Origin: a bacterium
Lineage (GTDB): Bacteria; UBA8248
Length of the DNA stretch: 64,000 nt
Assembly: GCA_965200245.1 (NCBI GenBank)
Contig: CBDATS010000002.1
Location: 256,001-320,000 of the forward strand
Direction of reading: 5' to 3'
Shown: positions 1 through 64,000 of the stretch, in pieces
Layout: each line of letters opens with the position of its first letter
How positions within the stretch are numbered: position 1 is the stretch's first letter
Made by a program: the position numbers and the translations under genes
Notes under the pieces: model-generated
Databases searched by the model: none
Told to the model about the DNA's origin: nothing
The model's input: the letters and a program-made list of their open reading frames with translations, nothing else

Positions 1-465
1 GTTGACGAGTTGCCCGAGGTGCTGAGACCCGAAATTCCCGAGGACGACTACACCGTGCCCTTCGGACAAGCGAGAACCCTGCGCGAGGGGGACGACGTAT
101 CGCTCATTACCTTCGGCACCACCGTGCTTGAAGCCCTCGAGGCGGCGGAGGTGCTTGAGGGTGACGGGGTCTCGGTCGAGGTCATCGACCTCAGAACCCT
201 GGTTCCGCTCGATAAAGAGGCCATCCTCGAAAGCGTAAGGAAAACGGGAAAGATTCTCTTCCTGCACGAGGCGAGAAAGCGGGGCGGCGTGGGCGGCGAA
301 CTGGCCGCCATCGTGAGCGAGGAGGTCTTCGAGTATCTCGACGCCCCCGTCCGAAGGGTCGGTGCACCGGACGTCCACGTTCCGCTCAGCCCTCCGCTCG
401 AGCGCGCCTATCTGCCGAGCACCGTGAAGGTGGTGGGCGAACTGCGTGATCTCGCCGCGTTCTAG
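1..465 (+). CDS. 2-oxoacid dehydrogenase E1 beta subunit, C-terminal part (5' end outside window)
   Basis: Transketolase-C motifs REGDDVSLIT, EVIDLRTLVPLD, YLDAPVRRV; directly upstream of E2. Confidence 0.9.
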   Translation, partial: VDELPEVLRPEIPEDDYTVPFGQARTLREGDDVSLITFGTTVLEALEAAEVLEGDGVSVEVIDLRTLVPLDKEAILESVRKTGKILFLHEARKRGGVGGELAAIVSEEVFEYLDAPVRRVGAPDVHVPLSPPLERAYLPSTVKVVGELRDLAAF

Positions 466-546
466 GCATCGCTTCATCTGGCGCAATTTCAGGTTTTCGA
501 GTAAAACGGATTTTCCATCTACTTCATCACATGTAAGGAAATATGC

Positions 547-1821
547 ATGTACACCGCGCGCATCCGAATGCCCCGCATGGGAACCAGTGTACACGAGAGC
601 ACGGTGATCGAATGGAAGAAAGCGGTGGGCGACAAGGTGGCAAAGGGCGAGGCCCTTCTCTCTGCGGAGAGCGACAAGGTGGAATTCGAAGTCGAAGCTC
701 CCGCGGACGGCCTGCTGACAGAGATCCTCGCGCAAGAGGATGAGACTGTGTCCGTGGGCGAAGTACTGGCGACCATGGAGACCGAAATCGAGGTTGCCGA
801 AGAAACGCCCGAGACCGATTCGGGCGCGGGCGCCTGGGCGGCTCCCGTCGCGCCGCTACAACCGAGAGAAAAACCCGTCATCCCGGCAGCAAGGGTGGAA
901 AAGACGCCGCGCCACTCGACCGCGATGAAAACCTGGCTCTCTCCGCGCGTCCAGAAACTCGCCGCCGAGCACGGAATCGGGCGGTACGTGCTCGAGGGAA
1001 TCAGGGGCACGGGAACGGGCGGAAGAATCAGCGCACGCGACGTGGAGGCTTTTGTCGCAGGCGGCGGTGTGCCACCCAGGCTCAGGATGTCATGGGAACC
1101 GCTCAGTGCAGGTCAACAGGAGCGCGTCGAGCCACTCGGCAGGGTCAGGAAGCGAATCGCCGAGAACCTCACACGTTCGGTTCAGGAAATTCCCCAGGTT
1201 ACCAGTTGGCTGGAAGTCGACATGAGCGGGGTTTCAGCCTTTCGGGATGCGAACAAAAATGCCTTCCGCGAGAAACACGGCGTACACCTCACCTACACGC
1301 CTTTTTTCATCATGGCCATCGTCCACGCCCTGCGAAGCGAAGAAAACGAAAGATTCAACGCCACTTTCCAGGATGACGCCGTCACCATCAGACGCTATCT
1401 CAACCTGGGCGTCGCCGTTGACTCCCCAGGCGGTCTGGTGGTGCCGGTACTCCATTCGACGGACACCATGAACCTGGTGGAGCTTTCCCTTCGGCTGGAC
1501 GAACTGGCCGCCAGGGCCCGCCAGGGCGCACTGACGCCGGAAGACGTGCAGGACGGCACGCTCACCCTCACGAATTTCGGTGCCTCCGGCGCGCTGGGCG
1601 GAAACCCCATCATCAACCCGCCCGAGGTGGCCATCATCGGCACGGGGGCTATCGCGCCGCGCCCTGTGGCCTTTCCCGGCGGTTCGGTTTCCGTGCGGCC
1701 CGCCATGATTCTGGCGATCACCTTCGACCATCGCGTGAACGACGGCATGGCGGCGGGCCGTTTCGTCTCAGATGTCCGCAACGCGCTCGAGAACATGGAC
1801 TTTTCCCTTTTGGAATACTAG
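547..1821 (+). CDS. Dihydrolipoamide acyltransferase (E2) of a 2-oxoacid dehydrogenase complex
   Basis: Lipoyl motif ESDKV, E3-binding GTGTGGRISARDV, catalytic TFDHRVNDG. Confidence 0.95.
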   Translation: MYTARIRMPRMGTSVHESTVIEWKKAVGDKVAKGEALLSAESDKVEFEVEAPADGLLTEILAQEDETVSVGEVLATMETEIEVAEETPETDSGAGAWAAPVAPLQPREKPVIPAARVEKTPRHSTAMKTWLSPRVQKLAAEHGIGRYVLEGIRGTGTGGRISARDVEAFVAGGGVPPRLRMSWEPLSAGQQERVEPLGRVRKRIAENLTRSVQEIPQVTSWLEVDMSGVSAFRDANKNAFREKHGVHLTYTPFFIMAIVHALRSEENERFNATFQDDAVTIRRYLNLGVAVDSPGGLVVPVLHSTDTMNLVELSLRLDELAARARQGALTPEDVQDGTLTLTNFGASGALGGNPIINPPEVAIIGTGAIAPRPVAFPGGSVSVRPAMILAITFDHRVNDGMAAGRFVSDVRNALENMDFSLLEY

Positions 1822-1885
1822 ATTCCGACATTTTCGTTCCTTTGCTTCCGACATGAAACCAAGACAACAAGGAGCAAGAAATCCC

Positions 1886-2800
1886 ATGGCCAGACCAGAC
1901 ATCGACACCCCCTTGCGCTCCATGCTCTTTATCCCTGGTTCGAGCGAGAAGATGGTGGGCAAAGGACCCACCATCGAGGCGGACGCCGCCCTGTTTGACC
2001 TGGAAGACTCCGTCGCCCTCCAGATGAAGGAAAAGGCGCGCGAACTCGTCCGTGCAGGTATCGCGGAGACCAGCGGTGCGCCCGACGGCCCCTCCACCAT
2101 CCTCGTGCGCGTGAACGACGTGGAATCGGGCATGCTCGGGGAAGATATCGACGCCATCATGACCGAAGGACTCGACGGCATCTTTCTCCCCAAGCCCGAA
2201 AGCGCTGCGGACGTTCGGACGGCGGACGCGCTGTTGACAAAATACGAGCGCGAGCGCGGCCTCGAAGAAGGCGGGGTCGGCATCATCGCCCAGATCGAGA
2301 GCGCCTCGGGCGTGGTACATTGCTACGATATCTGCAAGGCAGCGGACCGGATGGTGGGCGTCAATCTCGGGAGCGCCGAGGATGCGGACCTTTGCCGCAG
2401 CCTGGGGGCCACCTGGACCGAAGACGGCACGACACTCCTCTACACGCGCAGCAAGGTGCTCGTCGAGGCGCGGGCAGCGCGACTGCCCCACCCCACCGAC
2501 GGCGTCTACATGCGCCTGCAGGACGACGAAGGCTGCCGGGCGGACGCGGAATTCGCCAAAAAACTCGGCTACACCGGCAAGGCGGCCATCCACCCGAGGC
2601 AGGTGCCGATTTTCAACGACGTCTACTCGCCGAGTGAGGAAGAAGTCACCTACTACACCGAGATGGCCGAAGCCTACCGCGAGGGCGAGGCGCAAGGACT
2701 GGGCGCGGTCTCCTTCCAGGGGAAGATGATCGACATCGCCATGATCAAGCATGCGGAAAACGTGCTCGCCCGCGCACGCGCCATCGCCGAAAGAACGTAG
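1886..2800 (+). CDS. CitE/HpcH-HpaI family CoA-ester lyase (citrate lyase beta-like)
   Basis: RSMLFIPG, FDLEDSV, VRVN, GKAAIHPRQV, GKMID motifs; AGGAG upstream of ATG 1886. Confidence 0.9.
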   Translation: MARPDIDTPLRSMLFIPGSSEKMVGKGPTIEADAALFDLEDSVALQMKEKARELVRAGIAETSGAPDGPSTILVRVNDVESGMLGEDIDAIMTEGLDGIFLPKPESAADVRTADALLTKYERERGLEEGGVGIIAQIESASGVVHCYDICKAADRMVGVNLGSAEDADLCRSLGATWTEDGTTLLYTRSKVLVEARAARLPHPTDGVYMRLQDDEGCRADAEFAKKLGYTGKAAIHPRQVPIFNDVYSPSEEEVTYYTEMAEAYREGEAQGLGAVSFQGKMIDIAMIKHAENVLARARAIAERT

Positions 2801-2809
2801 GCGAAGCAG

Positions 2810-3790
2810 ATGGCGAATATTCCCGACCCGGTTGAGCATTTCTTCGCGCAGCCCTGGTCCGACGGCCTGCCCGTCGTCGTTCCAACCGAAGAACGCCTGG
2901 CCAAAATGCTTGCGAATCATACGCCCGATGCGCTCATCGGCCATGTGCCGCCCGCGAACCATCCCGCGACGGTGGAGGCCGTCGCGCTCCACGCCGTCAT
3001 GGCAGGTTGCAAGCCCGAATACTTTCCGCCGCTTCTGTGCGCGCTCTCATGCATCCTGGACAAACGCTTCAACATGAACGGCATCCAGGCCACGATGAAT
3101 CCGGCTGGCCTCCTTCTCGTGATGAACGGCCCCTACCCCCGCGAGATTGACGTGCACGGCGGCACAGGCTGCCTGGGGCCGGGTTTTCGGGCGAACGCGA
3201 CCATCGGACGCGCACTGAGGCTCATGCTCCTGAACCTGGGCGGGGGGATTCCCGGCGTGGTGGACATGAGCACCTTCGGCAGCCCCAGCAAGTTCGCCTA
3301 TTGCCTTCGCGAAAACGAAGAGACAAGCCCCTGGCCCTCACTGGCCGAAGAACGGGGCTTCGGGAAAGAAGAGAATGTCGTCACCGCATGCGCGGGAGAA
3401 GGTCCTCGCATCGCACTCGATGATTCGAGCGATCATCCAGACGGCGTGCTCACCACGATTGCGAGCACCATCGCCACCATGGGCACGCGTCACGCCTATT
3501 CGCGCGTGGGCCTCACTGTCATCATGGGGCCCGAACATGCACGGCTTCTCGCAGGGCATGGATACAGCCGGGCTGATACAAAAAAGGGCATCACTGAACG
3601 CGCCCGCCTGCCCGTGGGACTACTCAAGCGCGGCGGTCGATACCGGGGGAAGGAGAAAAGCGAATGGCCCGCGTGGGTGGATCACGACGACGATGAATGC
3701 ATGGCCCCCATGATCAGGGAACCCGAGAACATCACCCTCCTGGTAGCCGGCGGCCTGCCCGGCCCCTCTTCATTTGTCATCCCCGGCTGA
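2810..3790 (+). CDS. Conserved hypothetical protein (WSDGLPVVVPT...GPGFRANATIGRALRL family); stop may be premature, frame continues to 3835
   Basis: Recognisable conserved motifs; the in-frame tail NETSRPVSRTFAVE follows TGA 3788-3790. Confidence 0.7.
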   Translation: MANIPDPVEHFFAQPWSDGLPVVVPTEERLAKMLANHTPDALIGHVPPANHPATVEAVALHAVMAGCKPEYFPPLLCALSCILDKRFNMNGIQATMNPAGLLLVMNGPYPREIDVHGGTGCLGPGFRANATIGRALRLMLLNLGGGIPGVVDMSTFGSPSKFAYCLRENEETSPWPSLAEERGFGKEENVVTACAGEGPRIALDDSSDHPDGVLTTIASTIATMGTRHAYSRVGLTVIMGPEHARLLAGHGYSRADTKKGITERARLPVGLLKRGGRYRGKEKSEWPAWVDHDDDECMAPMIREPENITLLVAGGLPGPSSFVIPG

Positions 3791-3867
3791 AACGAGACCA
3801 GTCGACCCGTCTCCAGGACGTTCGCCGTGGAGTAGCCGCGAAGCGCACCCACGCGCCGCACCGGTCC

Positions 3868-5406
3868 CTAACACCCGTAGGCCTTGCCCTCTTGGGGGGC
3901 GAGCTGCTTCCAGGCCATCGCAAGTTCGACCAGAATCCGCACACCAACGCCCGTGCCGCCCTCGGGGCGGTAGGCTTCGGCCTTCGCGGTATGGGAGGGC
4001 CCCGCGATGTCCAGGTGCACCCAGGGTGTCTCGTCGACGAAATGCTGCAGGAACGCCGCGGCGGTGTTCGCTCCGCCCCAACGGCCACTCGATATATTGC
4101 ACATATCGGCTATCTTGCCCTTCATCGCCTCGCTGTATTCCGGAAACAGCGGCATGTGCCAGACGCGGTCGCCCGTTCGCTCTCCCAGGTCCCGCACGCG
4201 TCCCAGCAACTCATCATGCGTCCCGTACATACCCGTCACCTTCTGGCCGAGTGCCACCATGCACGCGCCCGTCAAGGTGGCGAGATCGATCATGCACTGG
4301 GGCTTGTATTTCTCGCGCGTGTAGTGGAGTGCGTCGGCCAGGACGAGCCTGCCCTCGGCATCGGTGTTGTGGATTTCCACCGTCGTTCCCTTCATCGAAC
4401 GCACGATGTCGCCAGGTCTCGTGGCGTCGCCGTCCACCATGTTCTCGACAAGACCTGCGACACCAACGACTGGCGTGCGGGGCTTTGCGCGCGCGATTGC
4501 GAGCATCGCACCCAGTACGGCGGCGGCCCCGCTCATGTCGGTCGTCATTTGCTCAAGGCCGCCGCTCGGCTTGATGGATATGCCGCCGGTATCGAACGTC
4601 ACCCCTTTACCGACCAAGGCAATGGGTTTCGTACGTACGTTCCGGGGATTGTATTCCAGAATCACCATGCGCGAAGGCGCGCTGCTGCCCCGGCCTACGG
4701 AGAGAAGCGCGCCCATCTTCTGTCGCTCCATCCGCTTCTCGTCCAACACGCGGCACCGCAGGCCCTCGCGCTGTGCCATGGCGCGCGCCATATCGGCCAG
4801 CACAGGCGGACGCTTCTCGTTGCTGGGCGTGTTGATGAGGTCGCGCGCGTAATTCGTCCCGTCGCAAAGAGCCCGCCCGAAGCGCACGCCGCTTCGCATG
4901 GCACTCAGATTCCTGTTCGGCCCCCCGCAGAGAACGGCGCTCGTCACTTCGCCCCTGTCCTCCTCGGCACCTGTCTTGTACCTGTCCATCCGGTAGAGAC
5001 CGAGTCCCACACCTTCCACGACGGCCTGTGCCGCCCCGCGCGCGTCGAGTTCCCTGTCCACGAGAGAAGAGGCCGAGACGGCGATGCTTTTCAGACTTTC
5101 CGAGCGGGCGCGTTTCGCCGCCATCGCGGACGCGCGGCGAACAGACTCAGGCGACGCCTCATCGCCCATTCCTGCGAGAATCGCGAACCCGGGCCCGTCT
5201 CCTTCGGGCATGGGCAAGACGGAGACCTGCCCTTCCTTGCCCTCGAACACCTTACGATCACGCAAGGAAGCCAGCGCGCTGCCCAGAACATCTTCGAGTT
5301 GCTCGTCTTTCTCGTCTTTCCTCATAAGGCGAACCAGGGCGTCCTTCCCCTGGTCGAACCCTGCACCGCCCGCAACGGAGAACCGCATGACCATCGCCTC
5401 ATCCAA
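3868..5406 (-). CDS. pepA: Leucyl aminopeptidase (M17)
   Basis: LVGKGVTFDTGG, NTDAEGRLVLAD, DLATLTGA, WVHLDIAG. Confidence 0.95.
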   Translation of the reverse strand: MDEAMVMRFSVAGGAGFDQGKDALVRLMRKDEKDEQLEDVLGSALASLRDRKVFEGKEGQVSVLPMPEGDGPGFAILAGMGDEASPESVRRASAMAAKRARSESLKSIAVSASSLVDRELDARGAAQAVVEGVGLGLYRMDRYKTGAEEDRGEVTSAVLCGGPNRNLSAMRSGVRFGRALCDGTNYARDLINTPSNEKRPPVLADMARAMAQREGLRCRVLDEKRMERQKMGALLSVGRGSSAPSRMVILEYNPRNVRTKPIALVGKGVTFDTGGISIKPSGGLEQMTTDMSGAAAVLGAMLAIARAKPRTPVVGVAGLVENMVDGDATRPGDIVRSMKGTTVEIHNTDAEGRLVLADALHYTREKYKPQCMIDLATLTGACMVALGQKVTGMYGTHDELLGRVRDLGERTGDRVWHMPLFPEYSEAMKGKIADMCNISSGRWGGANTAAAFLQHFVDETPWVHLDIAGPSHTAKAEAYRPEGGTGVGVRILVELAMAWKQLAPQEGKAYGC

Positions 5407-5514
5407 AAACGCAAAACATGAAAGTGAAAGGGCTCCAGTCTAACCCAGAGCGGCAGGCTCGGCTATGCGAACCGGACTCACCCGGCTTTTTTCCCGCGCG
5501 AATGAGCACACCGA

Positions 5515-5544
5515 TTGCCTAATCCCTCCCCCCGCCCCTAGAAT
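5515..5544 (+). promoter_or_regulatory. Possible sigma70 promoter for the cupin gene
   Basis: TTGCCT-18 nt-TAGAAT upstream of 5638. Confidence 0.35.
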
Positions 5545-5637
5545 GATCCCACATCGTTCGCAAAAAAACGGGCGGGCCGTACCCGTCGAGGTTTCCCGCT
5601 CTCAAATGGTTATTTTCACTCACACCTGGGAGACGCC

Positions 5638-6075
5638 ATGAGTTTCTACAACTGGGACATGCTGCCCCTGAGCCACGATCGCCCCGGCGTCGCGCACAGA
5701 AGGATTTTCGGCGACAACATCCAGATGCAGCACCTGATCACCGAGCCCGGCGGGACGCCCTCCAAACTGCACAGCCATCCCGATCACGAGGAGTTCTTCT
5801 ACATCCAAGCGGGCGAGTGGGAGTTCACGCTCGAAGACGAGGTACGGCGCGTGGGACCCGGGGACGTAGTGCACGTCCGGGCGGGCGCGATGCATACGTT
5901 GAAACTCGTGAGCGATGAGCCGGGAATGGCGCTCGAGGTGTTCTACCCGATGTGGAACCCCGAACTCGCGGGGAGCATGAAGGATTTCACGATAGACGCC
6001 ATCAAGGGCCGCATGGAGTTCGCGGAGGAACCGGACGAAATGAACCGGGGCCGCCCGCCCGGACGAACGGAATGA
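5638..6075 (+). CDS. Cupin domain protein
   Basis: HSHPDHEEFFYI...GDVVHVRAGAMH cupin motifs. Confidence 0.85.
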   Translation: MSFYNWDMLPLSHDRPGVAHRRIFGDNIQMQHLITEPGGTPSKLHSHPDHEEFFYIQAGEWEFTLEDEVRRVGPGDVVHVRAGAMHTLKLVSDEPGMALEVFYPMWNPELAGSMKDFTIDAIKGRMEFAEEPDEMNRGRPPGRTE

Positions 6076-6145
6076 TGGAGAGAAACCAGGGGCGGCAAGG
6101 TTTTTTGCCGCGGGTGAATTTGCCGGAATTTTCCCCGGTGAACAC

Positions 6146-6185
6146 AAACAGACAGGCGGTGCCTCCCGACACCGCCTGTCTGTTT
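6146..6185. terminator. Bidirectional intrinsic terminator
   Basis: Perfect 16-bp inverted repeat AAACAGACAGGCGGTG / CACCGCCTGTCTGTTT, 8-nt loop, between convergent genes. Confidence 0.85.
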
Positions 6186-6231
6186 TCTGATTCCCCTTGA
6201 TGTTCCGTCTCAGGTAACACCAAGGGTTTGC

Positions 6232-6327
6232 TTACGGCTTCTTGAGAACCCTCTTTCGGGAGCGAGGCGTCTTCATGACCCTCAGGAGAGATGTTTCAAG
6301 GGCGGTTACTATCAAGTTTCTTGCCAT
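6232..6327 (-). CDS. Small basic peptide, 31 aa (MARNLIVTALETSLLRVMKTPRSRKRVLKKP)
   Basis: GAGGAG RBS 7 nt before ATG, consensus promoter upstream, terminator downstream; below the ORF-track size cutoff. Confidence 0.6.
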   Translation of the reverse strand: MARNLIVTALETSLLRVMKTPRSRKRVLKKP

Positions 6328-6368
6328 GACAGCCCTCCTCTTACGACTTTCTAACCCGTACCCAACGT

Positions 6369-6397
6369 AATATATCGAAAGGCAGTATCCGTGTCAA
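6369..6397 (-). promoter_or_regulatory. sigma70-type promoter for the 31-aa ORF
   Basis: TTGACA (6397-6392), 17-nt spacer, TATATT (6374-6369) on the minus strand. Confidence 0.7.
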
Positions 6398-6413
6398 GTA
6401 TTTGGGGGGGGTC

Positions 6414-6591
6414 TACATACTTAATTCCACAAGTCCTATTCCCTGAATTCTGGCAAAACGGCTACTTCGGCCGCCGGTTTCCCGGGAAATCGGGGAACAT
6501 GCGGACGGGCTTCCGGGAGGAGCCTGTTCCCCAACAGAAAAACGAAACAGGATATCAAACCATACTCGTTACTCCAGGACAGGAGACCCAA
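6414..6591 (+). promoter_or_regulatory. Conserved non-coding 5' element of NHLP precursor locus 1
   Basis: Clearly homologous to 48604-48852 (shared CCCTGAATTCTGG, CGGCCGCCGGTTTCCCGGGA, GGACGGGYTTCCGGGAGG, AGCCTGTTCC, AGAAAAACG, AGGAGACC). Confidence 0.75.
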
Positions 6592-6855
6592 GTGAAATCT
6601 CTTTCCGGGATGCGCGAGCACCTGATCGGGAAGGCAGGCGACAGTGAGGAGTTCCGTGCCCGTCTTATCTCCGAACCGAGGGCCGTGGTATCCGGGGAGT
6701 TCGGAATCGCGGTGCCGGAGACTTTCAACCTGCATGTGATGGAAGACGACGCCGAGAACAGCTATCTCGTCCTTCCGCCTTCGGCCCGGCTCACTGAGGA
6801 AGAACTGGAATCCGTTCACGGTAGCTATGGTTTCGAAGATCCCGGCAGGTGGTAG
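6592..6855 (+). CDS. NHLP-leader (nitrile hydratase-like) RiPP precursor 1; core approximately SYGFEDPGRW
   Basis: KAxxxEEFRARL..P, YLVLPP, LTEEELESVHG leader motifs; GTG start after AGGAG. Confidence 0.85.
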   Translation: MKSLSGMREHLIGKAGDSEEFRARLISEPRAVVSGEFGIAVPETFNLHVMEDDAENSYLVLPPSARLTEEELESVHGSYGFEDPGRW

Positions 6856-6856
6856 T

Positions 6857-6937
6857 ATGCCACTCGCTTCTCAGCGGCTGGAAAGCACCCGCGGCAGCTA
6901 TGGTTGGCAGCTATGGTTTCAACGATGGTCATATTAG
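6857..6937 (+). other. Mini-ORF / partial precursor copy MPLASQRLESTRG-SYGWQLWFQRWSY
   Basis: ATG 1 nt after the precursor-1 stop; LESTRGSYG aligns to LESVHGSYG; contains the 13-bp tandem duplication GGCAGCTATGGTT. Confidence 0.55.
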
Positions 6938-7141
6938 AACATAAAGGAAATCACAGAGGAGGGGGTTTTCTCGTAGATGGAGATGACGGACGAGGGGCAG
7001 CTGGCGATGCTGGTCTAACAGGTGCTTCATTGTGTCTTTTTCTGTCTATGTTTTCAGGAGAAATCAGAGACAACGAGGCTTTTTGCCGCAGGTGGATTTC
7101 CCGGGATTTTCTCCGGCGAACACAAAAAAACAGGGATTTGA

Positions 7142-7495
7142 TCAAGCAAAATTTGTTTCACCTTTGAAACTTGTACGAAGTTTAAGTGTCACCGGTTCAC
7201 TTTCTCTATGAATATTCTTGGCCGTGACCTCTACCGCATATTCAGTATCCGGTTTCAAGTTCACAAAACTGCATTCAGTGATGGGTGTTTCAACTCCAAC
7301 GAGCCAATCAACCGCACCCACCTCTTTTATACGAATAATGTACGTAATTGGCGGAGTCCACTGCACTTCTATCCCATTTGATATTTTTGGGATATCTTTT
7401 ATTTTGGTCAACTTTATGTGGAAAGTTTTTGTCTGTGAATTCCATGAAACGGGAGGCTGATTCTGCTTTACGGTTGACCAGGGATTCTCATTCAT
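7142..7495 (-). CDS. Fibronectin type III domain protein
   Basis: VQWTPP...Y.I...NLKPDTEYAVEVTAKN...ESEP FN3 signature; AT-rich. Confidence 0.75.
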   Translation of the reverse strand: MNENPWSTVKQNQPPVSWNSQTKTFHIKLTKIKDIPKISNGIEVQWTPPITYIIRIKEVGAVDWLVGVETPITECSFVNLKPDTEYAVEVTAKNIHRESEPVTLKLRTSFKGETNFA

Positions 7496-7969
7496 TTTCT
7501 AACCCTGCCCCTCTTCCCTTCCAAGACTTTTCCACTGATAAACGGAACTCTCATCTGGCTGACTCGTGAACGCACCCAATAAACCTTCAATTGCAGCAAT
7601 ACGGCTTCCGAGGCTCATGCTTGTGTCTGCCATTCGTTCCCCTGTGCGCTTTATCTAGTTTTGAACCTCTCGAATATCGGTTTTCAATTCCCCCGTCCGA
7701 GTATGAATATCGGTTTTCAATTCTCTTATTTGGATATAAAGAAAAGCTGCAAGGGCTATAAGAGCACCTCCGAGAGTTATGAAAATACCTATGAGAGAAA
7801 GTATCTCGTTAAACTTCATATTTCTCTCCCCCGATTTATTTAGTCATTTGATGTAGGCAATATAGTGATAGGGATGGGGCGAAAGCAACCACTGAGGAGT
7901 TAAAGATAGTAGTTTTTGGTAAAATAACCGAGCAGTGTTTTGCGGGAGTTGGTATATAAATCCCAAAAC

Positions 7970-8177
7970 ATGTCTACCGAGGTCCACGGGGAGAGAAAGA
8001 CCCAAAGATGTTATCGAGTGTGCCGTTCGTGTTGCCCAGAGAGCAACAGGTGAAGTAGTGGCAACTCAAACGGAAGGCCAAGCAAATGCCTGCAAGATCG
8101 GCCACATATAAACGAGAAATCTCACCCCAGAACACAGAAAAGAGATCACGCAAAACGTCGCAGCGGTGTGGTGGGAA
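7970..8177 (+). pseudogene. Degraded small mobile-element-associated basic protein (GPxGEKRPxDV...ATGE...LTPExRxEI type)
   Basis: RGPRGEK / RPKDVIECAVRVAQRATGE / NLTPEHRKEI fragments split by a frameshift and a TAA. Confidence 0.4.
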
Positions 8178-8290
8178 ACTATTTTAGCCTCCCCAATGTC
8201 ATTAAATTTCAAGTCCTTACATTTCAACACATTACCTGAAAATATCATGCCGGAAGATCACCACCTCTCCCGACTCGTCCCATTGCGCAG

Positions 8291-9400
8291 CTAGGTCTCG
8301 ATGACAGCGGCGACAACGCCTCCGCCCACCGGCCCCTGGTGGAACACGAGGCCCGCAGAGACGTAGACCGCCGGGTCCTGCAGCACCGAGGCGATGACGG
8401 CGTTCGCAACCGCGCGCACGGGCCGCGTGCCCAGAACCGAATCCGTCAAGAGCGTGACCCGCTTGCCCAGGAGCCTGCCGTCCCAGGGCGCGCCCGCCTT
8501 TGCGAAGGCGTGCACCACCCTGCTCAGATCCTCCTGGCCTGGCAGAGCATCGAAGGCGAGACCCGCGTTCCTGAGCGCCTGCCTTACGGCGTCGGCGTCG
8601 ATCAGGTTTTGCATCACCGCACGGCCAATCCTGTAGCGACTCACGGATTGTGAGGAATTCGCCAGAACGACGACTTCAGAGCGCATGAGTTCCACACCCG
8701 CCGAGCAGGAGATCATCTCCGAGTACAAATCGCCTCGGCTGCAAACGTCGGATATCTCGAACGACTCGCGGGCAATTTCCCCGATGCCCACCGCCGCGCC
8801 CAAGGCCGAGCAACCGTTGGAGAGGCTCATCGATCGTGTGGTGTCCGTGCTGACCACTTTCTTGCCGCGCGAGGCCGCGTCGTTGATGCGATCAGACGTC
8901 AAAAGGGGGCACTTCACCTGCACGTAGCCTACATCGTCAAGCGAGTCTACGCCCGCCTTGTCGAGCGCCTCCGCCGCCGCCTCGGCCACGAGGTCCACCT
9001 GGGCCATCGTGCCCAGTTCCTCGGGCAAAAGTTCACGGGTGAAGGCAACTCCCATGGAGAGGCGCTTCTCTCCGGGACTTTCTGCGTCGCCCACATCGGT
9101 CCTGGAAAAAGCCACCGCGTGGGGACTCATCACCCCCTCGCATCCTCCCGACATCACCATCGCACACATGCCCTGCACCTCGGAACGTGTGAACCCCAGT
9201 TTCTCCATCATATAGTCCTCGAAGGAGTGAAGTGCGTAGGGCCTCGAATAGTCGTTCACTCGCCCGTTGCCCTCCGTCTTGGCGATAATGGCCTGAATGT
9301 CTGCCGCCCGGATGAGGCCTCTCTCCACCGCTTCCGCGAGCCCCGAGACGTCCTCGGGTCCCGACATCTGAAACTTCACCACCTGGGTATCGAACACCAT
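8291..9400 (-). CDS. Ring-opening amidohydrolase, cyanuric acid hydrolase (AtzD)/barbiturase family
   Basis: KTEGNG..NDYSR, MSGGCEG..SPH, QVKCPLLT, SAGVE, VS.....HQGP.GGG. Confidence 0.9.
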   Translation of the reverse strand: MVFDTQVVKFQMSGPEDVSGLAEAVERGLIRAADIQAIIAKTEGNGRVNDYSRPYALHSFEDYMMEKLGFTRSEVQGMCAMVMSGGCEGVMSPHAVAFSRTDVGDAESPGEKRLSMGVAFTRELLPEELGTMAQVDLVAEAAAEALDKAGVDSLDDVGYVQVKCPLLTSDRINDAASRGKKVVSTDTTRSMSLSNGCSALGAAVGIGEIARESFEISDVCSRGDLYSEMISCSAGVELMRSEVVVLANSSQSVSRYRIGRAVMQNLIDADAVRQALRNAGLAFDALPGQEDLSRVVHAFAKAGAPWDGRLLGKRVTLLTDSVLGTRPVRAVANAVIASVLQDPAVYVSAGLVFHQGPVGGGVVAAVIET

Positions 9401-9448
9401 TGCACCTCCTCAGAATTCATATGGAACGCCCGATGCACGAGCGCCGTA

Positions 9449-10852
9449 TTAATCTCCCGGTACCATCAGGCCAGCGCGTTCAACAATGGCTGCGGACGCC
9501 GCCTGCGCCTCCTCTCGAATCATGCGCTCCTCGTCCTCGCTCACCCTAGTGAGACGCCCCGCCTCCATGAGCGGCTCACCGTCCACCCAGGCCCATCGCA
9601 CCTCCGTCCCATGGGCTTGATATGCAAGAATGGAGGGCAGATGATGATTCGGGAACATGTGGGGACCGTTCATGTCGATCAGAATCACGTCCGCACGCTT
9701 CCCCACCTCGATGCTGCCTGTCTCGGCTTCCATGCCGAGGACGCGCGCTCCGTTTCGCGTGGCCATGTCGAGTACCTGCTGGGCCGTAATGGCGGCGGGG
9801 TCCTGCTGCAACCCCTTGTGAAGCAGACAGGCGAGCCTGACCTCCCAGAACATGTTGGCGAGGTCGTTGCAATTCGCGTTGTCCGTCCCCAGGGCCACGG
9901 GAACACCGTAGCCCAGCATACGCGGCACCGGCGAGACGCCAGATCCCAGATACATGTTGCTCGAGGGCAGATGCACCACCTGCGTCCCTGATTCCTTCAG
10001 CAGCCGCACGTCCTCCTCGCTCAGGTGGATGCAGTGTCCCGCCACGAGGCGCTCGGAGAGCAGACCCCAGGCTGCGAGATGCTGCACGACCGGGAGGCCG
10101 CAAACTTCCGATTCCATGGGGTCTTCCGAGACGTGTGTGGAGACGCGAAGGCCGCGCGCTCCGGCCCATTCGTCCACCTCACGGAACGTTTCGGGCCTGA
10201 CGTACACGGGAATGTTCGGCCCCGGCCAGACGAGTACCCGGCCATTCGAGCGTCCATGGTATCTCTCCACCAGATACGCGATCTCTTCGAAAACCTCATC
10301 CCGCGTCTTGAGGCTCGGGGGAAACATCTTCCCCCAGGCGGCGATGTGCGATCGCGCCCGATCGGCGAGTTTTCCCTGTGGCGGTATCTCGTTGAAGCTC
10401 AGGGCAAAGACGCTCCTCATGCCGGTATTGTCCATCGCCTCTATCATCGCCTCGGCCAGCGGGATGGGGATGCGCTCGTTCGTCACCACAGCAGTCGTGC
10501 CCGAGCGAATCGCCTCACACGCGAAGAGTTTCACCGAGAGCACCGCATCCTCCGGGGTGTAGACCACCTGGCCGGGGGCCATCACGTTCAGGCGCCAGTC
10601 CATGAGCCGCCTGTCAGCACCCAGACCGCCCCTCAGCAGGATGCACATGATATGACTGTGGGCATTCACCAGTCCCGGCATGAGCGCCATGCCCTCTGCG
10701 TCGATCACCCGAGCGGAGCCCGCATTTGTCCTGGAAGCAGAAATTTCCGCGATGCGGCCGTCCTCGACCAGCACCGACGCACGGGGGATGACCTCACGTT
10801 CCTCGTTCTGGGTGAGGACGCGTACGTTTTCGATCAGGAAACGATCCGCCAA
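9449..10852 (-). CDS. Metal-dependent amidohydrolase, AtzA/TriA (triazine deaminase/chlorohydrolase)-like
   Basis: NAHSH..ILLRGG....DW..NV..PGQ, THVSE, AGHCIHL, LGTDNANCND; TTG start after GGAGG. Confidence 0.85.
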   Translation of the reverse strand: MADRFLIENVRVLTQNEEREVIPRASVLVEDGRIAEISASRTNAGSARVIDAEGMALMPGLVNAHSHIMCILLRGGLGADRRLMDWRLNVMAPGQVVYTPEDAVLSVKLFACEAIRSGTTAVVTNERIPIPLAEAMIEAMDNTGMRSVFALSFNEIPPQGKLADRARSHIAAWGKMFPPSLKTRDEVFEEIAYLVERYHGRSNGRVLVWPGPNIPVYVRPETFREVDEWAGARGLRVSTHVSEDPMESEVCGLPVVQHLAAWGLLSERLVAGHCIHLSEEDVRLLKESGTQVVHLPSSNMYLGSGVSPVPRMLGYGVPVALGTDNANCNDLANMFWEVRLACLLHKGLQQDPAAITAQQVLDMATRNGARVLGMEAETGSIEVGKRADVILIDMNGPHMFPNHHLPSILAYQAHGTEVRWAWVDGEPLMEAGRLTRVSEDEERMIREEAQAASAAIVERAGLMVPGD

Positions 10853-10998
10853 AGGAGAATCCTCCGTTTCGGGTTTTTTTCCGAGAATACGACAATCGGG
10901 CGGATTTGAGTATCCCCGGCGCAAACTGTGCCTTGCCAGAGAGCGAAAAGAGCATTAAAAGTGTGGGAGATAATCCGACAACCCGAGGAGAGACGCCG

Positions 10999-11394
10999 AT
11001 GTCCAAAATCAAGTTCCTGCAACACTTCAGCATCTATTGCCGGGATTTGCCTGCCATGCACGAATTCTATAACGAAATCCTGGGGCTACCCGAAATGCCC
11101 CGGCCCCACTTTCCCTTCCCCGGCTATTGGTACGAGGCGGGAGAGGATCACCAGATCCACCTCGCCAAGGTGAGCGACACGCACGTCAAGCACTCCATCA
11201 GCGACAACGAGGACAGCTACATGGACCACCACTTCGGGATGGTGACCGAGGATCTGAAGGGAATGAAGGAGAGGCTCAAGGCGCACGGCATCCCGTTTCA
11301 TGACGAACCCTACGGGTATCCCCAGATCTTCTTCAGGGACCCGGAGAACAACCTGATCGAGGTCGCATCCACAGCGATGTTCGACATGGAATGA
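10999..11394 (+). CDS. VOC/glyoxalase family protein
   Basis: HFSI...FYNEILGL, HFG, IFFRDPENNLIEV. Confidence 0.85.
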   Translation: MSKIKFLQHFSIYCRDLPAMHEFYNEILGLPEMPRPHFPFPGYWYEAGEDHQIHLAKVSDTHVKHSISDNEDSYMDHHFGMVTEDLKGMKERLKAHGIPFHDEPYGYPQIFFRDPENNLIEVASTAMFDME

Positions 11395-11511
11395 ACAGCG
11401 TGCGGACTTGTGCCTGGCTCGCCGTGACCCCTCATCCGCACCGGGCAGGAATGTTCATCCGAAGGACATCGTAGCGTCCTCGCTGCCTGGCCGCGCGTTT
11501 TCCGATATTTT

Positions 11512-11931
11512 ATGGAGACCATGCCATTCCAGAAATTCCATACCACGCAGGTGACCGCCGGGGCGGGGAGCTATTCCCAGGGCCTGCTAGCAGGCAGGAC
11601 GCTCTATCTTTCGGGTCAGACGGGCGAGGGACTCAACGGCACGCCGCCTGCGCGGGGCGACGCCGCTGCCCAGACCCGCCAGGCTTGCGAGAACATCCGC
11701 CAGCTTCTCGAAGAGGCCGGGGGCGATCTCTCCCATGTCGTCAAGCTCACGAACTACATCACCGACAGGGCATACCGAAAACCCGTGTATGCGGTAATCG
11801 CGGAATACTTCGGTCCTCATGCGCCGGCGAGCACGGGCGTCATCGTGGACGGATTGGCTTCGGAAGATTTTCTCGTGGAAATCGATGCCACGGCCTATAT
11901 TCCCGAGCCCGGATCAGAAAAGGAGAATTGA
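11512..11931 (+). CDS. RidA/YjgF family protein
   Basis: YSQG, LYLSGQ, PASTGVIVDGL, LVEIDATA. Confidence 0.9.
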   Translation: METMPFQKFHTTQVTAGAGSYSQGLLAGRTLYLSGQTGEGLNGTPPARGDAAAQTRQACENIRQLLEEAGGDLSHVVKLTNYITDRAYRKPVYAVIAEYFGPHAPASTGVIVDGLASEDFLVEIDATAYIPEPGSEKEN

Positions 11932-12021
11932 GAAATCACGTGCAAGGAGGCACAATAGAAGTGTATTCACACCAGTTCCCAGGCAGCCCGCGAGGCTGAG
12001 TCCTTTCAGAGGAGAAGGGTC

Positions 12022-13608
12022 ATGACCGAATCTTACGATGGTCTGTTCGTCGGTGGCGGACACAACAGCTTGGTATGCGCCGCCTATCTGGCGAAAGCCG
12101 GCAAAAAGGTAGCCGTCCTGGAACGCTCCGGCGTCGCCGGCGGAGGCTGCTCCACGCACGAAGTCACGCTGCCGGGCTTCAAGCACAACCTGCACTCGAA
12201 CTACTACGTGGGTCTGGACAGAAGTCCCATCCTGCGCGACCTGGAACTCCACGAATATGGCTTCAGTCTCATTTTCCCGGAGTTTCAGCAGGGCTGCATC
12301 TTCAGCGACGGCACGGCGTTCGTCATCCACCGCGACGTGGAGAAGACCATCAAGTCCATCGAGCGCATCAACAGGAATGACGCGAAGACCTACCGCGACC
12401 TTCACGTCAAGTTCACCGAGGGAATGCTGGACATCATCACTTCCTTCATGTACTGCGCCCCCCTGCCGTCCGAGGAACTCAAGGAGCGCTTCGCGGGACC
12501 GCTGGGGCGCGAGTTCCTGAGCTACGCGAACCTCAGCATGTACGAGGCGGTAGACCAGCACTTCGAGGACGAAAAGCTGCGCGTACTCTTCAAGCTTTTC
12601 CTCGGCTCCTTCACCCTGGAAAACACGCCGACGACAGGCATCTTCTTCCCCAGAATCTTCTCGCGCATTTCGAGCTTCGCCCTGCCCGTGGGCGGTTCAG
12701 TGAACTTCACGCGCGCGCTCGAGCGCGTGGTCGTGCGAGGCGGCGGCCAAGTGTTCACCGACGCGGAAGTCCGCGAGATCACAGTCGAAAGCGGTGACGC
12801 CACCGGCGTCATCCTGGAGGACGGCACGCGCATCGAAGCCACCGAGTTTGTGGCGAGCGGGGTGAACTGGCCGCTTACCGTGCGTCTGGCCGGAGAAGAC
12901 TACTTCGGCGGCAAGCTTGCAAGAGCCGCACTCGAATTCCAGTGGGCGAGCCACGGCCTGTGCACCATCCACCTGGCACTCAAGGAAGCACCCGACTTCA
13001 AGGCCGCGAAATACGAGCCCGACATCAACAAGACGTTCAACATCTTCTGGGGAGCGGACTCGACCGAGGAGATCAACGAGTGCTTCGAGACGATCCACGA
13101 CGGCGAACTGCCCAAGCTCATGGGCAACGGCGGCAGCAACAGCCACTTCGACCCGACCTATTCGCCCGATGGTACGCACGTGGGTTACTGGTGGCCGTTC
13201 GCGCCCTTTGAACTTAAGGACGGCGGAGCCGAAGCATGGGACGCGCGACGCGAGGAGTATACCCAGCACTTCATCGACTCCTGGACACCCTATGCACCCA
13301 ACATCAACCACGACAACATTATGGGCAGCTATCTCTACACGCCGCTCGACATCGTGCGCATGAACCCGAACTTCGTCCGCGCGAGCCACCACGTGGGTGC
13401 CTACATTCCCGAACAGTTGGGCTACAACCGCCCGCATCCGGACGTGAGCGACTTCCGCACGCCGATCGGGAAACTGTATCTCTGCGGTTCCAGCTCGCAC
13501 GTGGGCGGCGCGGTGACGGGAGCGCCCGGCTACAACTGTGCGAACGCCATTGCGGAGGATCTGGAAATCGAACGCTTCTGGGCACCCGTCGAGATCATGA
13601 TGACCTGA
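12022..13608 (+). CDS. NAD(P)/FAD-dependent oxidoreductase, phytoene dehydrogenase-like
   Basis: VGGGHNSLVCAAYLAKAG, RTPIGKLYLCGSSSHVGGAVTGAPGYNCA. Confidence 0.9.
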   Translation: MTESYDGLFVGGGHNSLVCAAYLAKAGKKVAVLERSGVAGGGCSTHEVTLPGFKHNLHSNYYVGLDRSPILRDLELHEYGFSLIFPEFQQGCIFSDGTAFVIHRDVEKTIKSIERINRNDAKTYRDLHVKFTEGMLDIITSFMYCAPLPSEELKERFAGPLGREFLSYANLSMYEAVDQHFEDEKLRVLFKLFLGSFTLENTPTTGIFFPRIFSRISSFALPVGGSVNFTRALERVVVRGGGQVFTDAEVREITVESGDATGVILEDGTRIEATEFVASGVNWPLTVRLAGEDYFGGKLARAALEFQWASHGLCTIHLALKEAPDFKAAKYEPDINKTFNIFWGADSTEEINECFETIHDGELPKLMGNGGSNSHFDPTYSPDGTHVGYWWPFAPFELKDGGAEAWDARREEYTQHFIDSWTPYAPNINHDNIMGSYLYTPLDIVRMNPNFVRASHHVGAYIPEQLGYNRPHPDVSDFRTPIGKLYLCGSSSHVGGAVTGAPGYNCANAIAEDLEIERFWAPVEIMMT

Positions 13609-13653
13609 ATATGAAGATTTGATTCACGTTTTCGCGAGAAAGGATACAATTTC

Positions 13654-14367
13654 ATGGAACTGATCGACCTCTCACAGACAGTGGCCGCAGGTGGATTCGA
13701 GCGTCCCTTCCACCCCAAGGTGGCGATCGAGCCGATGATGACACACGAGGAATCCTCCCGGAAATTTCTCGGGAAATTCTCATTCGCGGCCATGAAGCTC
13801 ACATTGTCGGACCACACCGGAAGCCACGTGGACGCCCTGAACCACTACGTACCGGGAGAAGACGCCCCCTCCATTGACCGCTTACCGCTCGATCGCTTCT
13901 ATTCGAGCGCGATCTGCGTGGATTTCTCGGACATCGCGCCGAAGACCTACATCGAAACCGAACACATAGAACGCGAACTGGAAAAACACGGACTTTCCAT
14001 TCAGGAAGGCGACGCCTTCTTGTACTACACGGGTCACTACCAGAAGTGCTTTGACGATCCGGACCCGGACAAATGGTGGAAGGAATTCGCGGGTCTGAGC
14101 CGGCCCGCCACCGAGTATCTTGCAGATCACGGGGTGCGGAACATCGGCTGTGAGGCGTTTACGATAGAAAACCCCACGCAGATGTTTCCCGAATCGGAGG
14201 AACCCTACCCCTCACACCAGGTGTGCAAGGAACGGGGAATGCTCAACACGGAGAACCTGGTGATCCCCGAACGGCTGGTGGGCAAGCGCTTCACCTTCCT
14301 TTGCCTGCCCATCAAGCTGAAGGACGCCACCGGCTCGCCCGTGCGCGCCGTGGCGGTGCTGGACTGA
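13654..14367 (+). CDS. Cyclase family (kynurenine formamidase-like) hydrolase
   Basis: HTGSHVDA motif, ENL, TGSPVRAVA. Confidence 0.9.
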   Translation: MELIDLSQTVAAGGFERPFHPKVAIEPMMTHEESSRKFLGKFSFAAMKLTLSDHTGSHVDALNHYVPGEDAPSIDRLPLDRFYSSAICVDFSDIAPKTYIETEHIERELEKHGLSIQEGDAFLYYTGHYQKCFDDPDPDKWWKEFAGLSRPATEYLADHGVRNIGCEAFTIENPTQMFPESEEPYPSHQVCKERGMLNTENLVIPERLVGKRFTFLCLPIKLKDATGSPVRAVAVLD

Positions 14368-14373
14368 TTTGAG

Positions 14374-15264
14374 CTAGAGGCCGAAACCGAAAAGCGCGTT
14401 CGCGTTGGCGAAGGCGGCCTTTTCGATCTCCGCCTCGGCGATGCCGCCCCGGCGCATCGCGCGAATCGCCCGGGGGATGCAGTAAAGGTCGTTCGACGTG
14501 TAGGGGATTAGATCCGAGTTCAGCATCATGCGATCCGCCCCGTGACGCCGCACCCATTCCACGACGGCGGAGGGCGGAATCGGGCGGAGCCGGCTTCCGA
14601 GACTCGTCGCGCACCAGGCCCCCGTCTTTTCGTGAACATAATCCACTATCGTCGCATCCACGTGGTCGATGACGAGCAGTGAGTGGTCGAGCCCTGCGGC
14701 GTCTATGACTTCCAGGTCCATCTTGAGATAATGGAGCCTGAATTCCTCGGGCGAAACCGCACCTTGCGTTTCCACGCCGCCCAGGAACTCCCCGGGGTTC
14801 TTCCAAGTGGGCGTGTGGAGAATCAATGGCATTCTGAGTTCAGCCGCAAGACGCGCCTGCGCTTCGAGACATCTGGCCTGATCTTCCAAATCCCAGGAGA
14901 AACCGAAATACTGCCCCGGGTCGAGACCCACCTCGCCCAGGGCGACGACCCTCCCGTCCCCGAGATAGCCTGGCAGCGCGTCTATGAGTTGCTCCCAGCC
15001 CTCTACCCGCGTCATCGAACTCACGCCCACGGCGCAACGGGCGCGAATGTGGTGTTTGGCCTCGGCGGCTTCGGCCATCCTGAGTGGACTCTCCCAAAGC
15101 CGCCTCACGTCTTCGGGTCCGGGCGCGCGCTTCCATATCTCCCGGTGCACGTGGGGGTTCCCGCAGGAGATCACGGAGCCCACCATCCCGCACATGCCCT
15201 GGAGTTCCCAGTCGTCGAAGCTGAATCCATGCAGGTGATTGTGGCTGTCGATGAACCTGTCCAT
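14374..15264 (-). CDS. TatD-related metal-dependent hydrolase
   Basis: IDSHNH, VALGEVGLD, LHTP, IDH, MLNSD; start MDRFIDSH just after the methyltransferase stop. Confidence 0.8.
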   Translation of the reverse strand: MDRFIDSHNHLHGFSFDDWELQGMCGMVGSVISCGNPHVHREIWKRAPGPEDVRRLWESPLRMAEAAEAKHHIRARCAVGVSSMTRVEGWEQLIDALPGYLGDGRVVALGEVGLDPGQYFGFSWDLEDQARCLEAQARLAAELRMPLILHTPTWKNPGEFLGGVETQGAVSPEEFRLHYLKMDLEVIDAAGLDHSLLVIDHVDATIVDYVHEKTGAWCATSLGSRLRPIPPSAVVEWVRRHGADRMMLNSDLIPYTSNDLYCIPRAIRAMRRGGIAEAEIEKAAFANANALFGFGL

Positions 15265-15266
15265 TT

Positions 15267-16058
15267 TCAGGCCTCTGGTTTTCTTGCCAGGAACACGTAG
15301 CGGTTGAGACTGAAAAAATACTCGCCGCGCTCGCCCAGCATCATCAAGTCCTCCGCCCAGGCCTTCGCCTCTTCGCTCGCCACGCCGCCCTTTCGGATGA
15401 CGAACGGAACGATAACGCTCACCATTGCGTGGCTGTAGTTCTCCGCAGGATACTCCGTATTGAGAAGGGGCAAAACCCCCGTATCGACAATCTCGAAACC
15501 CCCACCCCTGAGCAGGCGCGACAATTTTCTCGGCAGATGGGGGTCCGCCAGATGCGCGTCCCATGCCTGGAAAATCCGCTCCGCCCGCGTAGCATCCTGC
15601 GCACTCCACACGAGCGAACCCCAGTCGGTGTCCATGATGAGGGCGCGCCCGCCTGGCCGCAGTACACGGAAAAGCTCCGCCAGGGCGGCCTCCATGTCGG
15701 TCACGTATTCATACACCTGGGAGATGATAACCGCATCGAAACCTTCGTCCGCAAAAGGCAGGTTCAAGGCGTCCGCTTCCCGGAACGAAACGTGGCGCTG
15801 CGTCTCGCAGCGCACCCTGGCGAGTTCGAGCATCGGCGCACTCCTGTCCACGCCAATTACGGTTCCCTCCTCCCCCACCATGCGCCCGGCTTCTAGCGTC
15901 ATGAAACCCGGGCCGGAACCCAGATCGAGCACGCACTCTCCCAGACGGGGAGCGAGAATTTCCAGCAGGGCGTCTCGCTGGGCGGCCACATCCGCCGTCG
16001 TGTATACGGCTTCGACGCGCCGGGCCGCCTTTGCATCGAAACCAGGTGGCTGGCTCAT
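15267..16058 (-). CDS. Class I SAM-dependent methyltransferase (UbiE-like)
   Basis: VLDLGSGPG, LPFADEGFD, RVLRPGG. Confidence 0.9.
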   Translation of the reverse strand: MSQPPGFDAKAARRVEAVYTTADVAAQRDALLEILAPRLGECVLDLGSGPGFMTLEAGRMVGEEGTVIGVDRSAPMLELARVRCETQRHVSFREADALNLPFADEGFDAVIISQVYEYVTDMEAALAELFRVLRPGGRALIMDTDWGSLVWSAQDATRAERIFQAWDAHLADPHLPRKLSRLLRGGGFEIVDTGVLPLLNTEYPAENYSHAMVSVIVPFVIRKGGVASEEAKAWAEDLMMLGERGEYFFSLNRYVFLARKPEA

Positions 16059-16341
16059 GCGTTGTCATCTCTCATCGTTGTGCAGACCCGAACGAACAGC
16101 CAAAGTGTTATCGTCCGCGCCGGGTCAAGTCAAGCGCCTCGGGCGTCATCATTTTCGGTATCGCGCATCATCATCCGGGAATTTGCGGAACCAACCCCTC
16201 GGATCCAGGGCACGGAGACCAGGCGGTGCACCCTCGCTTTTTTGCCTCGATGCACACTGCGGCATTGACGCGCGTTTTCTCCAGAACCTATAAGCCTAAC
16301 GAGAGGCGTTTCCCGCGTTCCCTGGAATCTATGGACCCTTC

Positions 16342-17538
16342 ATGACCCCATCAAAGATTTTCAACCTTTTCGCGATTACGGGCAGCCACGCCGTCAACGC
16401 CTTCTACACGCAACTGCTCATCCCCGTCCTTCCGCTCATCGTCGCAGAATTCGAACTCAACTACGTACAGGCCGGTCTCATCGTCACGACCTATTCGGTG
16501 GCGAACAGCGTCTTCCAGTTTCCCCTTTCCTTCATATCGGACTACACCCGGCGCTGGCGGACGATCCTCGCCCTCTCGCTGCTCACACAGGCGCTGCCCG
16601 TTCTGCTCTACGGCTACGCGGCGAGCTACTCACTACTGCTGCTCTTCGTCTTCATCGGCGGCATCGGGAGCGCGGCCTATCATCCCCCCGCCGTTGCACT
16701 CATCACGCGCGAACTGCCCGAGAGGCGTGGTTTCTGCACGAGCCTTTTCAACGGCGGAGGCGAAATGGGGAACATCATCTCGCCCGCTATCGTGGGCTGG
16801 CTCGCCGTATATCTGGCGAGCTGGCGGCTGGCGGCGCAGCTGTACGTGATACCGGGTGTCATCTGGGCGGCACTCATCTGGTTCCGCTTCCAGGATCAAC
16901 TCGGTGAGCGCGTGCCCCTGCGCCAGGCGGCGCGGTCCACCTACAGCGCCATATTCGGGAACAAATCACTCATGCTGCTCATCGCCCTCTCCTCGTTCCG
17001 GATCATGGGGTTTCGCGGTTTCACGGCCTTTATTCCACTCTTTCTCGCGGAACAGTTCGGCTTCGACACAAAAGGGGTGGGCTGGCTGCTCAGCACCTAC
17101 TTCCTTCTGGGTTCGGCCACGTCCGTCATCGTCGGCAGGTGGTCGGACTACACGAGCAAGACAAGAATCATCGTCGTGCTCACCTTCATGTGCGCCGTCT
17201 TCATGGCCGCTCTCACCTGGGTTTCCAGTATAACGACGATGCTGCTCGTTCTTTTCTCGGTCGCCTGCATCCTGACACCCGTGCCCAGCCTGGTTCTAGC
17301 GGTCGGCACTGAACTGGTGGACGAGAAGGTGCGCTCGAGCTCGGTAGGAATGATCTACGCCTTCAACGAGGCCGCAAGCGCGCTCTCGCCGCTCGTGGGC
17401 GGTCTTGTGGCCGAGGCGATGGGGCTTCAGGTGGCGTTCAGTTTCTACGCATCGATGTTCGTGATCGGCGGGTGCATCGCTATCTTCCTGCACAGGGAAA
17501 GTGCCCTTCAGCCCCGGGCGCAGGAGGGCGAGTCATGA
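16342..17538 (+). CDS. MFS transporter
   Basis: About 12 hydrophobic segments, GGIGSAAYHPP motif. Confidence 0.9.
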   Translation: MTPSKIFNLFAITGSHAVNAFYTQLLIPVLPLIVAEFELNYVQAGLIVTTYSVANSVFQFPLSFISDYTRRWRTILALSLLTQALPVLLYGYAASYSLLLLFVFIGGIGSAAYHPPAVALITRELPERRGFCTSLFNGGGEMGNIISPAIVGWLAVYLASWRLAAQLYVIPGVIWAALIWFRFQDQLGERVPLRQAARSTYSAIFGNKSLMLLIALSSFRIMGFRGFTAFIPLFLAEQFGFDTKGVGWLLSTYFLLGSATSVIVGRWSDYTSKTRIIVVLTFMCAVFMAALTWVSSITTMLLVLFSVACILTPVPSLVLAVGTELVDEKVRSSSVGMIYAFNEAASALSPLVGGLVAEAMGLQVAFSFYASMFVIGGCIAIFLHRESALQPRAQEGES

Positions 17539-18737
17539 GCCGGGCGGAGAGAATCGGAACGGGGACGGGTGCGGAAAGACAGGTGCAGGACATCCCCTGG
17601 GGCGCACTCGCCATTTTGTTCACCGCCCACTTCGTGGTGGACGGCACGGTGAATTTCATCGCCCCGCTCCTGCCCCTGATCCGGGAGCAATTCCAGGTCT
17701 CGCTCTCCACAGGGGGCCTGCTCCTCACGTTCGTCTCGATGAGCGCTGCCCTTTCACAACCGATCACGGCGATTCTGGTGGACCGCTGGCCGGGCCTCCC
17801 CTGGCTCGTCGCAGGGATGGTCGGCAGTGCGCTGTTCATCACCTCCATCGGCTGGGCGCCGAACTTCACGACCCTCACCATCATGGTCGCCATCGGCGGC
17901 GCGATGGTCGGCCTTTGCCATCCGGACATGGCGTCGCGCGCCGGAGCGCTTTCGGAACACCGCAAGGGGCTGGTGGTGAGCGTTTTCATCGCCGGCGGGC
18001 GCGTGGGCCACGGGCTGGGACCCGTCATCGCCATCGGCATCGTCTCGCTCGGGGGCATGAAATGGCTCTGGGCGTTCACCCTGGTGGCAGTCGGGATCGC
18101 ACTGGCGGTGCAATACGGGCTGCCGAAACCCGAGTCGCCCCACAGAACCGAAGACAGTCAAGCCTCCATCTGGGACTTCGTCACAGCACTGCGCTCAGCG
18201 GGTACGCCGCTGCTCCTGCTCTCTGGCGTCACGATTTGCCGCGCCGTCGTGAACATCAACTTCATCAGCCTGATCCCCTCGTTATATGCCGAACACGGCA
18301 TGGGCATCTGGAGCGGAGGAGCGGCCAGCGCCATCATGCTCACATCGGGCGCATTGGGCGTCATGGCGGGCGGTGCCCTGGGCGACCGCTTCGGGAAAAA
18401 GGAGGTTATCGTCGGCGGCATCGGACTCGGCGCCTTGTGCGTCTGCGCTTTTCTGGTGGTGCCGCCCCAGTGGGGCTTCGCGCTGCTGGCTTTCCTGGGC
18501 GTCGCCACCTACCTCCCGATGGGGGTGACGATGGCATTCGCCCAGCAACTGATGCCCCACAACCGGGGACTGGCCAGTTCGATCACGCTCGGACTCTCGT
18601 GGTTCATCGCGAGCCTGACGGTCTACCCTATGTCGGTTCTCGGCGAGTGGTTCGGCCTGGCCAACGCCTTCTGGGCACTGCCCGGTTTTTTCATCGCCGC
18701 GCGCGCGTTCGCGTGCTTTCTGCCGAAGGTACGGTAA
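17535..18737 (+). CDS. MFS transporter (FsR-like)
   Basis: AHFVVD, GALGDRFGKK; ATGA overlap with the upstream MFS. Confidence 0.9.
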   Translation: MSRAERIGTGTGAERQVQDIPWGALAILFTAHFVVDGTVNFIAPLLPLIREQFQVSLSTGGLLLTFVSMSAALSQPITAILVDRWPGLPWLVAGMVGSALFITSIGWAPNFTTLTIMVAIGGAMVGLCHPDMASRAGALSEHRKGLVVSVFIAGGRVGHGLGPVIAIGIVSLGGMKWLWAFTLVAVGIALAVQYGLPKPESPHRTEDSQASIWDFVTALRSAGTPLLLLSGVTICRAVVNINFISLIPSLYAEHGMGIWSGGAASAIMLTSGALGVMAGGALGDRFGKKEVIVGGIGLGALCVCAFLVVPPQWGFALLAFLGVATYLPMGVTMAFAQQLMPHNRGLASSITLGLSWFIASLTVYPMSVLGEWFGLANAFWALPGFFIAARAFACFLPKVR

Positions 18738-19138
18738 TACGCACGACAAAAAGACGACCCCGAAGTTCAAAAGCAGAGCGACCGCGAGCGGGTTGTGTCG
18801 AGAAGCGCGACTGGTCAAGCCGCGCCCGCTTCCAAGGTGAAAACAGGCCGCGCTGCCAATCGCGCGCACTACGCGGCCGGTAAGGCTGCCTAAAAACCCT
18901 ATGCAGGGCGAATACGGGAGCCAAGCCCCGGCTCAACGCAGCCTCGGCCTCACATTGACCACCCAATCATCCAACAACACCATGATCAACAAACTGAATA
19001 CGTCAGCGTCTCACCCTGATTGTCACGCATATAAGGGCAGATGAAATGACAACTGGCCGGAAACGCATTCGAATCGGATTTTTTCCTACGGAATTTCATG
19101 GCTCAAGGGATTGACACATCATATTGTGTTCAGAGAAA

Positions 19139-20362
19139 TCATTTGCAGGCACGCGCCTGCACGTCCCGAATGAAGTCGCGGAGATTCCAGAGCCATGCAC
19201 GCTGGCCATTCGTGTAGGTTTCCTGAATTGACTGTGGCACCACCAGTTGCAGGTCTGAGCTCGCCATCTGGCTTGTTTGCGGTTCTGAAATCCCCGGTTC
19301 AAGTGTAAGGAGATGCTTTCTCGGAATCTTCGATGCCTCAGCCAGCACCTGTCTCCATCGATCCTTGCAGCTCGACTTCGCAACGAGCATGGTCAGGCAC
19401 GCATGGCCAGCGTCAGGAGCGGCCCGATACGCTTCTATACCGGGAAACAGGAAATCCGGTCGCTGGTTGTTCTCGGTTACGGCACCGCGGACACAGGCGA
19501 TCCCGTGGGCACGGAACACTGCTTCCAGATGGTGTTCCAGTGCCTGTCCCATGCGCGATTTCCTCCGGTTCTGGACACTGAGCGAGAAGCGGATGAAGCC
19601 GTCAACATCAGCCGCTCCGCTCCCGTCCCGGAATCCTCCTTCAAGGCGTGTGGCAACAATCCGTCGTTCAAGACGCCGGAACAACGCTTCCTCGTGGCTC
19701 AGCCACGCCACAAGCGCCGTATCGGGGTCGTCCTCGGCCCTTACCCCGGGCAGCGTGTCGCGGGCGAGGCCGGAGAATTCCACGGTCCCCGGAAATGTAA
19801 TACCGAACCGATCGATTATGGTGTCCAGCCTGCCTGCATCCGGCTCTTCAGGCTCGATGCCAATCTCGTCGAGGATGAAACGCGCAGCAAAGTCCAGTTC
19901 CGGCTCGTCATCCGCGACCTCGCGTGACACGAATGACCGCCCGCTCGGGTGAAGGTCGAAAAGCCATGAGAGTTGCCGTTCGCTGGTTGACCCTTCCGAT
20001 GCGACGATGAAATACAGCGTCCGGTCGCCGGTCATGGCGAGAAACAGAGAATCGTGTTCCCGCATGGCCTCCGTGACCGGATTGGATGGATAGTAGAGGC
20101 ACCATTCCGGTGCCCTGTGTGCCTGCTGTTCCCGCGCATCGTAGTGAGTGGCGGTGCCCTCGACAGTGAAGCCGTCCTGCTCCTCGCCAAGCCAGACTCA
20201 GACAACCGGGAACCGTTGCTGGACTTCGCCGAGGAACTGGCGGCGCATGTCCCGGGTGGTGCCCACCTCGTGCTGGTTGGACCGGCCGGGTTCGGCGTCC
20301 ACGGCGGTCAGCCGCTTGACACCCGCTCCGGTGAAACAGTCACGTAACTGTCCGCGTCTCAT
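19139..20362 (-). pseudogene. EcoRII-type type II restriction endonuclease with an internal in-frame TGA (20198-20200)
   Basis: N-terminal KRLTAVDA...SNQHE and YDAR...EW.LYY in frame with C-terminal NRRKSRMG.ALE, PDFLFPG, KSSCKDRWRQVL; stop at codon 55. Confidence 0.85.
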
Positions 20363-20813
20363 CGCCGCCCATATCCATTTCCGGCTCGTCGGACTCCAGC
20401 CATGCTGCGCACCGTTCCGCCATCACGTCGTCCGGAAGACGTGACCGCCCCTTAAGGGCGCATTCCCAGATCGTGGCCACCCGCCAGCCGCTGTCCAGCA
20501 ATGCCTCCAGGTTCCTGCCATCGCGGGCAACGTTCGAGTTGATCTTGTGTCGCCAGAATTCACTTCGGGTCTTCGGCCATTTGAACAGATGGCAGTCATG
20601 GCCGTGCCAGAAACATCCGTGGACAAGAATCACCGCCCTGTGCTTCGGAAACACGATATCCGGCTTGCCGGGAAGATCCTTTCGGTGCACGCGGAACCGG
20701 AATCCCAGCCGATGCAGCGCAGAGCGGATTGCCTTCTCCGGCCTCGTATCCCTGCCCTTGATCCCCGCCATCATCCGGCTGCGGACATCCGGCGTCACGG
20801 TATCGGCAGCCAT
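20340..20813 (-). CDS. vsr: Very short patch repair endonuclease
   Basis: RSRMM..I..RDT.PE, LPGKPDIV, HGCFWHGH, IWEC. Confidence 0.95.
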   Translation of the reverse strand: MAADTVTPDVRSRMMAGIKGRDTRPEKAIRSALHRLGFRFRVHRKDLPGKPDIVFPKHRAVILVHGCFWHGHDCHLFKWPKTRSEFWRHKINSNVARDGRNLEALLDSGWRVATIWECALKGRSRLPDDVMAERCAAWLESDEPEMDMGGDETRTVT

Positions 20814-20816
20814 GGG

Positions 20817-22088
20817 TCAGGTGGCCACGGCCGGCTCTGGAAACAGGAACTCGTTCTGGAGCGCGGAAGGTAGCTGGCGCCCTTCCCGTGAAAGCAGTTC
20901 GGCGATATGCGGCTTCATGAGTCGGGCCACGGCACGGGCCACGGGCACGACCACGGCGTTGCCGAATTGGCGATAGGCCTGGGTATCCGACACCGGGATC
21001 CTGAACGCTGCCCCGCCCGGCCTTTCGAAACCCATCAGGCGCGCGCATTCCCTCGGAGTCAGGCGACGGGGCCGGCGACCCTCCTGCCGGATCAGTATCT
21101 CCGAACCGTCCTTGTAGTAGCGCGCAGAAAGGGTACGGGCCACATCATCCGGACCGAACAGGGAATAGCCGAATCCGTTGCCCGCGCGCCGGTGCCTTTC
21201 CCTGTAGTCCTGAAGATAGTTCCACAAGTGGCTGCTGAGCGTGTACTTCGGATCGACATCCGTATCCAGGACCGCCCGGAGAATAGGTCTCCGGCCGGCC
21301 GGTATTGCCAGTCCGTCGAAATCGAAAGCCGTCGGCTCCCGGAACCCGACCATGAATATCCGCTCCCGCTTCTGGGGAACCCACGGAGAGGAGTCCACAA
21401 CCCGCGTGCGGACGCTGTAGCCCAGCTCGCTCTCAAGCACGTGCATGATTGTCGCGAAGGTCCGGCCGCCGTCGTGCCGCTCCAGATTCTTCACATTCTC
21501 GAGCAGGAAGGCAGGCGGGCGGTGATAGTCGAGTATCTTCGCCAGGTCGTAGAAAAGCGTCCCCTGCGTGTCGCAAAGGAAACCGTGCGGCTGGCCGAGC
21601 GAATTCTTCTTCGACACACCGGCAATCGAAAACGGCTGGCACGGGAACCCCGCCAGCAGGACATCATGCGCAGGCACTGTCCCGGGCTTCTCTGCATACG
21701 GACGTATGTCGCCCGCAAATTCGTGATCACTTTCTGCCGGTTCCGGGAAATTCGCGGTGTAGGTCTCCCTGCAGAACCGATCCCACTCAGACGTGAACAC
21801 GCAGCGGCCACCGATTTCCTCGAACGGGCGGCGCAACCCGCCAATCCCGGCAAAGAGATCGATGAAGCGAAAACCCTCCTGCCGGCCTGCGGGACAGCGG
21901 GTATTCGCGACCTCGCGAAGCTTTTCGATCTTCAGCCGGTCAATACGTTTACTTTCGCCATTGATGTAGCGCCGCACGGTTCTGGCACTGACGCCCAGCA
22001 ATTCGGCAGCCTCTCCAATACCCAGCCCGGCACGGGTCATCAGTTCAGGGAATTCGCTGGTGCCTCGAAGGTTCATGTCATCATCCAT
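20817..22088 (-). CDS. dcm: DNA (cytosine-5)-methyltransferase with N-terminal HTH (Dcm/M.EcoRII-like)
   Basis: DLFAGIGG, GFPCQPFS, ENVKNL, RTLSARYYKDGSEIL, AYRQFGNAV; N-terminal AAELLGVSARTVRRY. Confidence 0.95.
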   Translation of the reverse strand: MDDDMNLRGTSEFPELMTRAGLGIGEAAELLGVSARTVRRYINGESKRIDRLKIEKLREVANTRCPAGRQEGFRFIDLFAGIGGLRRPFEEIGGRCVFTSEWDRFCRETYTANFPEPAESDHEFAGDIRPYAEKPGTVPAHDVLLAGFPCQPFSIAGVSKKNSLGQPHGFLCDTQGTLFYDLAKILDYHRPPAFLLENVKNLERHDGGRTFATIMHVLESELGYSVRTRVVDSSPWVPQKRERIFMVGFREPTAFDFDGLAIPAGRRPILRAVLDTDVDPKYTLSSHLWNYLQDYRERHRRAGNGFGYSLFGPDDVARTLSARYYKDGSEILIRQEGRRPRRLTPRECARLMGFERPGGAAFRIPVSDTQAYRQFGNAVVVPVARAVARLMKPHIAELLSREGRQLPSALQNEFLFPEPAVAT

Positions 22089-22149
22089 GTGTCATTTCAG
22101 GACAATATGTCATGATTTGCCCCAGTGCACAACCCGGCATGTTGGAACG

Positions 22150-22660
22150 TGCCGACGAGAGCCGTCGGGTCGTCTGTCCCGAGGATCCGCCCACGAGGTG
22201 ATCGTCGATAACGGACGATGCCCTTGCACGGGCTCTCAGTGACTTCTGGCCATGGCTCCATGCGATGGCGTAGTCGAATATGTTGCGTAGCATGTCATAA
22301 CTGAGGTTCGCTCCCCCAGCTTTCTGTGCCCGTATTCACAGAAGAAGCGGGCAATGTCGGTTCGCACAACTGATCTGACGTGTAGATGGCCGGGAGCGGC
22401 AATGGGCAGGTGATGGCCGCCCTACTCACGCACGAGAAATGCAAGTGCTGCGGATCACACTTGGTCGGCCTTCACCATATCGGGCTTGCCGAGCGTGACG
22501 CGACGTGGCTTGCTGTCACGGCGGAAGCGAAACACCCGGGATCGTGCGCCATGGACGAGGACAAGGCCACTGTACCTGGCACGGGGCCCGGTCGAGGCGG
22601 TCAATGAGAGCGTAGTCCCTGTTGCCGGCGATAACGACAGGGGTTCAAGTATCCGCATGT
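22150..22660 (-). pseudogene. Tyrosine integrase relic (Arm-binding and core-binding fragments)
   Basis: GARSRVFRFRRDSKPRRVTLGKP and MLRNIFDYAIAW...PCKGIVRYRR fragments in different frames, with stops. Confidence 0.55.
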
Positions 22661-23352
22661 CGTCAAGCCTGGCCCGAGCACGGATGCGGCACCCAGTCTT
22701 CTGAAGATCAGTGGCGGGCGCGAGGATTCCTGCCCATAATGACCTCCAGGGTTGTCCTCCTTACCGGGCTGACGCCGACCACGCGCGGTTCGGCGCGAAT
22801 ACTGATTCGCAACCAAGCATCGCGTCATGCTGCCATTGCTCGGCAGTGTGAGCGCCGAGCATTTCAGGCTGGTCGAAGAACTGTCTCACGTTGACCGGAC
22901 CAAAATCACCCGGGTGACCGACTGATCCCACTGTGTCATAGAGTATACTACTGCGCATCTCAAAACCCTGTCGTCGTTCACAAAAAATATCGATCTGGAA
23001 GTTTGTCCTGCACGTCGTTTGCGTGATCATACTTGGTGCACTTACCGATCTGTCAAATACAGAATATCACGCCCGAATCTACAAGCGCTTACACTCATTT
23101 GCCTGGTGAACCTGTGTTCGCTTCTACCAGGCATGGTCACTCCCGGTCGATTCGTAATCAAAACGTATACGATCGGCATGCAACGGGAGCGAAGCGAAGC
23201 ATAAATATAACGAAAATGCAAGAAGCAACAGGCAGGGACAAAAAAATACATGAGCAATAACAGATGTTTATATCAATTGAGGAAGATCCGTCGTATCATT
23301 GTCGACAAGATGGATCTCGAGTCCTGTATTTCCGCTTTTACTGTCGCCCTGC

Positions 23353-23991
23353 TCAGGCCGTAACGGCCTGCTCGGCGAGGAGTTCGTCCAGCACCCGGTC
23401 GATCCGGGGTTGCTCCGTCCAACTCGCCTTGTAGGCGATGTTCCCTTCCCTGTCGATGACGAAGACCATGTTCGGCATGCGCCCGTAGGCGTTCACCACC
23501 GCCTCGTCGATGTCGTCCACCAGAACAGGGATTTTCATGCCGAATTCTTCCACCAACTCCTTCGCATAGCCTAACTTGTGCTCGAAAGAGGTGTGCTGGG
23601 TGTATTTTTTGAAGTACTTGCGCTCCTGCGCATGGGGTTCCTTCGAATAGACAACGAAGAACTCGACATCCTTGTCCTTGTAGCGCTCATACAGTTCGTC
23701 CATGCCCGGCACCTGCCGGCGGAAGGGCGGTCACGTAATGGCGCCGAATTCCAAAACGATATTCTTCTTCCCGCGAAAATCGGCCAGATTCACGGTCTCG
23801 CCCGATGTGCTCTGGAGCTTTACCGGCGGCGCGGCCTGGCCGGGTCTGAGTTGATCCTCAAACGCCTTGTGGCGAACCTTTCTGAACCCACTCAGTTCGC
23901 GCTTGATCATCAGAAACGGATCCAGATACCATAGGCTCCACAACCCCCCCAGGGGGCCGGGCGGCCTGTCGATATAGTCTTCTTTCTGCAT
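23353..23991 (-). CDS. Iodothyronine-deiodinase-like / AhpC-TSA fold selenoprotein (Sec at TGA 23731-23733), 212 aa
   Basis: The two track ORFs are in one frame: VLEFGAIT-U-PPFRRQ...VEFFVVYSKEPHA...YGRMPN; hairpin CCGGC-AGGT-GCCGG just downstream of the TGA. Confidence 0.85.
23706..23719 (-). promoter_or_regulatory. Candidate bacterial SECIS hairpin
   Basis: 5-bp GC stem with AGGU loop, loop 17-20 nt downstream of the UGA. Confidence 0.6.
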
Positions 23992-24105
23992 CTCTCAACC
24001 TCCTGAAAAGATGAATGACGAATACGGAAAACTAGTCTATTTTCCGGGTTTTGTCGATTCCCCTGAATGAAACCGGCCCCCCGTGCGGTGATATCGCGAG
24101 AGTCG

Positions 24106-24876
24106 CTATTCGGCCTCACGCCTTTCAAACGCGCTCCAGCAGACGTCCAACACCCGCTTGAAACCCACGCCTTCGAACACGCGCTCGGACGCCTCGTTTC
24201 CCTCTACGATGTAGCAATACACCTCGCGCCCTCTCGCGAATTGCGCCTCGACAAGGGCCGATACAACCACGCGCGCAAGCCCCTGCCCGCGGAAACGTTC
24301 CATGGTGTGCAACATACCGATGGAGCCATTCGCATGGATCACCATATAGGAGGCGAGTTCTCCCCCGATGCGAATCGCCGCGGTAGGGGCGGTCTGTATT
24401 CTCGCCAGGGCGTAATCCTCCCCCTGATCGTAGGGAGAATTCTCGGCCAGCGTCTTCGCATCCTCAATTTCGAGACGTTCCACACGGTGCGTACTGAAGA
24501 CGGGCCTGAAATCTTTCTTTTCGAGAATAAACATGCCCACGGGCGATGAACGGACGAGTTTCCTTCGTTTCTCGATCGCCTTTTGCACATCGACACACAG
24601 GGAGGCGAACTTGAGATAGCCATCGCTCTCCTCTATCTGTGCGGAGAGCCGCTCCATGTCTTCCAGTTTTGCCATTATCGCCTCGCTGCGCCCCAGCGGC
24701 GCGAGCCAGCCTCGCCCGGCATGTACCACCATCCGGGGCGCGGTGAGATTATCGACCCAGAGGGGGATGTCCCCTCCCCCTTCCGCGATGGCTTCCGTAA
24801 AACGCACCCTGAGCGGTCCCTGCGCGTTCAGGAAATTCTGGATGGATTCGCTCCGGGGGTTCTCCAACCGAAACAT
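24106..24876 (-). CDS. GNAT family acetyltransferase (FR47-like C-terminal domain)
   Basis: LHTMERFRGQGLA, NEASERVFEGVGF. Confidence 0.85.
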   Translation of the reverse strand: MFRLENPRSESIQNFLNAQGPLRVRFTEAIAEGGGDIPLWVDNLTAPRMVVHAGRGWLAPLGRSEAIMAKLEDMERLSAQIEESDGYLKFASLCVDVQKAIEKRRKLVRSSPVGMFILEKKDFRPVFSTHRVERLEIEDAKTLAENSPYDQGEDYALARIQTAPTAAIRIGGELASYMVIHANGSIGMLHTMERFRGQGLARVVVSALVEAQFARGREVYCYIVEGNEASERVFEGVGFKRVLDVCWSAFERREAE

Positions 24877-24989
24877 TTTTCGCTACACTCCTATGTCGAT
24901 GACAAACACCACCGCTGAACGGGTTGATTATACCTGCTCATCTGCTCGAATGCAGAGGCAGTAAATCCTTAAAGGCTTCAGGAGAAAAA

Positions 24990-26063
24990 ATGAAGGAATA
25001 TCGCATCATCACCATCCCAGGAGACGGGATTGGCCCCGAACTCATGGAATGCACCCTTGCCGTGCTCGAAGCCGTTCAGGAGGTGAACGGCGCCGTGAAA
25101 CTCAACCTTGAGGAACACGATGCGGGAGCGGGCCGCTACGCCAGGTACGGCAAGCGCATCAGCGATGAAACCCTCCAGGCCTGCCACGAGGCGGACGGCG
25201 TCCTCAAATCGCCTGTGGGCGACCCTGCCATCCGCACGCCGGAAGGCACCGAGGGAGGGCTTCTGGGCGGAGTGCTCAGAACCAGCCTCGATGTTTTCGC
25301 CAACATGCGGCCCGTCAGGCTCTACCCGGGCATCCGAAGTCCGCTGGCGGGCTATGAGCCCGGTGGTATCGACTACGTCGTGATTCGCGAGAACACCGAG
25401 GGTCTCTACGCCTCACGTGACAAGGGAGTCGGCGGCCCCGAAGCCGTGGCCGACACCCTGCTCATCACCCGAAAAGGGACAGAGCGCGTAGCGAGGTTCG
25501 CCTTCGAACTTTCGCGCAAAAGAAACGGTGCGCCCGAAGACGGTGTGCGGCGCGTCACCTGCGTGGACAAGGGCAATGTCCTGCGATCCCTGGCGTTTTT
25601 CCGCGAGATATTCTTCGAAGTTGCCACTGATTATCCCGATATCGAGGCGGAGGCACTGTATTCAGACGCCTGCGCCTACAATCTGGTGATTCGACCGGAA
25701 CACTATGACGTGCTGGTGATGGAGAATATGCTGGGAGACCTGCTGAGCGATTTGGGCGGCGCCACGGCAGGCGGCCTGGGAATGTGTCCGTCCGGAAATA
25801 TCGGGGAGAAATACGCCTTTTTCGAGGCGGTGCACGGATCGGCCCCCGATATCGCCGGGCAGGGCATAGCGAATCCCCTGAGTCTCATCCTCTCCGCCGC
25901 TCTCATGCTGGCCCACATCGGGGAGGAGGAGGCCGCAAAACAGATAGAAACCGGCGTGTGGGGGGCGCTCGAAGCCGGGGAAATTCGCCTGGACGACAAG
26001 GGACGCGCTCTGAACGGCAGCCGGGCCATCACCGAGGCGGTGTGCGCCCGCGTGAGGGGATGA
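24990..26063 (+). CDS. Isocitrate/isopropylmalate/tartrate dehydrogenase family protein
   Basis: PGDGIGPE, RENTEG, DKGNVL, NMLGDLLSD, EAVHGSAPDIAGQGIANP. Confidence 0.9.
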   Translation: MKEYRIITIPGDGIGPELMECTLAVLEAVQEVNGAVKLNLEEHDAGAGRYARYGKRISDETLQACHEADGVLKSPVGDPAIRTPEGTEGGLLGGVLRTSLDVFANMRPVRLYPGIRSPLAGYEPGGIDYVVIRENTEGLYASRDKGVGGPEAVADTLLITRKGTERVARFAFELSRKRNGAPEDGVRRVTCVDKGNVLRSLAFFREIFFEVATDYPDIEAEALYSDACAYNLVIRPEHYDVLVMENMLGDLLSDLGGATAGGLGMCPSGNIGEKYAFFEAVHGSAPDIAGQGIANPLSLILSAALMLAHIGEEEAAKQIETGVWGALEAGEIRLDDKGRALNGSRAITEAVCARVRG

Positions 26064-26064
26064 T

Positions 26065-26784
26065 TCAGGAAAAGCGCTCGCGCAGGAGCGTCCATACGGC
26101 GATGAAACCATCCCGCCACGTTATCTTCTTGCCCTCCGCATAGGTGCGCCCGTAGTAGGATATCGGTACCTCGTAGATGCGCCATCTGGCTGGCTTCAGG
26201 ATTTTCGCGGTAAATTCCGGCTCGAAGTCGAACCCCTTGGCACGGATTTTCATATCCTTCACCACCTCGCGGCGGAACATCTTGTAGCAGGTTTCCATGT
26301 CGGTGAGCGTACAGTTGAACAGCAGGTTCGCCAGCGTGGTCAGCATGTGGTTCCCCACCTTGTGCCAGAACATATGCACACGCTGGGGTTTTCCGCCGAA
26401 GCGCGTGCCGTAGACTACGTCGGCAGCCCCCCGGCGGATGGGGTCGTAGAGTTCGGCGTATTCGGCGGGGTCGTATTCCAGGTCTGCATCCTGTACGACG
26501 ATCACGTCTCCGCTCGCTGCAGCGAAACCGTCGCACAGGGCGGCTCCCTTGCCCTCGTTTTTCTCGCGGTAGATAACGCGCACGTCGTTTTGTTCGATCT
26601 CGGCCAAGATGTCCCGGGTGCCGTCCGTGCTGCCGTCGTCCACGATGATAAGTTCGATGCCCATCTCCACCGCCTGGACGCGGGCGACGATTTCGCGAAT
26701 CGTGTCCCGCTCGTTGTAGCAAGGCATTACCACGCTCAACAGATCCGGCATCTGGCCGTCATCGTTCACAACAACTCTCTCCAT
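26065..26784 (-). CDS. Glycosyltransferase family 2 (DPM1-like)
   Basis: SVVMPCYNE, VDDGSTDGT, QDADLEYDP, TDMETCYK. Confidence 0.92.
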   Translation of the reverse strand: MERVVVNDDGQMPDLLSVVMPCYNERDTIREIVARVQAVEMGIELIIVDDGSTDGTRDILAEIEQNDVRVIYREKNEGKGAALCDGFAAASGDVIVVQDADLEYDPAEYAELYDPIRRGAADVVYGTRFGGKPQRVHMFWHKVGNHMLTTLANLLFNCTLTDMETCYKMFRREVVKDMKIRAKGFDFEPEFTAKILKPARWRIYEVPISYYGRTYAEGKKITWRDGFIAVWTLLRERFS

Positions 26785-26965
26785 CCGAGGGTCGGGCGCG
26801 CTATTCGCCCAGGAGGGTATCGCGCCAAAGCCTACATGCTCCCTCCTGCATGGTCAATTTATTTCAAGCGTCAGGGTTCTCCGGCTTGGCAAGCGGCGAC
26901 CCCACGTGAGAGTATTGCTGCGCTTTGAATTTCATCACATCTGACTACAACTTCGGGATTATGAA

Positions 26966-28093
26966 ATGCCATCGCCCCTGCTCGAGAAAATGAAGACGCT
27001 TTGCGCCCTGCCCGGCCCACCGGGTCATGAGGGCGCGGTGCGTGACGCCATCGTGGAGATGTTGAAAGGCTGCGCGAGCGAGTTGCGGCGCGACCATATC
27101 GGGAACCTCATCGCCCGCCACAAAGCGAGCGAGTCGGCCCCGCACATTCTTCTGGAATGCCACATGGACGAGGTCGGGCTCATCGTCACGGAAGTGGAAC
27201 GGGGTGGCGCGATTCGCTTCGAGAAAGTGGGACTCGTGGCGGATTCGGTTTTCCCTGGCCGTGAGATATCCCTCCTGACGCTGGATGGCAATCTCCATCG
27301 GGGCGTCGTCAACGTACGCAGCGGGCATCTCCAGTCCCTGCAGGGACAGGAACATCCCGGCGTCGACAAGATGTGGATTGATCTGGGGGTTTCCGACGAT
27401 GCGCCGATTCGCGCCATCGGTATCGAGGCGGGCACGCCGGGCGTATTCCACAGTCCCTTCACACAGCTTCCCGGTGGAGCGTGGAAATCGAAGGCCGTGG
27501 ACAACCGTTCGGGCTGCGCCCTCTGCGTGGAGGCGTTCATCAACACGGCCAACTCGCTTTCGGACAAACTCCGCCTGAGCACCGCCTTCTGCGTACAGGA
27601 AGAAATCGGAGGGCGCGGTGCTTCGGTGCTTTCGGTGGATGAAACAGGCAGCAACACACCCTCCCTCGCCATCGTGCTCGACAACGTCCCCTCAGACGGC
27701 CCGGGCAGGTCCGACGCACGGGGGTCGAAGATCGGGGCGGGGCCGGTATTGCGCAGATACGACCACCAGCCCATGAGCCTCTACGGCCACATCACCCCGC
27801 CCGAACTCATCCGGTGGGTGAAGGACGTGGCGAGCGAAGCCCATGTACCCCTGCAGGAAGACGTGTTCCTGGGCACGTTTCTCGATTCCGCCACCCTGAG
27901 CAAATCCCGGCCGGGCGGATTGCCCGTCGTGCCGATCAACCTGCCGAGGCGCTATTCCCACAGCCCCGTGGAGACGTTCATGGAATCAGATCTGGAGGCC
28001 ACGGCCGCGCTCATCGGCGCGCTTCTGCGCTCCGCCGCCGAGGGGGGAGCGCCCGTCCTGGGGCGGGACTACCTGTCTTCCCCGGATGCGTGA
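26966..28093 (+). CDS. M42 family metallopeptidase
   Basis: HMDEVG, KAVDNR, QEEIGGRG, RYSHSPVE. Confidence 0.88.
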   Translation: MPSPLLEKMKTLCALPGPPGHEGAVRDAIVEMLKGCASELRRDHIGNLIARHKASESAPHILLECHMDEVGLIVTEVERGGAIRFEKVGLVADSVFPGREISLLTLDGNLHRGVVNVRSGHLQSLQGQEHPGVDKMWIDLGVSDDAPIRAIGIEAGTPGVFHSPFTQLPGGAWKSKAVDNRSGCALCVEAFINTANSLSDKLRLSTAFCVQEEIGGRGASVLSVDETGSNTPSLAIVLDNVPSDGPGRSDARGSKIGAGPVLRRYDHQPMSLYGHITPPELIRWVKDVASEAHVPLQEDVFLGTFLDSATLSKSRPGGLPVVPINLPRRYSHSPVETFMESDLEATAALIGALLRSAAEGGAPVLGRDYLSSPDA

Positions 28094-28130
28094 AATCCGG
28101 AACACACCATAATCTGGAGAGACGAGACCT

Positions 28131-28982
28131 GTGTCAAAAGTCATTCGCGTCGCCCATAGTCCGGACTCGGACGACGCCTTTATGTTCCACGCCCTGGCGA
28201 ACGGGAAGATCGCCCAGAGTGAATATGAATTCGTCCACGAACTCCACGACATCGAAACGCTGAACCAAGCCGCTTTCGAGGGCAAATACGAAGTGAGCGC
28301 CATCAGCTTTCATGCGTATTGCTACCTGGCGAATCGTTATGCCATCCTGCCGCACGGGGCGAGTTTCGGAGAGAATTACGGACCGGTCATCATCTCGCGC
28401 GAGCCGATGACGCCCGAAGCGCTCCGGGACGTGGAAATCGCCATTCCGGGTCGCCTGACAACGGCGTATCTTACGCTTCGCCTCTATGCCGGGGGAGAAG
28501 AGCCCAAACATCGCGTGGTGCATTTCGAACGGATCATGGACGAGGTGAAAAAAGGAGCTTCTCCGGCGGGGCTTCTCATCCACGAGGGCCAGCTCACCTA
28601 CGAGGAGGAGGGTTTTCATCTCGTGGAGGACCTTGGCAAGTGGTGGATGCGCGAAACCGGAGGTCCCCTGCCCCTGGGCTGCAACGTCATCCGAAAGGAC
28701 CTGGGTTCCGACGTGGTCAGCGAGGTCAGCCGCCTGCTGCATCAAAGCATCGTCTACGCGCTTGAGAACCGAGACGAGGCACTCGACCACGCCATGGCAT
28801 ATGCCAGGGATTTGCCGCGCGACAAGGCGGACATCTTCGTCGGCATGTACGTGAACGAATGGACGCGCTCGTACGGCGATGCCGGGAAGAGGGCCGTCTT
28901 CACACTGTTGAACCGCGCCGCCGGGGCGGGCATCATACCGGAGAAAATAGAGCCGGAATTCGTATCCTCACCCAACGAATGA
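28131..28982 (+). CDS. mqnD: 1,4-dihydroxy-6-naphthoate synthase (futalosine menaquinone pathway)
   Basis: AHSPDSDDAFMF, DIETLN, IHEGQLTY, PLPLG, MYVN. Confidence 0.8.
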   Translation: MSKVIRVAHSPDSDDAFMFHALANGKIAQSEYEFVHELHDIETLNQAAFEGKYEVSAISFHAYCYLANRYAILPHGASFGENYGPVIISREPMTPEALRDVEIAIPGRLTTAYLTLRLYAGGEEPKHRVVHFERIMDEVKKGASPAGLLIHEGQLTYEEEGFHLVEDLGKWWMRETGGPLPLGCNVIRKDLGSDVVSEVSRLLHQSIVYALENRDEALDHAMAYARDLPRDKADIFVGMYVNEWTRSYGDAGKRAVFTLLNRAAGAGIIPEKIEPEFVSSPNE

Positions 28983-28999
28983 CGAACGGAGGTGGATTC

Positions 29000-29383
29000 A
29001 TGCTGGCTGGAATGCACCACATATCCATCAGCGTCGATGACCTGGAAGAAGCCCGCGACTTTTACGCCGGACTGCTGGAGCTTGCGGAAATCGACCGTCC
29101 GAACCTGCCGAATCCGGGCTACTGGTTCCAGGCAGGGGCCTGCCAGCTTCATCTCACGGGACGCCGGGATCGCGCGAGCGAAACGGGCATCCCGGGCACG
29201 GGGGCCGGTGAAACACACTTCGCCTTCGCTGCGTCTGAACTGGAACCCGTAAAGGAAAGGCTCGAAATGGCGGGCGTGGACGTGAAAGACGGTATCAACG
29301 CCGGGTTGGGATTGCGACAACTGTTCTTCAGGGATCCCTCGGACAACCTTGTGGAAGTATTCTGCACACTGGACGAATCATGA
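29000..29383 (+). CDS. VOC/glyoxalase family protein
   Basis: HHISISVDDLE, HFAF, FFRDPSDNLVE; GGAGGT RBS. Confidence 0.85.
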   Translation: MLAGMHHISISVDDLEEARDFYAGLLELAEIDRPNLPNPGYWFQAGACQLHLTGRRDRASETGIPGTGAGETHFAFAASELEPVKERLEMAGVDVKDGINAGLGLRQLFFRDPSDNLVEVFCTLDES

Positions 29384-29652
29384 TGGAAATTACGGGAAAT
29401 TTTCCGTCGATTTTCTTTTGCGGGCTGGCTTTGATGCCTCGCTCGCTGCTTTCATCATCCGGTACGCAACCCCCGATTCGGCGGCGAAAACCAGAATGCC
29501 GGGCACCTCTCGCAACCACCCGGCCATCTGTCCACCACCTGAAATAATCAGGGCGTTGGAGTTTCCGAAATACATGGGCGAGGAACACGGATGTCTGCCT
29601 GAAAAAACCCGGGCGCGGGTTCTGGCAGCCTGATTCATACAGGGACACCACC

Positions 29653-30081
29653 ATGAAGCGAAACAGATTTCACCTGGCCGGGGCCGTGCCTTGGCGGAAA
29701 ACGGAAGAGGGATTGGAAATCCTGCTCATCACGACACGCGACAGGCCCGTGGACGAAGACTATCTCTGGTGGATAGTGCCCCAGGGCGGCGTGGAACCGG
29801 GGCAGACCGCCCGGGAGGCCGCCATCGTCGAAACATGGGAAGAGGCGGGTGTTCGCGGCGTGGTGTCGCAGGAACCATTCGCATACTATGAATATCCTAC
29901 CGGCATGGGAAAGTGCCGGGTCGACATCTTCGAGTTGGAAGTCGAAGTCGTCGAGGACGATTGGCCCGAGAGCCACGAGCGAAAGCGCGTCTGGCTCTCT
30001 GCCGCGGACGCCCTTGAGGCGATTTCCGGGGATACGCTCAGAAACATCCTGGAAGAATTTGTCCGCATAAACGGGGACTAG
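29653..30081 (+). CDS. NUDIX hydrolase
   Basis: GGVEPGQTAREAAIVETWEEAGV Nudix box; WPE..ERKRVW. Confidence 0.9.
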   Translation: MKRNRFHLAGAVPWRKTEEGLEILLITTRDRPVDEDYLWWIVPQGGVEPGQTAREAAIVETWEEAGVRGVVSQEPFAYYEYPTGMGKCRVDIFELEVEVVEDDWPESHERKRVWLSAADALEAISGDTLRNILEEFVRINGD

Positions 30082-30462
30082 ATTTTTCGCGCCGCGATGA
30101 GCGTGCGATTGCAGTGCAGATACAAGGGCGCAGCCGAAAAACCGGCAGCCTCAAGCCATTCGAGTTGCTCACCCGGACTTGCGGGACAATCCCCCTTCCC
30201 ATCATATCGCTCTCGATTCTCGATATTCCTGAAACGTCATCGACACATCCAAATCATGACTGAGGCGATTCCAGACGCGCTCATATTCTTCGGGCAAGTC
30301 GTCGAAGCGCATCTCAAACCTGTCGAGGAAATAAAACGCGCCGCCCGGACGAAGGAATTCGAATACCATATTGTTGATTCGCCCGATCGGGATTGTCCCG
30401 CCTGACGTTCACCTTGTCCCAACTTCTGGCGAACCCCTTCTCCCCCCAGGCGTCTTTCGCCA

Positions 30463-31845
30463 TCAAACGGCCTTGCACGCGTTTATCAATGCACTCGCGT
30501 CGGGCGCCATCTCGAACGTCAGGCCAGCCTCCACGGCGGCGTCGAACTTGTGTTCGGGCAGGACACGGCTTGCGTTTCCCCGGAATTTGGCCTCCACATC
30601 CGCCGATCCCATCGGGTTTTCGGGGTTGCCCCAGTTGACGGGTTCATCGCGTTCCAGGACACGGCCATCCCTGAGCATCATCCGCACACCACCATGCAGG
30701 TATTTGGGAAATCTCTCAGAATCCACGCTCGTACACCTCACCTTTCCGGCAAGTTCGAGCACCTGCGCGTCGCCCAAATGCTCTTCCTCGAAATCATCAA
30801 GCGTGGCACGGCCCTTCACCACGTTCACTGCAAGACAATAGGGCAGGCTGAAAAGCGCCGCATACTGTGTGTTGGGTCTTCGCTTGTGCTCGATGGGTTC
30901 GCACACGATGTGGAGGATCGGATCGGGCGTGATGGTCTCGATATCCACGATCTCATCGAGAGATATTCCCGCCTCGCGTACCAGGTTCTTCGCCGCATCC
31001 ATCGTCGCGTGATTGAAATGGCAGCAGGGATAGGGTTTGAACGAAATGCGCAGTGTCTCCCAGCGCTCCCCGAGGCCGCCTGCCAGGATGTCCTCATCGC
31101 AGGAAGGATCGCCTAAATGCGTAGCGTAAAGACCGAACCTGCCTTCCAATACCTTTCGGGGACCCATGAATCCATGCCCCGCCATCTGTGCGGCGGTGAC
31201 GCCTGCATGAGAGGCCCAACCCGGATGAAAGCGCTTCACCCAACTCCCGTCGTCCAGAAATTCCTGAATCCCCGCTGCCTGGCTCCCGCAAACGCCGAAT
31301 GCGTTGGCGATGACCTCCGGCGAGTGGTTCATCAGACGCCCCATGATGGCCGCCGCCCCGAAGGCACCGCAAATCGGCGTGGCGTGGTAGCCCTCTGCGT
31401 GAAACGCTCCCGGCACTGCGCCTCCGATTCTGGCAATGACCTCATAACCCGCCACCATTGCCGCCAGTATCTCCCGCCCGCTCGCGCCTGCGGCCTCGCC
31501 CGCCGCCAGAGCCGTGGGTACCACGCAGGCACTCATGTGGGTGATGGAATCCGTATGGGTGTCGTCGAAATCAAGACCGTGTACGTAGCTTCCGTTCACC
31601 ATGGCAGCATGGGCAACGGGCAGTCTGTCCCCGTAACGCCAGACGGTTGCCTGGGGCGAACCGCCCCAATCACGCGCCGTTTTCGTAACAGCATCGGCGT
31701 AGGGCTCGCGCGTTGCGGCCAAGCCTATCCCCAGTGCGTCCAATAAATGCAGTTTCGCCTTTTCAATCACTTGCCCTGGAATGTCCTCGTAAGACAGGCC
31801 GGCGGCGAAACGCGCCAGTTTGTCGCTCATGGTTTCCATGTTCAT
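30463..31845 (-). CDS. MmgE/PrpD family protein
   Basis: HGLDFDDTH, KRFHPG, FKPYPCCH. Confidence 0.92.
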   Translation of the reverse strand: MNMETMSDKLARFAAGLSYEDIPGQVIEKAKLHLLDALGIGLAATREPYADAVTKTARDWGGSPQATVWRYGDRLPVAHAAMVNGSYVHGLDFDDTHTDSITHMSACVVPTALAAGEAAGASGREILAAMVAGYEVIARIGGAVPGAFHAEGYHATPICGAFGAAAIMGRLMNHSPEVIANAFGVCGSQAAGIQEFLDDGSWVKRFHPGWASHAGVTAAQMAGHGFMGPRKVLEGRFGLYATHLGDPSCDEDILAGGLGERWETLRISFKPYPCCHFNHATMDAAKNLVREAGISLDEIVDIETITPDPILHIVCEPIEHKRRPNTQYAALFSLPYCLAVNVVKGRATLDDFEEEHLGDAQVLELAGKVRCTSVDSERFPKYLHGGVRMMLRDGRVLERDEPVNWGNPENPMGSADVEAKFRGNASRVLPEHKFDAAVEAGLTFEMAPDASALINACKAV

Positions 31846-31871
31846 CTCCTGGTCTTGAATCCCGTCCGCCT

Positions 31872-33239
31872 TTATGCGAGATGCCCTGCCAGCTTATCCA
31901 TCGTCTCGATATAATCCAGAGCCAGGGCGGCGTCCACCAGCGCGTCCTGTGCGTCGGGCGAAATCACGCCGCCCGTAATCTGTTTGAATTTCTGCACCAC
32001 CATATCGAAATCCATCGGATTCTGAGGCGAGCCCTTTGGGCCCTCGACACGGCTATGCAACTCGCGTCCATCGCGAGTGCGAATCGCCACCCTGGCGGGA
32101 AAGGTTCTGGGATAGAGTCTTTCGATTTCCGGGTCCACCGTGAATCGCGCCCGCCGCGCGAGCGCCACTAACCCGGGGTCGGCAATGCGTTCGGGCGTGA
32201 ACTGGCCGGGCCCCGCCTCTCCGTCGGTGAGCGCCACCGCGGCGCAATACTCGATATTCATCTGTGCACGCAGGGAACTCACCGGCTCGTAGCGCCACGA
32301 ACACTGCTGTTTCACCAGGCTATGGTTCATGATTTCCATTTCCTGCACGTCATCGGGTGTGACGCCATGCTCCCTGCGGAGCGCGAGAACGGCGTCGATG
32401 GTCGAATGCGTGCTCCCGCAGCAGCAATATGGTTTGAAAGAAACCCCCTCCGTCTCCCAATGTGCGCCCAAGTCCCTCGTCAACGACTCAGGATCCCCAC
32501 AGTCGCTGAACGCCCTCAGGAAACCACCGTCTTCATATTCGAAAATCTCCTGGGGACCGGTATAGCCGCCCTTCGCCAGGGAAGCGGCCATGAGGCCGCT
32601 TTGGGCCGCGCGGCCCGCGTGAAAACGCTTCGTCTCCGAGCCGTCGCATTGAAATGCCCACGTCCCGGCCCCCTGGGTTCCCGCAAGCCCAAGTGCGTTG
32701 GCCGTCTGTTCGGGCGTCAGGCCCATCATATGCGCAGCCGCAGCTCCTGCACCAAATGGCCCGCAAAGACCTGTCAAATGAAATCCACGCCTGCGGACCT
32801 CCAGGGAATCTGCGGCGATGCTCGCGCGGATCATGGACTCATAGCCGACTGCGCAGGCGGTCATGAACGTCCTGCCGCTCGCTCTCGTTTTCTCGGCAAG
32901 CGGAAATGCGGCGGCAAACACCACCGCGCCCGGATGGAGCTTCGCACCGCTGTGGTAGTCATCGAGTTCGAACGCGTGCATCCAGGTGCCGAGACAAAGC
33001 GCCAGGGGTCCCACAGGCCCGCGCCAACCGGTTTTCCAAAGGGCCGCTTCCGCGTTTCCGCCCTGTTCCCGAACGAAACGTGCCAGTATTCTTCCTGATT
33101 CCGTGGTCACGCCATAGAGACCGCATCCGACCGCGTCCAGGAAATATTTCCGCATGCAGGCGCGCAGGTTACCGGATAGGTCGCTATGGGAAGTTTCGCT
33201 GATGAATCGCGCGAGCTCGCGTGTGTGGCCGTTCATCAT
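31872..33239 (-). CDS. MmgE/PrpD family protein
   Basis: HAFELDDYH, KRFHAG, FKPYCCC, PKGSPQNP. Confidence 0.92.
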   Translation of the reverse strand: MMNGHTRELARFISETSHSDLSGNLRACMRKYFLDAVGCGLYGVTTESGRILARFVREQGGNAEAALWKTGWRGPVGPLALCLGTWMHAFELDDYHSGAKLHPGAVVFAAAFPLAEKTRASGRTFMTACAVGYESMIRASIAADSLEVRRRGFHLTGLCGPFGAGAAAAHMMGLTPEQTANALGLAGTQGAGTWAFQCDGSETKRFHAGRAAQSGLMAASLAKGGYTGPQEIFEYEDGGFLRAFSDCGDPESLTRDLGAHWETEGVSFKPYCCCGSTHSTIDAVLALRREHGVTPDDVQEMEIMNHSLVKQQCSWRYEPVSSLRAQMNIEYCAAVALTDGEAGPGQFTPERIADPGLVALARRARFTVDPEIERLYPRTFPARVAIRTRDGRELHSRVEGPKGSPQNPMDFDMVVQKFKQITGGVISPDAQDALVDAALALDYIETMDKLAGHLA

Positions 33240-33243
33240 CACC

Positions 33244-34122
33244 TCACTGCCTAGGCAGGTATTCCGCTTCCATGGCGTGATACGCATCGTAATCGAGAAG
33301 ACGGTAGAGTTCCTTGCGCGTCATCATGCTGTCCAGGTAATCCGCCATCGTGCCCTTTTCTTTCAGTTCATCGAGCAGCAATTCACCCGCCTTGAGCATC
33401 GCGCGCATGATGCTCACCGGAAACAAAACGAGTTTATACCCCATCCGTTCAAAACCGGTCTTGGAGATATGGGGCGTCTTGCCGAACTCCGTCATGTTGG
33501 CCAGCAACGGACCCGGGCAGCGCTCGGCGTACTCGGCGAACTCATCGCGCGTCTCAAGCGCTTCGATGAATATGATGTCCGCCCCTGCGTCAAGAGCGGC
33601 GTTGCCGCGCTCGACGGCCTCGTCCATCCCGTAGACATACCTGGCGTCGATTCGCGCCATGACTGCGAAATCCGGATCCTCTCGATGGGCCACGGCGGCG
33701 CGGATTTTCCCGATAAACTCCTCGCGGCTCACAACCTGTTTGCCGTCCAGATGACCGCAGCGCTTGGGCAGAACCTGATCTTCAATTTGAATGCACGCAA
33801 CGCCCGCCCTTTCAAAATCGCGCACCGTGCGTACCACGTTCACCGCGTTGCCGTAGCCGGTGTCCACATCCACCACAAGCGGGATATCCACGGCGTCGGC
33901 CATGTATCTCGCGTTCATGAGAACTTCGCTGAATAATGACGCCAGACCGTTGTCGGGCAACCCTGCCAAGGCGTTCACGACGCCTGCTCCCGACATGTAG
34001 ACGGCCTCGAATCCCTTGGAGGCAATGAGCCTGGCAGTCAGCGCGTCATGCGCGCCGGGGATGATGGTCGCCCCCGGCCGTTCGAGAATTTTTCTGAATT
34101 TTTTTCGTTCCGAACCGGGCAT
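33244..34122 (-). CDS. prpB: Isocitrate lyase/PEP mutase family protein (methylisocitrate lyase-like)
   Basis: DVDTGYG, IEDQVLPKRCGH, ANMTEFGKTP. Confidence 0.8.
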   Translation of the reverse strand: MPGSERKKFRKILERPGATIIPGAHDALTARLIASKGFEAVYMSGAGVVNALAGLPDNGLASLFSEVLMNARYMADAVDIPLVVDVDTGYGNAVNVVRTVRDFERAGVACIQIEDQVLPKRCGHLDGKQVVSREEFIGKIRAAVAHREDPDFAVMARIDARYVYGMDEAVERGNAALDAGADIIFIEALETRDEFAEYAERCPGPLLANMTEFGKTPHISKTGFERMGYKLVLFPVSIMRAMLKAGELLLDELKEKGTMADYLDSMMTRKELYRLLDYDAYHAMEAEYLPRQ

Positions 34123-34362
34123 GTCCCCTTCCTTTCCGGGAAAATTCCTGCGCTCCGGCGACAATCGCCTTCTCGCCGAACGTCATCTTGCTGTTGATAT
34201 ACAAGAACTTACCCACGGCCATCGATTCCAGGCAAGCACCCTTTATTCTGTCACATCAACCGATGGTGTCGCCATAGACCGGGGCCGAATCTTCCTTGAC
34301 AGGCAACCGAGTAAAAGTGGCATAATTCCCGTTTTATCCAGTTAGCCTCTGGGGAATTCTCT

Positions 34363-34899
34363 ATGACGGATAAATCGGAAAACCTGAGTTTCGACGAAAG
34401 ATACAAGGAAGAAGCCCGTGTAAACCCCGACCTCAAGCGAGCTCTGGAACTCTTTGACCAAGGCGGAATCGCTCATGAGGAAGGAGACCTCAACAAGGCC
34501 ATCGAGTTGTACCGGAATTCCATCGCCTCCTACCCCACTGCGGACGCGCATACCTTTCTGGGCTGGATGTACAGCAAACAGGGCAGATTCGAGGAAGCCA
34601 TCGAGGAGTGCCACATAGCTATCGAGGTCGACGATGAATTAGGGAATCCCTACAACGACATCGGCTCTTATCTCATGCAGTTGGGTGAATACGACGAGGC
34701 GGCCGAGTGGCTTGAGAAGGCGAAGTCAGCGCCGAGATACAAGCGGCGCCATTACCCCTACATAAATCTCGGGCGCATCTACCTTCGGAAAAAAGAATAC
34801 GGCAAGGCACAGGGCGAGATTTACCAGGCTATCAGGCGTGCCCCCGAAATGGAAGATCTGAAAAAGAACTTTCTGGATCTGGTGTCGATACTCAACTAG
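34363..34899 (+). CDS. Tetratricopeptide repeat protein
   Basis: AHTFLGW, GNPYNDIG, YINLGRIY TPR-like repeats. Confidence 0.85.
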   Translation: MTDKSENLSFDERYKEEARVNPDLKRALELFDQGGIAHEEGDLNKAIELYRNSIASYPTADAHTFLGWMYSKQGRFEEAIEECHIAIEVDDELGNPYNDIGSYLMQLGEYDEAAEWLEKAKSAPRYKRRHYPYINLGRIYLRKKEYGKAQGEIYQAIRRAPEMEDLKKNFLDLVSILN

Positions 34900-34913
34900 A
34901 AATCAACCCACGA

Positions 34914-34942
34914 AAAAAGCCGGCCCTGAGGACCGGCTTTTT
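34914..34942. terminator. Bidirectional intrinsic terminator
   Basis: AAAAAGCCGG...CCGGCTTTTT between convergent genes. Confidence 0.75.
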
Positions 34943-34961
34943 CCTTTTTCGCGCCTGACAC

Positions 34962-35414
34962 CTAGCCGGGAATCTTCTCCCTGCTGTCTTCTTCCATCCA
35001 TTCGTTTTCCACATAAATCGTTCTGGCAGCATCGCGGTTCGGGCAATTGCCATATGTAAAGACGAGTTCGGCGTCCTCGGTCTCGCTCGGGTTGTAGAGG
35101 CCGTGAATTTCGCCAGCCGCACAATAGACGAACGTACCCGAGGGCACTGTATGCTCTTCCCTGTCCTCTCCCATCCAGACGATGATCGGGCCCTTGACGA
35201 TGTAGAACGTAGCGTCGCACACGTGGTAGTGCCTCTGGTTGCGGCCCTTGGGGGGAATGATTGTGCGCCCCATCGTGATGGTCTGCGTGCCCGTGGAGTG
35301 ACTGTCCACGCCCCATGCGATGATGAGGGGCGGCTCGTACTTCTTGTCAACACCGATGGCCGTCGAGTCGATGAGACACCAGCGCTGTTTCGTGGGTGCG
35401 GATATGACTGACAT
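34962..35414 (-). CDS. Cupin domain protein
   Basis: RHYH..D..FYIVKG...GEIHGLYN. Confidence 0.8.
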   Translation of the reverse strand: MSVISAPTKQRWCLIDSTAIGVDKKYEPPLIIAWGVDSHSTGTQTITMGRTIIPPKGRNQRHYHVCDATFYIVKGPIIVWMGEDREEHTVPSGTFVYCAAGEIHGLYNPSETEDAELVFTYGNCPNRDAARTIYVENEWMEEDSREKIPG

Positions 35415-35524
35415 GAATACTCCTTTTGTTTGGAAACGATATGAAATACCCATTCTCTTGAAGGCTGCCCAATCTAGTCTTTCGTTCCCTTGAGCGCAAG
35501 GGCAGGACCGCAGCGGCCGGGAAC

Positions 35525-36538
35525 TCACCCTTCCAGAAACAACTGCACCTCGCTCAAGAGTTCCATCCTGCGCTTTTCCAGTTCCATGAAATGCGTGCCG
35601 TCATTGATGATGACGTAACGCTTGCCGCGACTGTTGCGGAGGGCCTGATACAATCCCCAGGCTTCCGGGTCGGCCGAGGCGCCGTCCTGATCACCCCTGA
35701 TGAGCAGCACGGGACACGTTATCCTGCCCGCATCATAGAGAGGTATGTTTCTCGCCCGGTCGTACAGATCAGCGAATGACCCATTCGCCAGCCGGAATCC
35801 GGGCGTATTCCGCACGGCACCTTCCGGGTCATAGCGCAGAAGTTCCCGGAAATATGTCTTGACCACCCTGGGTTCGCGCCATCTGTGATGGGAGTCTCCC
35901 GGCAAATGGCCCCACCAGCGATGGTGCACGTCTTTTTCCGTGCACCAGGACCACGCGCCTCGCCTCGCGTCGAATTCGCCGGGTTTTCGGGGGTCTTCCA
36001 TCTGCCTCGCGCGGGCAGGGTTGTCATAAGCGTAGTACGGCGCGTAAAGAACGAGTTTGTGCACATGCTTCATATTGTCGGCTGCATAGGCAGGCCCCGT
36101 CGTCGTACCCCAGGAACGACCCAGAATACCGAGCTTGTTTACCCCACGCAGTCGGCGGATGAATTTGACCGCCGCCTCGATATCCTTCACGGCCACTTTG
36201 CCCGGAATCGCGGGCGGTTTCCCCCTGGGGCTCTCGCGCATCTCCGACGGCCATGTCGATTCCCCAAAACCCCGAATCGAGAGCGAGAAGACGTCGAACC
36301 CGCGCGAGGCGATGTAATCCATCCACGAATAGCCGGGAACCGGAAGATCATAGGCAACGGGGCCAGGCGCCATCCGCCCGTGCACCATGAGGAGCGTGGC
36401 CTCATCATCGAATTTCCTCTTGCCTTTGGGGCGTTTTTCCCTCAGGTGCAATGTGATGCCGGGATCAGTTGAATCGATGTAGTGATCGATCCGCTCCACT
36501 CCCTTCGAAGCCACGTGCTTTCCCGGGGAAGCGTTCAA
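35525..36538 (-). CDS. Alpha/beta fold hydrolase
   Basis: VHG, RGFGES, GRSWG nucleophile elbow, GDQD, GTHF. Confidence 0.88.
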   Translation of the reverse strand: MNASPGKHVASKGVERIDHYIDSTDPGITLHLREKRPKGKRKFDDEATLLMVHGRMAPGPVAYDLPVPGYSWMDYIASRGFDVFSLSIRGFGESTWPSEMRESPRGKPPAIPGKVAVKDIEAAVKFIRRLRGVNKLGILGRSWGTTTGPAYAADNMKHVHKLVLYAPYYAYDNPARARQMEDPRKPGEFDARRGAWSWCTEKDVHHRWWGHLPGDSHHRWREPRVVKTYFRELLRYDPEGAVRNTPGFRLANGSFADLYDRARNIPLYDAGRITCPVLLIRGDQDGASADPEAWGLYQALRNSRGKRYVIINDGTHFMELEKRRMELLSEVQLFLEG

Positions 36539-36550
36539 GTCCTGATCACC

Positions 36551-37501
36551 CTAGTTTTTCAGATGGGAATAATCTTGGGTATAGGCGGGCGGAAGCGCGC
36601 CACCCTGGCCCTGAATAACGTGGAGCTTGCCCCATCCCCGGCCAGAATTGCGGAATCCCCGCTGCACGCCCGCCGGCGCCCAGCACATGTCCCATGGTTC
36701 GAGCACCGCCTGATGCGATTCCCCTATCTCATCCACCCAGAACACCGTCCAGTCGCTTTCAAGAGGAATGAAGGCTTCCTCCAGATCGGGATGATCGTGA
36801 AGCGGAGCGCCGGAACCCACACGGTTTTCATTGATGACAAAGGAGAATTCCCCCTCCGACAAAGACGGGGGCGGACCTGCGCCCTCGAGTTCGCCGCCCA
36901 CGTGTCCCACATAGCGGCGAATCCCGCGAACGCCCTCAGGCAGGGAGGACTCATGATACACCTGAAAATTCATGGGGCACTCATCGTAACGAACCATCTG
37001 GGTGAAGGGGTCGACGAGAGCGGGACCGTCGATGACCGATCCCTCCCCTTCTCCCTCGAATACGGGTGGCTCGTATGCCCCGCGACCGTGGATATAGTAG
37101 AGAAAACCATCCGTATCGCCCGAGTTTCTGTACCCGCGCATGACGCCCGCCGGCATCCGGATGGCGTCGTAGAGTCCGAGTTCGACGCTTTTTCTCCCTC
37201 CATCGCGCGGATCTATCCAGAAGACTTCGAACCCGCCCTCCCAAACCATGAAAACCTCTTCGAACCCATGGCTGTGCAGCGGCGCGCCGTTTCCCGGAGG
37301 CGCCATCACGATTCCGTTGGCGAATTCCCAGCCGGGGAGCGCCGCCTTCGGTTCCCTGTCGCGAGGCCCTCCGACATAGCGATAAACGGCCCGGTGATGT
37401 CCCTCTTCTCGGGCGTCGGGCGATGAATCCCAATCGGGCATAATCTCGGCAAACCGGATAATCGTGGTGGGCACGGCCCTGGAAGTGTGTATGGTCATCA
37501 T
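36551..37501 (-). CDS. Bicupin protein
   Basis: Two repeats: GAPLHSH..EEVF...GVMRGYRN and GAPLHDH..EEAF...GVQRGFRN. Confidence 0.82.
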   Translation of the reverse strand: MMTIHTSRAVPTTIIRFAEIMPDWDSSPDAREEGHHRAVYRYVGGPRDREPKAALPGWEFANGIVMAPPGNGAPLHSHGFEEVFMVWEGGFEVFWIDPRDGGRKSVELGLYDAIRMPAGVMRGYRNSGDTDGFLYYIHGRGAYEPPVFEGEGEGSVIDGPALVDPFTQMVRYDECPMNFQVYHESSLPEGVRGIRRYVGHVGGELEGAGPPPSLSEGEFSFVINENRVGSGAPLHDHPDLEEAFIPLESDWTVFWVDEIGESHQAVLEPWDMCWAPAGVQRGFRNSGRGWGKLHVIQGQGGALPPAYTQDYSHLKN

Positions 37502-37524
37502 TAAGCCCCCTCGTCGATACAAGG

Positions 37525-38880
37525 TTATGGAAGCGTCGCGCCTTGGTACACGCCTTCCGCCCCATACGCCTCGTCGAGCAGGACAACGGGATGCACCACC
37601 CGAAGGTCCATGTTCCGCTCGCGGGCACCGAATGCAATCTGAATCTGACAACCGGGGTTGCCCGTGCAGACCACGGGCGCGCCTGCATTCTTCACGTGCC
37701 CCATTTTCCTGTCGAGAAGCTGCATCGAAATCTCGGTTTGCGTGAGATTGTAGCTGCCTGCGGAGCCACAGCACCAATCGCTTTCCCGGAGTGGCGTCGT
37801 CTCGACGTTTCGAATCGCGGAGAGAACCTCAAGCGGTTCCTTGCGGACCTTGAGTGCGTGAAACAGATGACACGGATGGTGATACGCGATTTTTTGGGGC
37901 GAGGGGTGGTGCGCATTCCGTACACCGATTCTGGAGAGAAACACGGTGACGTCCATCGCCTTCTCGCTGAACGCTTCCGCCCGTCTCGCGTAGGCGGGGT
38001 CATTCGCGAGCAAATCCTTGTATTCATACAGCATGGCCCCGCAGCCGGAAACAGCCAGGATGACGGCGTCAAACCCGTCTGCGTCGATAGCGTCCAGGTT
38101 CTCGCGTGCAAGGATTCTTGCAGCCTCCCTGTCGCCGGCATGAGCCTGCAGCGCGCCACAGCATGTCTGATCGTCGGGAACCACCACCCGTACCCCGTTC
38201 GCCGCCAACGCGCGTATGGCGGCCCGGTTCACGTCACCGAACAGGGTGGATTGAATGCACCCCCCGAAAAAGGCAACGCGGTGTTTTTCCTCCCCGATGG
38301 GAGCAATTTCGGCGGGCAGGGCCCGCATCGAGGATATGGGAGGAGCTTCGGGCATCATGGGTTCAAGATCCGCCAGTTTCCTGGGCAACAGGCGCAAACC
38401 CCTCACCACGTTTTTCAAAAAAGTGGTCTGATACAACCTTGCGGCCGCACCAGCCAGGTTGAGCAATGCCCTGTTCGGCAAAAGCCACCGAAAGAGAAAC
38501 CTTCTCAAAATCCGCTCCGAAAGGGAGCGTTTTCGTACCTTTTCGAGTCCCTCGCGTGCCGCTTCTATCAATGAGCCGTAGGGCACGCCGGATGGACACG
38601 CGGTTTCGCAGGCACGGCAGTCCAGGCAGCGATCTAGGTGTTTCATCACCGTCTCGTCGGGGGCCATCTCGCCGTCCGTCACCAGGCGCATGAGGTAGAT
38701 TCTGCCGCGTGGAGAATCCATCTCGTTGCCAAGTAACGTGAACGTGGGGCAACTCGTGCCGCAGAACCCGCAATGGATGCAACGCTGAATCATCTCCCTG
38801 TCGGGAGCGTCCGGGCCGACGAAGGGATTCTCGTATTCAGGAAAAATCTGCGCGTGACTTGATTTCCGGTCCGTGGCCAC
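37525..38880 (-). CDS. glcF: Glycolate oxidase iron-sulfur subunit
   Basis: CIHCGFCGTSCPT, CLDCRACETACPSGV, two CCG motifs. Confidence 0.92.
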   Translation of the reverse strand: MATDRKSSHAQIFPEYENPFVGPDAPDREMIQRCIHCGFCGTSCPTFTLLGNEMDSPRGRIYLMRLVTDGEMAPDETVMKHLDRCLDCRACETACPSGVPYGSLIEAAREGLEKVRKRSLSERILRRFLFRWLLPNRALLNLAGAAARLYQTTFLKNVVRGLRLLPRKLADLEPMMPEAPPISSMRALPAEIAPIGEEKHRVAFFGGCIQSTLFGDVNRAAIRALAANGVRVVVPDDQTCCGALQAHAGDREAARILARENLDAIDADGFDAVILAVSGCGAMLYEYKDLLANDPAYARRAEAFSEKAMDVTVFLSRIGVRNAHHPSPQKIAYHHPCHLFHALKVRKEPLEVLSAIRNVETTPLRESDWCCGSAGSYNLTQTEISMQLLDRKMGHVKNAGAPVVCTGNPGCQIQIAFGARERNMDLRVVHPVVLLDEAYGAEGVYQGATLP

Positions 38881-38894
38881 CTGGCGCTTTCCTC

Positions 38895-40274
38895 CTACAT
38901 TCGGCCCACGAAGCGGCCGGGACTCAAAATCCCTTTGGGGTCATAGGTTTTCTTGATGTTGCGCATTACCTGCAGCGCCGGGGGATCGAGCCCTTCCTCA
39001 CCCCATACGGATATCTGTTCCCTGAACGAGTCAGGCCCCGAATCCATGCGAAGGTGAACCGAGCGGGCTTGCCCCTGATTCCTCCCCTCCCGGCAAAGGG
39101 AAGAGAATACGCGCCACGCCTCGAGCGGAGAGGATGCCTCATCCTCGGGCGCGAACCAACTGCGCAGCACCCCGCTTCCTGCGTGGGCCGAGATGGCGCA
39201 GCGATATTTTCCGGCCCCGGCAGCCCGTCTCGTGGCCTCAGCGAAACGGGGGAGTTGATCGAACCGACCCGAAGCCCGGAAGGCGAGCGCCTCGGAACCC
39301 GAGAATTCCCCTCCCGGCGGATCGGCCAGAGCGGGGCCCAGACGCGAGGTTTCCCCATCATCAAGACACAAAAAGTCGTCTACTCCTTCTTTCGCGAGAA
39401 TTTCCTCGAAACGCGCCATCTGATCGTTCAGTCCTTCTTCAAAGTCTCCGAAAGCAGCAACCAGACCTACGGGGCCGGGCAAGGCGATGCCACTTTCCAA
39501 TGCAAGCAATGCAATGCGCGATTCGTCCAGAACTTCCACCCAAACGGGCATGAGGGGCGAAGCCATCAAGGCGCGAGCGGCCTTGAACGCAGCGTCTGTA
39601 GACGCAAAACCGGCTCCCCTCGCTCCAATGCGATCCGACGTCTTGTACAGGCGAATCGCCAACTCGGTAACGACGGCCAGCGTCCCCCAGCTTCCCGACA
39701 GGAGGCGGTTCATGTCGTAGCCAGTGACATTTTTCACCACCAATGCACCGTAGGTATGGGTCACGCCGTCTGACAAAGCCACCTTCATGCGCATCACCCG
39801 GTCGCGCGCCTTGCCCCAGCGCACCCGCATGGGACCCGAACGATCAGCGATAATGGTTCCCCCCACGGTGGAGGTTTCCGGATGTGGCGGGTCGAGGCCC
39901 GCCGTCTGGCCCTCTGCCCCCGTCAATCTATTGAGATCCTCGACACTCATGCCTGCCTCGACGACGGCCGTGAGGTCGTCTTTCAGAAATTCAACCGCCT
40001 TTGACATGCGTCTCAGAGAGAGCGCCACATCGTACCTCTCGGGCGTATATCCCGTTCTGCTTCCTGTTCCTCCTCCATAGGGAAATACAGCCAGGTCCGC
40101 TTCGTTCGCGCGAGCGAGAACATGGCAAAGGGTTTCGTGATCGGCAGGACTCACCACGACCGAGGGCGTTTTGTCACCCAGCCGGAAGGGTTCCGTATCT
40201 TCACCAGACAATAGAACGGAATCACCGAAATCTGCTTCTATGGATTGAGCGAACGAATCGATTTTGAGAGCCAT
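38895..40274 (-). CDS. glcE: Glycolate oxidase FAD-binding subunit
   Basis: VVKNVTGYD, GSWGTL, KKTYDPKGILSPGR. Confidence 0.88.
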   Translation of the reverse strand: MALKIDSFAQSIEADFGDSVLLSGEDTEPFRLGDKTPSVVVSPADHETLCHVLARANEADLAVFPYGGGTGSRTGYTPERYDVALSLRRMSKAVEFLKDDLTAVVEAGMSVEDLNRLTGAEGQTAGLDPPHPETSTVGGTIIADRSGPMRVRWGKARDRVMRMKVALSDGVTHTYGALVVKNVTGYDMNRLLSGSWGTLAVVTELAIRLYKTSDRIGARGAGFASTDAAFKAARALMASPLMPVWVEVLDESRIALLALESGIALPGPVGLVAAFGDFEEGLNDQMARFEEILAKEGVDDFLCLDDGETSRLGPALADPPGGEFSGSEALAFRASGRFDQLPRFAEATRRAAGAGKYRCAISAHAGSGVLRSWFAPEDEASSPLEAWRVFSSLCREGRNQGQARSVHLRMDSGPDSFREQISVWGEEGLDPPALQVMRNIKKTYDPKGILSPGRFVGRM

Positions 40275-40281
40275 GGGTTTC

Positions 40282-41727
40282 CTACTTCGTGATCCCCCCG
40301 CCCATTCGGGCGACAGAGCCGCTTAGAGCAACCGGGAACACGTTTTCCTCATCGGGTATGAGTTTACCGGGGTTCATCAAGCCATCCTCGTCGATGGCGT
40401 CGCGCACGCGCTCCATAATCTGGAGGGTAGGCTCATCAAACTGATCCTTCATTTCCCTGATCTTCTCGATGCCTATGCCGTGCTCGCCTGACAGCACACC
40501 CCCTGCGCGTATGCACGCACGAAGCACTTCCGCCCCGCATTCTATCGCCCGTTCGGTTTCGCCGGGCACCCGATCATCGAACAGGACGTTGGGGTGCAGG
40601 CTCCCGTCTCCCGCGTGGAAGACGTTTGTGATGCGCAAGTCATAGCGAGAGGCGATTTCATCGAATTCATCAAGTACCTGCGCCAGCTTCGAGCGGGGAA
40701 CCGTGCCATCAAGACAATAGTAAGTCGGGGCGATCACACCGAAGGCGCCGAACGCCTTTTTCCGGCCCATCCACAGGCCTTCACGTTCCTCCTCGGTCTG
40801 CGCGACTCTAAACGATGAGCAATTATTCTTCTCGCTTATATCCCGAATCAAAGTTTCGAGCGGTCTCATGGAAGACGGCAGGCCGTCGAGTTCAATCAGC
40901 AATACGGCCTCGGCGTCCCTGGGATAGCCCGCCTGAACCACCGTCTCGACCGCCTCGACTGTGTAGCGATCCATCAATTCCATTGCGGCGGGCACGGCCC
41001 CGGCCGCGATAACATCGCTCACCGTCCGGCACGCATCCTTTACCTGAGAGAAACACGCGAGCATGGTGCGCACGCTCTCGGGATTGGGCGTGAGTCGCAA
41101 GGTGAGTTCCGTGATTACTGCGAACGTACCCTCCGAACCGATGAAGAACCCGCGCAGATCCAGACCCGGCGTGTCCTCTCCGTCCGCGCCCAGATGCACC
41201 ACCTCGCCCGAGGGCAGGACGACGGTCATCCCCATGATGTGGTTCGTCGTCATCCCGTATTTCAGGCAATGTGCACCGCCCGAGTTCTCCGCCGCGTTGC
41301 CGCCGATGGTACAGGCCGCCTGACTGGAAGGATCGGGCGCGTAATGAAAGCCATGCGGCAGAGTCTCGCGTGATAGGTGGAGATTCACCACCCCGGGCTG
41401 CACGCGCGCAAGGCGATTCTCGTAGTCCAGTTCGAGAATCCTGTTCATCCGCGTGAAGACGATGAGCACTCCGCCCGGCAGGGGCGTCGCGCCTCCCGAA
41501 AGACCCGTGCCGGCGCCTCTCGCGATCAGGGGCACGCGGTATTCGCGGCAGATTCCCACGATTTGGTGGACTTCTTCCGTGCTCTCGGGCAAAACGACAG
41601 CCGAGGGGATGCCCTTGTAGATCGTGAGGCCGTCGCAATCATACGTCCTGAGCGCCACCGGATCGGTGTGGATGAATTCTTCTCCCACCACACCTGTCAA
41701 TTTTTGAATGAACCCGGCGCTGTCCAC
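40282..41727 (-). CDS. glcD: Glycolate oxidase subunit
   Basis: RGAGTGLSGG, PDPSSQ, NSGGAHCLKYG, HAGDG, SGEHGIG; GTG start chosen. Confidence 0.92.
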   Translation of the reverse strand: MDSAGFIQKLTGVVGEEFIHTDPVALRTYDCDGLTIYKGIPSAVVLPESTEEVHQIVGICREYRVPLIARGAGTGLSGGATPLPGGVLIVFTRMNRILELDYENRLARVQPGVVNLHLSRETLPHGFHYAPDPSSQAACTIGGNAAENSGGAHCLKYGMTTNHIMGMTVVLPSGEVVHLGADGEDTPGLDLRGFFIGSEGTFAVITELTLRLTPNPESVRTMLACFSQVKDACRTVSDVIAAGAVPAAMELMDRYTVEAVETVVQAGYPRDAEAVLLIELDGLPSSMRPLETLIRDISEKNNCSSFRVAQTEEEREGLWMGRKKAFGAFGVIAPTYYCLDGTVPRSKLAQVLDEFDEIASRYDLRITNVFHAGDGSLHPNVLFDDRVPGETERAIECGAEVLRACIRAGGVLSGEHGIGIEKIREMKDQFDEPTLQIMERVRDAIDEDGLMNPGKLIPDEENVFPVALSGSVARMGGGITK

Positions 41728-41825
41728 CTCAAAACCCCCGCGGTGCTTTCTGAATTTGCAAAAACACATTAGAGTAGCGCCATTATACCCATGCTTTTGA
41801 AAAATACGAACGGAAAGGCGAATAC

Positions 41826-43127
41826 TTGGATAATTCCGGCGACTCCACCCAGGCTTCGGGCCATTCCGCAGGGCACGGGCGATCGGGCAGTTTTTATTAT
41901 GGGTGGGTGATCGTCGGCGTATCATTCACCACCATGGCCTTCCACATGGCGGCCACCTTTTCCTTCTCCCTGTTTCAGGTTCCCCTTATTGAGGAATTCG
42001 ACTGGAGCCGGGGTGCACTGGGCGGTGCATTCGCGCTGAGCATGGGCCTCTATGCCATCTGCAGCCCCACGGCAGGTGCCATTTTGGAGAGAAAAGGCCC
42101 GAGAGCACTTATCCCGTGGGGGTCCGCCTTGATCGGGGCAGGACTGACGCTCGGCTTTTTCATCTCCTCACTCTGGCACTCGTATCTGTTTCTCGGAGTC
42201 CTGATCGGCATAGGGCTCGCGTTGAGCGGATTCGTGACGCATAACGCGATCCTTCCTCGATGGTTCTTCAGGAACCGGGGGCTGGCGGCGGGCATCGCCA
42301 TCTCGGGCATCGGCATCGGTTCGTTTATCCTGATGCCCATTATCGAGAGAACCATTGCCATCTTCGGATGGCGCTACGCCTACCTGATTTTCGGCGGGTC
42401 GATACTTTTCCTGCTCCTGCCACTCAAGATTCTCCTCCTCAGAAACAACCCTTCTGACGTCGGCCAGAACATCGATGGCGTATCGGACGAAGAAGCCGCC
42501 GGAATTTCGAGGCCCACCGTTTCCCATTCCCGGAAAGTGGGAGAGGTGTTCTGGCTGGTGAAAGGGGAAAGAAACTTCTGGGCGTTGATGATACTCGCAT
42601 TCGTCATCGGCCTGAACAACAACTCCATCTGGAGCCAGTTGCAGATATTCTTCGTCGACGCGAAGTTCAGCACCGCATTTGGCGCCTTTGTTTTCGGTCT
42701 CACCGGCGCTATCCGGATTCTGGGCAGCGTGGTGCTGGGATGGGCAAGCGATCGCATCGCACGCAAAAGAACCCAGGCCATTTCCCTTTTCCTGGCAGGA
42801 CTCGGCGTCCTCGTTTTGCTTTCCGTGCCCCATATGAGCTACGGCGCCGCTTTGGCCTTTTCCTTCGCCGCGATTTACGGCTTCGGTGTTGGTGGCATGT
42901 CAACGTGCTACGCGGCCATGTGCGCGGACGCTTATGCCGGACGATCATTCGCCGTCATCATGGGGTTACTGGAAATCGCCTTTGGTCTCGGGGGATTCAT
43001 CGGTCCCCCGATGGCGGGCTTCATGTTCGACTATACGGGAAGCTATGTGTTGCCCTTCTGCATCATAATTATTTTTCAGGCACTCGCCCTTCTCGTTTGC
43101 CAGTTCGTCTACAGTTCCGACAGGTGA
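41826..43127 (+). CDS. MFS transporter (MCT/OFA-like)
   Basis: YYGWVIV, WFFRNRGLA, GFMFDYTGSY. Confidence 0.9.
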   Translation: MDNSGDSTQASGHSAGHGRSGSFYYGWVIVGVSFTTMAFHMAATFSFSLFQVPLIEEFDWSRGALGGAFALSMGLYAICSPTAGAILERKGPRALIPWGSALIGAGLTLGFFISSLWHSYLFLGVLIGIGLALSGFVTHNAILPRWFFRNRGLAAGIAISGIGIGSFILMPIIERTIAIFGWRYAYLIFGGSILFLLLPLKILLLRNNPSDVGQNIDGVSDEEAAGISRPTVSHSRKVGEVFWLVKGERNFWALMILAFVIGLNNNSIWSQLQIFFVDAKFSTAFGAFVFGLTGAIRILGSVVLGWASDRIARKRTQAISLFLAGLGVLVLLSVPHMSYGAALAFSFAAIYGFGVGGMSTCYAAMCADAYAGRSFAVIMGLLEIAFGLGGFIGPPMAGFMFDYTGSYVLPFCIIIIFQALALLVCQFVYSSDR

Positions 43128-43135
43128 GACCCCCC

Positions 43136-44422
43136 ATGGATAGGGAGAGAACCACCCGTCCGTGGATTTATTACGGATGGATCATCGTCGGTACGTCTTT
43201 CACCGCCATGGCGTTTCATCAAACGGCGCGTTTTTCATTTTCCATATTTCAGGTTCCCCTGATTCAGGAATTCGGCTGGGGACGCGGCGCCCTCGGAGGA
43301 GCCTACGCCCTGATGCTGGGTTGCTACGCCCTGTTCAGCCCTATCATGGGCAACCTCCTCGACAAAAAGGGCGCGCGCGCGGTCTTGCCGTGGGGTTCGG
43401 TGTTCGTCGGCACAGGCTTCACTCTCGCTTATTTCATCAGTGAACTCTGGCACGTCTACCTCGTTCCCTGCCTGTTCGTCGGAATCGGAATGGCACTAAG
43501 CGGCTTTGCAATGCACAGCGCCCTCATGCCCCAGTGGTTCCAGAAAAAACGGGGCCTCGCCACGGGACTGGCTCTCTCGGGAAGCGGAACGGGCATTCTG
43601 CTTTTCATTCCCCTCATCGAGTGGCTGATCGCCACGAACGGATGGCGCCTGACATACCTGATTTTCGGCCTGGCCGTGCTCTTCATCGTCGTCCCCCTCA
43701 CGGCGCTTTTACTCCGAAGAGGACCCGAAGAGGCGGGGCAGCACATAGACGGAGAAGACGAGCCTCCCGATCATTCCACACACGAAGCAAGCGAAAAACC
43801 GCCCAGTCCTCCCTTGCCGGAGGTGTTTCGCCAGGTCTGCCGGGAAAAGAACTTCTGGACACTACTCATCGTCGTCTTCTTCATGGGACTCAACAACAAC
43901 TCGATATTGAGCCAACTCCAACTCTATCTGGTAGATGCCGAATACAGTACGGTTCTGGCAGCTTTTTTCTTCGGGATGCTGGGCGCGATCCGGATGCTCG
44001 CCACGTTTTCCATGGGCTGGTTGAGTGATTTCATCGGCAGGCAGCGCGCCCAAGCGTTTTCTTCTTTCATCACTGTTTGCGGAATCGCTATCTTGCTGTC
44101 CATCCCTTATATGACCCATATGTCGTCGAAAATCCTGATGGGATGGGCCTTCGTCTTCGTGTATGGAATGGGCCTCGGCGGAATGAGTGTATGCCATTCA
44201 TCCATGTCCGCCGATGCGTTCAAAGGCCCCTCTTTCGGAGCCACTATCGGCCTGCTCGAGATTTTCTTCGGGCTTGGGGGGTTCATCGGCCCGCCGCTGT
44301 CGGGTTTCATCTTCGACTACACGGGAAGCTATATGCTCCCCTTTGTCGGGATAGCGGCCGGTCTGGTTTGCTGTATCTTCATGTGCCTGTTCGTTTATGA
44401 AACACCGAAAGGGACTGCATGA
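43136..44422 (+). CDS. MFS transporter, tandem paralog of the previous gene
   Basis: YYGWIIV, WFQKKRGLA, GFIFDYTGSY, shared GLNNNSI. Confidence 0.9.
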   Translation: MDRERTTRPWIYYGWIIVGTSFTAMAFHQTARFSFSIFQVPLIQEFGWGRGALGGAYALMLGCYALFSPIMGNLLDKKGARAVLPWGSVFVGTGFTLAYFISELWHVYLVPCLFVGIGMALSGFAMHSALMPQWFQKKRGLATGLALSGSGTGILLFIPLIEWLIATNGWRLTYLIFGLAVLFIVVPLTALLLRRGPEEAGQHIDGEDEPPDHSTHEASEKPPSPPLPEVFRQVCREKNFWTLLIVVFFMGLNNNSILSQLQLYLVDAEYSTVLAAFFFGMLGAIRMLATFSMGWLSDFIGRQRAQAFSSFITVCGIAILLSIPYMTHMSSKILMGWAFVFVYGMGLGGMSVCHSSMSADAFKGPSFGATIGLLEIFFGLGGFIGPPLSGFIFDYTGSYMLPFVGIAAGLVCCIFMCLFVYETPKGTA

Positions 44423-44434
44423 TTACGGCAATCG

Positions 44435-45257
44435 TCAAAAGGACCGGCTCAGGACTTCCAGAACCAGGGCGGCCTTCGCCCTGTCGCCCTCAATACGGAG
44501 ACGACCCGTTCTTTCCTGAACATCCAGACTCGCCCGGCCCGTGGCAAGCAACACGAGGTCGCTTCCGCCACATACCACGCGCGCATCGCAATCCCCATGA
44601 GCGGCATACACGATTTCAGAATGCCCCACCTGGATATTCAGCGTCCATTTGCGTTCCGGTTCTTTCGTCTCGAAGCAGATGGTGCCGCTAAAATCCTTGT
44701 CCCCACGGGCACCAAAGAAGATGAGAAAACGCTCGGGCAGGCAATCTACGGCGATGGAAAGCGATGGGACATGCAAGGCGTCATCGGGCTGATTCCGGAT
44801 ATCCCAATCGTGGAGAATCAGTTCATACAACCTTTGCCCCGGAAAAGTACGGATTGGACATGGCGCGAGCCAATGCCAGGTATGCTTGTCCAGATCATCG
44901 TGACAAACCTTCCCGAAAACTTCCTGCAAACGCCATATGGCTTCGGCGAAGGCTTCTATCCGCTCATCACTTGAAAGAGCTGCGAGTTCGTCTCCCACTT
45001 TTTTTTCTGCAGGACCAGAACGAGTCCAGATCCGAAGCGTCGAAAGGCATTTCCAGCCGTCCGGCGGCGCCCGCAGGAATGACATGCTCATAAAAGCGCG
45101 CACCCAGCGTCATGTGCGCCACCACGTCGGACACGCACCAGCCCGGACAAAAGGTTGGCGTATGCCACTGCCGTTCGCTCAGGCCACGCAACTTCTCGAT
45201 GAACCTGTGGTTTTCCTTTTCCACCCAGGATACGACGTGCTCGAAAAAGTTTGCCAT
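44435..45257 (-). pseudogene. Maleylpyruvate isomerase (MDMPI/DinB) family protein with SCP2-like C-terminus, frameshifted at an A8 run
   Basis: PTFCPGWCVSDVVAH in one frame and ELILHDWDIR in another; they join if the T8 run at 44999-45006 is T7. Confidence 0.75.
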
Positions 45258-45276
45258 CGCGAAATTTCCGCCGGAA

Positions 45277-46329
45277 TCAGACGGGTGTCGCCACTTTGAG
45301 TTCTTCCGCGAGTTCCGACACCTGCTTCCAGACGCCTTCCCCTACAGGGATTCCTTCCCGCAGCCTTCTTTCCTTTTCCCTGAAACTGCGCTCCCCCGGC
45401 AAGCGAATTTCCTCTACACCAGGAGCCTTGCGCGTACCTTTCACTTCAACGGCATGCGCCTCCACCATCTCCCGGAACAGTCCCGGATCCCCGAAGGCGG
45501 CAGGATCGATCGCGATGAACAAATCTCCCTTGTCGTAGTGTCCCTGCTGCACCGATTCGCCGAGCGGCTTGCCGACCTTGGCTCCGAGCAAGGGACCCGC
45601 CAAAAGGCCGATCAACAGGCAGAGCCCATAACCCTTATGCTCGCCAAAGGGAGCGACGGCGCCCGCGGCGGCGGTCCTGGCGTCTGTCGTCGGTTCCCCA
45701 TCCGGTCCCACCGCCACGCCTTCAGGAATCGGATCGCCCGTAACGCTTGCCTTCAGGATCATCCCGAAAGGAATTGCGCTCGTTGCAAAATCGAGAAGCA
45801 CGGGTTCATCCCCGCTTCTTGGAACGGCGATCGAAAAGGGGTTTGTTCCCAACAGACGCTCCACTCCCCCGAATGGATGCACAAGCGGTTGCGTGACACC
45901 TGCCACGATTCCCACGCAGCCTGTCCGGGCGATTCGCTCGGCATAATAGCCTGTCATGCAGATATGGTCGCTGTTCACGACGCCTACGGTACAAGAACCC
46001 GCCTTTTCCGCCTTCCGGGCAGCGAGGCTCGCTCCATAGGTCGCGCCTACGGGCCCCATCGAACGGTCGCCCTCCACCAACGCGGACCCTTCCCTCTCGA
46101 GAACAACGTGGGGTCTGGCGCGGGCACGGATCATCCCGCTCTGGATTCTTCTGACCAGGTTCGGCAGACGGATGAGGCCGTGGGTGGAATAACCCCTGAG
46201 ATCGGCTTCTATCAATACGTCGGCCGTCGTCATCGATTGCTCGTGCGAACACCCTACGGCAACCAGGATACGCTCCATCAAATCGCGCAGAGCGTCTGCG
46301 TTGATGATACGCTCTTCCGTTTGACTCAT
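45277..46329 (-). CDS. Ldh_2 family (malate/L-sulfolactate/ureidoglycolate) dehydrogenase
   Basis: ADLRG..THG..RL, GTNP, DFATS, HKGYGL, RLPGER. Confidence 0.9.
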   Translation of the reverse strand: MSQTEERIINADALRDLMERILVAVGCSHEQSMTTADVLIEADLRGYSTHGLIRLPNLVRRIQSGMIRARARPHVVLEREGSALVEGDRSMGPVGATYGASLAARKAEKAGSCTVGVVNSDHICMTGYYAERIARTGCVGIVAGVTQPLVHPFGGVERLLGTNPFSIAVPRSGDEPVLLDFATSAIPFGMILKASVTGDPIPEGVAVGPDGEPTTDARTAAAGAVAPFGEHKGYGLCLLIGLLAGPLLGAKVGKPLGESVQQGHYDKGDLFIAIDPAAFGDPGLFREMVEAHAVEVKGTRKAPGVEEIRLPGERSFREKERRLREGIPVGEGVWKQVSELAEELKVATPV

Positions 46330-46351
46330 TTGTGCGAAAACCTTTCCGTTT

Positions 46352-46861
46352 CTAAAGATCGGGGTTCGGAGCGGAAACGCTCGGCTTGGTGACACTCATC
46401 ATCCAGCAATAGATTTCTATCCGGTTGCCGTCGGGATCGAGAAAATAGAACGCATGGCTTCCACTTCCGCCGATAAACCCGTTCTCGTCCAGCCCTTCAT
46501 GTGCATGGACATAGGGACCGGAGACGAATTCCACGCCACAGGATTTCACATGTTCCTGGGCGAGAAGCCAGTCTTCGCGATTCGTCACCTCGAAAGCCAG
46601 ATGGTGCAATCCGACATCCGTACGATGCTCCGAATCGGTTGTGGCAAGTCCCGCTTTGACGGCGTCTTCGGACAACTCGAAAAGCACCACGGTATGGTGT
46701 TTTTCCGCGCAGCGCATGAAACAAATCGGACGATAGAAATCTGGCGGCCCCCATTTGCCCGTCAGTTTGAGGCCTACCACATCACGATAGAACTTTATGG
46801 ATCTATCCACATCACTCACATGGATCCCGATGTGGCCCAGCCCCGCGATGTTGCAACCCAT
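46352..46861 (-). CDS. VOC family protein (extradiol dioxygenase-like)
   Basis: LGHIGIHV, GLHHLAFEV, YFLDPDGNRIEIY. Confidence 0.85.
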   Translation of the reverse strand: MGCNIAGLGHIGIHVSDVDRSIKFYRDVVGLKLTGKWGPPDFYRPICFMRCAEKHHTVVLFELSEDAVKAGLATTDSEHRTDVGLHHLAFEVTNREDWLLAQEHVKSCGVEFVSGPYVHAHEGLDENGFIGGSGSHAFYFLDPDGNRIEIYCWMMSVTKPSVSAPNPDL

Positions 46862-47007
46862 GCCATATCCCCCCAGAAACAAATACAGTGCGGAAAAATT
46901 TCGTTTGCCTTACTTGGTGGGCCATCATACCATGCGCTGGCGCGGTTTGGCGCGCAAGAGTCCAGTTTGTGCTTCAGTCGTTTCATGCCGGATGAAAGGG
47001 GTTTCGA

Positions 47008-47835
47008 ATGTCAAATAAAACAGGTTTCATCGCCATTTTGCTGACCGGAGCCACCATCTTCTCCAGCGTTTTCCTGCTGACATCCTCTTACAGTCAGAAA
47101 GAGTCTCCCGCGACAGTCATGCTCTCCTCCCAGGAAACAAGACAGAAAGGGGAACCCGAGTCCACACTCGTGGCGCAAAACCTAGACAAAAGCCAAATCG
47201 AGAAAATCATCAGAGAATACCTCATCAACAATCCCGAGGTACTCGAAGAAGCCATAAGAGCCCTGCAGGCCAGGCGAGAAGCAAGGAGACAGGCCGCGGC
47301 CCACGCCTCGATTCAGAAAAACAGGAAACAAATCTATGAAGACCCCGAAGATCCCGTAGGCGGCAACCCCAACGGGGACGTCACGATTGTGGAGTTTTTC
47401 GATTACAGATGCGGTTACTGCAAACGAGTGGCCCCGCTCGTGGAGGAAGTGCTCGCGAAAGACAGGAATATCCGTATCGTCTACAAGGAATTGCCCGTAC
47501 TGGGCCCGAACTCCGTATTGGCTTCCCGAGCGGCACTCGCCTCGCGCAAGCAGGGAAAATACATCGCCTTTCACAAAGCCCTCATCAAGGCCAGGATATC
47601 TTATGACGAAGCAAGCATCATGAGGGTCGCCGCCAACCTGGGTATCGACACAGTCCGCCTGAAAGAAGACATGGCGTCCCCCCGCATCCAGGCCCAACTC
47701 GCCAGGAATCGCGCCCTAGCGCGCTCCCTGAGCATACGAGGCACACCCGCCTTTATTGTCGGGGAGCAACTCTTCCCGGGCGCGCTCACCTCGGCACAAC
47801 TCGCCGCCATGATTCAACAAGCGAGAAGGAAATAG
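47008..47835 (+). CDS. DsbA family thiol-disulfide oxidoreductase
   Basis: Signal peptide, EFFDYRCGYCK, GTPAF. Confidence 0.93.
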   Translation: MSNKTGFIAILLTGATIFSSVFLLTSSYSQKESPATVMLSSQETRQKGEPESTLVAQNLDKSQIEKIIREYLINNPEVLEEAIRALQARREARRQAAAHASIQKNRKQIYEDPEDPVGGNPNGDVTIVEFFDYRCGYCKRVAPLVEEVLAKDRNIRIVYKELPVLGPNSVLASRAALASRKQGKYIAFHKALIKARISYDEASIMRVAANLGIDTVRLKEDMASPRIQAQLARNRALARSLSIRGTPAFIVGEQLFPGALTSAQLAAMIQQARRK

Positions 47836-47899
47836 GGAATTCGGAGAAATAAAAACCGAACGAAGAAAAACCCGGGAAGAGCTATTTGAAGAACTCGTC

Positions 47900-48382
47900 A
47901 TGAAGGAAATATCCGATGCCTTCGCAAAGAATGAATGGGCTGATTTGGATAAGAATGAAGAACTTCATCGGTCTTTAGACTATCTTGAGTCGACAGGATT
48001 GCGACCTGACAGAAGAAAAGACGATATGGAAGAGCTTGATATGGATCTGGGTCACCTTTGTTCACTAGGATTGCAACCTTACAGGAAGTGCGACGACGAG
48101 GAAGAACTTCTTGTTTCTTCGGATGATGATTTTACGGATATCAAGATATGGACTGCCGAGGATCAGGAATGGATTGATGACCCGTGGGCCGCAAGTGAAA
48201 AGTGCAATTTCAGCAAAGAAAGCCTCAGGTTTCCGAATGACAGTATGTTTATTCATGTTATGGAACGATATGTAAAGACATGGGATGAAATCATAGAAAG
48301 ACTTAGACAGTATCCAGGGAATGAAACCGGAGATGCCCTGACCTATTATCCTCCGGGGCATCGAATAGACAAGGAATCATAA
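47900..48382 (+). CDS. Hypothetical acidic protein (AT-rich, possibly a fragment)
   Basis: 160-aa open frame with lower GC; no recognised motif. Confidence 0.45.
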   Translation: MKEISDAFAKNEWADLDKNEELHRSLDYLESTGLRPDRRKDDMEELDMDLGHLCSLGLQPYRKCDDEEELLVSSDDDFTDIKIWTAEDQEWIDDPWAASEKCNFSKESLRFPNDSMFIHVMERYVKTWDEIIERLRQYPGNETGDALTYYPPGHRIDKES

Positions 48383-48603
48383 AGCAAAACTGATTTGGCT
48401 TTTATTCATTCTTGGTTCATCCAAAACCATCTCATGGTGTTTATCTGCAAACTCAAAGATGGCTTCTTGCGGGTCTTTGTTCTCGGCGATTTCCTTCCGG
48501 TGGTCTTCCAGGTCATTGAGCAGGACATATGTGATTCGTTTCATATCAGGCATTTGATTCGTTCTCCTATGTGTATAAATATGATTGCTGCTATTTCGGG
48601 AAT

Positions 48604-48852
48604 TACATACTTGATTTCACAAGTCTGAATCCCTGAATTCTGGAAAAACGGATCCTCCGGCCGCCGGTTTCCCGGGAGAGGAGGGGACATATGGACGGGT
48701 TTCCGGGAGGAAGCCTGTTCCTCACGAGAAAAACGTCAAAAATTTCTTGCGTTTCCACCGGAATGTCCCGTATCCTGTTCATGATGCAAAAGAAAAACGA
48801 AAGCAGCGTGGGTGTCAACCCATACCCATTTCTCTCGGGAAAGGAGACCAGG
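48604..48852 (+). promoter_or_regulatory. Conserved non-coding 5' element of NHLP precursor locus 2
   Basis: Homologous to 6414-6591, with an extra segment between two AGAAAAACG copies. Confidence 0.75.
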
Positions 48853-49122
48853 ATGAAATCTGCTACAGAGATGCGGCAGCAGCTGAGTGAGAAGGCAGGC
48901 ACGGACGAGGCGTTCCGGCAGAAACTGCTCGACGACCCGCGCGGCACGATCGAAAGCGAGTTCGATGTCGCCCTGCCGGCCGGTTTTTCGGTTTCGGTGC
49001 TCGAGGACAGTGCGGATCATGCGCATCTGGTGATCCCGCCCTCGTCGCTGATCCCCGACAGCGACCTCGAGAGCGTCAGCGGCGGGATAGACCGGTGGGG
49101 TAGCCGCGACTACGGCCCCTGA
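48853..49122 (+). CDS. NHLP-leader RiPP precursor 2; core IDRWGSRDYGP
   Basis: KAGTDEAFRQKLLDDPR, HLVIPP, DLESVSGG double-glycine motif; AAGGAG RBS. Confidence 0.88.
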   Translation: MKSATEMRQQLSEKAGTDEAFRQKLLDDPRGTIESEFDVALPAGFSVSVLEDSADHAHLVIPPSSLIPDSDLESVSGGIDRWGSRDYGP

Positions 49123-49162
49123 CCCTGGCGGGGGGATCTCGCGGGCGTCAGCGGCGGCGCCT

Positions 49163-49393
49163 GAGAAAGCAGAGGCCAGCGAGGAGTTCCGCGCCCGCCT
49201 GCTCGCTGACCCGAAGGCCGTGGTATCCGAGGAGGTCGGAATCGCTCTTCCGGATGATTGTAACCTCCATGTCGTGTCGGATGACGCGGAAAACGGCTAT
49301 CTGGTACTCCCGCCTGCGCCCCGACTCACCGAGGAACAGCTGGAAGATGCCAGCGGCGGTGTATACGATCCGTTTGGCGGTCAAATGCCTTGA
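49163..49393 (+). pseudogene. NHLP-leader precursor 3 lacking a start codon; core VYDPFGGQMP
   Basis: EKAEASEEFRARLLADPK...YLVLPPAPRLTEEQLEDASGG; no ATG/GTG/TTG in frame back to TAG 49088. Confidence 0.8.
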
Positions 49394-49445
49394 CGATCAC
49401 GGCTGGTATCAATAAGAGAAGTCATATACGAAAGGGCCCACTTTC

Positions 49446-49517
49446 GAGTTGCTGTCAGATCCGGTGTATGGACTGAATGGAAGAAGGCGGCGCATACACT
49501 GGTTCTGACAGTAATTC
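49446..49517. mobile_element. 72-bp MITE-like element with IS256-type ends
   Basis: 25-bp imperfect inverted repeats GAGTTGCTGTCAGATCCGGTGTATG / CATACACTGGTTCTGACAGTAATTC matching the IS end at 56692. Confidence 0.7.
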
Positions 49518-49692
49518 CGCCCGTGACGCAAAACGATACACCCGGAAACGCAAAAATCGAGATATTCGTACTTGCGGATTCAAGTAGATAATTCCCGCTA
49601 TTCTTTATACTTTGAGGCCGGTGGAGGATGTGGGAATTTGAGGAGTCGCTATTTCTAGAATGAAGGGATTGATTCCCAAAAAAATAAAACAA

Positions 49693-49724
49693 AAAAGCCC
49701 CGGAGAATGATCTCCGGGACTTTT
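49693..49724 (-). terminator. Intrinsic terminator
   Basis: AAAAGCCCCGGAGA-ATGA-TCTCCGGGACTTTT downstream of the PPOX gene. Confidence 0.7.
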
Positions 49725-49739
49725 CAATCACCAGTATAC

Positions 49740-50192
49740 TCAGTCCACCGTCACAGAACCCATCAACTTTCTGCGATAATCCCACCATTTCCATTTCCTG
49801 GGCACCATGGTGATGCGCACACGTATTTTTTGCGCGATGGGTGTGTTGACATAGTTCGCCCACATCTCAGGTCCGAAGAAGTGATCCACAACGCTTTTCA
49901 GTCCTTCGTGATCCGTTCCCAGCACCTCGGAAACCTGGGCCTCTCCCTCTACGACAACGGCACGGAAAGGAGCTTCGTCATCATCGATGCAGATGGAAAA
50001 CGCCGCGTTCCGCCTCAAATTCCTCACCGAAACGGAATCATCACCCGTGCTGATGAAAAAACTCCCATCCTCGGGATCGAACAGATACAGAAGCGGCACG
50101 ACGTGCGGCGAGCCATCCGCATTCGTGGTGGCGATTCTCGCCATGTGGGGTTCCAACAAAAATTCATCCATCTCGGTAGGACGCTCGGCCAT
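49740..50192 (-). CDS. Pyridoxamine 5'-phosphate oxidase family (split-barrel) protein
   Basis: IATTNADGSPHVVP, RNLRRN, VVVEGEA. Confidence 0.85.
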   Translation of the reverse strand: MAERPTEMDEFLLEPHMARIATTNADGSPHVVPLLYLFDPEDGSFFISTGDDSVSVRNLRRNAAFSICIDDDEAPFRAVVVEGEAQVSEVLGTDHEGLKSVVDHFFGPEMWANYVNTPIAQKIRVRITMVPRKWKWWDYRRKLMGSVTVD

Positions 50193-50272
50193 TTATCTTC
50201 TCCTCTCGAAAAGTCATGATGTCATGAATCATTTCGGCATTATCTTATCAGAAAAGTTGCCGGATTCCTTCT

Positions 50273-52894
50273 TCACTTCACAATGATGTTCACCAGACGG
50301 CCCGGCACGACGATATGTTTCACGATCTCTTTGCCACTCAAGTAAGCTGCCGTTACGGCTCCCGCCTTTTTCTTCAATTCCTCCTCGGGCGCATGCGGCA
50401 ACGCCATGAACGTGCGCCTCGTTTTCCCGTTCACCTGTACCGCGAACTCCTTTTCCTCGGCGGCTATTGCCGCCTCGTCGACCGCCGGCCATGACTCCCG
50501 GAACACACTCACCTCTCCCTTGCCCCTTCCGAGAGCCTGCCAAAGTTCTTCCGCCACGTGGGGCGCCATGGGCGCCATGCAACAAAGGAGAATTTCGGCC
50601 GCCTCGCGCTGCACCCCATCCTCTGCCCCGGCTTCTGCGCGAAGCGAGGTGGCCAGTTCCATGATGCGCGCCACCGCCGTGTTGAAAGAAAAGGAGTTTT
50701 CATAAACTTCCGTTACAGCCTTCAAGGTGGCGTGGGTGTCGCGCCTGAGTTTTCTCCCCGAAGCGGACAACCCACTCCCATCACCGGCATAAACTTCTGT
50801 TTCCCGCCATGCCTCGAGTCGCTCGGAGAACGTGCCCCAAAGTCTTTGCAGGAATCGGTGCACACCGATCAGGCCGTCGTCACGCCATTCTTTCGAACGC
50901 TCGGGCGGACCGATGAAAAGCGTATATAACCTGCCTGCATCCGCCCCGTATTTTCCCGTGCACTCTTCAATCGACACACCGTTCATTTTCGACTTGCTCA
51001 TCGAAGCCATCTCGGCGAGCACCTTCTGCCCGGCTTCATAGCCGCTGCCACTGGGACCATCCGCTGTTACCACAAGGGATTCCTCATCCACGTCCTGATA
51101 AGGTACCCAAACGCGTCCGCGCGCATCGGCCACATAGTAGGCCATCCTGCATACCATGCCCTGGGTGAAGAGATTCCCGAACGGCTCCTCGAAGGAGACC
51201 AGACCCAAGTCATAGAGAACTTTTGTAAAAAACCGCGAATACAGGAGGTGCATCACGGCGTGTTCAGCGCCCCCGATGTACTGCGTCACCGGAAGCCAGC
51301 GGTTCACGTTTTCCGACTGGAAAACGGTGCCGTAATCACGAGGGCTGACATATCGCAGGTAATACCAGGATGAATCCACGAAGGTGTCCATCGTGTCGGT
51401 TTCGCGCCTCGCCGGCCTGCCGGTTTTCGGGCTGATGACGTTCACGAAATCTTCACTCTGGGCCAGGGGATTCCCGCCCCGGCCCGTGAACTCGACGTCG
51501 CGCGGGTGCATGACGGGCAGATGATCGTCCGGCACGGGGGTGATGCTGCCATCTCCTTCATAGATGACGGGTATCGGTACTCCCCAATACCGCTGTCGCG
51601 AAATGAGCCAGTCCCTGAGCCGCCAGTTGACAGTCTTGTCGCCAAACCCCTTTTCCGCAAAATAGTCGATCATTTTCGGATACGCTTCGCGATTCGGCTG
51701 GCCATCGAATGGGCCTGAATTTTCCATGACGCCGTCCTCGACGTATGCTTCCTCCATCGTGTCGCCTTCAAGCCCACCCTCGGGATGCTGGATTACCACC
51801 TTGACGGGAATGCCGTATTTTCTCGCGAAAAGAAAATCTCGTTGATCGTGTGCTGGCACGCCCATCACGATGCCCGTGCCATATTCCATCAGCGCGTAAT
51901 CGGCCACGAGCAAGGGAACGCGATCTCCATTGACGGGGTTGATGATGCAGTGGCCCGTCTCGACGCCCGTCTTTTCCTTCTCCTCGCTCATACGCTCCGC
52001 TGCGCTTTGAGCCTGCATGGCGTTTACGGCCTCACGAATGGAATCCGCCCGGGAATTCCCCTCGAGCAACTGATCGATCAGGGGATGCTCGGGGGCACAG
52101 ACCATAAAGGTAACGCCATAGACAGTATCTGGCCTGGTGGTGAAGACCGAGAGCGTCTCGCCAGTCGCTTCGAGCCTGAAATCGATTCGGGCCCCCTCAC
52201 TGCGCCCCAGCCAGTTTCTCTGTTGCTGCTTGACGTGTTCGGGCCAGCCGACAAGACCATCCAAATCGTCGAGCAAGCGCTGCGCATAATCGGTGATCTT
52301 CAGGAACCACTGGCTGAGCCACCGTTTTTCCACCTTGGCGCCGCTGCGCCAGGCTATGCCATCGTGAATCTGCTCGTTCGCGAGAACTGTGCCGTCCACC
52401 GGATCCCAGTTCACGAGGGCTTCACGCTTATACGCCAGACCATTCTCGAGCATCTTGAGGAAAATCCACTGCGTCCACCTGTAATAGCCGGGATGCGCGG
52501 TGGAAATCTCGCGCGGCCAGTCATAGGCTAGACCCGCCATGCGCAACTGGCGCCTCATGTTGTCGATGTTTCTTTTCGTCCAGGAGGCGGGGTGTACTCC
52601 CGCATTGATGGCGGCATTCTCCGCGGGCAGTCCCAAGGCGTCCCAACCCATTGGATGCAAGACCTCAAAACCACGCATTTTCCGGTAGCGGCTGATGGCG
52701 TCGCCCATCGTGTAGTTACACGCATGGCCCATGTGCAGATCGCCCGATGGGTAGGGAAACATCATCAGGGAATAATAGGTGGGCCTATCGCCCGGGTGGT
52801 CGGACGTTTCAAATGTTTTCTCTTCCGCCCAATGATTCTGCCACTTCGCTTCATAACTGGATGGACTATATTCGCCGAGCATGAATTTCCTCAA
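50273..52894 (-). CDS. leuS: Leucine--tRNA ligase
   Basis: MFPYPSGDLHMGH, FTTRPDT, DWLISRQRYWG, SMSKSK, VQVNGK, GRLVNIIV. Confidence 0.97.
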   Translation of the reverse strand: MRKFMLGEYSPSSYEAKWQNHWAEEKTFETSDHPGDRPTYYSLMMFPYPSGDLHMGHACNYTMGDAISRYRKMRGFEVLHPMGWDALGLPAENAAINAGVHPASWTKRNIDNMRRQLRMAGLAYDWPREISTAHPGYYRWTQWIFLKMLENGLAYKREALVNWDPVDGTVLANEQIHDGIAWRSGAKVEKRWLSQWFLKITDYAQRLLDDLDGLVGWPEHVKQQQRNWLGRSEGARIDFRLEATGETLSVFTTRPDTVYGVTFMVCAPEHPLIDQLLEGNSRADSIREAVNAMQAQSAAERMSEEKEKTGVETGHCIINPVNGDRVPLLVADYALMEYGTGIVMGVPAHDQRDFLFARKYGIPVKVVIQHPEGGLEGDTMEEAYVEDGVMENSGPFDGQPNREAYPKMIDYFAEKGFGDKTVNWRLRDWLISRQRYWGVPIPVIYEGDGSITPVPDDHLPVMHPRDVEFTGRGGNPLAQSEDFVNVISPKTGRPARRETDTMDTFVDSSWYYLRYVSPRDYGTVFQSENVNRWLPVTQYIGGAEHAVMHLLYSRFFTKVLYDLGLVSFEEPFGNLFTQGMVCRMAYYVADARGRVWVPYQDVDEESLVVTADGPSGSGYEAGQKVLAEMASMSKSKMNGVSIEECTGKYGADAGRLYTLFIGPPERSKEWRDDGLIGVHRFLQRLWGTFSERLEAWRETEVYAGDGSGLSASGRKLRRDTHATLKAVTEVYENSFSFNTAVARIMELATSLRAEAGAEDGVQREAAEILLCCMAPMAPHVAEELWQALGRGKGEVSVFRESWPAVDEAAIAAEEKEFAVQVNGKTRRTFMALPHAPEEELKKKAGAVTAAYLSGKEIVKHIVVPGRLVNIIVK

Positions 52895-53050
52895 ATTCCG
52901 GTATAAATCCTCAAACCTTCAGGCAGACGTTATGCCCGTTACAAATGGTTTGCACTGCTTCACCCGAGACCACTCCGTTATGGGGACCATCTCCCCCATT
53001 ACCCTGTCGAGAATTACCGCCGGGAGATTCGCCTCGGTTTTCCGTCTACA

Positions 53051-53380
53051 TCAATTCCAGCGTGAAACGCATGGTCTTCCACCGGAATATGGCCCTACCT
53101 TTTTCACAAGATAATCGATTCGCACGCCCTCAGGTTCCCTGAACCAGTCGGCACCTTTCATCTCTCCTTCATATCGCGCGCCTTCTTTTACCGGCAATGG
53201 CTCTCCACAAGGGGGAAAAACTCCCTTTTCTTCGAGTTGTCCACAGGGAAAGCCGAACTGGCGGAAATACCCCGTCCTCAATTTCCCGAACCATACACAA
53301 TAGACCGAGTGGTGCACCACACCCATCTGGTCGATTCTGCATACCTTACACGGCATTCAGTGGAAAGAGCCAAATCAGAT
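53051..53380 (-). pseudogene. Acyl-CoA thioesterase (YbgC/4HBT family) pseudogene
   Basis: CRVRYAE, then a frameshift, then DQMGVVHHSVY.VWF...RT.YFR..G; downstream part degenerate. Confidence 0.65.
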
Positions 53381-53395
53381 GAACCTAATGAGCGG

Positions 53396-54787
53396 CTACA
53401 TGAACAGAAACAAGCGGGCAATGTTAAAGTATATCAAAAGTCCCAGCACATCGACTCCGGTAGTCACGAAAGGTCCCGTCGCCACGGCAGGGTCAACACG
53501 AAACCGATGAAGCACGAGTGGCAAAACCGATGCGAGAAGAGCAGAGAACATCATCACGACGCAAATCGCCAAACCCACGACGAAACCCAACCACGCGACG
53601 GAGGCGAACTGGTACGTCGCCAATAACCCCAACAAAAAGCCATAGCAAATGCCCAAAAGCGTTCCGACGGTCACCTCTTTCGTGATAATACGTAGCCACG
53701 ATTTGGGATCGATGCGACCAGTCGCCAATCCACGGACCACGATGGTCGCGCTTTGGGTTCCCACGTTGCCCGCCATGCCGATAATCACCGGCATGAACGC
53801 GGCGAGTGCCACGATTTTGCTCAGATGATCTGAATACTGATGAATCAACTGAGCGGCGAGAATACCGCCCAGCCAGCTGAAAAACAGCCAGGGCAAGCGA
53901 ATCCAGGCTAGACGCCTTGCAGAGAGCGAGGTCACCTCATCTTTATATGAGTGTGTTCCCGCCATTTTCAGAATATCCTCGGTCGCTTCCTCTCTTATGA
54001 CGTCGAGGACATCATCCACTGTGATGATGCCGACCAAGATGTTGTCGTCATCCACAACAGGTATGGCCAGAATGTTATAGCGAGAAACGACGCGCGCGAC
54101 ATGTTCCTGGTCGGCATGCACGTTTTCGCTCCAGACATTGGTGATCATGATTTCAGACAAAGTCTTGGACGGATCCGCCAGCAAGAGTTGTCGAAGGGAA
54201 ATCACCCCCCTCAGACAACCATTCGAATCAATTACGTAGACATAGAAAATGTAGTCCACCTCGCTGGCTTTCCGCACCCGGGAGATGGCCTCATTAACCG
54301 TGAGTTCCTCAGGAAGGGCCACATAGGAATCCGTCATGATGGCACCTGCGGTTTCCGGTATATATGCCATCATGTCCTGTATGGCTTCTGTTTCCGGCGC
54401 GTCGAGGAGTGCAACGATTTCCTGGGAACGCTCTTCGGGCAGGGTTTCCAGAATATATCTCGCGTCGTCGCTGTCCAATTCCTTTATTAGAGGAACGACG
54501 TTCTCGTTCGTTACCGGTTCCAGGAGTTCCCGTACGATGTGTGAATCCGATTCCGTCAGAATGGATGCACGGTGTTCCCGGCTTCTGACAAGTGAAAAAG
54601 CTTCCTGGCGTTCTTCGGGTAGAAAATGCTGAAATATCTGAGCCACTTCGGCTGCGTGCATTTTTTCCAGCGCATTGGAAAGATTGGCATCAGCCTTATG
54701 CCTTAACAGCCGACGTACCATATCTTCTACGCGGAGTAGTCTCGGATCACGCTCGTTCACCATGGCGGACGTCCCAAAATCAAGCAA
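53396..54787 (-). CDS. mgtE: Magnesium transporter MgtE
   Basis: CBS pair (ETAGAIMT, GIITVDDVLD), RLPWL, GNVGTQ, DPAVATGPFVTT. Confidence 0.95.
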   Translation of the reverse strand: MLDFGTSAMVNERDPRLLRVEDMVRRLLRHKADANLSNALEKMHAAEVAQIFQHFLPEERQEAFSLVRSREHRASILTESDSHIVRELLEPVTNENVVPLIKELDSDDARYILETLPEERSQEIVALLDAPETEAIQDMMAYIPETAGAIMTDSYVALPEELTVNEAISRVRKASEVDYIFYVYVIDSNGCLRGVISLRQLLLADPSKTLSEIMITNVWSENVHADQEHVARVVSRYNILAIPVVDDDNILVGIITVDDVLDVIREEATEDILKMAGTHSYKDEVTSLSARRLAWIRLPWLFFSWLGGILAAQLIHQYSDHLSKIVALAAFMPVIIGMAGNVGTQSATIVVRGLATGRIDPKSWLRIITKEVTVGTLLGICYGFLLGLLATYQFASVAWLGFVVGLAICVVMMFSALLASVLPLVLHRFRVDPAVATGPFVTTGVDVLGLLIYFNIARLFLFM

Positions 54788-54957
54788 TCCCAGCGTCTCT
54801 AGGGCGTGAGTCTATGGGACGCCATGGGCAGTGTCAATCATCTTGTATTACGTGTAAACTTGGCATATTCTGATTGTCAGTTGCTGGTTGAACCGCCGGA
54901 TACCATTACCCTCACGGCTACTCGAGAACGTCCATCTGCTTTAGGGAGTGCTCTACT

Positions 54958-56673
54958 ATCGCTAGACTCCATGGTCGACTAACCGGTCTCAAACCAAAGC
55001 AAATCAAAGCTTTAGAAAGGTTGTACCGACGGAAGATACCCCTTGGTCAATTCGTTCACCTGGAACTTGGCCGTGAGTTGGCCCTCTTGTCGCATGAAAT
55101 TTCCCGTCAGATCGGTCTGCTCATCGACCGGCTCGGTGTAGTGCGCCATGTGATCATCGGAGATGCGCGAGGGATCGGAATACCGGAGTTGGGCCGTGCG
55201 CGCTCCGGAATGGCCAGACTCAGGGGTCTTCGGTGCGTGCACACCCACTTGAACGCCTCTCCCCTTTCCCAGGAAGACCTGACGGACATGGCCCTCTTGC
55301 GCCTCGACGCAATGGGGCTGATTGAAGTCCTTGGAGACGGGAGCGCGGGGCAATTTCATTTTGCCCACATCACACCTCGGCCTGCCGAGGAGAGTGCACA
55401 AGCCAACGGCCACTTTACTTTTGTGGAAAACCGCGTTCCGTGGGAAATCCAGTCGTTTCCCAATCTCGAATCGAATCGGGTAGACATCCATACACTCATT
55501 AATTCTCTCGAGAGTGAGTTCACCCGTCTGCAGAAATCATCCATCCATGTTGAGGAAGGAGAACGCGCCTTATTGGTGCATCTTGACACTGGTCTGAATA
55601 CGAGTCGTTCCCCTGAAGTCGAGTTAGAGGAATTGTCCTTACTGACCCGGGAGGCAGGTTTCATCCCCTGCGGACGGGTTCTCCAGCGTCGCAAGAAGCC
55701 GGATCCTCGTTTCGTCATAGGCAAGGGCCGGCTGGCGGAAGTCCTGATGAATTCGATGCAGGTGGGAGCCGAGGCGCTGTTCTTCACCAACGAGTTGACG
55801 CCCTCACAAATTAAGAATTTATCTGAATTCACCGATCTGAAAATCCTTGATCGGACGCAAATCATTCTCGACATTTTCGCGCAAAGAGCAAGAAGCCGCG
55901 TGGGGAAACTCCAGGTGGAACTGGCGCTGCTGCGATACACGCTGCCCCGCATCTCCACCCAGCATACGGCATTGAGCAGACTCACAGGTGGCATCGGCGG
56001 TAGAGGACCCGGTGAAACGAAGCTGGAAATTCACCGCCGGCGCGCATTCGAGCGCATTCGCAGAGTGGAGAAAGAACTCGAGAATTTACAAAGAAAACGC
56101 TCCCAAGGTAGAAGGCTCCGCCAGCGGCGCCAGGTACCGATTCTTTCCCTGGTAGGCTATACCAACGCCGGAAAATCCACACTGCTCAACGCCCTGACAG
56201 ACAGCGACGTCATGGCCGGGGACCGGCTTTTCGCCACCCTGGACACATCGAGCCGCAGACTCAGGCTTCCCCGCGAACAGGAAGTCATCATCACGGATAC
56301 CGTCGGTTTCATTCACAACCTCCCCCGGGAATTGACAGGGGCGTTCCGCGCGACATTGGAAGAGTTGAGCGAAGCGGATCTCCTGCTTCATGTTGTGGAT
56401 GCCTCATCCCCCCATTGTGAGGACAACCTGAATTCGGTAGAAAAAATCCTGGACGGGATCGGACCTGTCGGCACACCTGTCATTCGGGTTTTCAATAAAA
56501 TGGACCAGACCGATGACATACGTCTGGCCAACCTGTGCCGCCGGTTCGATGGTATCGCAGTGAGCGGCATGGACCCCGAAAGTCTTGTTCCGCTAGTAAA
56601 CGAGGCCGCCGACCGCTTATCGAGTATGGACCGGCAAGATGAGAAACAAGAATACGAACAAATCGCAAATTAA
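54958..56673 (+). CDS. hflX: GTPase HflX, long form (probable ATC start)
   Basis: [20 protein letters not shown]-terminus, [36 protein letters not shown]. Confidence 0.92.
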
Positions 56674-56691
56674 TTCTCTCCTGAATAAAAC

Positions 56692-57686
56692 GAGTTACTG
56701 TCAAATCCGGTGTACGGCCGTCCCGAGTCCGGCGGCCTCCCTGCCCGTTTCGTTTTCCTTCACCCCATCGGTGAACCTCACGTCGGCGATCACGTCTGCC
56801 AGGCAGTGGAAGCCGTTCAGCCTGCGCCACCGCTTCTGCGCACTCATGGCGAGCCGGTGCACGGGACCGGGCGCCGTCCTCCCGCTCAGGCAGTTCCCCG
56901 TCTTCGCCGTACACAGCCGGATGGTGGCGAAGGTCGACTCGCGGGGATTCGTCGTCCGCAGATGCCTCCGGTGGGCTGCGGGGAAGTCGTGGAAGGCGGG
57001 CAGTTCCCCGCGGTCCCCCGCCAGGCATTCCGCAACCCTGGGATACTTCGCCTCCTCCTGCACGCGTCCGGGCATCCTGTCGGGCACGTTCGCCGTCCTG
57101 TGCACCCGGCAGCGCTGTCCCCGGGTCTCGGGATACACCTCGGCCAGGGCCGACCGGAACCCCGGCCCCCCCGTCGCCCACCGCCGGCCCTGCCGCCTTC
57201 ACACCCCGGTCCCTTGAACTCAGAAGAACAGCCTTCCAGCTCTCCCTCGACTCGCGGAACCCCGCCTCCAGGGCCAGGAAGTGCCTGCGACCACGCGTGT
57301 CGCAGCCCACTGCCACCAGGAGACACCTTCTCTCCCCGCTGCGCACGTTCACGCAGATCCCGTCCCCTCCCCGGTCGCGCTCGCGCCACTGGGCGTACCC
57401 GCGTTCCCGGCCCTCCTTCAGCCGCGCAACCGTCGCCGGGGACAGGCCACGCGCCGACCCGAAGTCGTTCGTTGACACCCCCTTGCACCGGAACCAGGGA
57501 ATCACCGCCTCCACACGCCCCGTCTTCTTCAGGCAGGGGGGCAGCAGCTCCGGGCGGAAGCACCGGCCCGCGGCGACCCTGTCCCGCGTCCGCGGCACAC
57601 GGACCCGTACCGGGCCGATCCCCGTCAGTACCTCCCGGGACGGGAGCCAGCCGTTGCGCACGGGGGCGCGGCGACCCCGGGCGTCG
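56692..57686 (-). mobile_element. Degenerate IS256-family element (one terminal IR, frameshifted transposase, 5' end deleted)
   Basis: [52 protein letters not shown]; end GAGTTACTGTCAAATCCGGTGTA. Confidence 0.85.
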
Positions 57687-58360
57687 CGCGCCCATATCCA
57701 GGCGATCACTGTCGTCTCCCCGCCACCATGCTCCCTAGGCAGATCCACCTGCGGATACAGATGGCCGATGCGCTCGAAGGCCCGCTCCCGCATCCAGGCT
57801 CCGTAGTATTTGACATCCTCGGCCAGGCCCTCGGCGTTCCGGTAGTGATTGCGCTCTTTCGGACCCGGATGCGCCGGTTCGCGGTCCTTGAACAGCGGGG
57901 GAATCTCGATCATCGCCTTGCCAATCACGACGGCCACGGGGTTCAGATCGCTGCCGTAGGCGGGAAGTCCCAGACGCTGTGCCTCAAGTGGAATGGAGCC
58001 GCCACCCGAGAAGGGGTCGTAGACGGGAGGCAGTTCACCATTACAATTCCTGACAATCTCGGCACGGGCGCGTGCGAGCACCTCCTCGTTGGTCGAGTTT
58101 TCCCATTTCACGAGATATTCTATTATGGCGAAGAGCCGTCGGCGTTCAGTCTCCACGGTCTCTTGCGTGGGGAATCTATCGGGATGAGCCGAGGGGTCGT
58201 CCACCAGTTGCGCGAACAGTACCGCACGGCAGGTTGCCAGCGGCCTCCTGGCCCACCATAGGTGCAGCGTGGAGGGATGGCAGTGGCGGATCGATTTTTC
58301 CCGCAATGAAGCGGCGTTGATCGCATCAAGCGGAAGCGCGACCTCGATCAGTTTTTCGTT
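57687..58360 (-). pseudogene. DUF1156 adenine DNA methyltransferase, N-terminal fragment
   Basis: [44 protein letters not shown]; cut at WIWAR by the IS256 relic; no clean start. Confidence 0.85.
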
Positions 58361-59387
58361 ATCTGGTGGCTACCAGCCCGGCCGCTTTCGAAATGCTCCT
58401 GGCCAGTTCTTTGTAATCACGGTATGCGTTGGTTACGGCCACCGAATGGCTGCCTATGGCACCATCGGCAGGAGTCAAATGAAAAATCGGTTTACGGGTC
58501 TCCTGGGCCATTGGCACGAGACTACGGTAATGACGAATCGTGGACAGGCAATGAACGTCTACCCCTGGCGTAGGTGTAGGCGTAGGTGTAAGTGGCGGTA
58601 CGTCGGTTTTGCCCAGCAACATCCTGGCATATTCCCGTGGCATTCTGTTAACCCACTTGTCATAGGCCTTGACCGGACGATCAAGCCTGATCCCGTGCTG
58701 CTGAATAATGTACCCTACGGGCTGCATGCTGCCCTCCGGCAGCAAAAATTCCGGGCGTTCCCAGTTATCCAGGCGCTTTCTCCAGTCCTGACGCCATTGG
58801 TGCAACGTCGGCCCGAGGTTTCTCAGTCCCTGGAGTGAGAAGATGTCCGCCGCGAGAGGCACGATGACCTTGTCCGTCGCAATCAAAGCGGAGCGGTTGA
58901 TTGCTCCCAGGTTGGGGCCGACATCGGCGATAATCACTGTTGCATCGCATTGTTTCGCCCCGTCCTGCATGATTATCCAGAAGCTGGACAGAATACGAAA
59001 TGCCCGATAAAGGCTATCGGAGCCGAGAGCGTTGGGCCACTGCTCCGAGAGCGTGCTTTCGAAACCGGACAGTGCCAAGTCGCCCGGCAGCAAGGAGAGG
59101 GACGGTGAAATGCCCTGAACTTTCGGTGAGAGGAGATCGCCGACTTCCGTGAGCGGCTTGACGCACTGGAATATGGTGGCACCGCGATTTTCCGTTTTTC
59201 CCCCGTCCCAGATTTCTTCCAGCGTATCTTCATCGAGAAACGCGGCCGTCAGATTGGCCTGCGGATCCAGATCGCACACGAGCACAATATGGCCGATTTC
59301 TGACAGCATCCAGGCCAGATGATAGGCGAGCGAGGTCTTGCCCACGCCGCCCTTGTTGTTGAAAAAAGTGAGAACCGGAACACTCAT
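58359..59387 (-). CDS. ParA/Soj family ATPase (defence-island type)
   Basis: [30 protein letters not shown]. Confidence 0.9.
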
Positions 59388-60595
59388 CCGCTCTTTCCTT
59401 CGATAGTAGCCAGAATGAAGTTGTCGTCCACGTCAAATCGAAGTTCCGGGTTTCCATTGTCGACAAGCGCCTTTTGCGCACTGGCGATGCCTACCCCGAA
59501 ACGTTGCACGAAACCAGACACTTTCATCGCTTCCGCCAGGTTGGGGTTACGGTAGTCGGTAATACCGGGCCGCCCGAAATTCTCCCGCGTCACGCTGCCG
59601 AACGGTCCGCCGGGACTCTGGAACTCAATGCGATCGTTGAACCATGTAATCCGCACCGGCGCGTTCGTGTGTTCGTAAGTCCGGTGCATGATGGCATTCC
59701 GCGAAATCTGCTGAAGGGCGACCAGCGGATAGGACGGCAAACGAAGTTCTGTACCAGACCTCGTCAGCTCGACTCGTGTTTGGATGTGCGCCTTCATCTT
59801 ATCATCCATTCGCCTGATCACCATGGCCAAGTCACCGCTAATCTCTTCTGCATCGATTACGACATCGGACAATTCCGTCCCGTCAATACGGAGAAACTGG
59901 ACCCATGCGTTGGGAATATAATCACGCGGACTTATACCGAGGGTTAAGAGACCGAGAACGGTCGGTATGGGATCATCGGCGGAAGCGACCATCTTCGTGG
60001 CCGCAAGACGCTCACTCAGGCTTCTGTCATTTTCCTCGAGCGTCTCCGCACTGAATGCCCTCGGCAGGTATTCATTTTCAAATTGATAGCGATTCAGGTT
60101 CGAGAGATCGGCGGTCGGCACGGGTCGGACATCAAAAGGTGTATCCAGGGCACGTCTTTTCTCGTTCAGAATTCGTTCATCCTGCGCCGTCGCAACCCCG
60201 CGTCTCGAGCTAATCCTTACATGAATGCTCCCTTGGTAACGCACCGGAGGAGAATCCGACGGCATGACGGTAACCACGGCCACCTCGCTACCCATCATCT
60301 CTCTCTTCTCGACCAGCATGACAGGAGGCGGCACTATCTGGCCGTCACTCTTCACGTCGGCAAGCTGGCGCAAAATCTCATCCGTAATTCGCAGGCCCGC
60401 TGGTTGTCTTCTATCGTCCACACCCACAAACAAGATACCTGGCTGGCCGGTGCCTGCCAAGTCGTTGGCGAAGGCACAAACCGCTTCCCGAATCCTCTGT
60501 GGCGTTTGCTGCCCACTCAGACTTTCCTTGAACTCGACGCGATAATTCTCCCCTTCTTCGAGAAATTTCCCGAGTTCCTGATCATTCAATCTCAT
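59384..60595 (-). CDS. AlbA_2 (Schlafen-like) domain plus HATPase_c_4 protein
   Basis: VEFKES, VCAFAND, LFVGVDD; NAIMHR.Y, SPGG, YRNPNLA, QRFGVGI. Confidence 0.85.
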   Translation of the reverse strand: MRLNDQELGKFLEEGENYRVEFKESLSGQQTPQRIREAVCAFANDLAGTGQPGILFVGVDDRRQPAGLRITDEILRQLADVKSDGQIVPPPVMLVEKREMMGSEVAVVTVMPSDSPPVRYQGSIHVRISSRRGVATAQDERILNEKRRALDTPFDVRPVPTADLSNLNRYQFENEYLPRAFSAETLEENDRSLSERLAATKMVASADDPIPTVLGLLTLGISPRDYIPNAWVQFLRIDGTELSDVVIDAEEISGDLAMVIRRMDDKMKAHIQTRVELTRSGTELRLPSYPLVALQQISRNAIMHRTYEHTNAPVRITWFNDRIEFQSPGGPFGSVTRENFGRPGITDYRNPNLAEAMKVSGFVQRFGVGIASAQKALVDNGNPELRFDVDDNFILATIEGKSG

Positions 60596-63500
60596 TTCGG
60601 GATCTCCGCACGTTCCAGCAGGCGCTTCAGATTGTACTGGACGGCGTTCTGCTCGAAGTTCGGCTCGTGTGCAGCGAGAGCACCCCGAACGTAGCGCGGC
60701 GGACCTGCAGATCCGTTACCTACCTCGACTATCGCGAGGATGAATTTTTCCGGCTCGTGTAGTGAAGTAATGATTTCCTGGCGTGTAATCATAACAGACT
60801 GAGCCCCATCCGCACGACCCTTGACCTCTATGAAGCGATGACCTCTGGTTTCGGGGTCGTAAGACTCGATGTCGTAACCGACCTTGTGCGCCGAGACGTC
60901 TACAGGTTCGTTGCCAAGTCCCCGTTCCGCCGCCATGACCGCATCCATGGCAGCAAACTCGATTTTTCGCCGTGCGTCCAGGTCGGCCGAAAAACCCTTC
61001 AAGTCGCCATCTCGCTCCGAGGCCGCTGTATCAATCAGTCCACGGGGAATGACCAGCATGCCACCACGGACGCGGGGTGGTCGCGAGGAGATGAATTTCT
61101 CCTGTTCCAGAATCGACATACGTCGCTTGAGGCGATCCGCTAGATATTCGGCGCGCTGTTCGGCGTTTTGCCAGCTGAGGCGTGTCTTCCTGCCGGCACG
61201 CTCCTGCTCTTTTAATTCATTGGCGCGGGAATACCAATGGTTGATCTCCTTGCTCAGACGTAACCTCACCTCATGTTCGACTTTTTCGATTTCGGGCAGA
61301 CGGCGCGCCCGGACGGCCGCGACATGCTCACGCGCCAGTTCCGTCGTCGCGAAATCGGTCGCCCTTTGTTCAAAACCACTGCGCAACCATGCCTCTGTCG
61401 ATGCGTCCTCTATGAGCGAGACTTCCTCGGGCCGCACAGGGCGCAGGTTCAGATGCGGTGCGACCCCCGCCCTGCTCACCTCACCATCCTTACCGATGGC
61501 TGCAAACTGGAGTTTTTGGGAAACGATGTGGGGCTTTCCTGTCGCTGTTGTCCGAGCGTCCTGGACACTGTGCTCCAGCAATACCACCGCCGACAACTCC
61601 TCGCCAGGATCGGTTTCATCCACCAGTACCGCGCCCTGCCGCATCAGGTAGTCGTATTTCTCTCGTATAATGCTGATCACAGATTCGAGAAGCGGGTGGC
61701 CGGGCGTAACGAATACGGCGACGGGTTGCAAGTCGATATTTTCCTTCTCGAAACATATCCGTTCGTAGCGCTTCTGGATAGCGGCCCCTGTGCCGATCTG
61801 ACGGTCGCGCTCGCGAACGGCAACTGGAACGTGGGTGATCTCCCAGCGGCCTTTCTCGCGCCGCTTCATGCGTCCGCCAAGATGCTGGAAGGCTTCGACG
61901 AAGAAGCTCTGGATATGACAGGGCTGTAGCCGCTGTGTCTGGGCGCGCTCCATGGCAAGACGAAGCTTTTCGACCGCAGCCACCCCGAGGGTGTTGCTGG
62001 TCAACGCCCGTCGTTCCAGGAGCCGGAGCAGGTGTTCCTGATCCGCTGCGCCGTCGACCTTTTCGAACAATCGGGCCTTGACCTCTTCCTGTTCACCGTA
62101 CTGAATGGCTTCGAACAGGAGGTCTTTCAATGCTGTATCCTCGAAGAGTTCGCCGAGCACGTCGTAGACCCGTCCCCCGAGTGCCTCGCGCGCAGTTTCC
62201 AGTTTTTCCAGCAATCGCGCGTACACTTCCCCCTCGCGCGTATCCGCCGCAACCAGATTCCACAAGTGGCAAACCTCTGTCTGTCCGATGCGGTGAATCC
62301 GCCCGAAACGCTGCTCGATTCGGTTCGGGTTCCAGGGCAGGTCGTAATTGACCATCAGATGACCGCGTTGAAGGTTCACGCCCTCGCCCGCGGCATCGTT
62401 GGCGACCAGCACCAGCAGGTCACGATCGGCCACGAAGCGCTCGACGGTTTTGCGCCTCTCTTCCCGGCGTATCCCGCCATGAATGGCTGCGACTGCATCG
62501 GGATTTCCCAGGCGGGCTCGGATTTTATCGACGAGGTAATTGAGCGTGTCCTTGGGTTCAGTGAAGACGATGAGTTTGCGTCGCGCCCCGTGCGCATCGA
62601 GCATCAAAGGATGATCGAGAATCTGATCGAGTTGCGACCACTTCGTGTCCTGCCCCGAATGAAACAGGGCGAGAGCCTGATCTTCCAGCTTCTTGAGTCT
62701 CTTGATCTCGATACCGAGCTGTTCAAGCGTCTCAGAGGCCGTGGACTCCGCTGCAATGCGTTCCTCCAAAGCTTCGACCTCACCCTGGTCGAATTCTTCG
62801 AAGTCATGCCATCTCTCGTCGTCCACATCCATATCATCAGGGCGCATAGCCTGACCTTTCGCCGCAAGGCGCGTTTCGCCAAGTTCGATCTCAAGTCGCT
62901 CGCGCCTGCGCTTGAGAGACCGGTAGATCGCTGCCGGAGAAGAAGCGAGGCGACGCTGCAGGATTTGAAGAGCGAACCCGACGGCGTTGCGCTTTCGCCC
63001 GTCGTTTTCCGCGAAACGCTGGACACGGTTCATCTCCGTGCGGACGTAGTCCGTTACGGCAGAGTAGAGTGCGGCTTCCTCGCCCGAGAGTTCGTATTTC
63101 GCGGTGTAGGCGCGCCGTTCGGGAAAGAGTGGACGCGCATCGAAACGTAACAGTTCCTCCTTGGTAAGCCTGCGCATCAAGTCTTCGGTGTCGGCGTAAT
63201 GAACACCGTCCCGAAAGCGTCCTTCGAACCGGTCGCCATCGATAAGCGCCATGAATAGCTGAAAGTCCTCCTCCTTGCCGTTGTGGGGAGTTACTGTCAT
63301 GAGCAGCAGGTGGCGGCACATCCGTCCCAGAAGCTGGCCAATCCGGTAGCGTTTCGTGTACTTCACTTCGCCACCGAACCAGGTGGCCGCCATCCTGTGT
63401 GCTTCGTCGCAGACGATCAGATCCCATTCTGTCGCTTGCTCGATCTTCTCCTGAAGTGTCTCGTCGCGCGCCAGCATGTCGAGCCGCGCGATCAGGTGAT

Positions 63501-64000
63501 TGCGTTCCCCGAAGGGATTGCCCGAGCGTGAGGTCTCTATCATCTCGCGTGTGAGAATATCGAACTCGAGCGAGAATTTCTCCCCGAGTTCGTCCTGCCA
63601 CTGTTCGACCAGACTCCCGGGGGCGACGATAAGGCATCGCTCCAGATCGGCACGCGCGATGAGCTCCTTGATTAGCAACCCGGCCATGATCGTCTTGCCT
63701 GCGCCCGGATCGTCAGCGAGGAGAAAGCGCAGCGGCTGGCGAGGGAGCATCTCACCGTAAACGGCGGATATCTGGTGGGGTAACGGGTCCACGCGGCTTG
63801 TATGAATGGCGAGATAGGGATCGAAATGGTATGCAAGTTCAATCCGGTTCGCCTCGGTGACCAGACGCAGAAGTGCCCGTCCCCGTCAAATGACCAAGCT
63901 CGGCCGCGCTCTTCGACCCCGAGGCGCGATTCATCGTCGCGATATAGAGTGGTCTCCGATACGCCGCCGTTCGGTTCGCGATAAACAAGGTTGATCGCCT
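60592..64000 (-). pseudogene. SNF2-family helicase with C-terminal DUF3883 nuclease domain; frameshift near 63877, 5' end outside window
   Basis: LADDPGAGKT, DEAH, GEGVNLQ, EQRFGRIHRIGQ, GYDIES..FIEVKG; upstream WSFDGDG is in a different frame from ALLRLVTEA. Confidence 0.85.

Follow-up and report, generated by a model that had tools for sequence, protein, structure and literature searches.

NHLP-leader precursor genes as cargo of non-autonomous transposable cassettes, with candidate maturation in trans

The window, by which we mean the whole 64,000-nt stretch of DNA analysed, carries NHLP-leader precursor genes at two loci, both of which are lineage-specific insertions. The island at locus 1 (6404-8203) consists of a truncated cassette and low-GC DNA with an FN3-domain ORF. 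In the congeners G014 and G008 this site is empty, and the flanks 5000-6403 and 8204-9400 are only 21-22 nt apart. The island at locus 2 (47836-49677) holds low-GC orphan ORFs and one complete cassette; in 17 of 22 congeners its flanks are directly contiguous, and in the other five they are at most ~200 nt apart. The AT-rich DNA that an earlier note had described beside both loci was confirmed, with a GC content of 41-46% over 7000-8200 and 41-45% over 47800-48600 compared to 55-58% in the large contigs. The flanking genes in the window encode a cupin, an AtzD/TrzD-type amidohydrolase, a DsbA-like protein, a PNPOx-like protein and LeuRS.

At locus 1, P1 (6592-6855, + strand) is an intact NHLP precursor gene with a GTG start, an RBS-like GGAG upstream of the start codon and a leader at 6592-6825. 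If cleavage after GG/GS is assumed, its core is YGFEDPGRW or SYGFEDPGRW. At locus 2, P2 (48853-49122, + strand) is an intact precursor gene with an ATG start, a type-B leader and the core IDRWGSRDYGP, and is followed by P3 (49130-49393, + strand), which has an NHLP leader and the core VYDPFGGQMP. P1, P2 and P3 scored 64.8, 61.6 and 58.7 bits (the last over model positions 11-77) against TIGR03793, all above its curated cut-off of 50.9 bits. The earlier count of three NHLP precursors was therefore correct for the leader family, but a start codon with a complete leader is found only in P1 (GTG 6592) and P2 (ATG 48853), and a fourth unit had gone undescribed. In P3, a recombination joint takes the place of the first ~10 leader codons and the first in-frame ATG, GTG or TTG is at 49220, so translation of P3 into a full precursor is improbable. 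BLAST spans revealed P3 to be a mosaic, with a leader like that of the YYNRIFD copies and a core and 3' flank like those of the QYDPFGGRIP copy. The fourth unit (6860-6937, + strand), read directly from the sequence, is a C-terminal precursor fragment (..LESTRGSYG..) that has been put out of frame by a tandem duplication of 13 bp (6893-6905 and 6906-6918); removal of the duplication would give the core SYGFNDGHIRT. P3 and the 6860-6937 fragment are broken recombination by-products, which leaves only two of the window's four units intact. The leaders of P1 and P3 are conserved as had been claimed, with 46 of 71 residues identical (43 of 64 in the earlier count). P1 and P2 share 33 of 76 residues, and the type-B leader of P2 is only 43% identical to type A.

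Both loci begin with the same non-coding element, as previously noticed: 6414-6521 and 48604-48711 are 84% identical, and the element recurs ~30 times in the genome. It opens with a 28-bp terminal inverted repeat (TIR). The cassettes that it heads are 660-1000 bp long, with 28-bp TIRs, an 8-bp target duplication, a conserved upstream region of ~250 nt, a 3' hairpin and one precursor gene as cargo (two in locus 2). At locus 2 the complete set of parts is present. The left target-site duplication, GCTATTTC (48590-48597), equals its right partner, GCTATTCT (49597-49604), at 6 of 8 positions. Inside these lie the left TIR (48598-48625, + strand; 2 mismatches to the consensus, with a chance expectation of 0 matches) and the right TIR (49569-49596, - strand), an inverted copy with 1 mismatch to the degenerate pattern. 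The conserved 5' untranslated region (48626-48852, + strand) has a predicted stem-loop, and the 3' part of the cassette (49394-49568, + strand) forms a long predicted hairpin (z = -3.9; none of 200 shuffles folded as well), of which 49445-49495 is also a dispersed repeat of ~50 nt. The locus-1 cassette is damaged. Its left TIR (6408-6435, + strand) also forms the left boundary of the island, differs from the family consensus at 5 positions and holds the palindrome ACTT.A.T.CACAAGT; its 5' untranslated part (6436-6591, + strand) has an internal deletion of ~70 nt relative to sister copies in the alignment and BLAST spans; and its right end is absent.

The TIR pattern, allowing up to 3 mismatches, was found at 29 sites in this genome, with 0 for the reversed-pattern control; of 50 other genomes of the phylum, 2 have it. 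Paired inverted TIRs bound eight cassettes, that of locus 2 among them. The 8-bp sequences immediately outside the eight pairs match at 52 of 64 positions, with seven pairs at 6/8 or better; in the offset controls the mean was 2.19 of 8 and none of 160 reached 6. Five of the 22 congeners lack exactly the 705 bp of a sister cassette (C4:1426664-1427368), and in these its target, AAAAATTC, occurs once; for the window cassettes themselves, absence in congeners is seen at the level of the larger islands only. Cassettes encoding the same peptide occupy separate sites (C4:570771 and C8:198493), each flanked by a duplication of its own, and in the congener G034 these TIRs enclose other cargo in an element of 729 bp. 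These results bear out the earlier proposal of spread as a cassette of 5' element and precursor. The 28-bp box could instead be primarily an operator or promoter that co-regulates the family, with the inverted downstream copies as regulatory sites. The box does have an internal palindrome and opens a conserved upstream region, and on an unrelated metagenome contig (L132) a near-identical 28-mer precedes an ORF of 1700 aa by ~140 nt. This explanation is nevertheless very improbable given the direct duplications immediately outside the paired boxes, the exact empty site with a single target copy and the G034 element with the same ends and different cargo; moreover, a regulatory role of the ends is compatible with mobility and is no alternative to it.

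MITEs and mobile insertion cassettes (MICs) are TIR-bounded, transposase-less elements, some of which have passenger genes. The cassettes resemble them in being short, with TIRs, a fixed-length duplication, no transposase, many copies and cargo that differs between genomes, and differ from them in carrying a RiPP precursor gene together with an upstream region that belongs to it. The cassettes are MITE/MIC-like non-autonomous mobile elements: they are too short for a transposase, and the only ORFs inside are NHLP genes. An autonomous transposase with the same TIRs was found neither at solo ends in the assembly nor in the 50 phylum genomes nor in the metagenome scan. The genes at solo TIR-like sites encode a CoA-transferase, YchF, an HMGL-like protein, a DNA methylase and an Mrr nuclease. 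In metagenome contigs the exact TIR pattern gave 0 matches and the degenerate pattern 7 loci, of which six are chance matches within a coding region and the seventh is the solo 28-mer on L132. Four type-B copies share only the stretch corresponding to window positions 48738-49086 and have no TIR, so transposition alone is insufficient to explain every copy. In the literature covered, mostly the main texts of non-subscription journals, no description of NHLP or other RiPP precursor genes on TIR elements was found.

The precursors belong to a genome-wide family. TIGR03793 gave 39 matches in the 3.7-Mb genome, 34 of them above the cut-off, compared to 0-7 NHLP matches in each of 18 congeners. A purpose-built HMM found 35 copies above 60 bits in this genome, representing 29 distinct peptides, in agreement with the suggestion of a genome-wide set with conserved leaders and hypervariable cores. 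In full-length copies the leader has 77 residues counted from K2 and ends in GG, GA or GS (21/21). The cores are 3-15 aa long and all 21 full-length ones have Trp or Tyr; Trp is absent from five of them (and from the P3 core, which is outside the 21), and Cys is absent from 20. The cores are unrelated, as had been stated: their nucleotide identity is 0.41, compared to 0.41 +/- 0.12 for shuffled sequence. Five pairs of copies have identical 231-nt leaders. In four of these pairs the cores are unrelated, and the fifth consists of P2 and a near-duplicate at the start of C4 with one core residue different; the P2 leader is also identical in another copy, which has the unrelated core APWYDNVH. The leader DNA of P1 is 97% identical to a copy (C15:101349-101616) that lies 1 kb from a candidate enzyme gene described below (C15:99063-100316).

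For type-A leaders dN/dS comes to 0.35 over 105 pairs that are not independent of each other, and for type-B leaders to 0.15 over 10 pairs, which shows that the leaders are under purifying selection and not in neutral decay, an outcome that would have undermined the earlier reading. These values bear on whether the cassettes are simply selfish mobile DNA, with the precursors as unmatured passengers and the window copies as decaying orphans that yield no product. Decay is certainly present: besides the startless P3 and the frameshifted fragment, C-termini are truncated or read through in the ADCMIIPIMAHN, ILPLRPDSPMNS and C4:1517709 copies; of the candidate enzyme genes, two are broken and a third survives as a remnant; C2:6745-7374 holds what is left of an exporter; and the expansion is limited to one lineage. 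We nevertheless regard such hitch-hiking as rather unlikely, since selection acts on the leaders, a start codon stands directly ahead of a full-length leader in 29 of 35 copies, the RBS-like GGAG is kept in 14 of 14 aligned copies, every full-length core retains Trp or Tyr, and the genome still has a full exporter set along with five complete enzyme genes.

Expression of the window genes is assumed in the reading that we prefer. In two metatranscriptome runs, searched as contigs, nothing specific to P1 was found: one contig over 6650-6768 continues into paralogue sequence, and the others correspond to neighbouring non-cassette DNA. Scans of both loci for sigma-70-type promoters and intrinsic terminators revealed none inside the cassettes, no sigma-54 box was seen by eye, and Rfam at gathering thresholds gave 0 matches over the whole window. 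One single-sequence fold of the upstream region had z = -3.4. RNAalifold on 8 distinct upstream regions showed double-sided changes in 3 of 56 pairs, with 34 of 448 cells non-canonical; this covariation falls short of what would identify a structured RNA element. As a separate observation, DNA contigs had a higher word depth over the leader, which fits multi-copy sequence and is not a copy number.

The loci in the window are enzyme-less, as had been reported; the best tblastn hit there to the recurrent partner family described next has an E-value of 0.3. This family, of ~365 aa, is represented in the genome by five complete ORFs, a sixth that runs off the end of its contig, two broken genes and one remnant, all adjoining NHLP genes or fragments. 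The members scanned had no Pfam or NCBIfam match, including to Trp_DMAT (PF11991) and PTase_Orf2 (PF11468). An AF2 model (pLDDT 92, pTM 0.90) showed five alpha-alpha-beta-beta repeats forming a predicted ten-strand barrel, with conserved Arg, Lys, Tyr, Glu and Asp on the strands. The conserved strand positions include E48, R50, D59, R199, R260, K302, H330, K332, K343 and Y345. Foldseek against the PDB gave 76 matches at E <= 0.001; among the matches listed, with ranks up to 50, the best E was 2e-6 and TM was 0.4-0.52, and all were aromatic prenyltransferases (IptA, PriB, AmbP1, DMATS, NphB/Orf2, CloQ, CymD and TleC). Cyanobactin prenyltransferases, which are also ABBA-type enzymes, were not among the matches listed. 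The family thus has the same predicted barrel fold as the ABBA aromatic prenyltransferases (IptA, PriB, DMATS, AmbP1, NphB/Orf2 and CloQ), and differs from them in having no detectable sequence similarity and in a neighbourhood that points to a leader-bearing peptide, not free indole. A profile search of PDB sequences likewise gave no prenyltransferase similarity, and a language-model similarity to prenyltransferases of 0.88-0.89 is a lead only. With TM about 0.5 and no similarity to PDB sequences, prenylation is a prediction from the fold.

In other MAGs an NHLP gene lies within 4 kb of the ABBA-fold gene at 32 of 35 loci, and the adjacent NHLP cores have Trp in 68 of 70 cases, Trp-terminal in 32. 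The family is large, with 3765 cluster representatives at E <= 0.001 and 2743 at E <= 1e-10. No description of an NHLP-associated ABBA-fold family was found in the literature covered (again mostly non-subscription journals, without supplements). Collectively, these results suggest that prenylation of Trp or Tyr by this family is the best candidate chemistry. For most copies it would have to act in trans, as a family gene is more than 2 kb away from, or absent near, 28 of the 35. Several points argue against trans maturation of the window copies: the window has no ABBA-fold enzyme, half of its four units are broken, the P1 cassette is damaged, P2 has a type-B leader, a type of which no copy stands beside an ABBA-fold enzyme in this genome, and the Trp that is nearly universal in the enzyme-adjacent cores of other MAGs is missing from five of the 21 full-length cores here and from that of P3. 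A predicted complex of the enzyme C15:99063-100316 (residues 68-418) with P1, made with alignments, gave ipSAE values of 0.04 and 0.12 compared to a mark of 0.32, which is no evidence either way.

The C39 peptidase transporter that the earlier note proposed to look for elsewhere was located. One NHLP-type C39 peptidase ABC exporter set is present in the genome, at C8:219.6-225.6 kb and outside the window, with its C39 domain encoded at C8:222528-224672. It matches TIGR03796 over its full length (902.2 bits, cut-off 853.3), falls just below the cut-off for TIGR03797 (683.9 bits, cut-off 709.4) and matches TIGR03794 partially (model positions 1-112 of 421). Together with the NHLP-adjacent enzymes elsewhere in the genome, this set makes maturation in trans feasible.

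The aromatic cross-linking proposed earlier fared less well. Maturation might be carried out mainly by a P450, in the manner of biarylitides or atropopeptides, or by an unrecognised enzyme, with the ABBA-fold family in another role such as scaffolding or a different transfer. A P450 (C2:3836-5128) does lie between NHLP genes, divergent from an NLYY precursor paired with an ABBA-fold gene; Tyr, Trp, His and Phe are abundant in the cores; and the ABBA-fold family has no sequence motif of characterised prenyltransferases. However, this is the only NHLP-adjacent P450 (it is seen twice since two contig ends are reverse-complement copies), the second P450 of the genome has no NHLP gene beside it, and the adjacency may be accidental, because the truncated NHLP copy at its side belongs to an inserted cassette. 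With the ABBA-fold gene as the constant neighbour elsewhere, we consider this alternative improbable and prenylation the better candidate. Polytheonamide-type proteusins are marked by a radical SAM epimerase or C-methyltransferases next to the precursor; here SPASM (PF13186) had no match in the genome, and no radical SAM family was among the recurrent neighbours. LanC-like PF05147 also had 0 matches, and is uninformative since the control genomes had none either.

Halogenation, the other chemistry suggested earlier, found no support. Bromination or chlorination of Trp or Tyr, as in the srp proteusins of sponge symbionts, would accord with the LTEEQL motif of type-A leaders and with the finding of window DNA in runs labelled sponge metagenome. 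It is scarcely credible, as Trp_halogenase (PF04820) and YcaO (PF02624) gave 0 matches in this 95.8% complete genome and the cores are almost all free of Cys and not of the LCCCW type.

Several known systems share features with this family. Prochlorosins have Nif11-leader precursors matured by one promiscuous ProcM. They resemble the present family in their dispersed precursors, conserved long leaders, hypervariable cores and few enzymes acting in trans, and differ in that here the leader is NHLP, the candidate enzyme has an ABBA fold and the genes lie in TIR-bounded mobile cassettes, an arrangement that was not found described for prochlorosins in the literature covered. The lack of Cys in 20 of the 21 full-length cores argues against lanthionine chemistry here. 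Among sponge symbionts, srp proteusins were reportedly described by Nguyen et al. in JACS in 2021. In a later account (10.1101/2023.06.09.544420), LTEEQL is the YcaO recognition sequence of srp precursors, the cores are of a conserved LCCCW type and made with YcaO and a brominase, and the precursor genes are highly expressed in sponges. The srp family shares with ours an NHLP leader with LTEEQL, Trp-centred cores and an occurrence in many phyla of sponge-associated bacteria; unlike in srp, the cores here are hypervariable and the YcaO and brominase families are absent from the genome.

Peptide prenylation guided by a long leader has precedents. PalX of Paenibacillus alvei (PMC10853753) has an 8-aa aromatic core in which Trp is prenylated by PalQ, and the leader enhances the reaction. 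PalX resembles our precursors in being of NHLP type with a short aromatic core. PalQ belongs to the isoprenoid-synthase (ComQ-like) superfamily and is encoded with PalX in a single three-gene cluster with a histidine kinase, whereas the family here has an ABBA fold and serves, on our reading, a multi-copy library. In MppE/MppC (PMC12715784), a peptide prenyltransferase geranylates Trp and needs a long structured leader to do so, one of Nif11 type that the paper compares with NHLP. That system differs from ours in its lanthipeptide substrate, Nif11 leader and single cluster.

Taken together, these data partly support the interpretation of the earlier note. On balance, and at slightly better than even odds, we favour the view that the NHLP genes of the window are cargo of non-autonomous transposable cassettes and that the intact P1 and P2 most likely serve as substrates for maturation in trans. 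The data establish the gene family, the build of the cassettes, transposition in the past, selection on the leaders, the neighbourhoods and the fold of the enzymes, from which expression, recognition in trans, prenylation and the cleavage site are inferred. The cassette family multiplied in this lineage alone, and on this view recombination or gene conversion among copies keeps leaders and upstream regions alike with wholly different cores. Leader-guided modification of core Trp or Tyr would be carried out by the ABBA-fold paralogues, predicted prenyltransferases encoded beside other NHLP genes; a P450 may then act on some peptides, and leader removal and export would fall to the single NHLP-type C39-peptidase ABC exporter set.

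Genome mining usually discards enzyme-less precursors. Here the origin of such orphans can be traced to transposable cassettes and recombination, and this origin accounts for the dispersal and diversification of a precursor library that stays compatible with distant enzymes. It also adds a new type of cargo to the miniature transposable elements of bacteria. More tentatively, as a possibility that we rate below even, the symbiont may use a transposable cassette as a vehicle for RiPP precursors, giving a self-amplifying combinatorial library of short peptides prenylated on Trp or Tyr. If so, each jump or recombination would bring a peptide gene, complete with leader and promoter, to a new site, gene conversion would keep the leader and upstream region matched to a few ABBA-fold paralogues and one exporter with the cores free to diverge, and the transposon ends would double as a shared regulatory site. 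The ABBA-fold family would then be a large undescribed class of peptide prenyltransferases. Its almost constant position, as an unannotated family, beside NHLP precursors with Trp cores points to undescribed lipidated peptides in uncultivated, largely sponge-associated bacteria, which would be candidate signalling or antimicrobial molecules, and to useful catalysts for peptide lipidation.

The window carries three precursor genes with an NHLP-type leader, P1 at locus 1 and P2 and P3 at locus 2. P1 starts with a GTG at 6592, which is preceded by GGAG and opens the last 87 codons of a longer open frame. P2 runs from an ATG at 48853 to a TGA at 49122, and the second NHLP frame of this locus, P3, ends at 49393. 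All three exceeded the curated TIGR03793 cut-off of 50.9 bits (P1 64.8, P2 61.6, P3 58.7) and also matched Pfam NHase_alpha. P1 has 46 of 71 residues in common with P3 and 33 of 76 with P2, confirming the conserved leaders described in the earlier note. P1 and P2 stand as genes, but P3 lacks a start: its frame has no ATG, GTG or TTG 5' of 49220, it aligns to TIGR03793 from model position 11 only, and a remnant in a different frame (..VSGGA-stop) lies just 5' of it. The start and upstream region of P3 were thus lost by recombination. P3 itself is a mosaic by BLAST. A fourth unit had been missed: 6860-6937 is the C-terminal end of another precursor (..LESTRGSYG..), its frame shifted by a 13-bp tandem duplication at 6893-6918.

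The window is the segment C2:256001-320000 of the source genome, G000 (3.68 Mb, 15 contigs, 95.8% complete, 8.1% contamination), which was searched with TIGR03793, as the earlier note had proposed, and with an HMM built on the window copies. The former matched 39 places, 34 of them above cut-off, and the latter detected 35 copies above 60 bits, representing 29 distinct peptides. Across 18 congeneric genomes, the number of NHLP matches ranges from 0 to 7. Some copies are present twice since contigs C2 and C15 begin with reverse complements of one stretch (C2:1058-5836 and C15:3-4781), which carries two NHLP genes, a P450 and adjacent genes. This stretch may be truly duplicated in inverted orientation or may reflect overlapping assembly, and the numbers of distinct genes take it into account. 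A 265-aa frame at C4:787076-787870 (reverse strand) with two weak NHLP HMM matches (31.9 bits) probably encodes a true nitrile hydratase alpha-type protein and no precursor. A start codon lies directly 5' of a full-length leader in 29 of the 35 copies. Two main leader types were seen, type A including P1 and P3, and type B including P2. In all 21 full-length copies the leader comprises 77 residues from K2, with a final GG, GA or GS. Core lengths are 3-15 residues, apart from a single read-through of 45. Each of the 21 distinct full-length cores has Trp or Tyr; Trp is present in 16, an aromatic residue occupies position 1 or 2 in 15, and Cys occurs in only one.

The non-coding element common to both loci is 84% identical between them and occurs ~30 times in G000 and in none of 22 congeners. 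Its first 28 bases hold an internal palindrome, and inverted copies lie 3' of precursor genes. This 28-mer was found at 34 sites with up to 7 mismatches, compared to none in shuffled sequence, and at 29 sites with up to 3, compared to 0 for the reversed pattern. Both ends are present in eight cassettes of 663-999 bp, one of which is window 48598-49596, holding P2 and P3. The 8-bp direct repeats outside the paired ends match at 52 of 64 positions, with 7 of 8 pairs at 6/8 or better; offset controls averaged 2.19/8 and 0 of 160 reached 6. The repeats flanking the window cassette are GCTATTTC and GCTATTCT. Five congeners precisely lack the 705-bp cassette found at C4:1426664-1427368 and have a single AAAAATTC at that position; a three-way alignment there revealed classic filled and empty sites. 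Where several cassettes encode one peptide, they occupy separate sites and have separate duplications. One element of 729 bp in the congener G034 shares these ends and has an 8-bp duplication (7/8) and unrelated, AT-rich cargo; in this element (G034:C1:1637057-1637785, positions 1501-2229 of record L145), two AT-rich ORFs (~59 and ~115 aa) replace the NHLP gene. From the inverted ends, duplications, empty site, differing locations and variant cargo, we read the cassettes as transposable elements that are non-autonomous and vary in cargo, much as mobile insertion cassettes do. They have transposed in the past and expanded in this lineage, so that the proposed spread as a unit of 5' element and precursor is literally borne out. 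No transposase partner was found by examining solo ends in G000 and degenerate and exact end patterns in metagenome contigs. Transposition does not account for every copy, since four type-B copies match only window 48738-49086 (part of the upstream region and the leader) and lack the inverted repeat. Elsewhere, a near-identical 28-mer lies at positions 5347-5374 (reverse strand) of L132, an unrelated metagenome contig of low GC (39%). A 1700-aa ORF follows ~140 nt downstream of this 28-mer, which may be a single element end or may serve regulation. The loop of the window cassette's 3' hairpin (49445-49495) is a dispersed ~50-nt repeat also found away from NHLP cassettes, e.g. at C8:133045, C4:706371, C5:733779, C5:817630 and C4:1055335.

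At locus 2, window 47836-49677 is an insertion, since the flanking DsbA-like and PNPOx-like genes adjoin in congeners (overlapping by 0-9 nt in 17 of 22 and within ~200 nt in the others). At locus 1, window positions 6403 and 8204 are only 21-22 nt apart in the congeners G014 and G008; the insertion spans 6404-8203, with its left edge at the cassette's left end (6408). Both islands consist of a cassette and low-GC DNA (41-46%), in agreement with the AT-rich DNA noted earlier beside both loci. The locus-1 cassette is incomplete: ~70 nt of its upstream region are deleted and its right end is missing. The low-GC DNA there encodes an FN3-domain protein (ORF 7142-7495, reverse strand; PF00041, 39 bits). 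A ~75-bp direct repeat, ~85% identical over its core, flanks locus 1, with one copy outside the lineage-specific insertion (6078-6157) and one inside (7056-7135), the sole two in the genome by BLAST. At the right edge of the island lies another dispersed repeat (7981-8178) with five more copies, 71-84% identical, on C4 and C5, and directly to the right of the island is an AtzD/TrzD ring-opening amidohydrolase family gene (8291-9400, reverse strand; PF09663, 409 bits).

The main rival explanation sees the cassettes as selfish elements whose cargo genes have gone out of use, which agrees with the broken copies, two of them in the window. It is opposed by the retention of start codons, ribosome-binding sites and aromatic core residues, and by leader conservation. 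Nei-Gojobori dN/dS over 231-nt leaders was 0.35 for type A (105 non-independent pairs) and 0.15 for type B (10 non-independent pairs). Leaders were identical in five pairs, in four of which the cores are unrelated (e.g. IDRWGSRDYGP and APWYDNVH); the fifth comprises P2 and a near-duplicate at the start of C4, one core residue apart. Mean core nucleotide identity was 0.41, compared to 0.41 +/- 0.12 in shuffled cores. The leaders are thus under purifying selection, and the neutral decay that the earlier note had named as counter-evidence was not found. In BLAST alignments homology breaks off no more than a few bases from the GG codons. So abrupt an edge indicates recombination or gene conversion among copies, rather than point mutation.

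No maturase-like gene was found within the 64-kb window, but the loci are enzyme-less only locally. Clustering the neighbours of all NHLP copies in G000 revealed one recurrent family of ~365 aa, with complete ORFs at C8:325398-326591, C15:99063-100316, C2:5567-6745, C5:366844-368013 and C2:7332-8687, plus one member cut at a contig end, two broken copies and one short remnant. All adjoin NHLP genes or fragments, and seven NHLP copies have one within 2 kb. The members scanned had no Pfam or NCBIfam match, and where sources name their relatives it is only as hypothetical proteins. The structure predicted by AlphaFold2 from 53 aligned rows (pLDDT 92, pTM 0.90) is built of five alpha-alpha-beta-beta repeats. 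Foldseek against the PDB gave 76 matches at E <= 0.001; among the matches listed (ranks up to 50), all were ABBA-type aromatic prenyltransferases, the best mostly indole prenyltransferases (E from 2e-6, TM 0.4-0.52). A profile search of PDB sequences with the family yielded nothing, and among its language-model neighbours prenyltransferase clusters appeared below the 0.9 level only. The family is large: 3765 cluster representatives match it at E <= 0.001, of which 2743 remain at 1e-10 and 616 at 1e-30. At 35 loci in other MAGs (labelled Nitrospinota, SAR202/Dehalococcoidia, Alpha- and Gammaproteobacteria, Binatia, Spirochaetia and others), an NHLP gene lies within 4 kb in 32, often directly upstream, with up to 11-12 in tandem; the cores there contain Trp in 68 of 70, within the last three residues in 43 and C-terminally in 32. 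A segment of the locus-1 island (window 7400-7678) matches C15:100442-100719, which separates an NHLP gene from an ABBA-fold enzyme gene, at 90% identity.

One NHLP-adjacent P450 (C2:3836-5128) is transcribed divergently from the NLYY precursor gene and the accompanying enzyme gene. The C39 peptidase exporter sought elsewhere in the genome is represented by a full NHLP set at C8:219.6-225.6 kb (TIGR03796, 902 bits; TIGR03797, 684 bits, cut-off 709; partial TIGR03794). Next to the P450 and two ABBA-fold genes, a 209-aa ORF at C2:6745-7374 (same positions in record L061) aligns with no more than the final ~60 positions of TIGR03797/03796 and is apparently left over from a second exporter. G000 (95.8% complete) gave no match to YcaO, Trp-halogenase or SPASM models, leaving halogenation, as proposed earlier, unsupported. 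A LanC-like model (PF05147) matched nothing in G000 and nothing in the control genomes either.

Prochlorosins likewise combine numerous dispersed precursors with few enzymes. The family in G000 follows the same logic, but leader type, chemistry and mobile-cassette context all differ. The srp proteusins of sponge symbionts have leaders with an LTEEQL motif (10.1101/2023.06.09.544420), shared by the type-A leaders of G000, but differ in cores and enzyme set; in PalX/PalQ an NHLP leader and short aromatic core can direct Trp prenylation (PMC10853753), although the PalQ fold differs from the ABBA fold; and MppE/MppC provides an example of a peptide prenyltransferase that requires a long, structured leader (PMC12715784). 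We found no description of RiPP precursor genes as cargo of cassettes bounded by terminal inverted repeats, or of the NHLP-associated ABBA-fold family, in literature mostly outside subscription journals and supplements.

Prenylation by this new enzyme family is our leading hypothesis. Its weak points are that the fold similarity to prenyltransferases is moderate, that no type-B leader (the type of P2) adjoins an ABBA-fold enzyme in G000, and that five of the 21 full-length cores lack Trp. At the DNA level, the P1 leader shows 97% identity to the leader of another copy, which lies 1 kb from an ABBA-fold enzyme gene. Intact orphan precursors would be transcribed from the cassette's own upstream region and their leaders recognised in trans by ABBA-fold paralogues encoded elsewhere in the genome. 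These enzymes would prenylate the core Trp or Tyr, the P450 may oxidise some of the peptides, and cleavage after GG, GA or GS would be followed by export through the C39 exporter.
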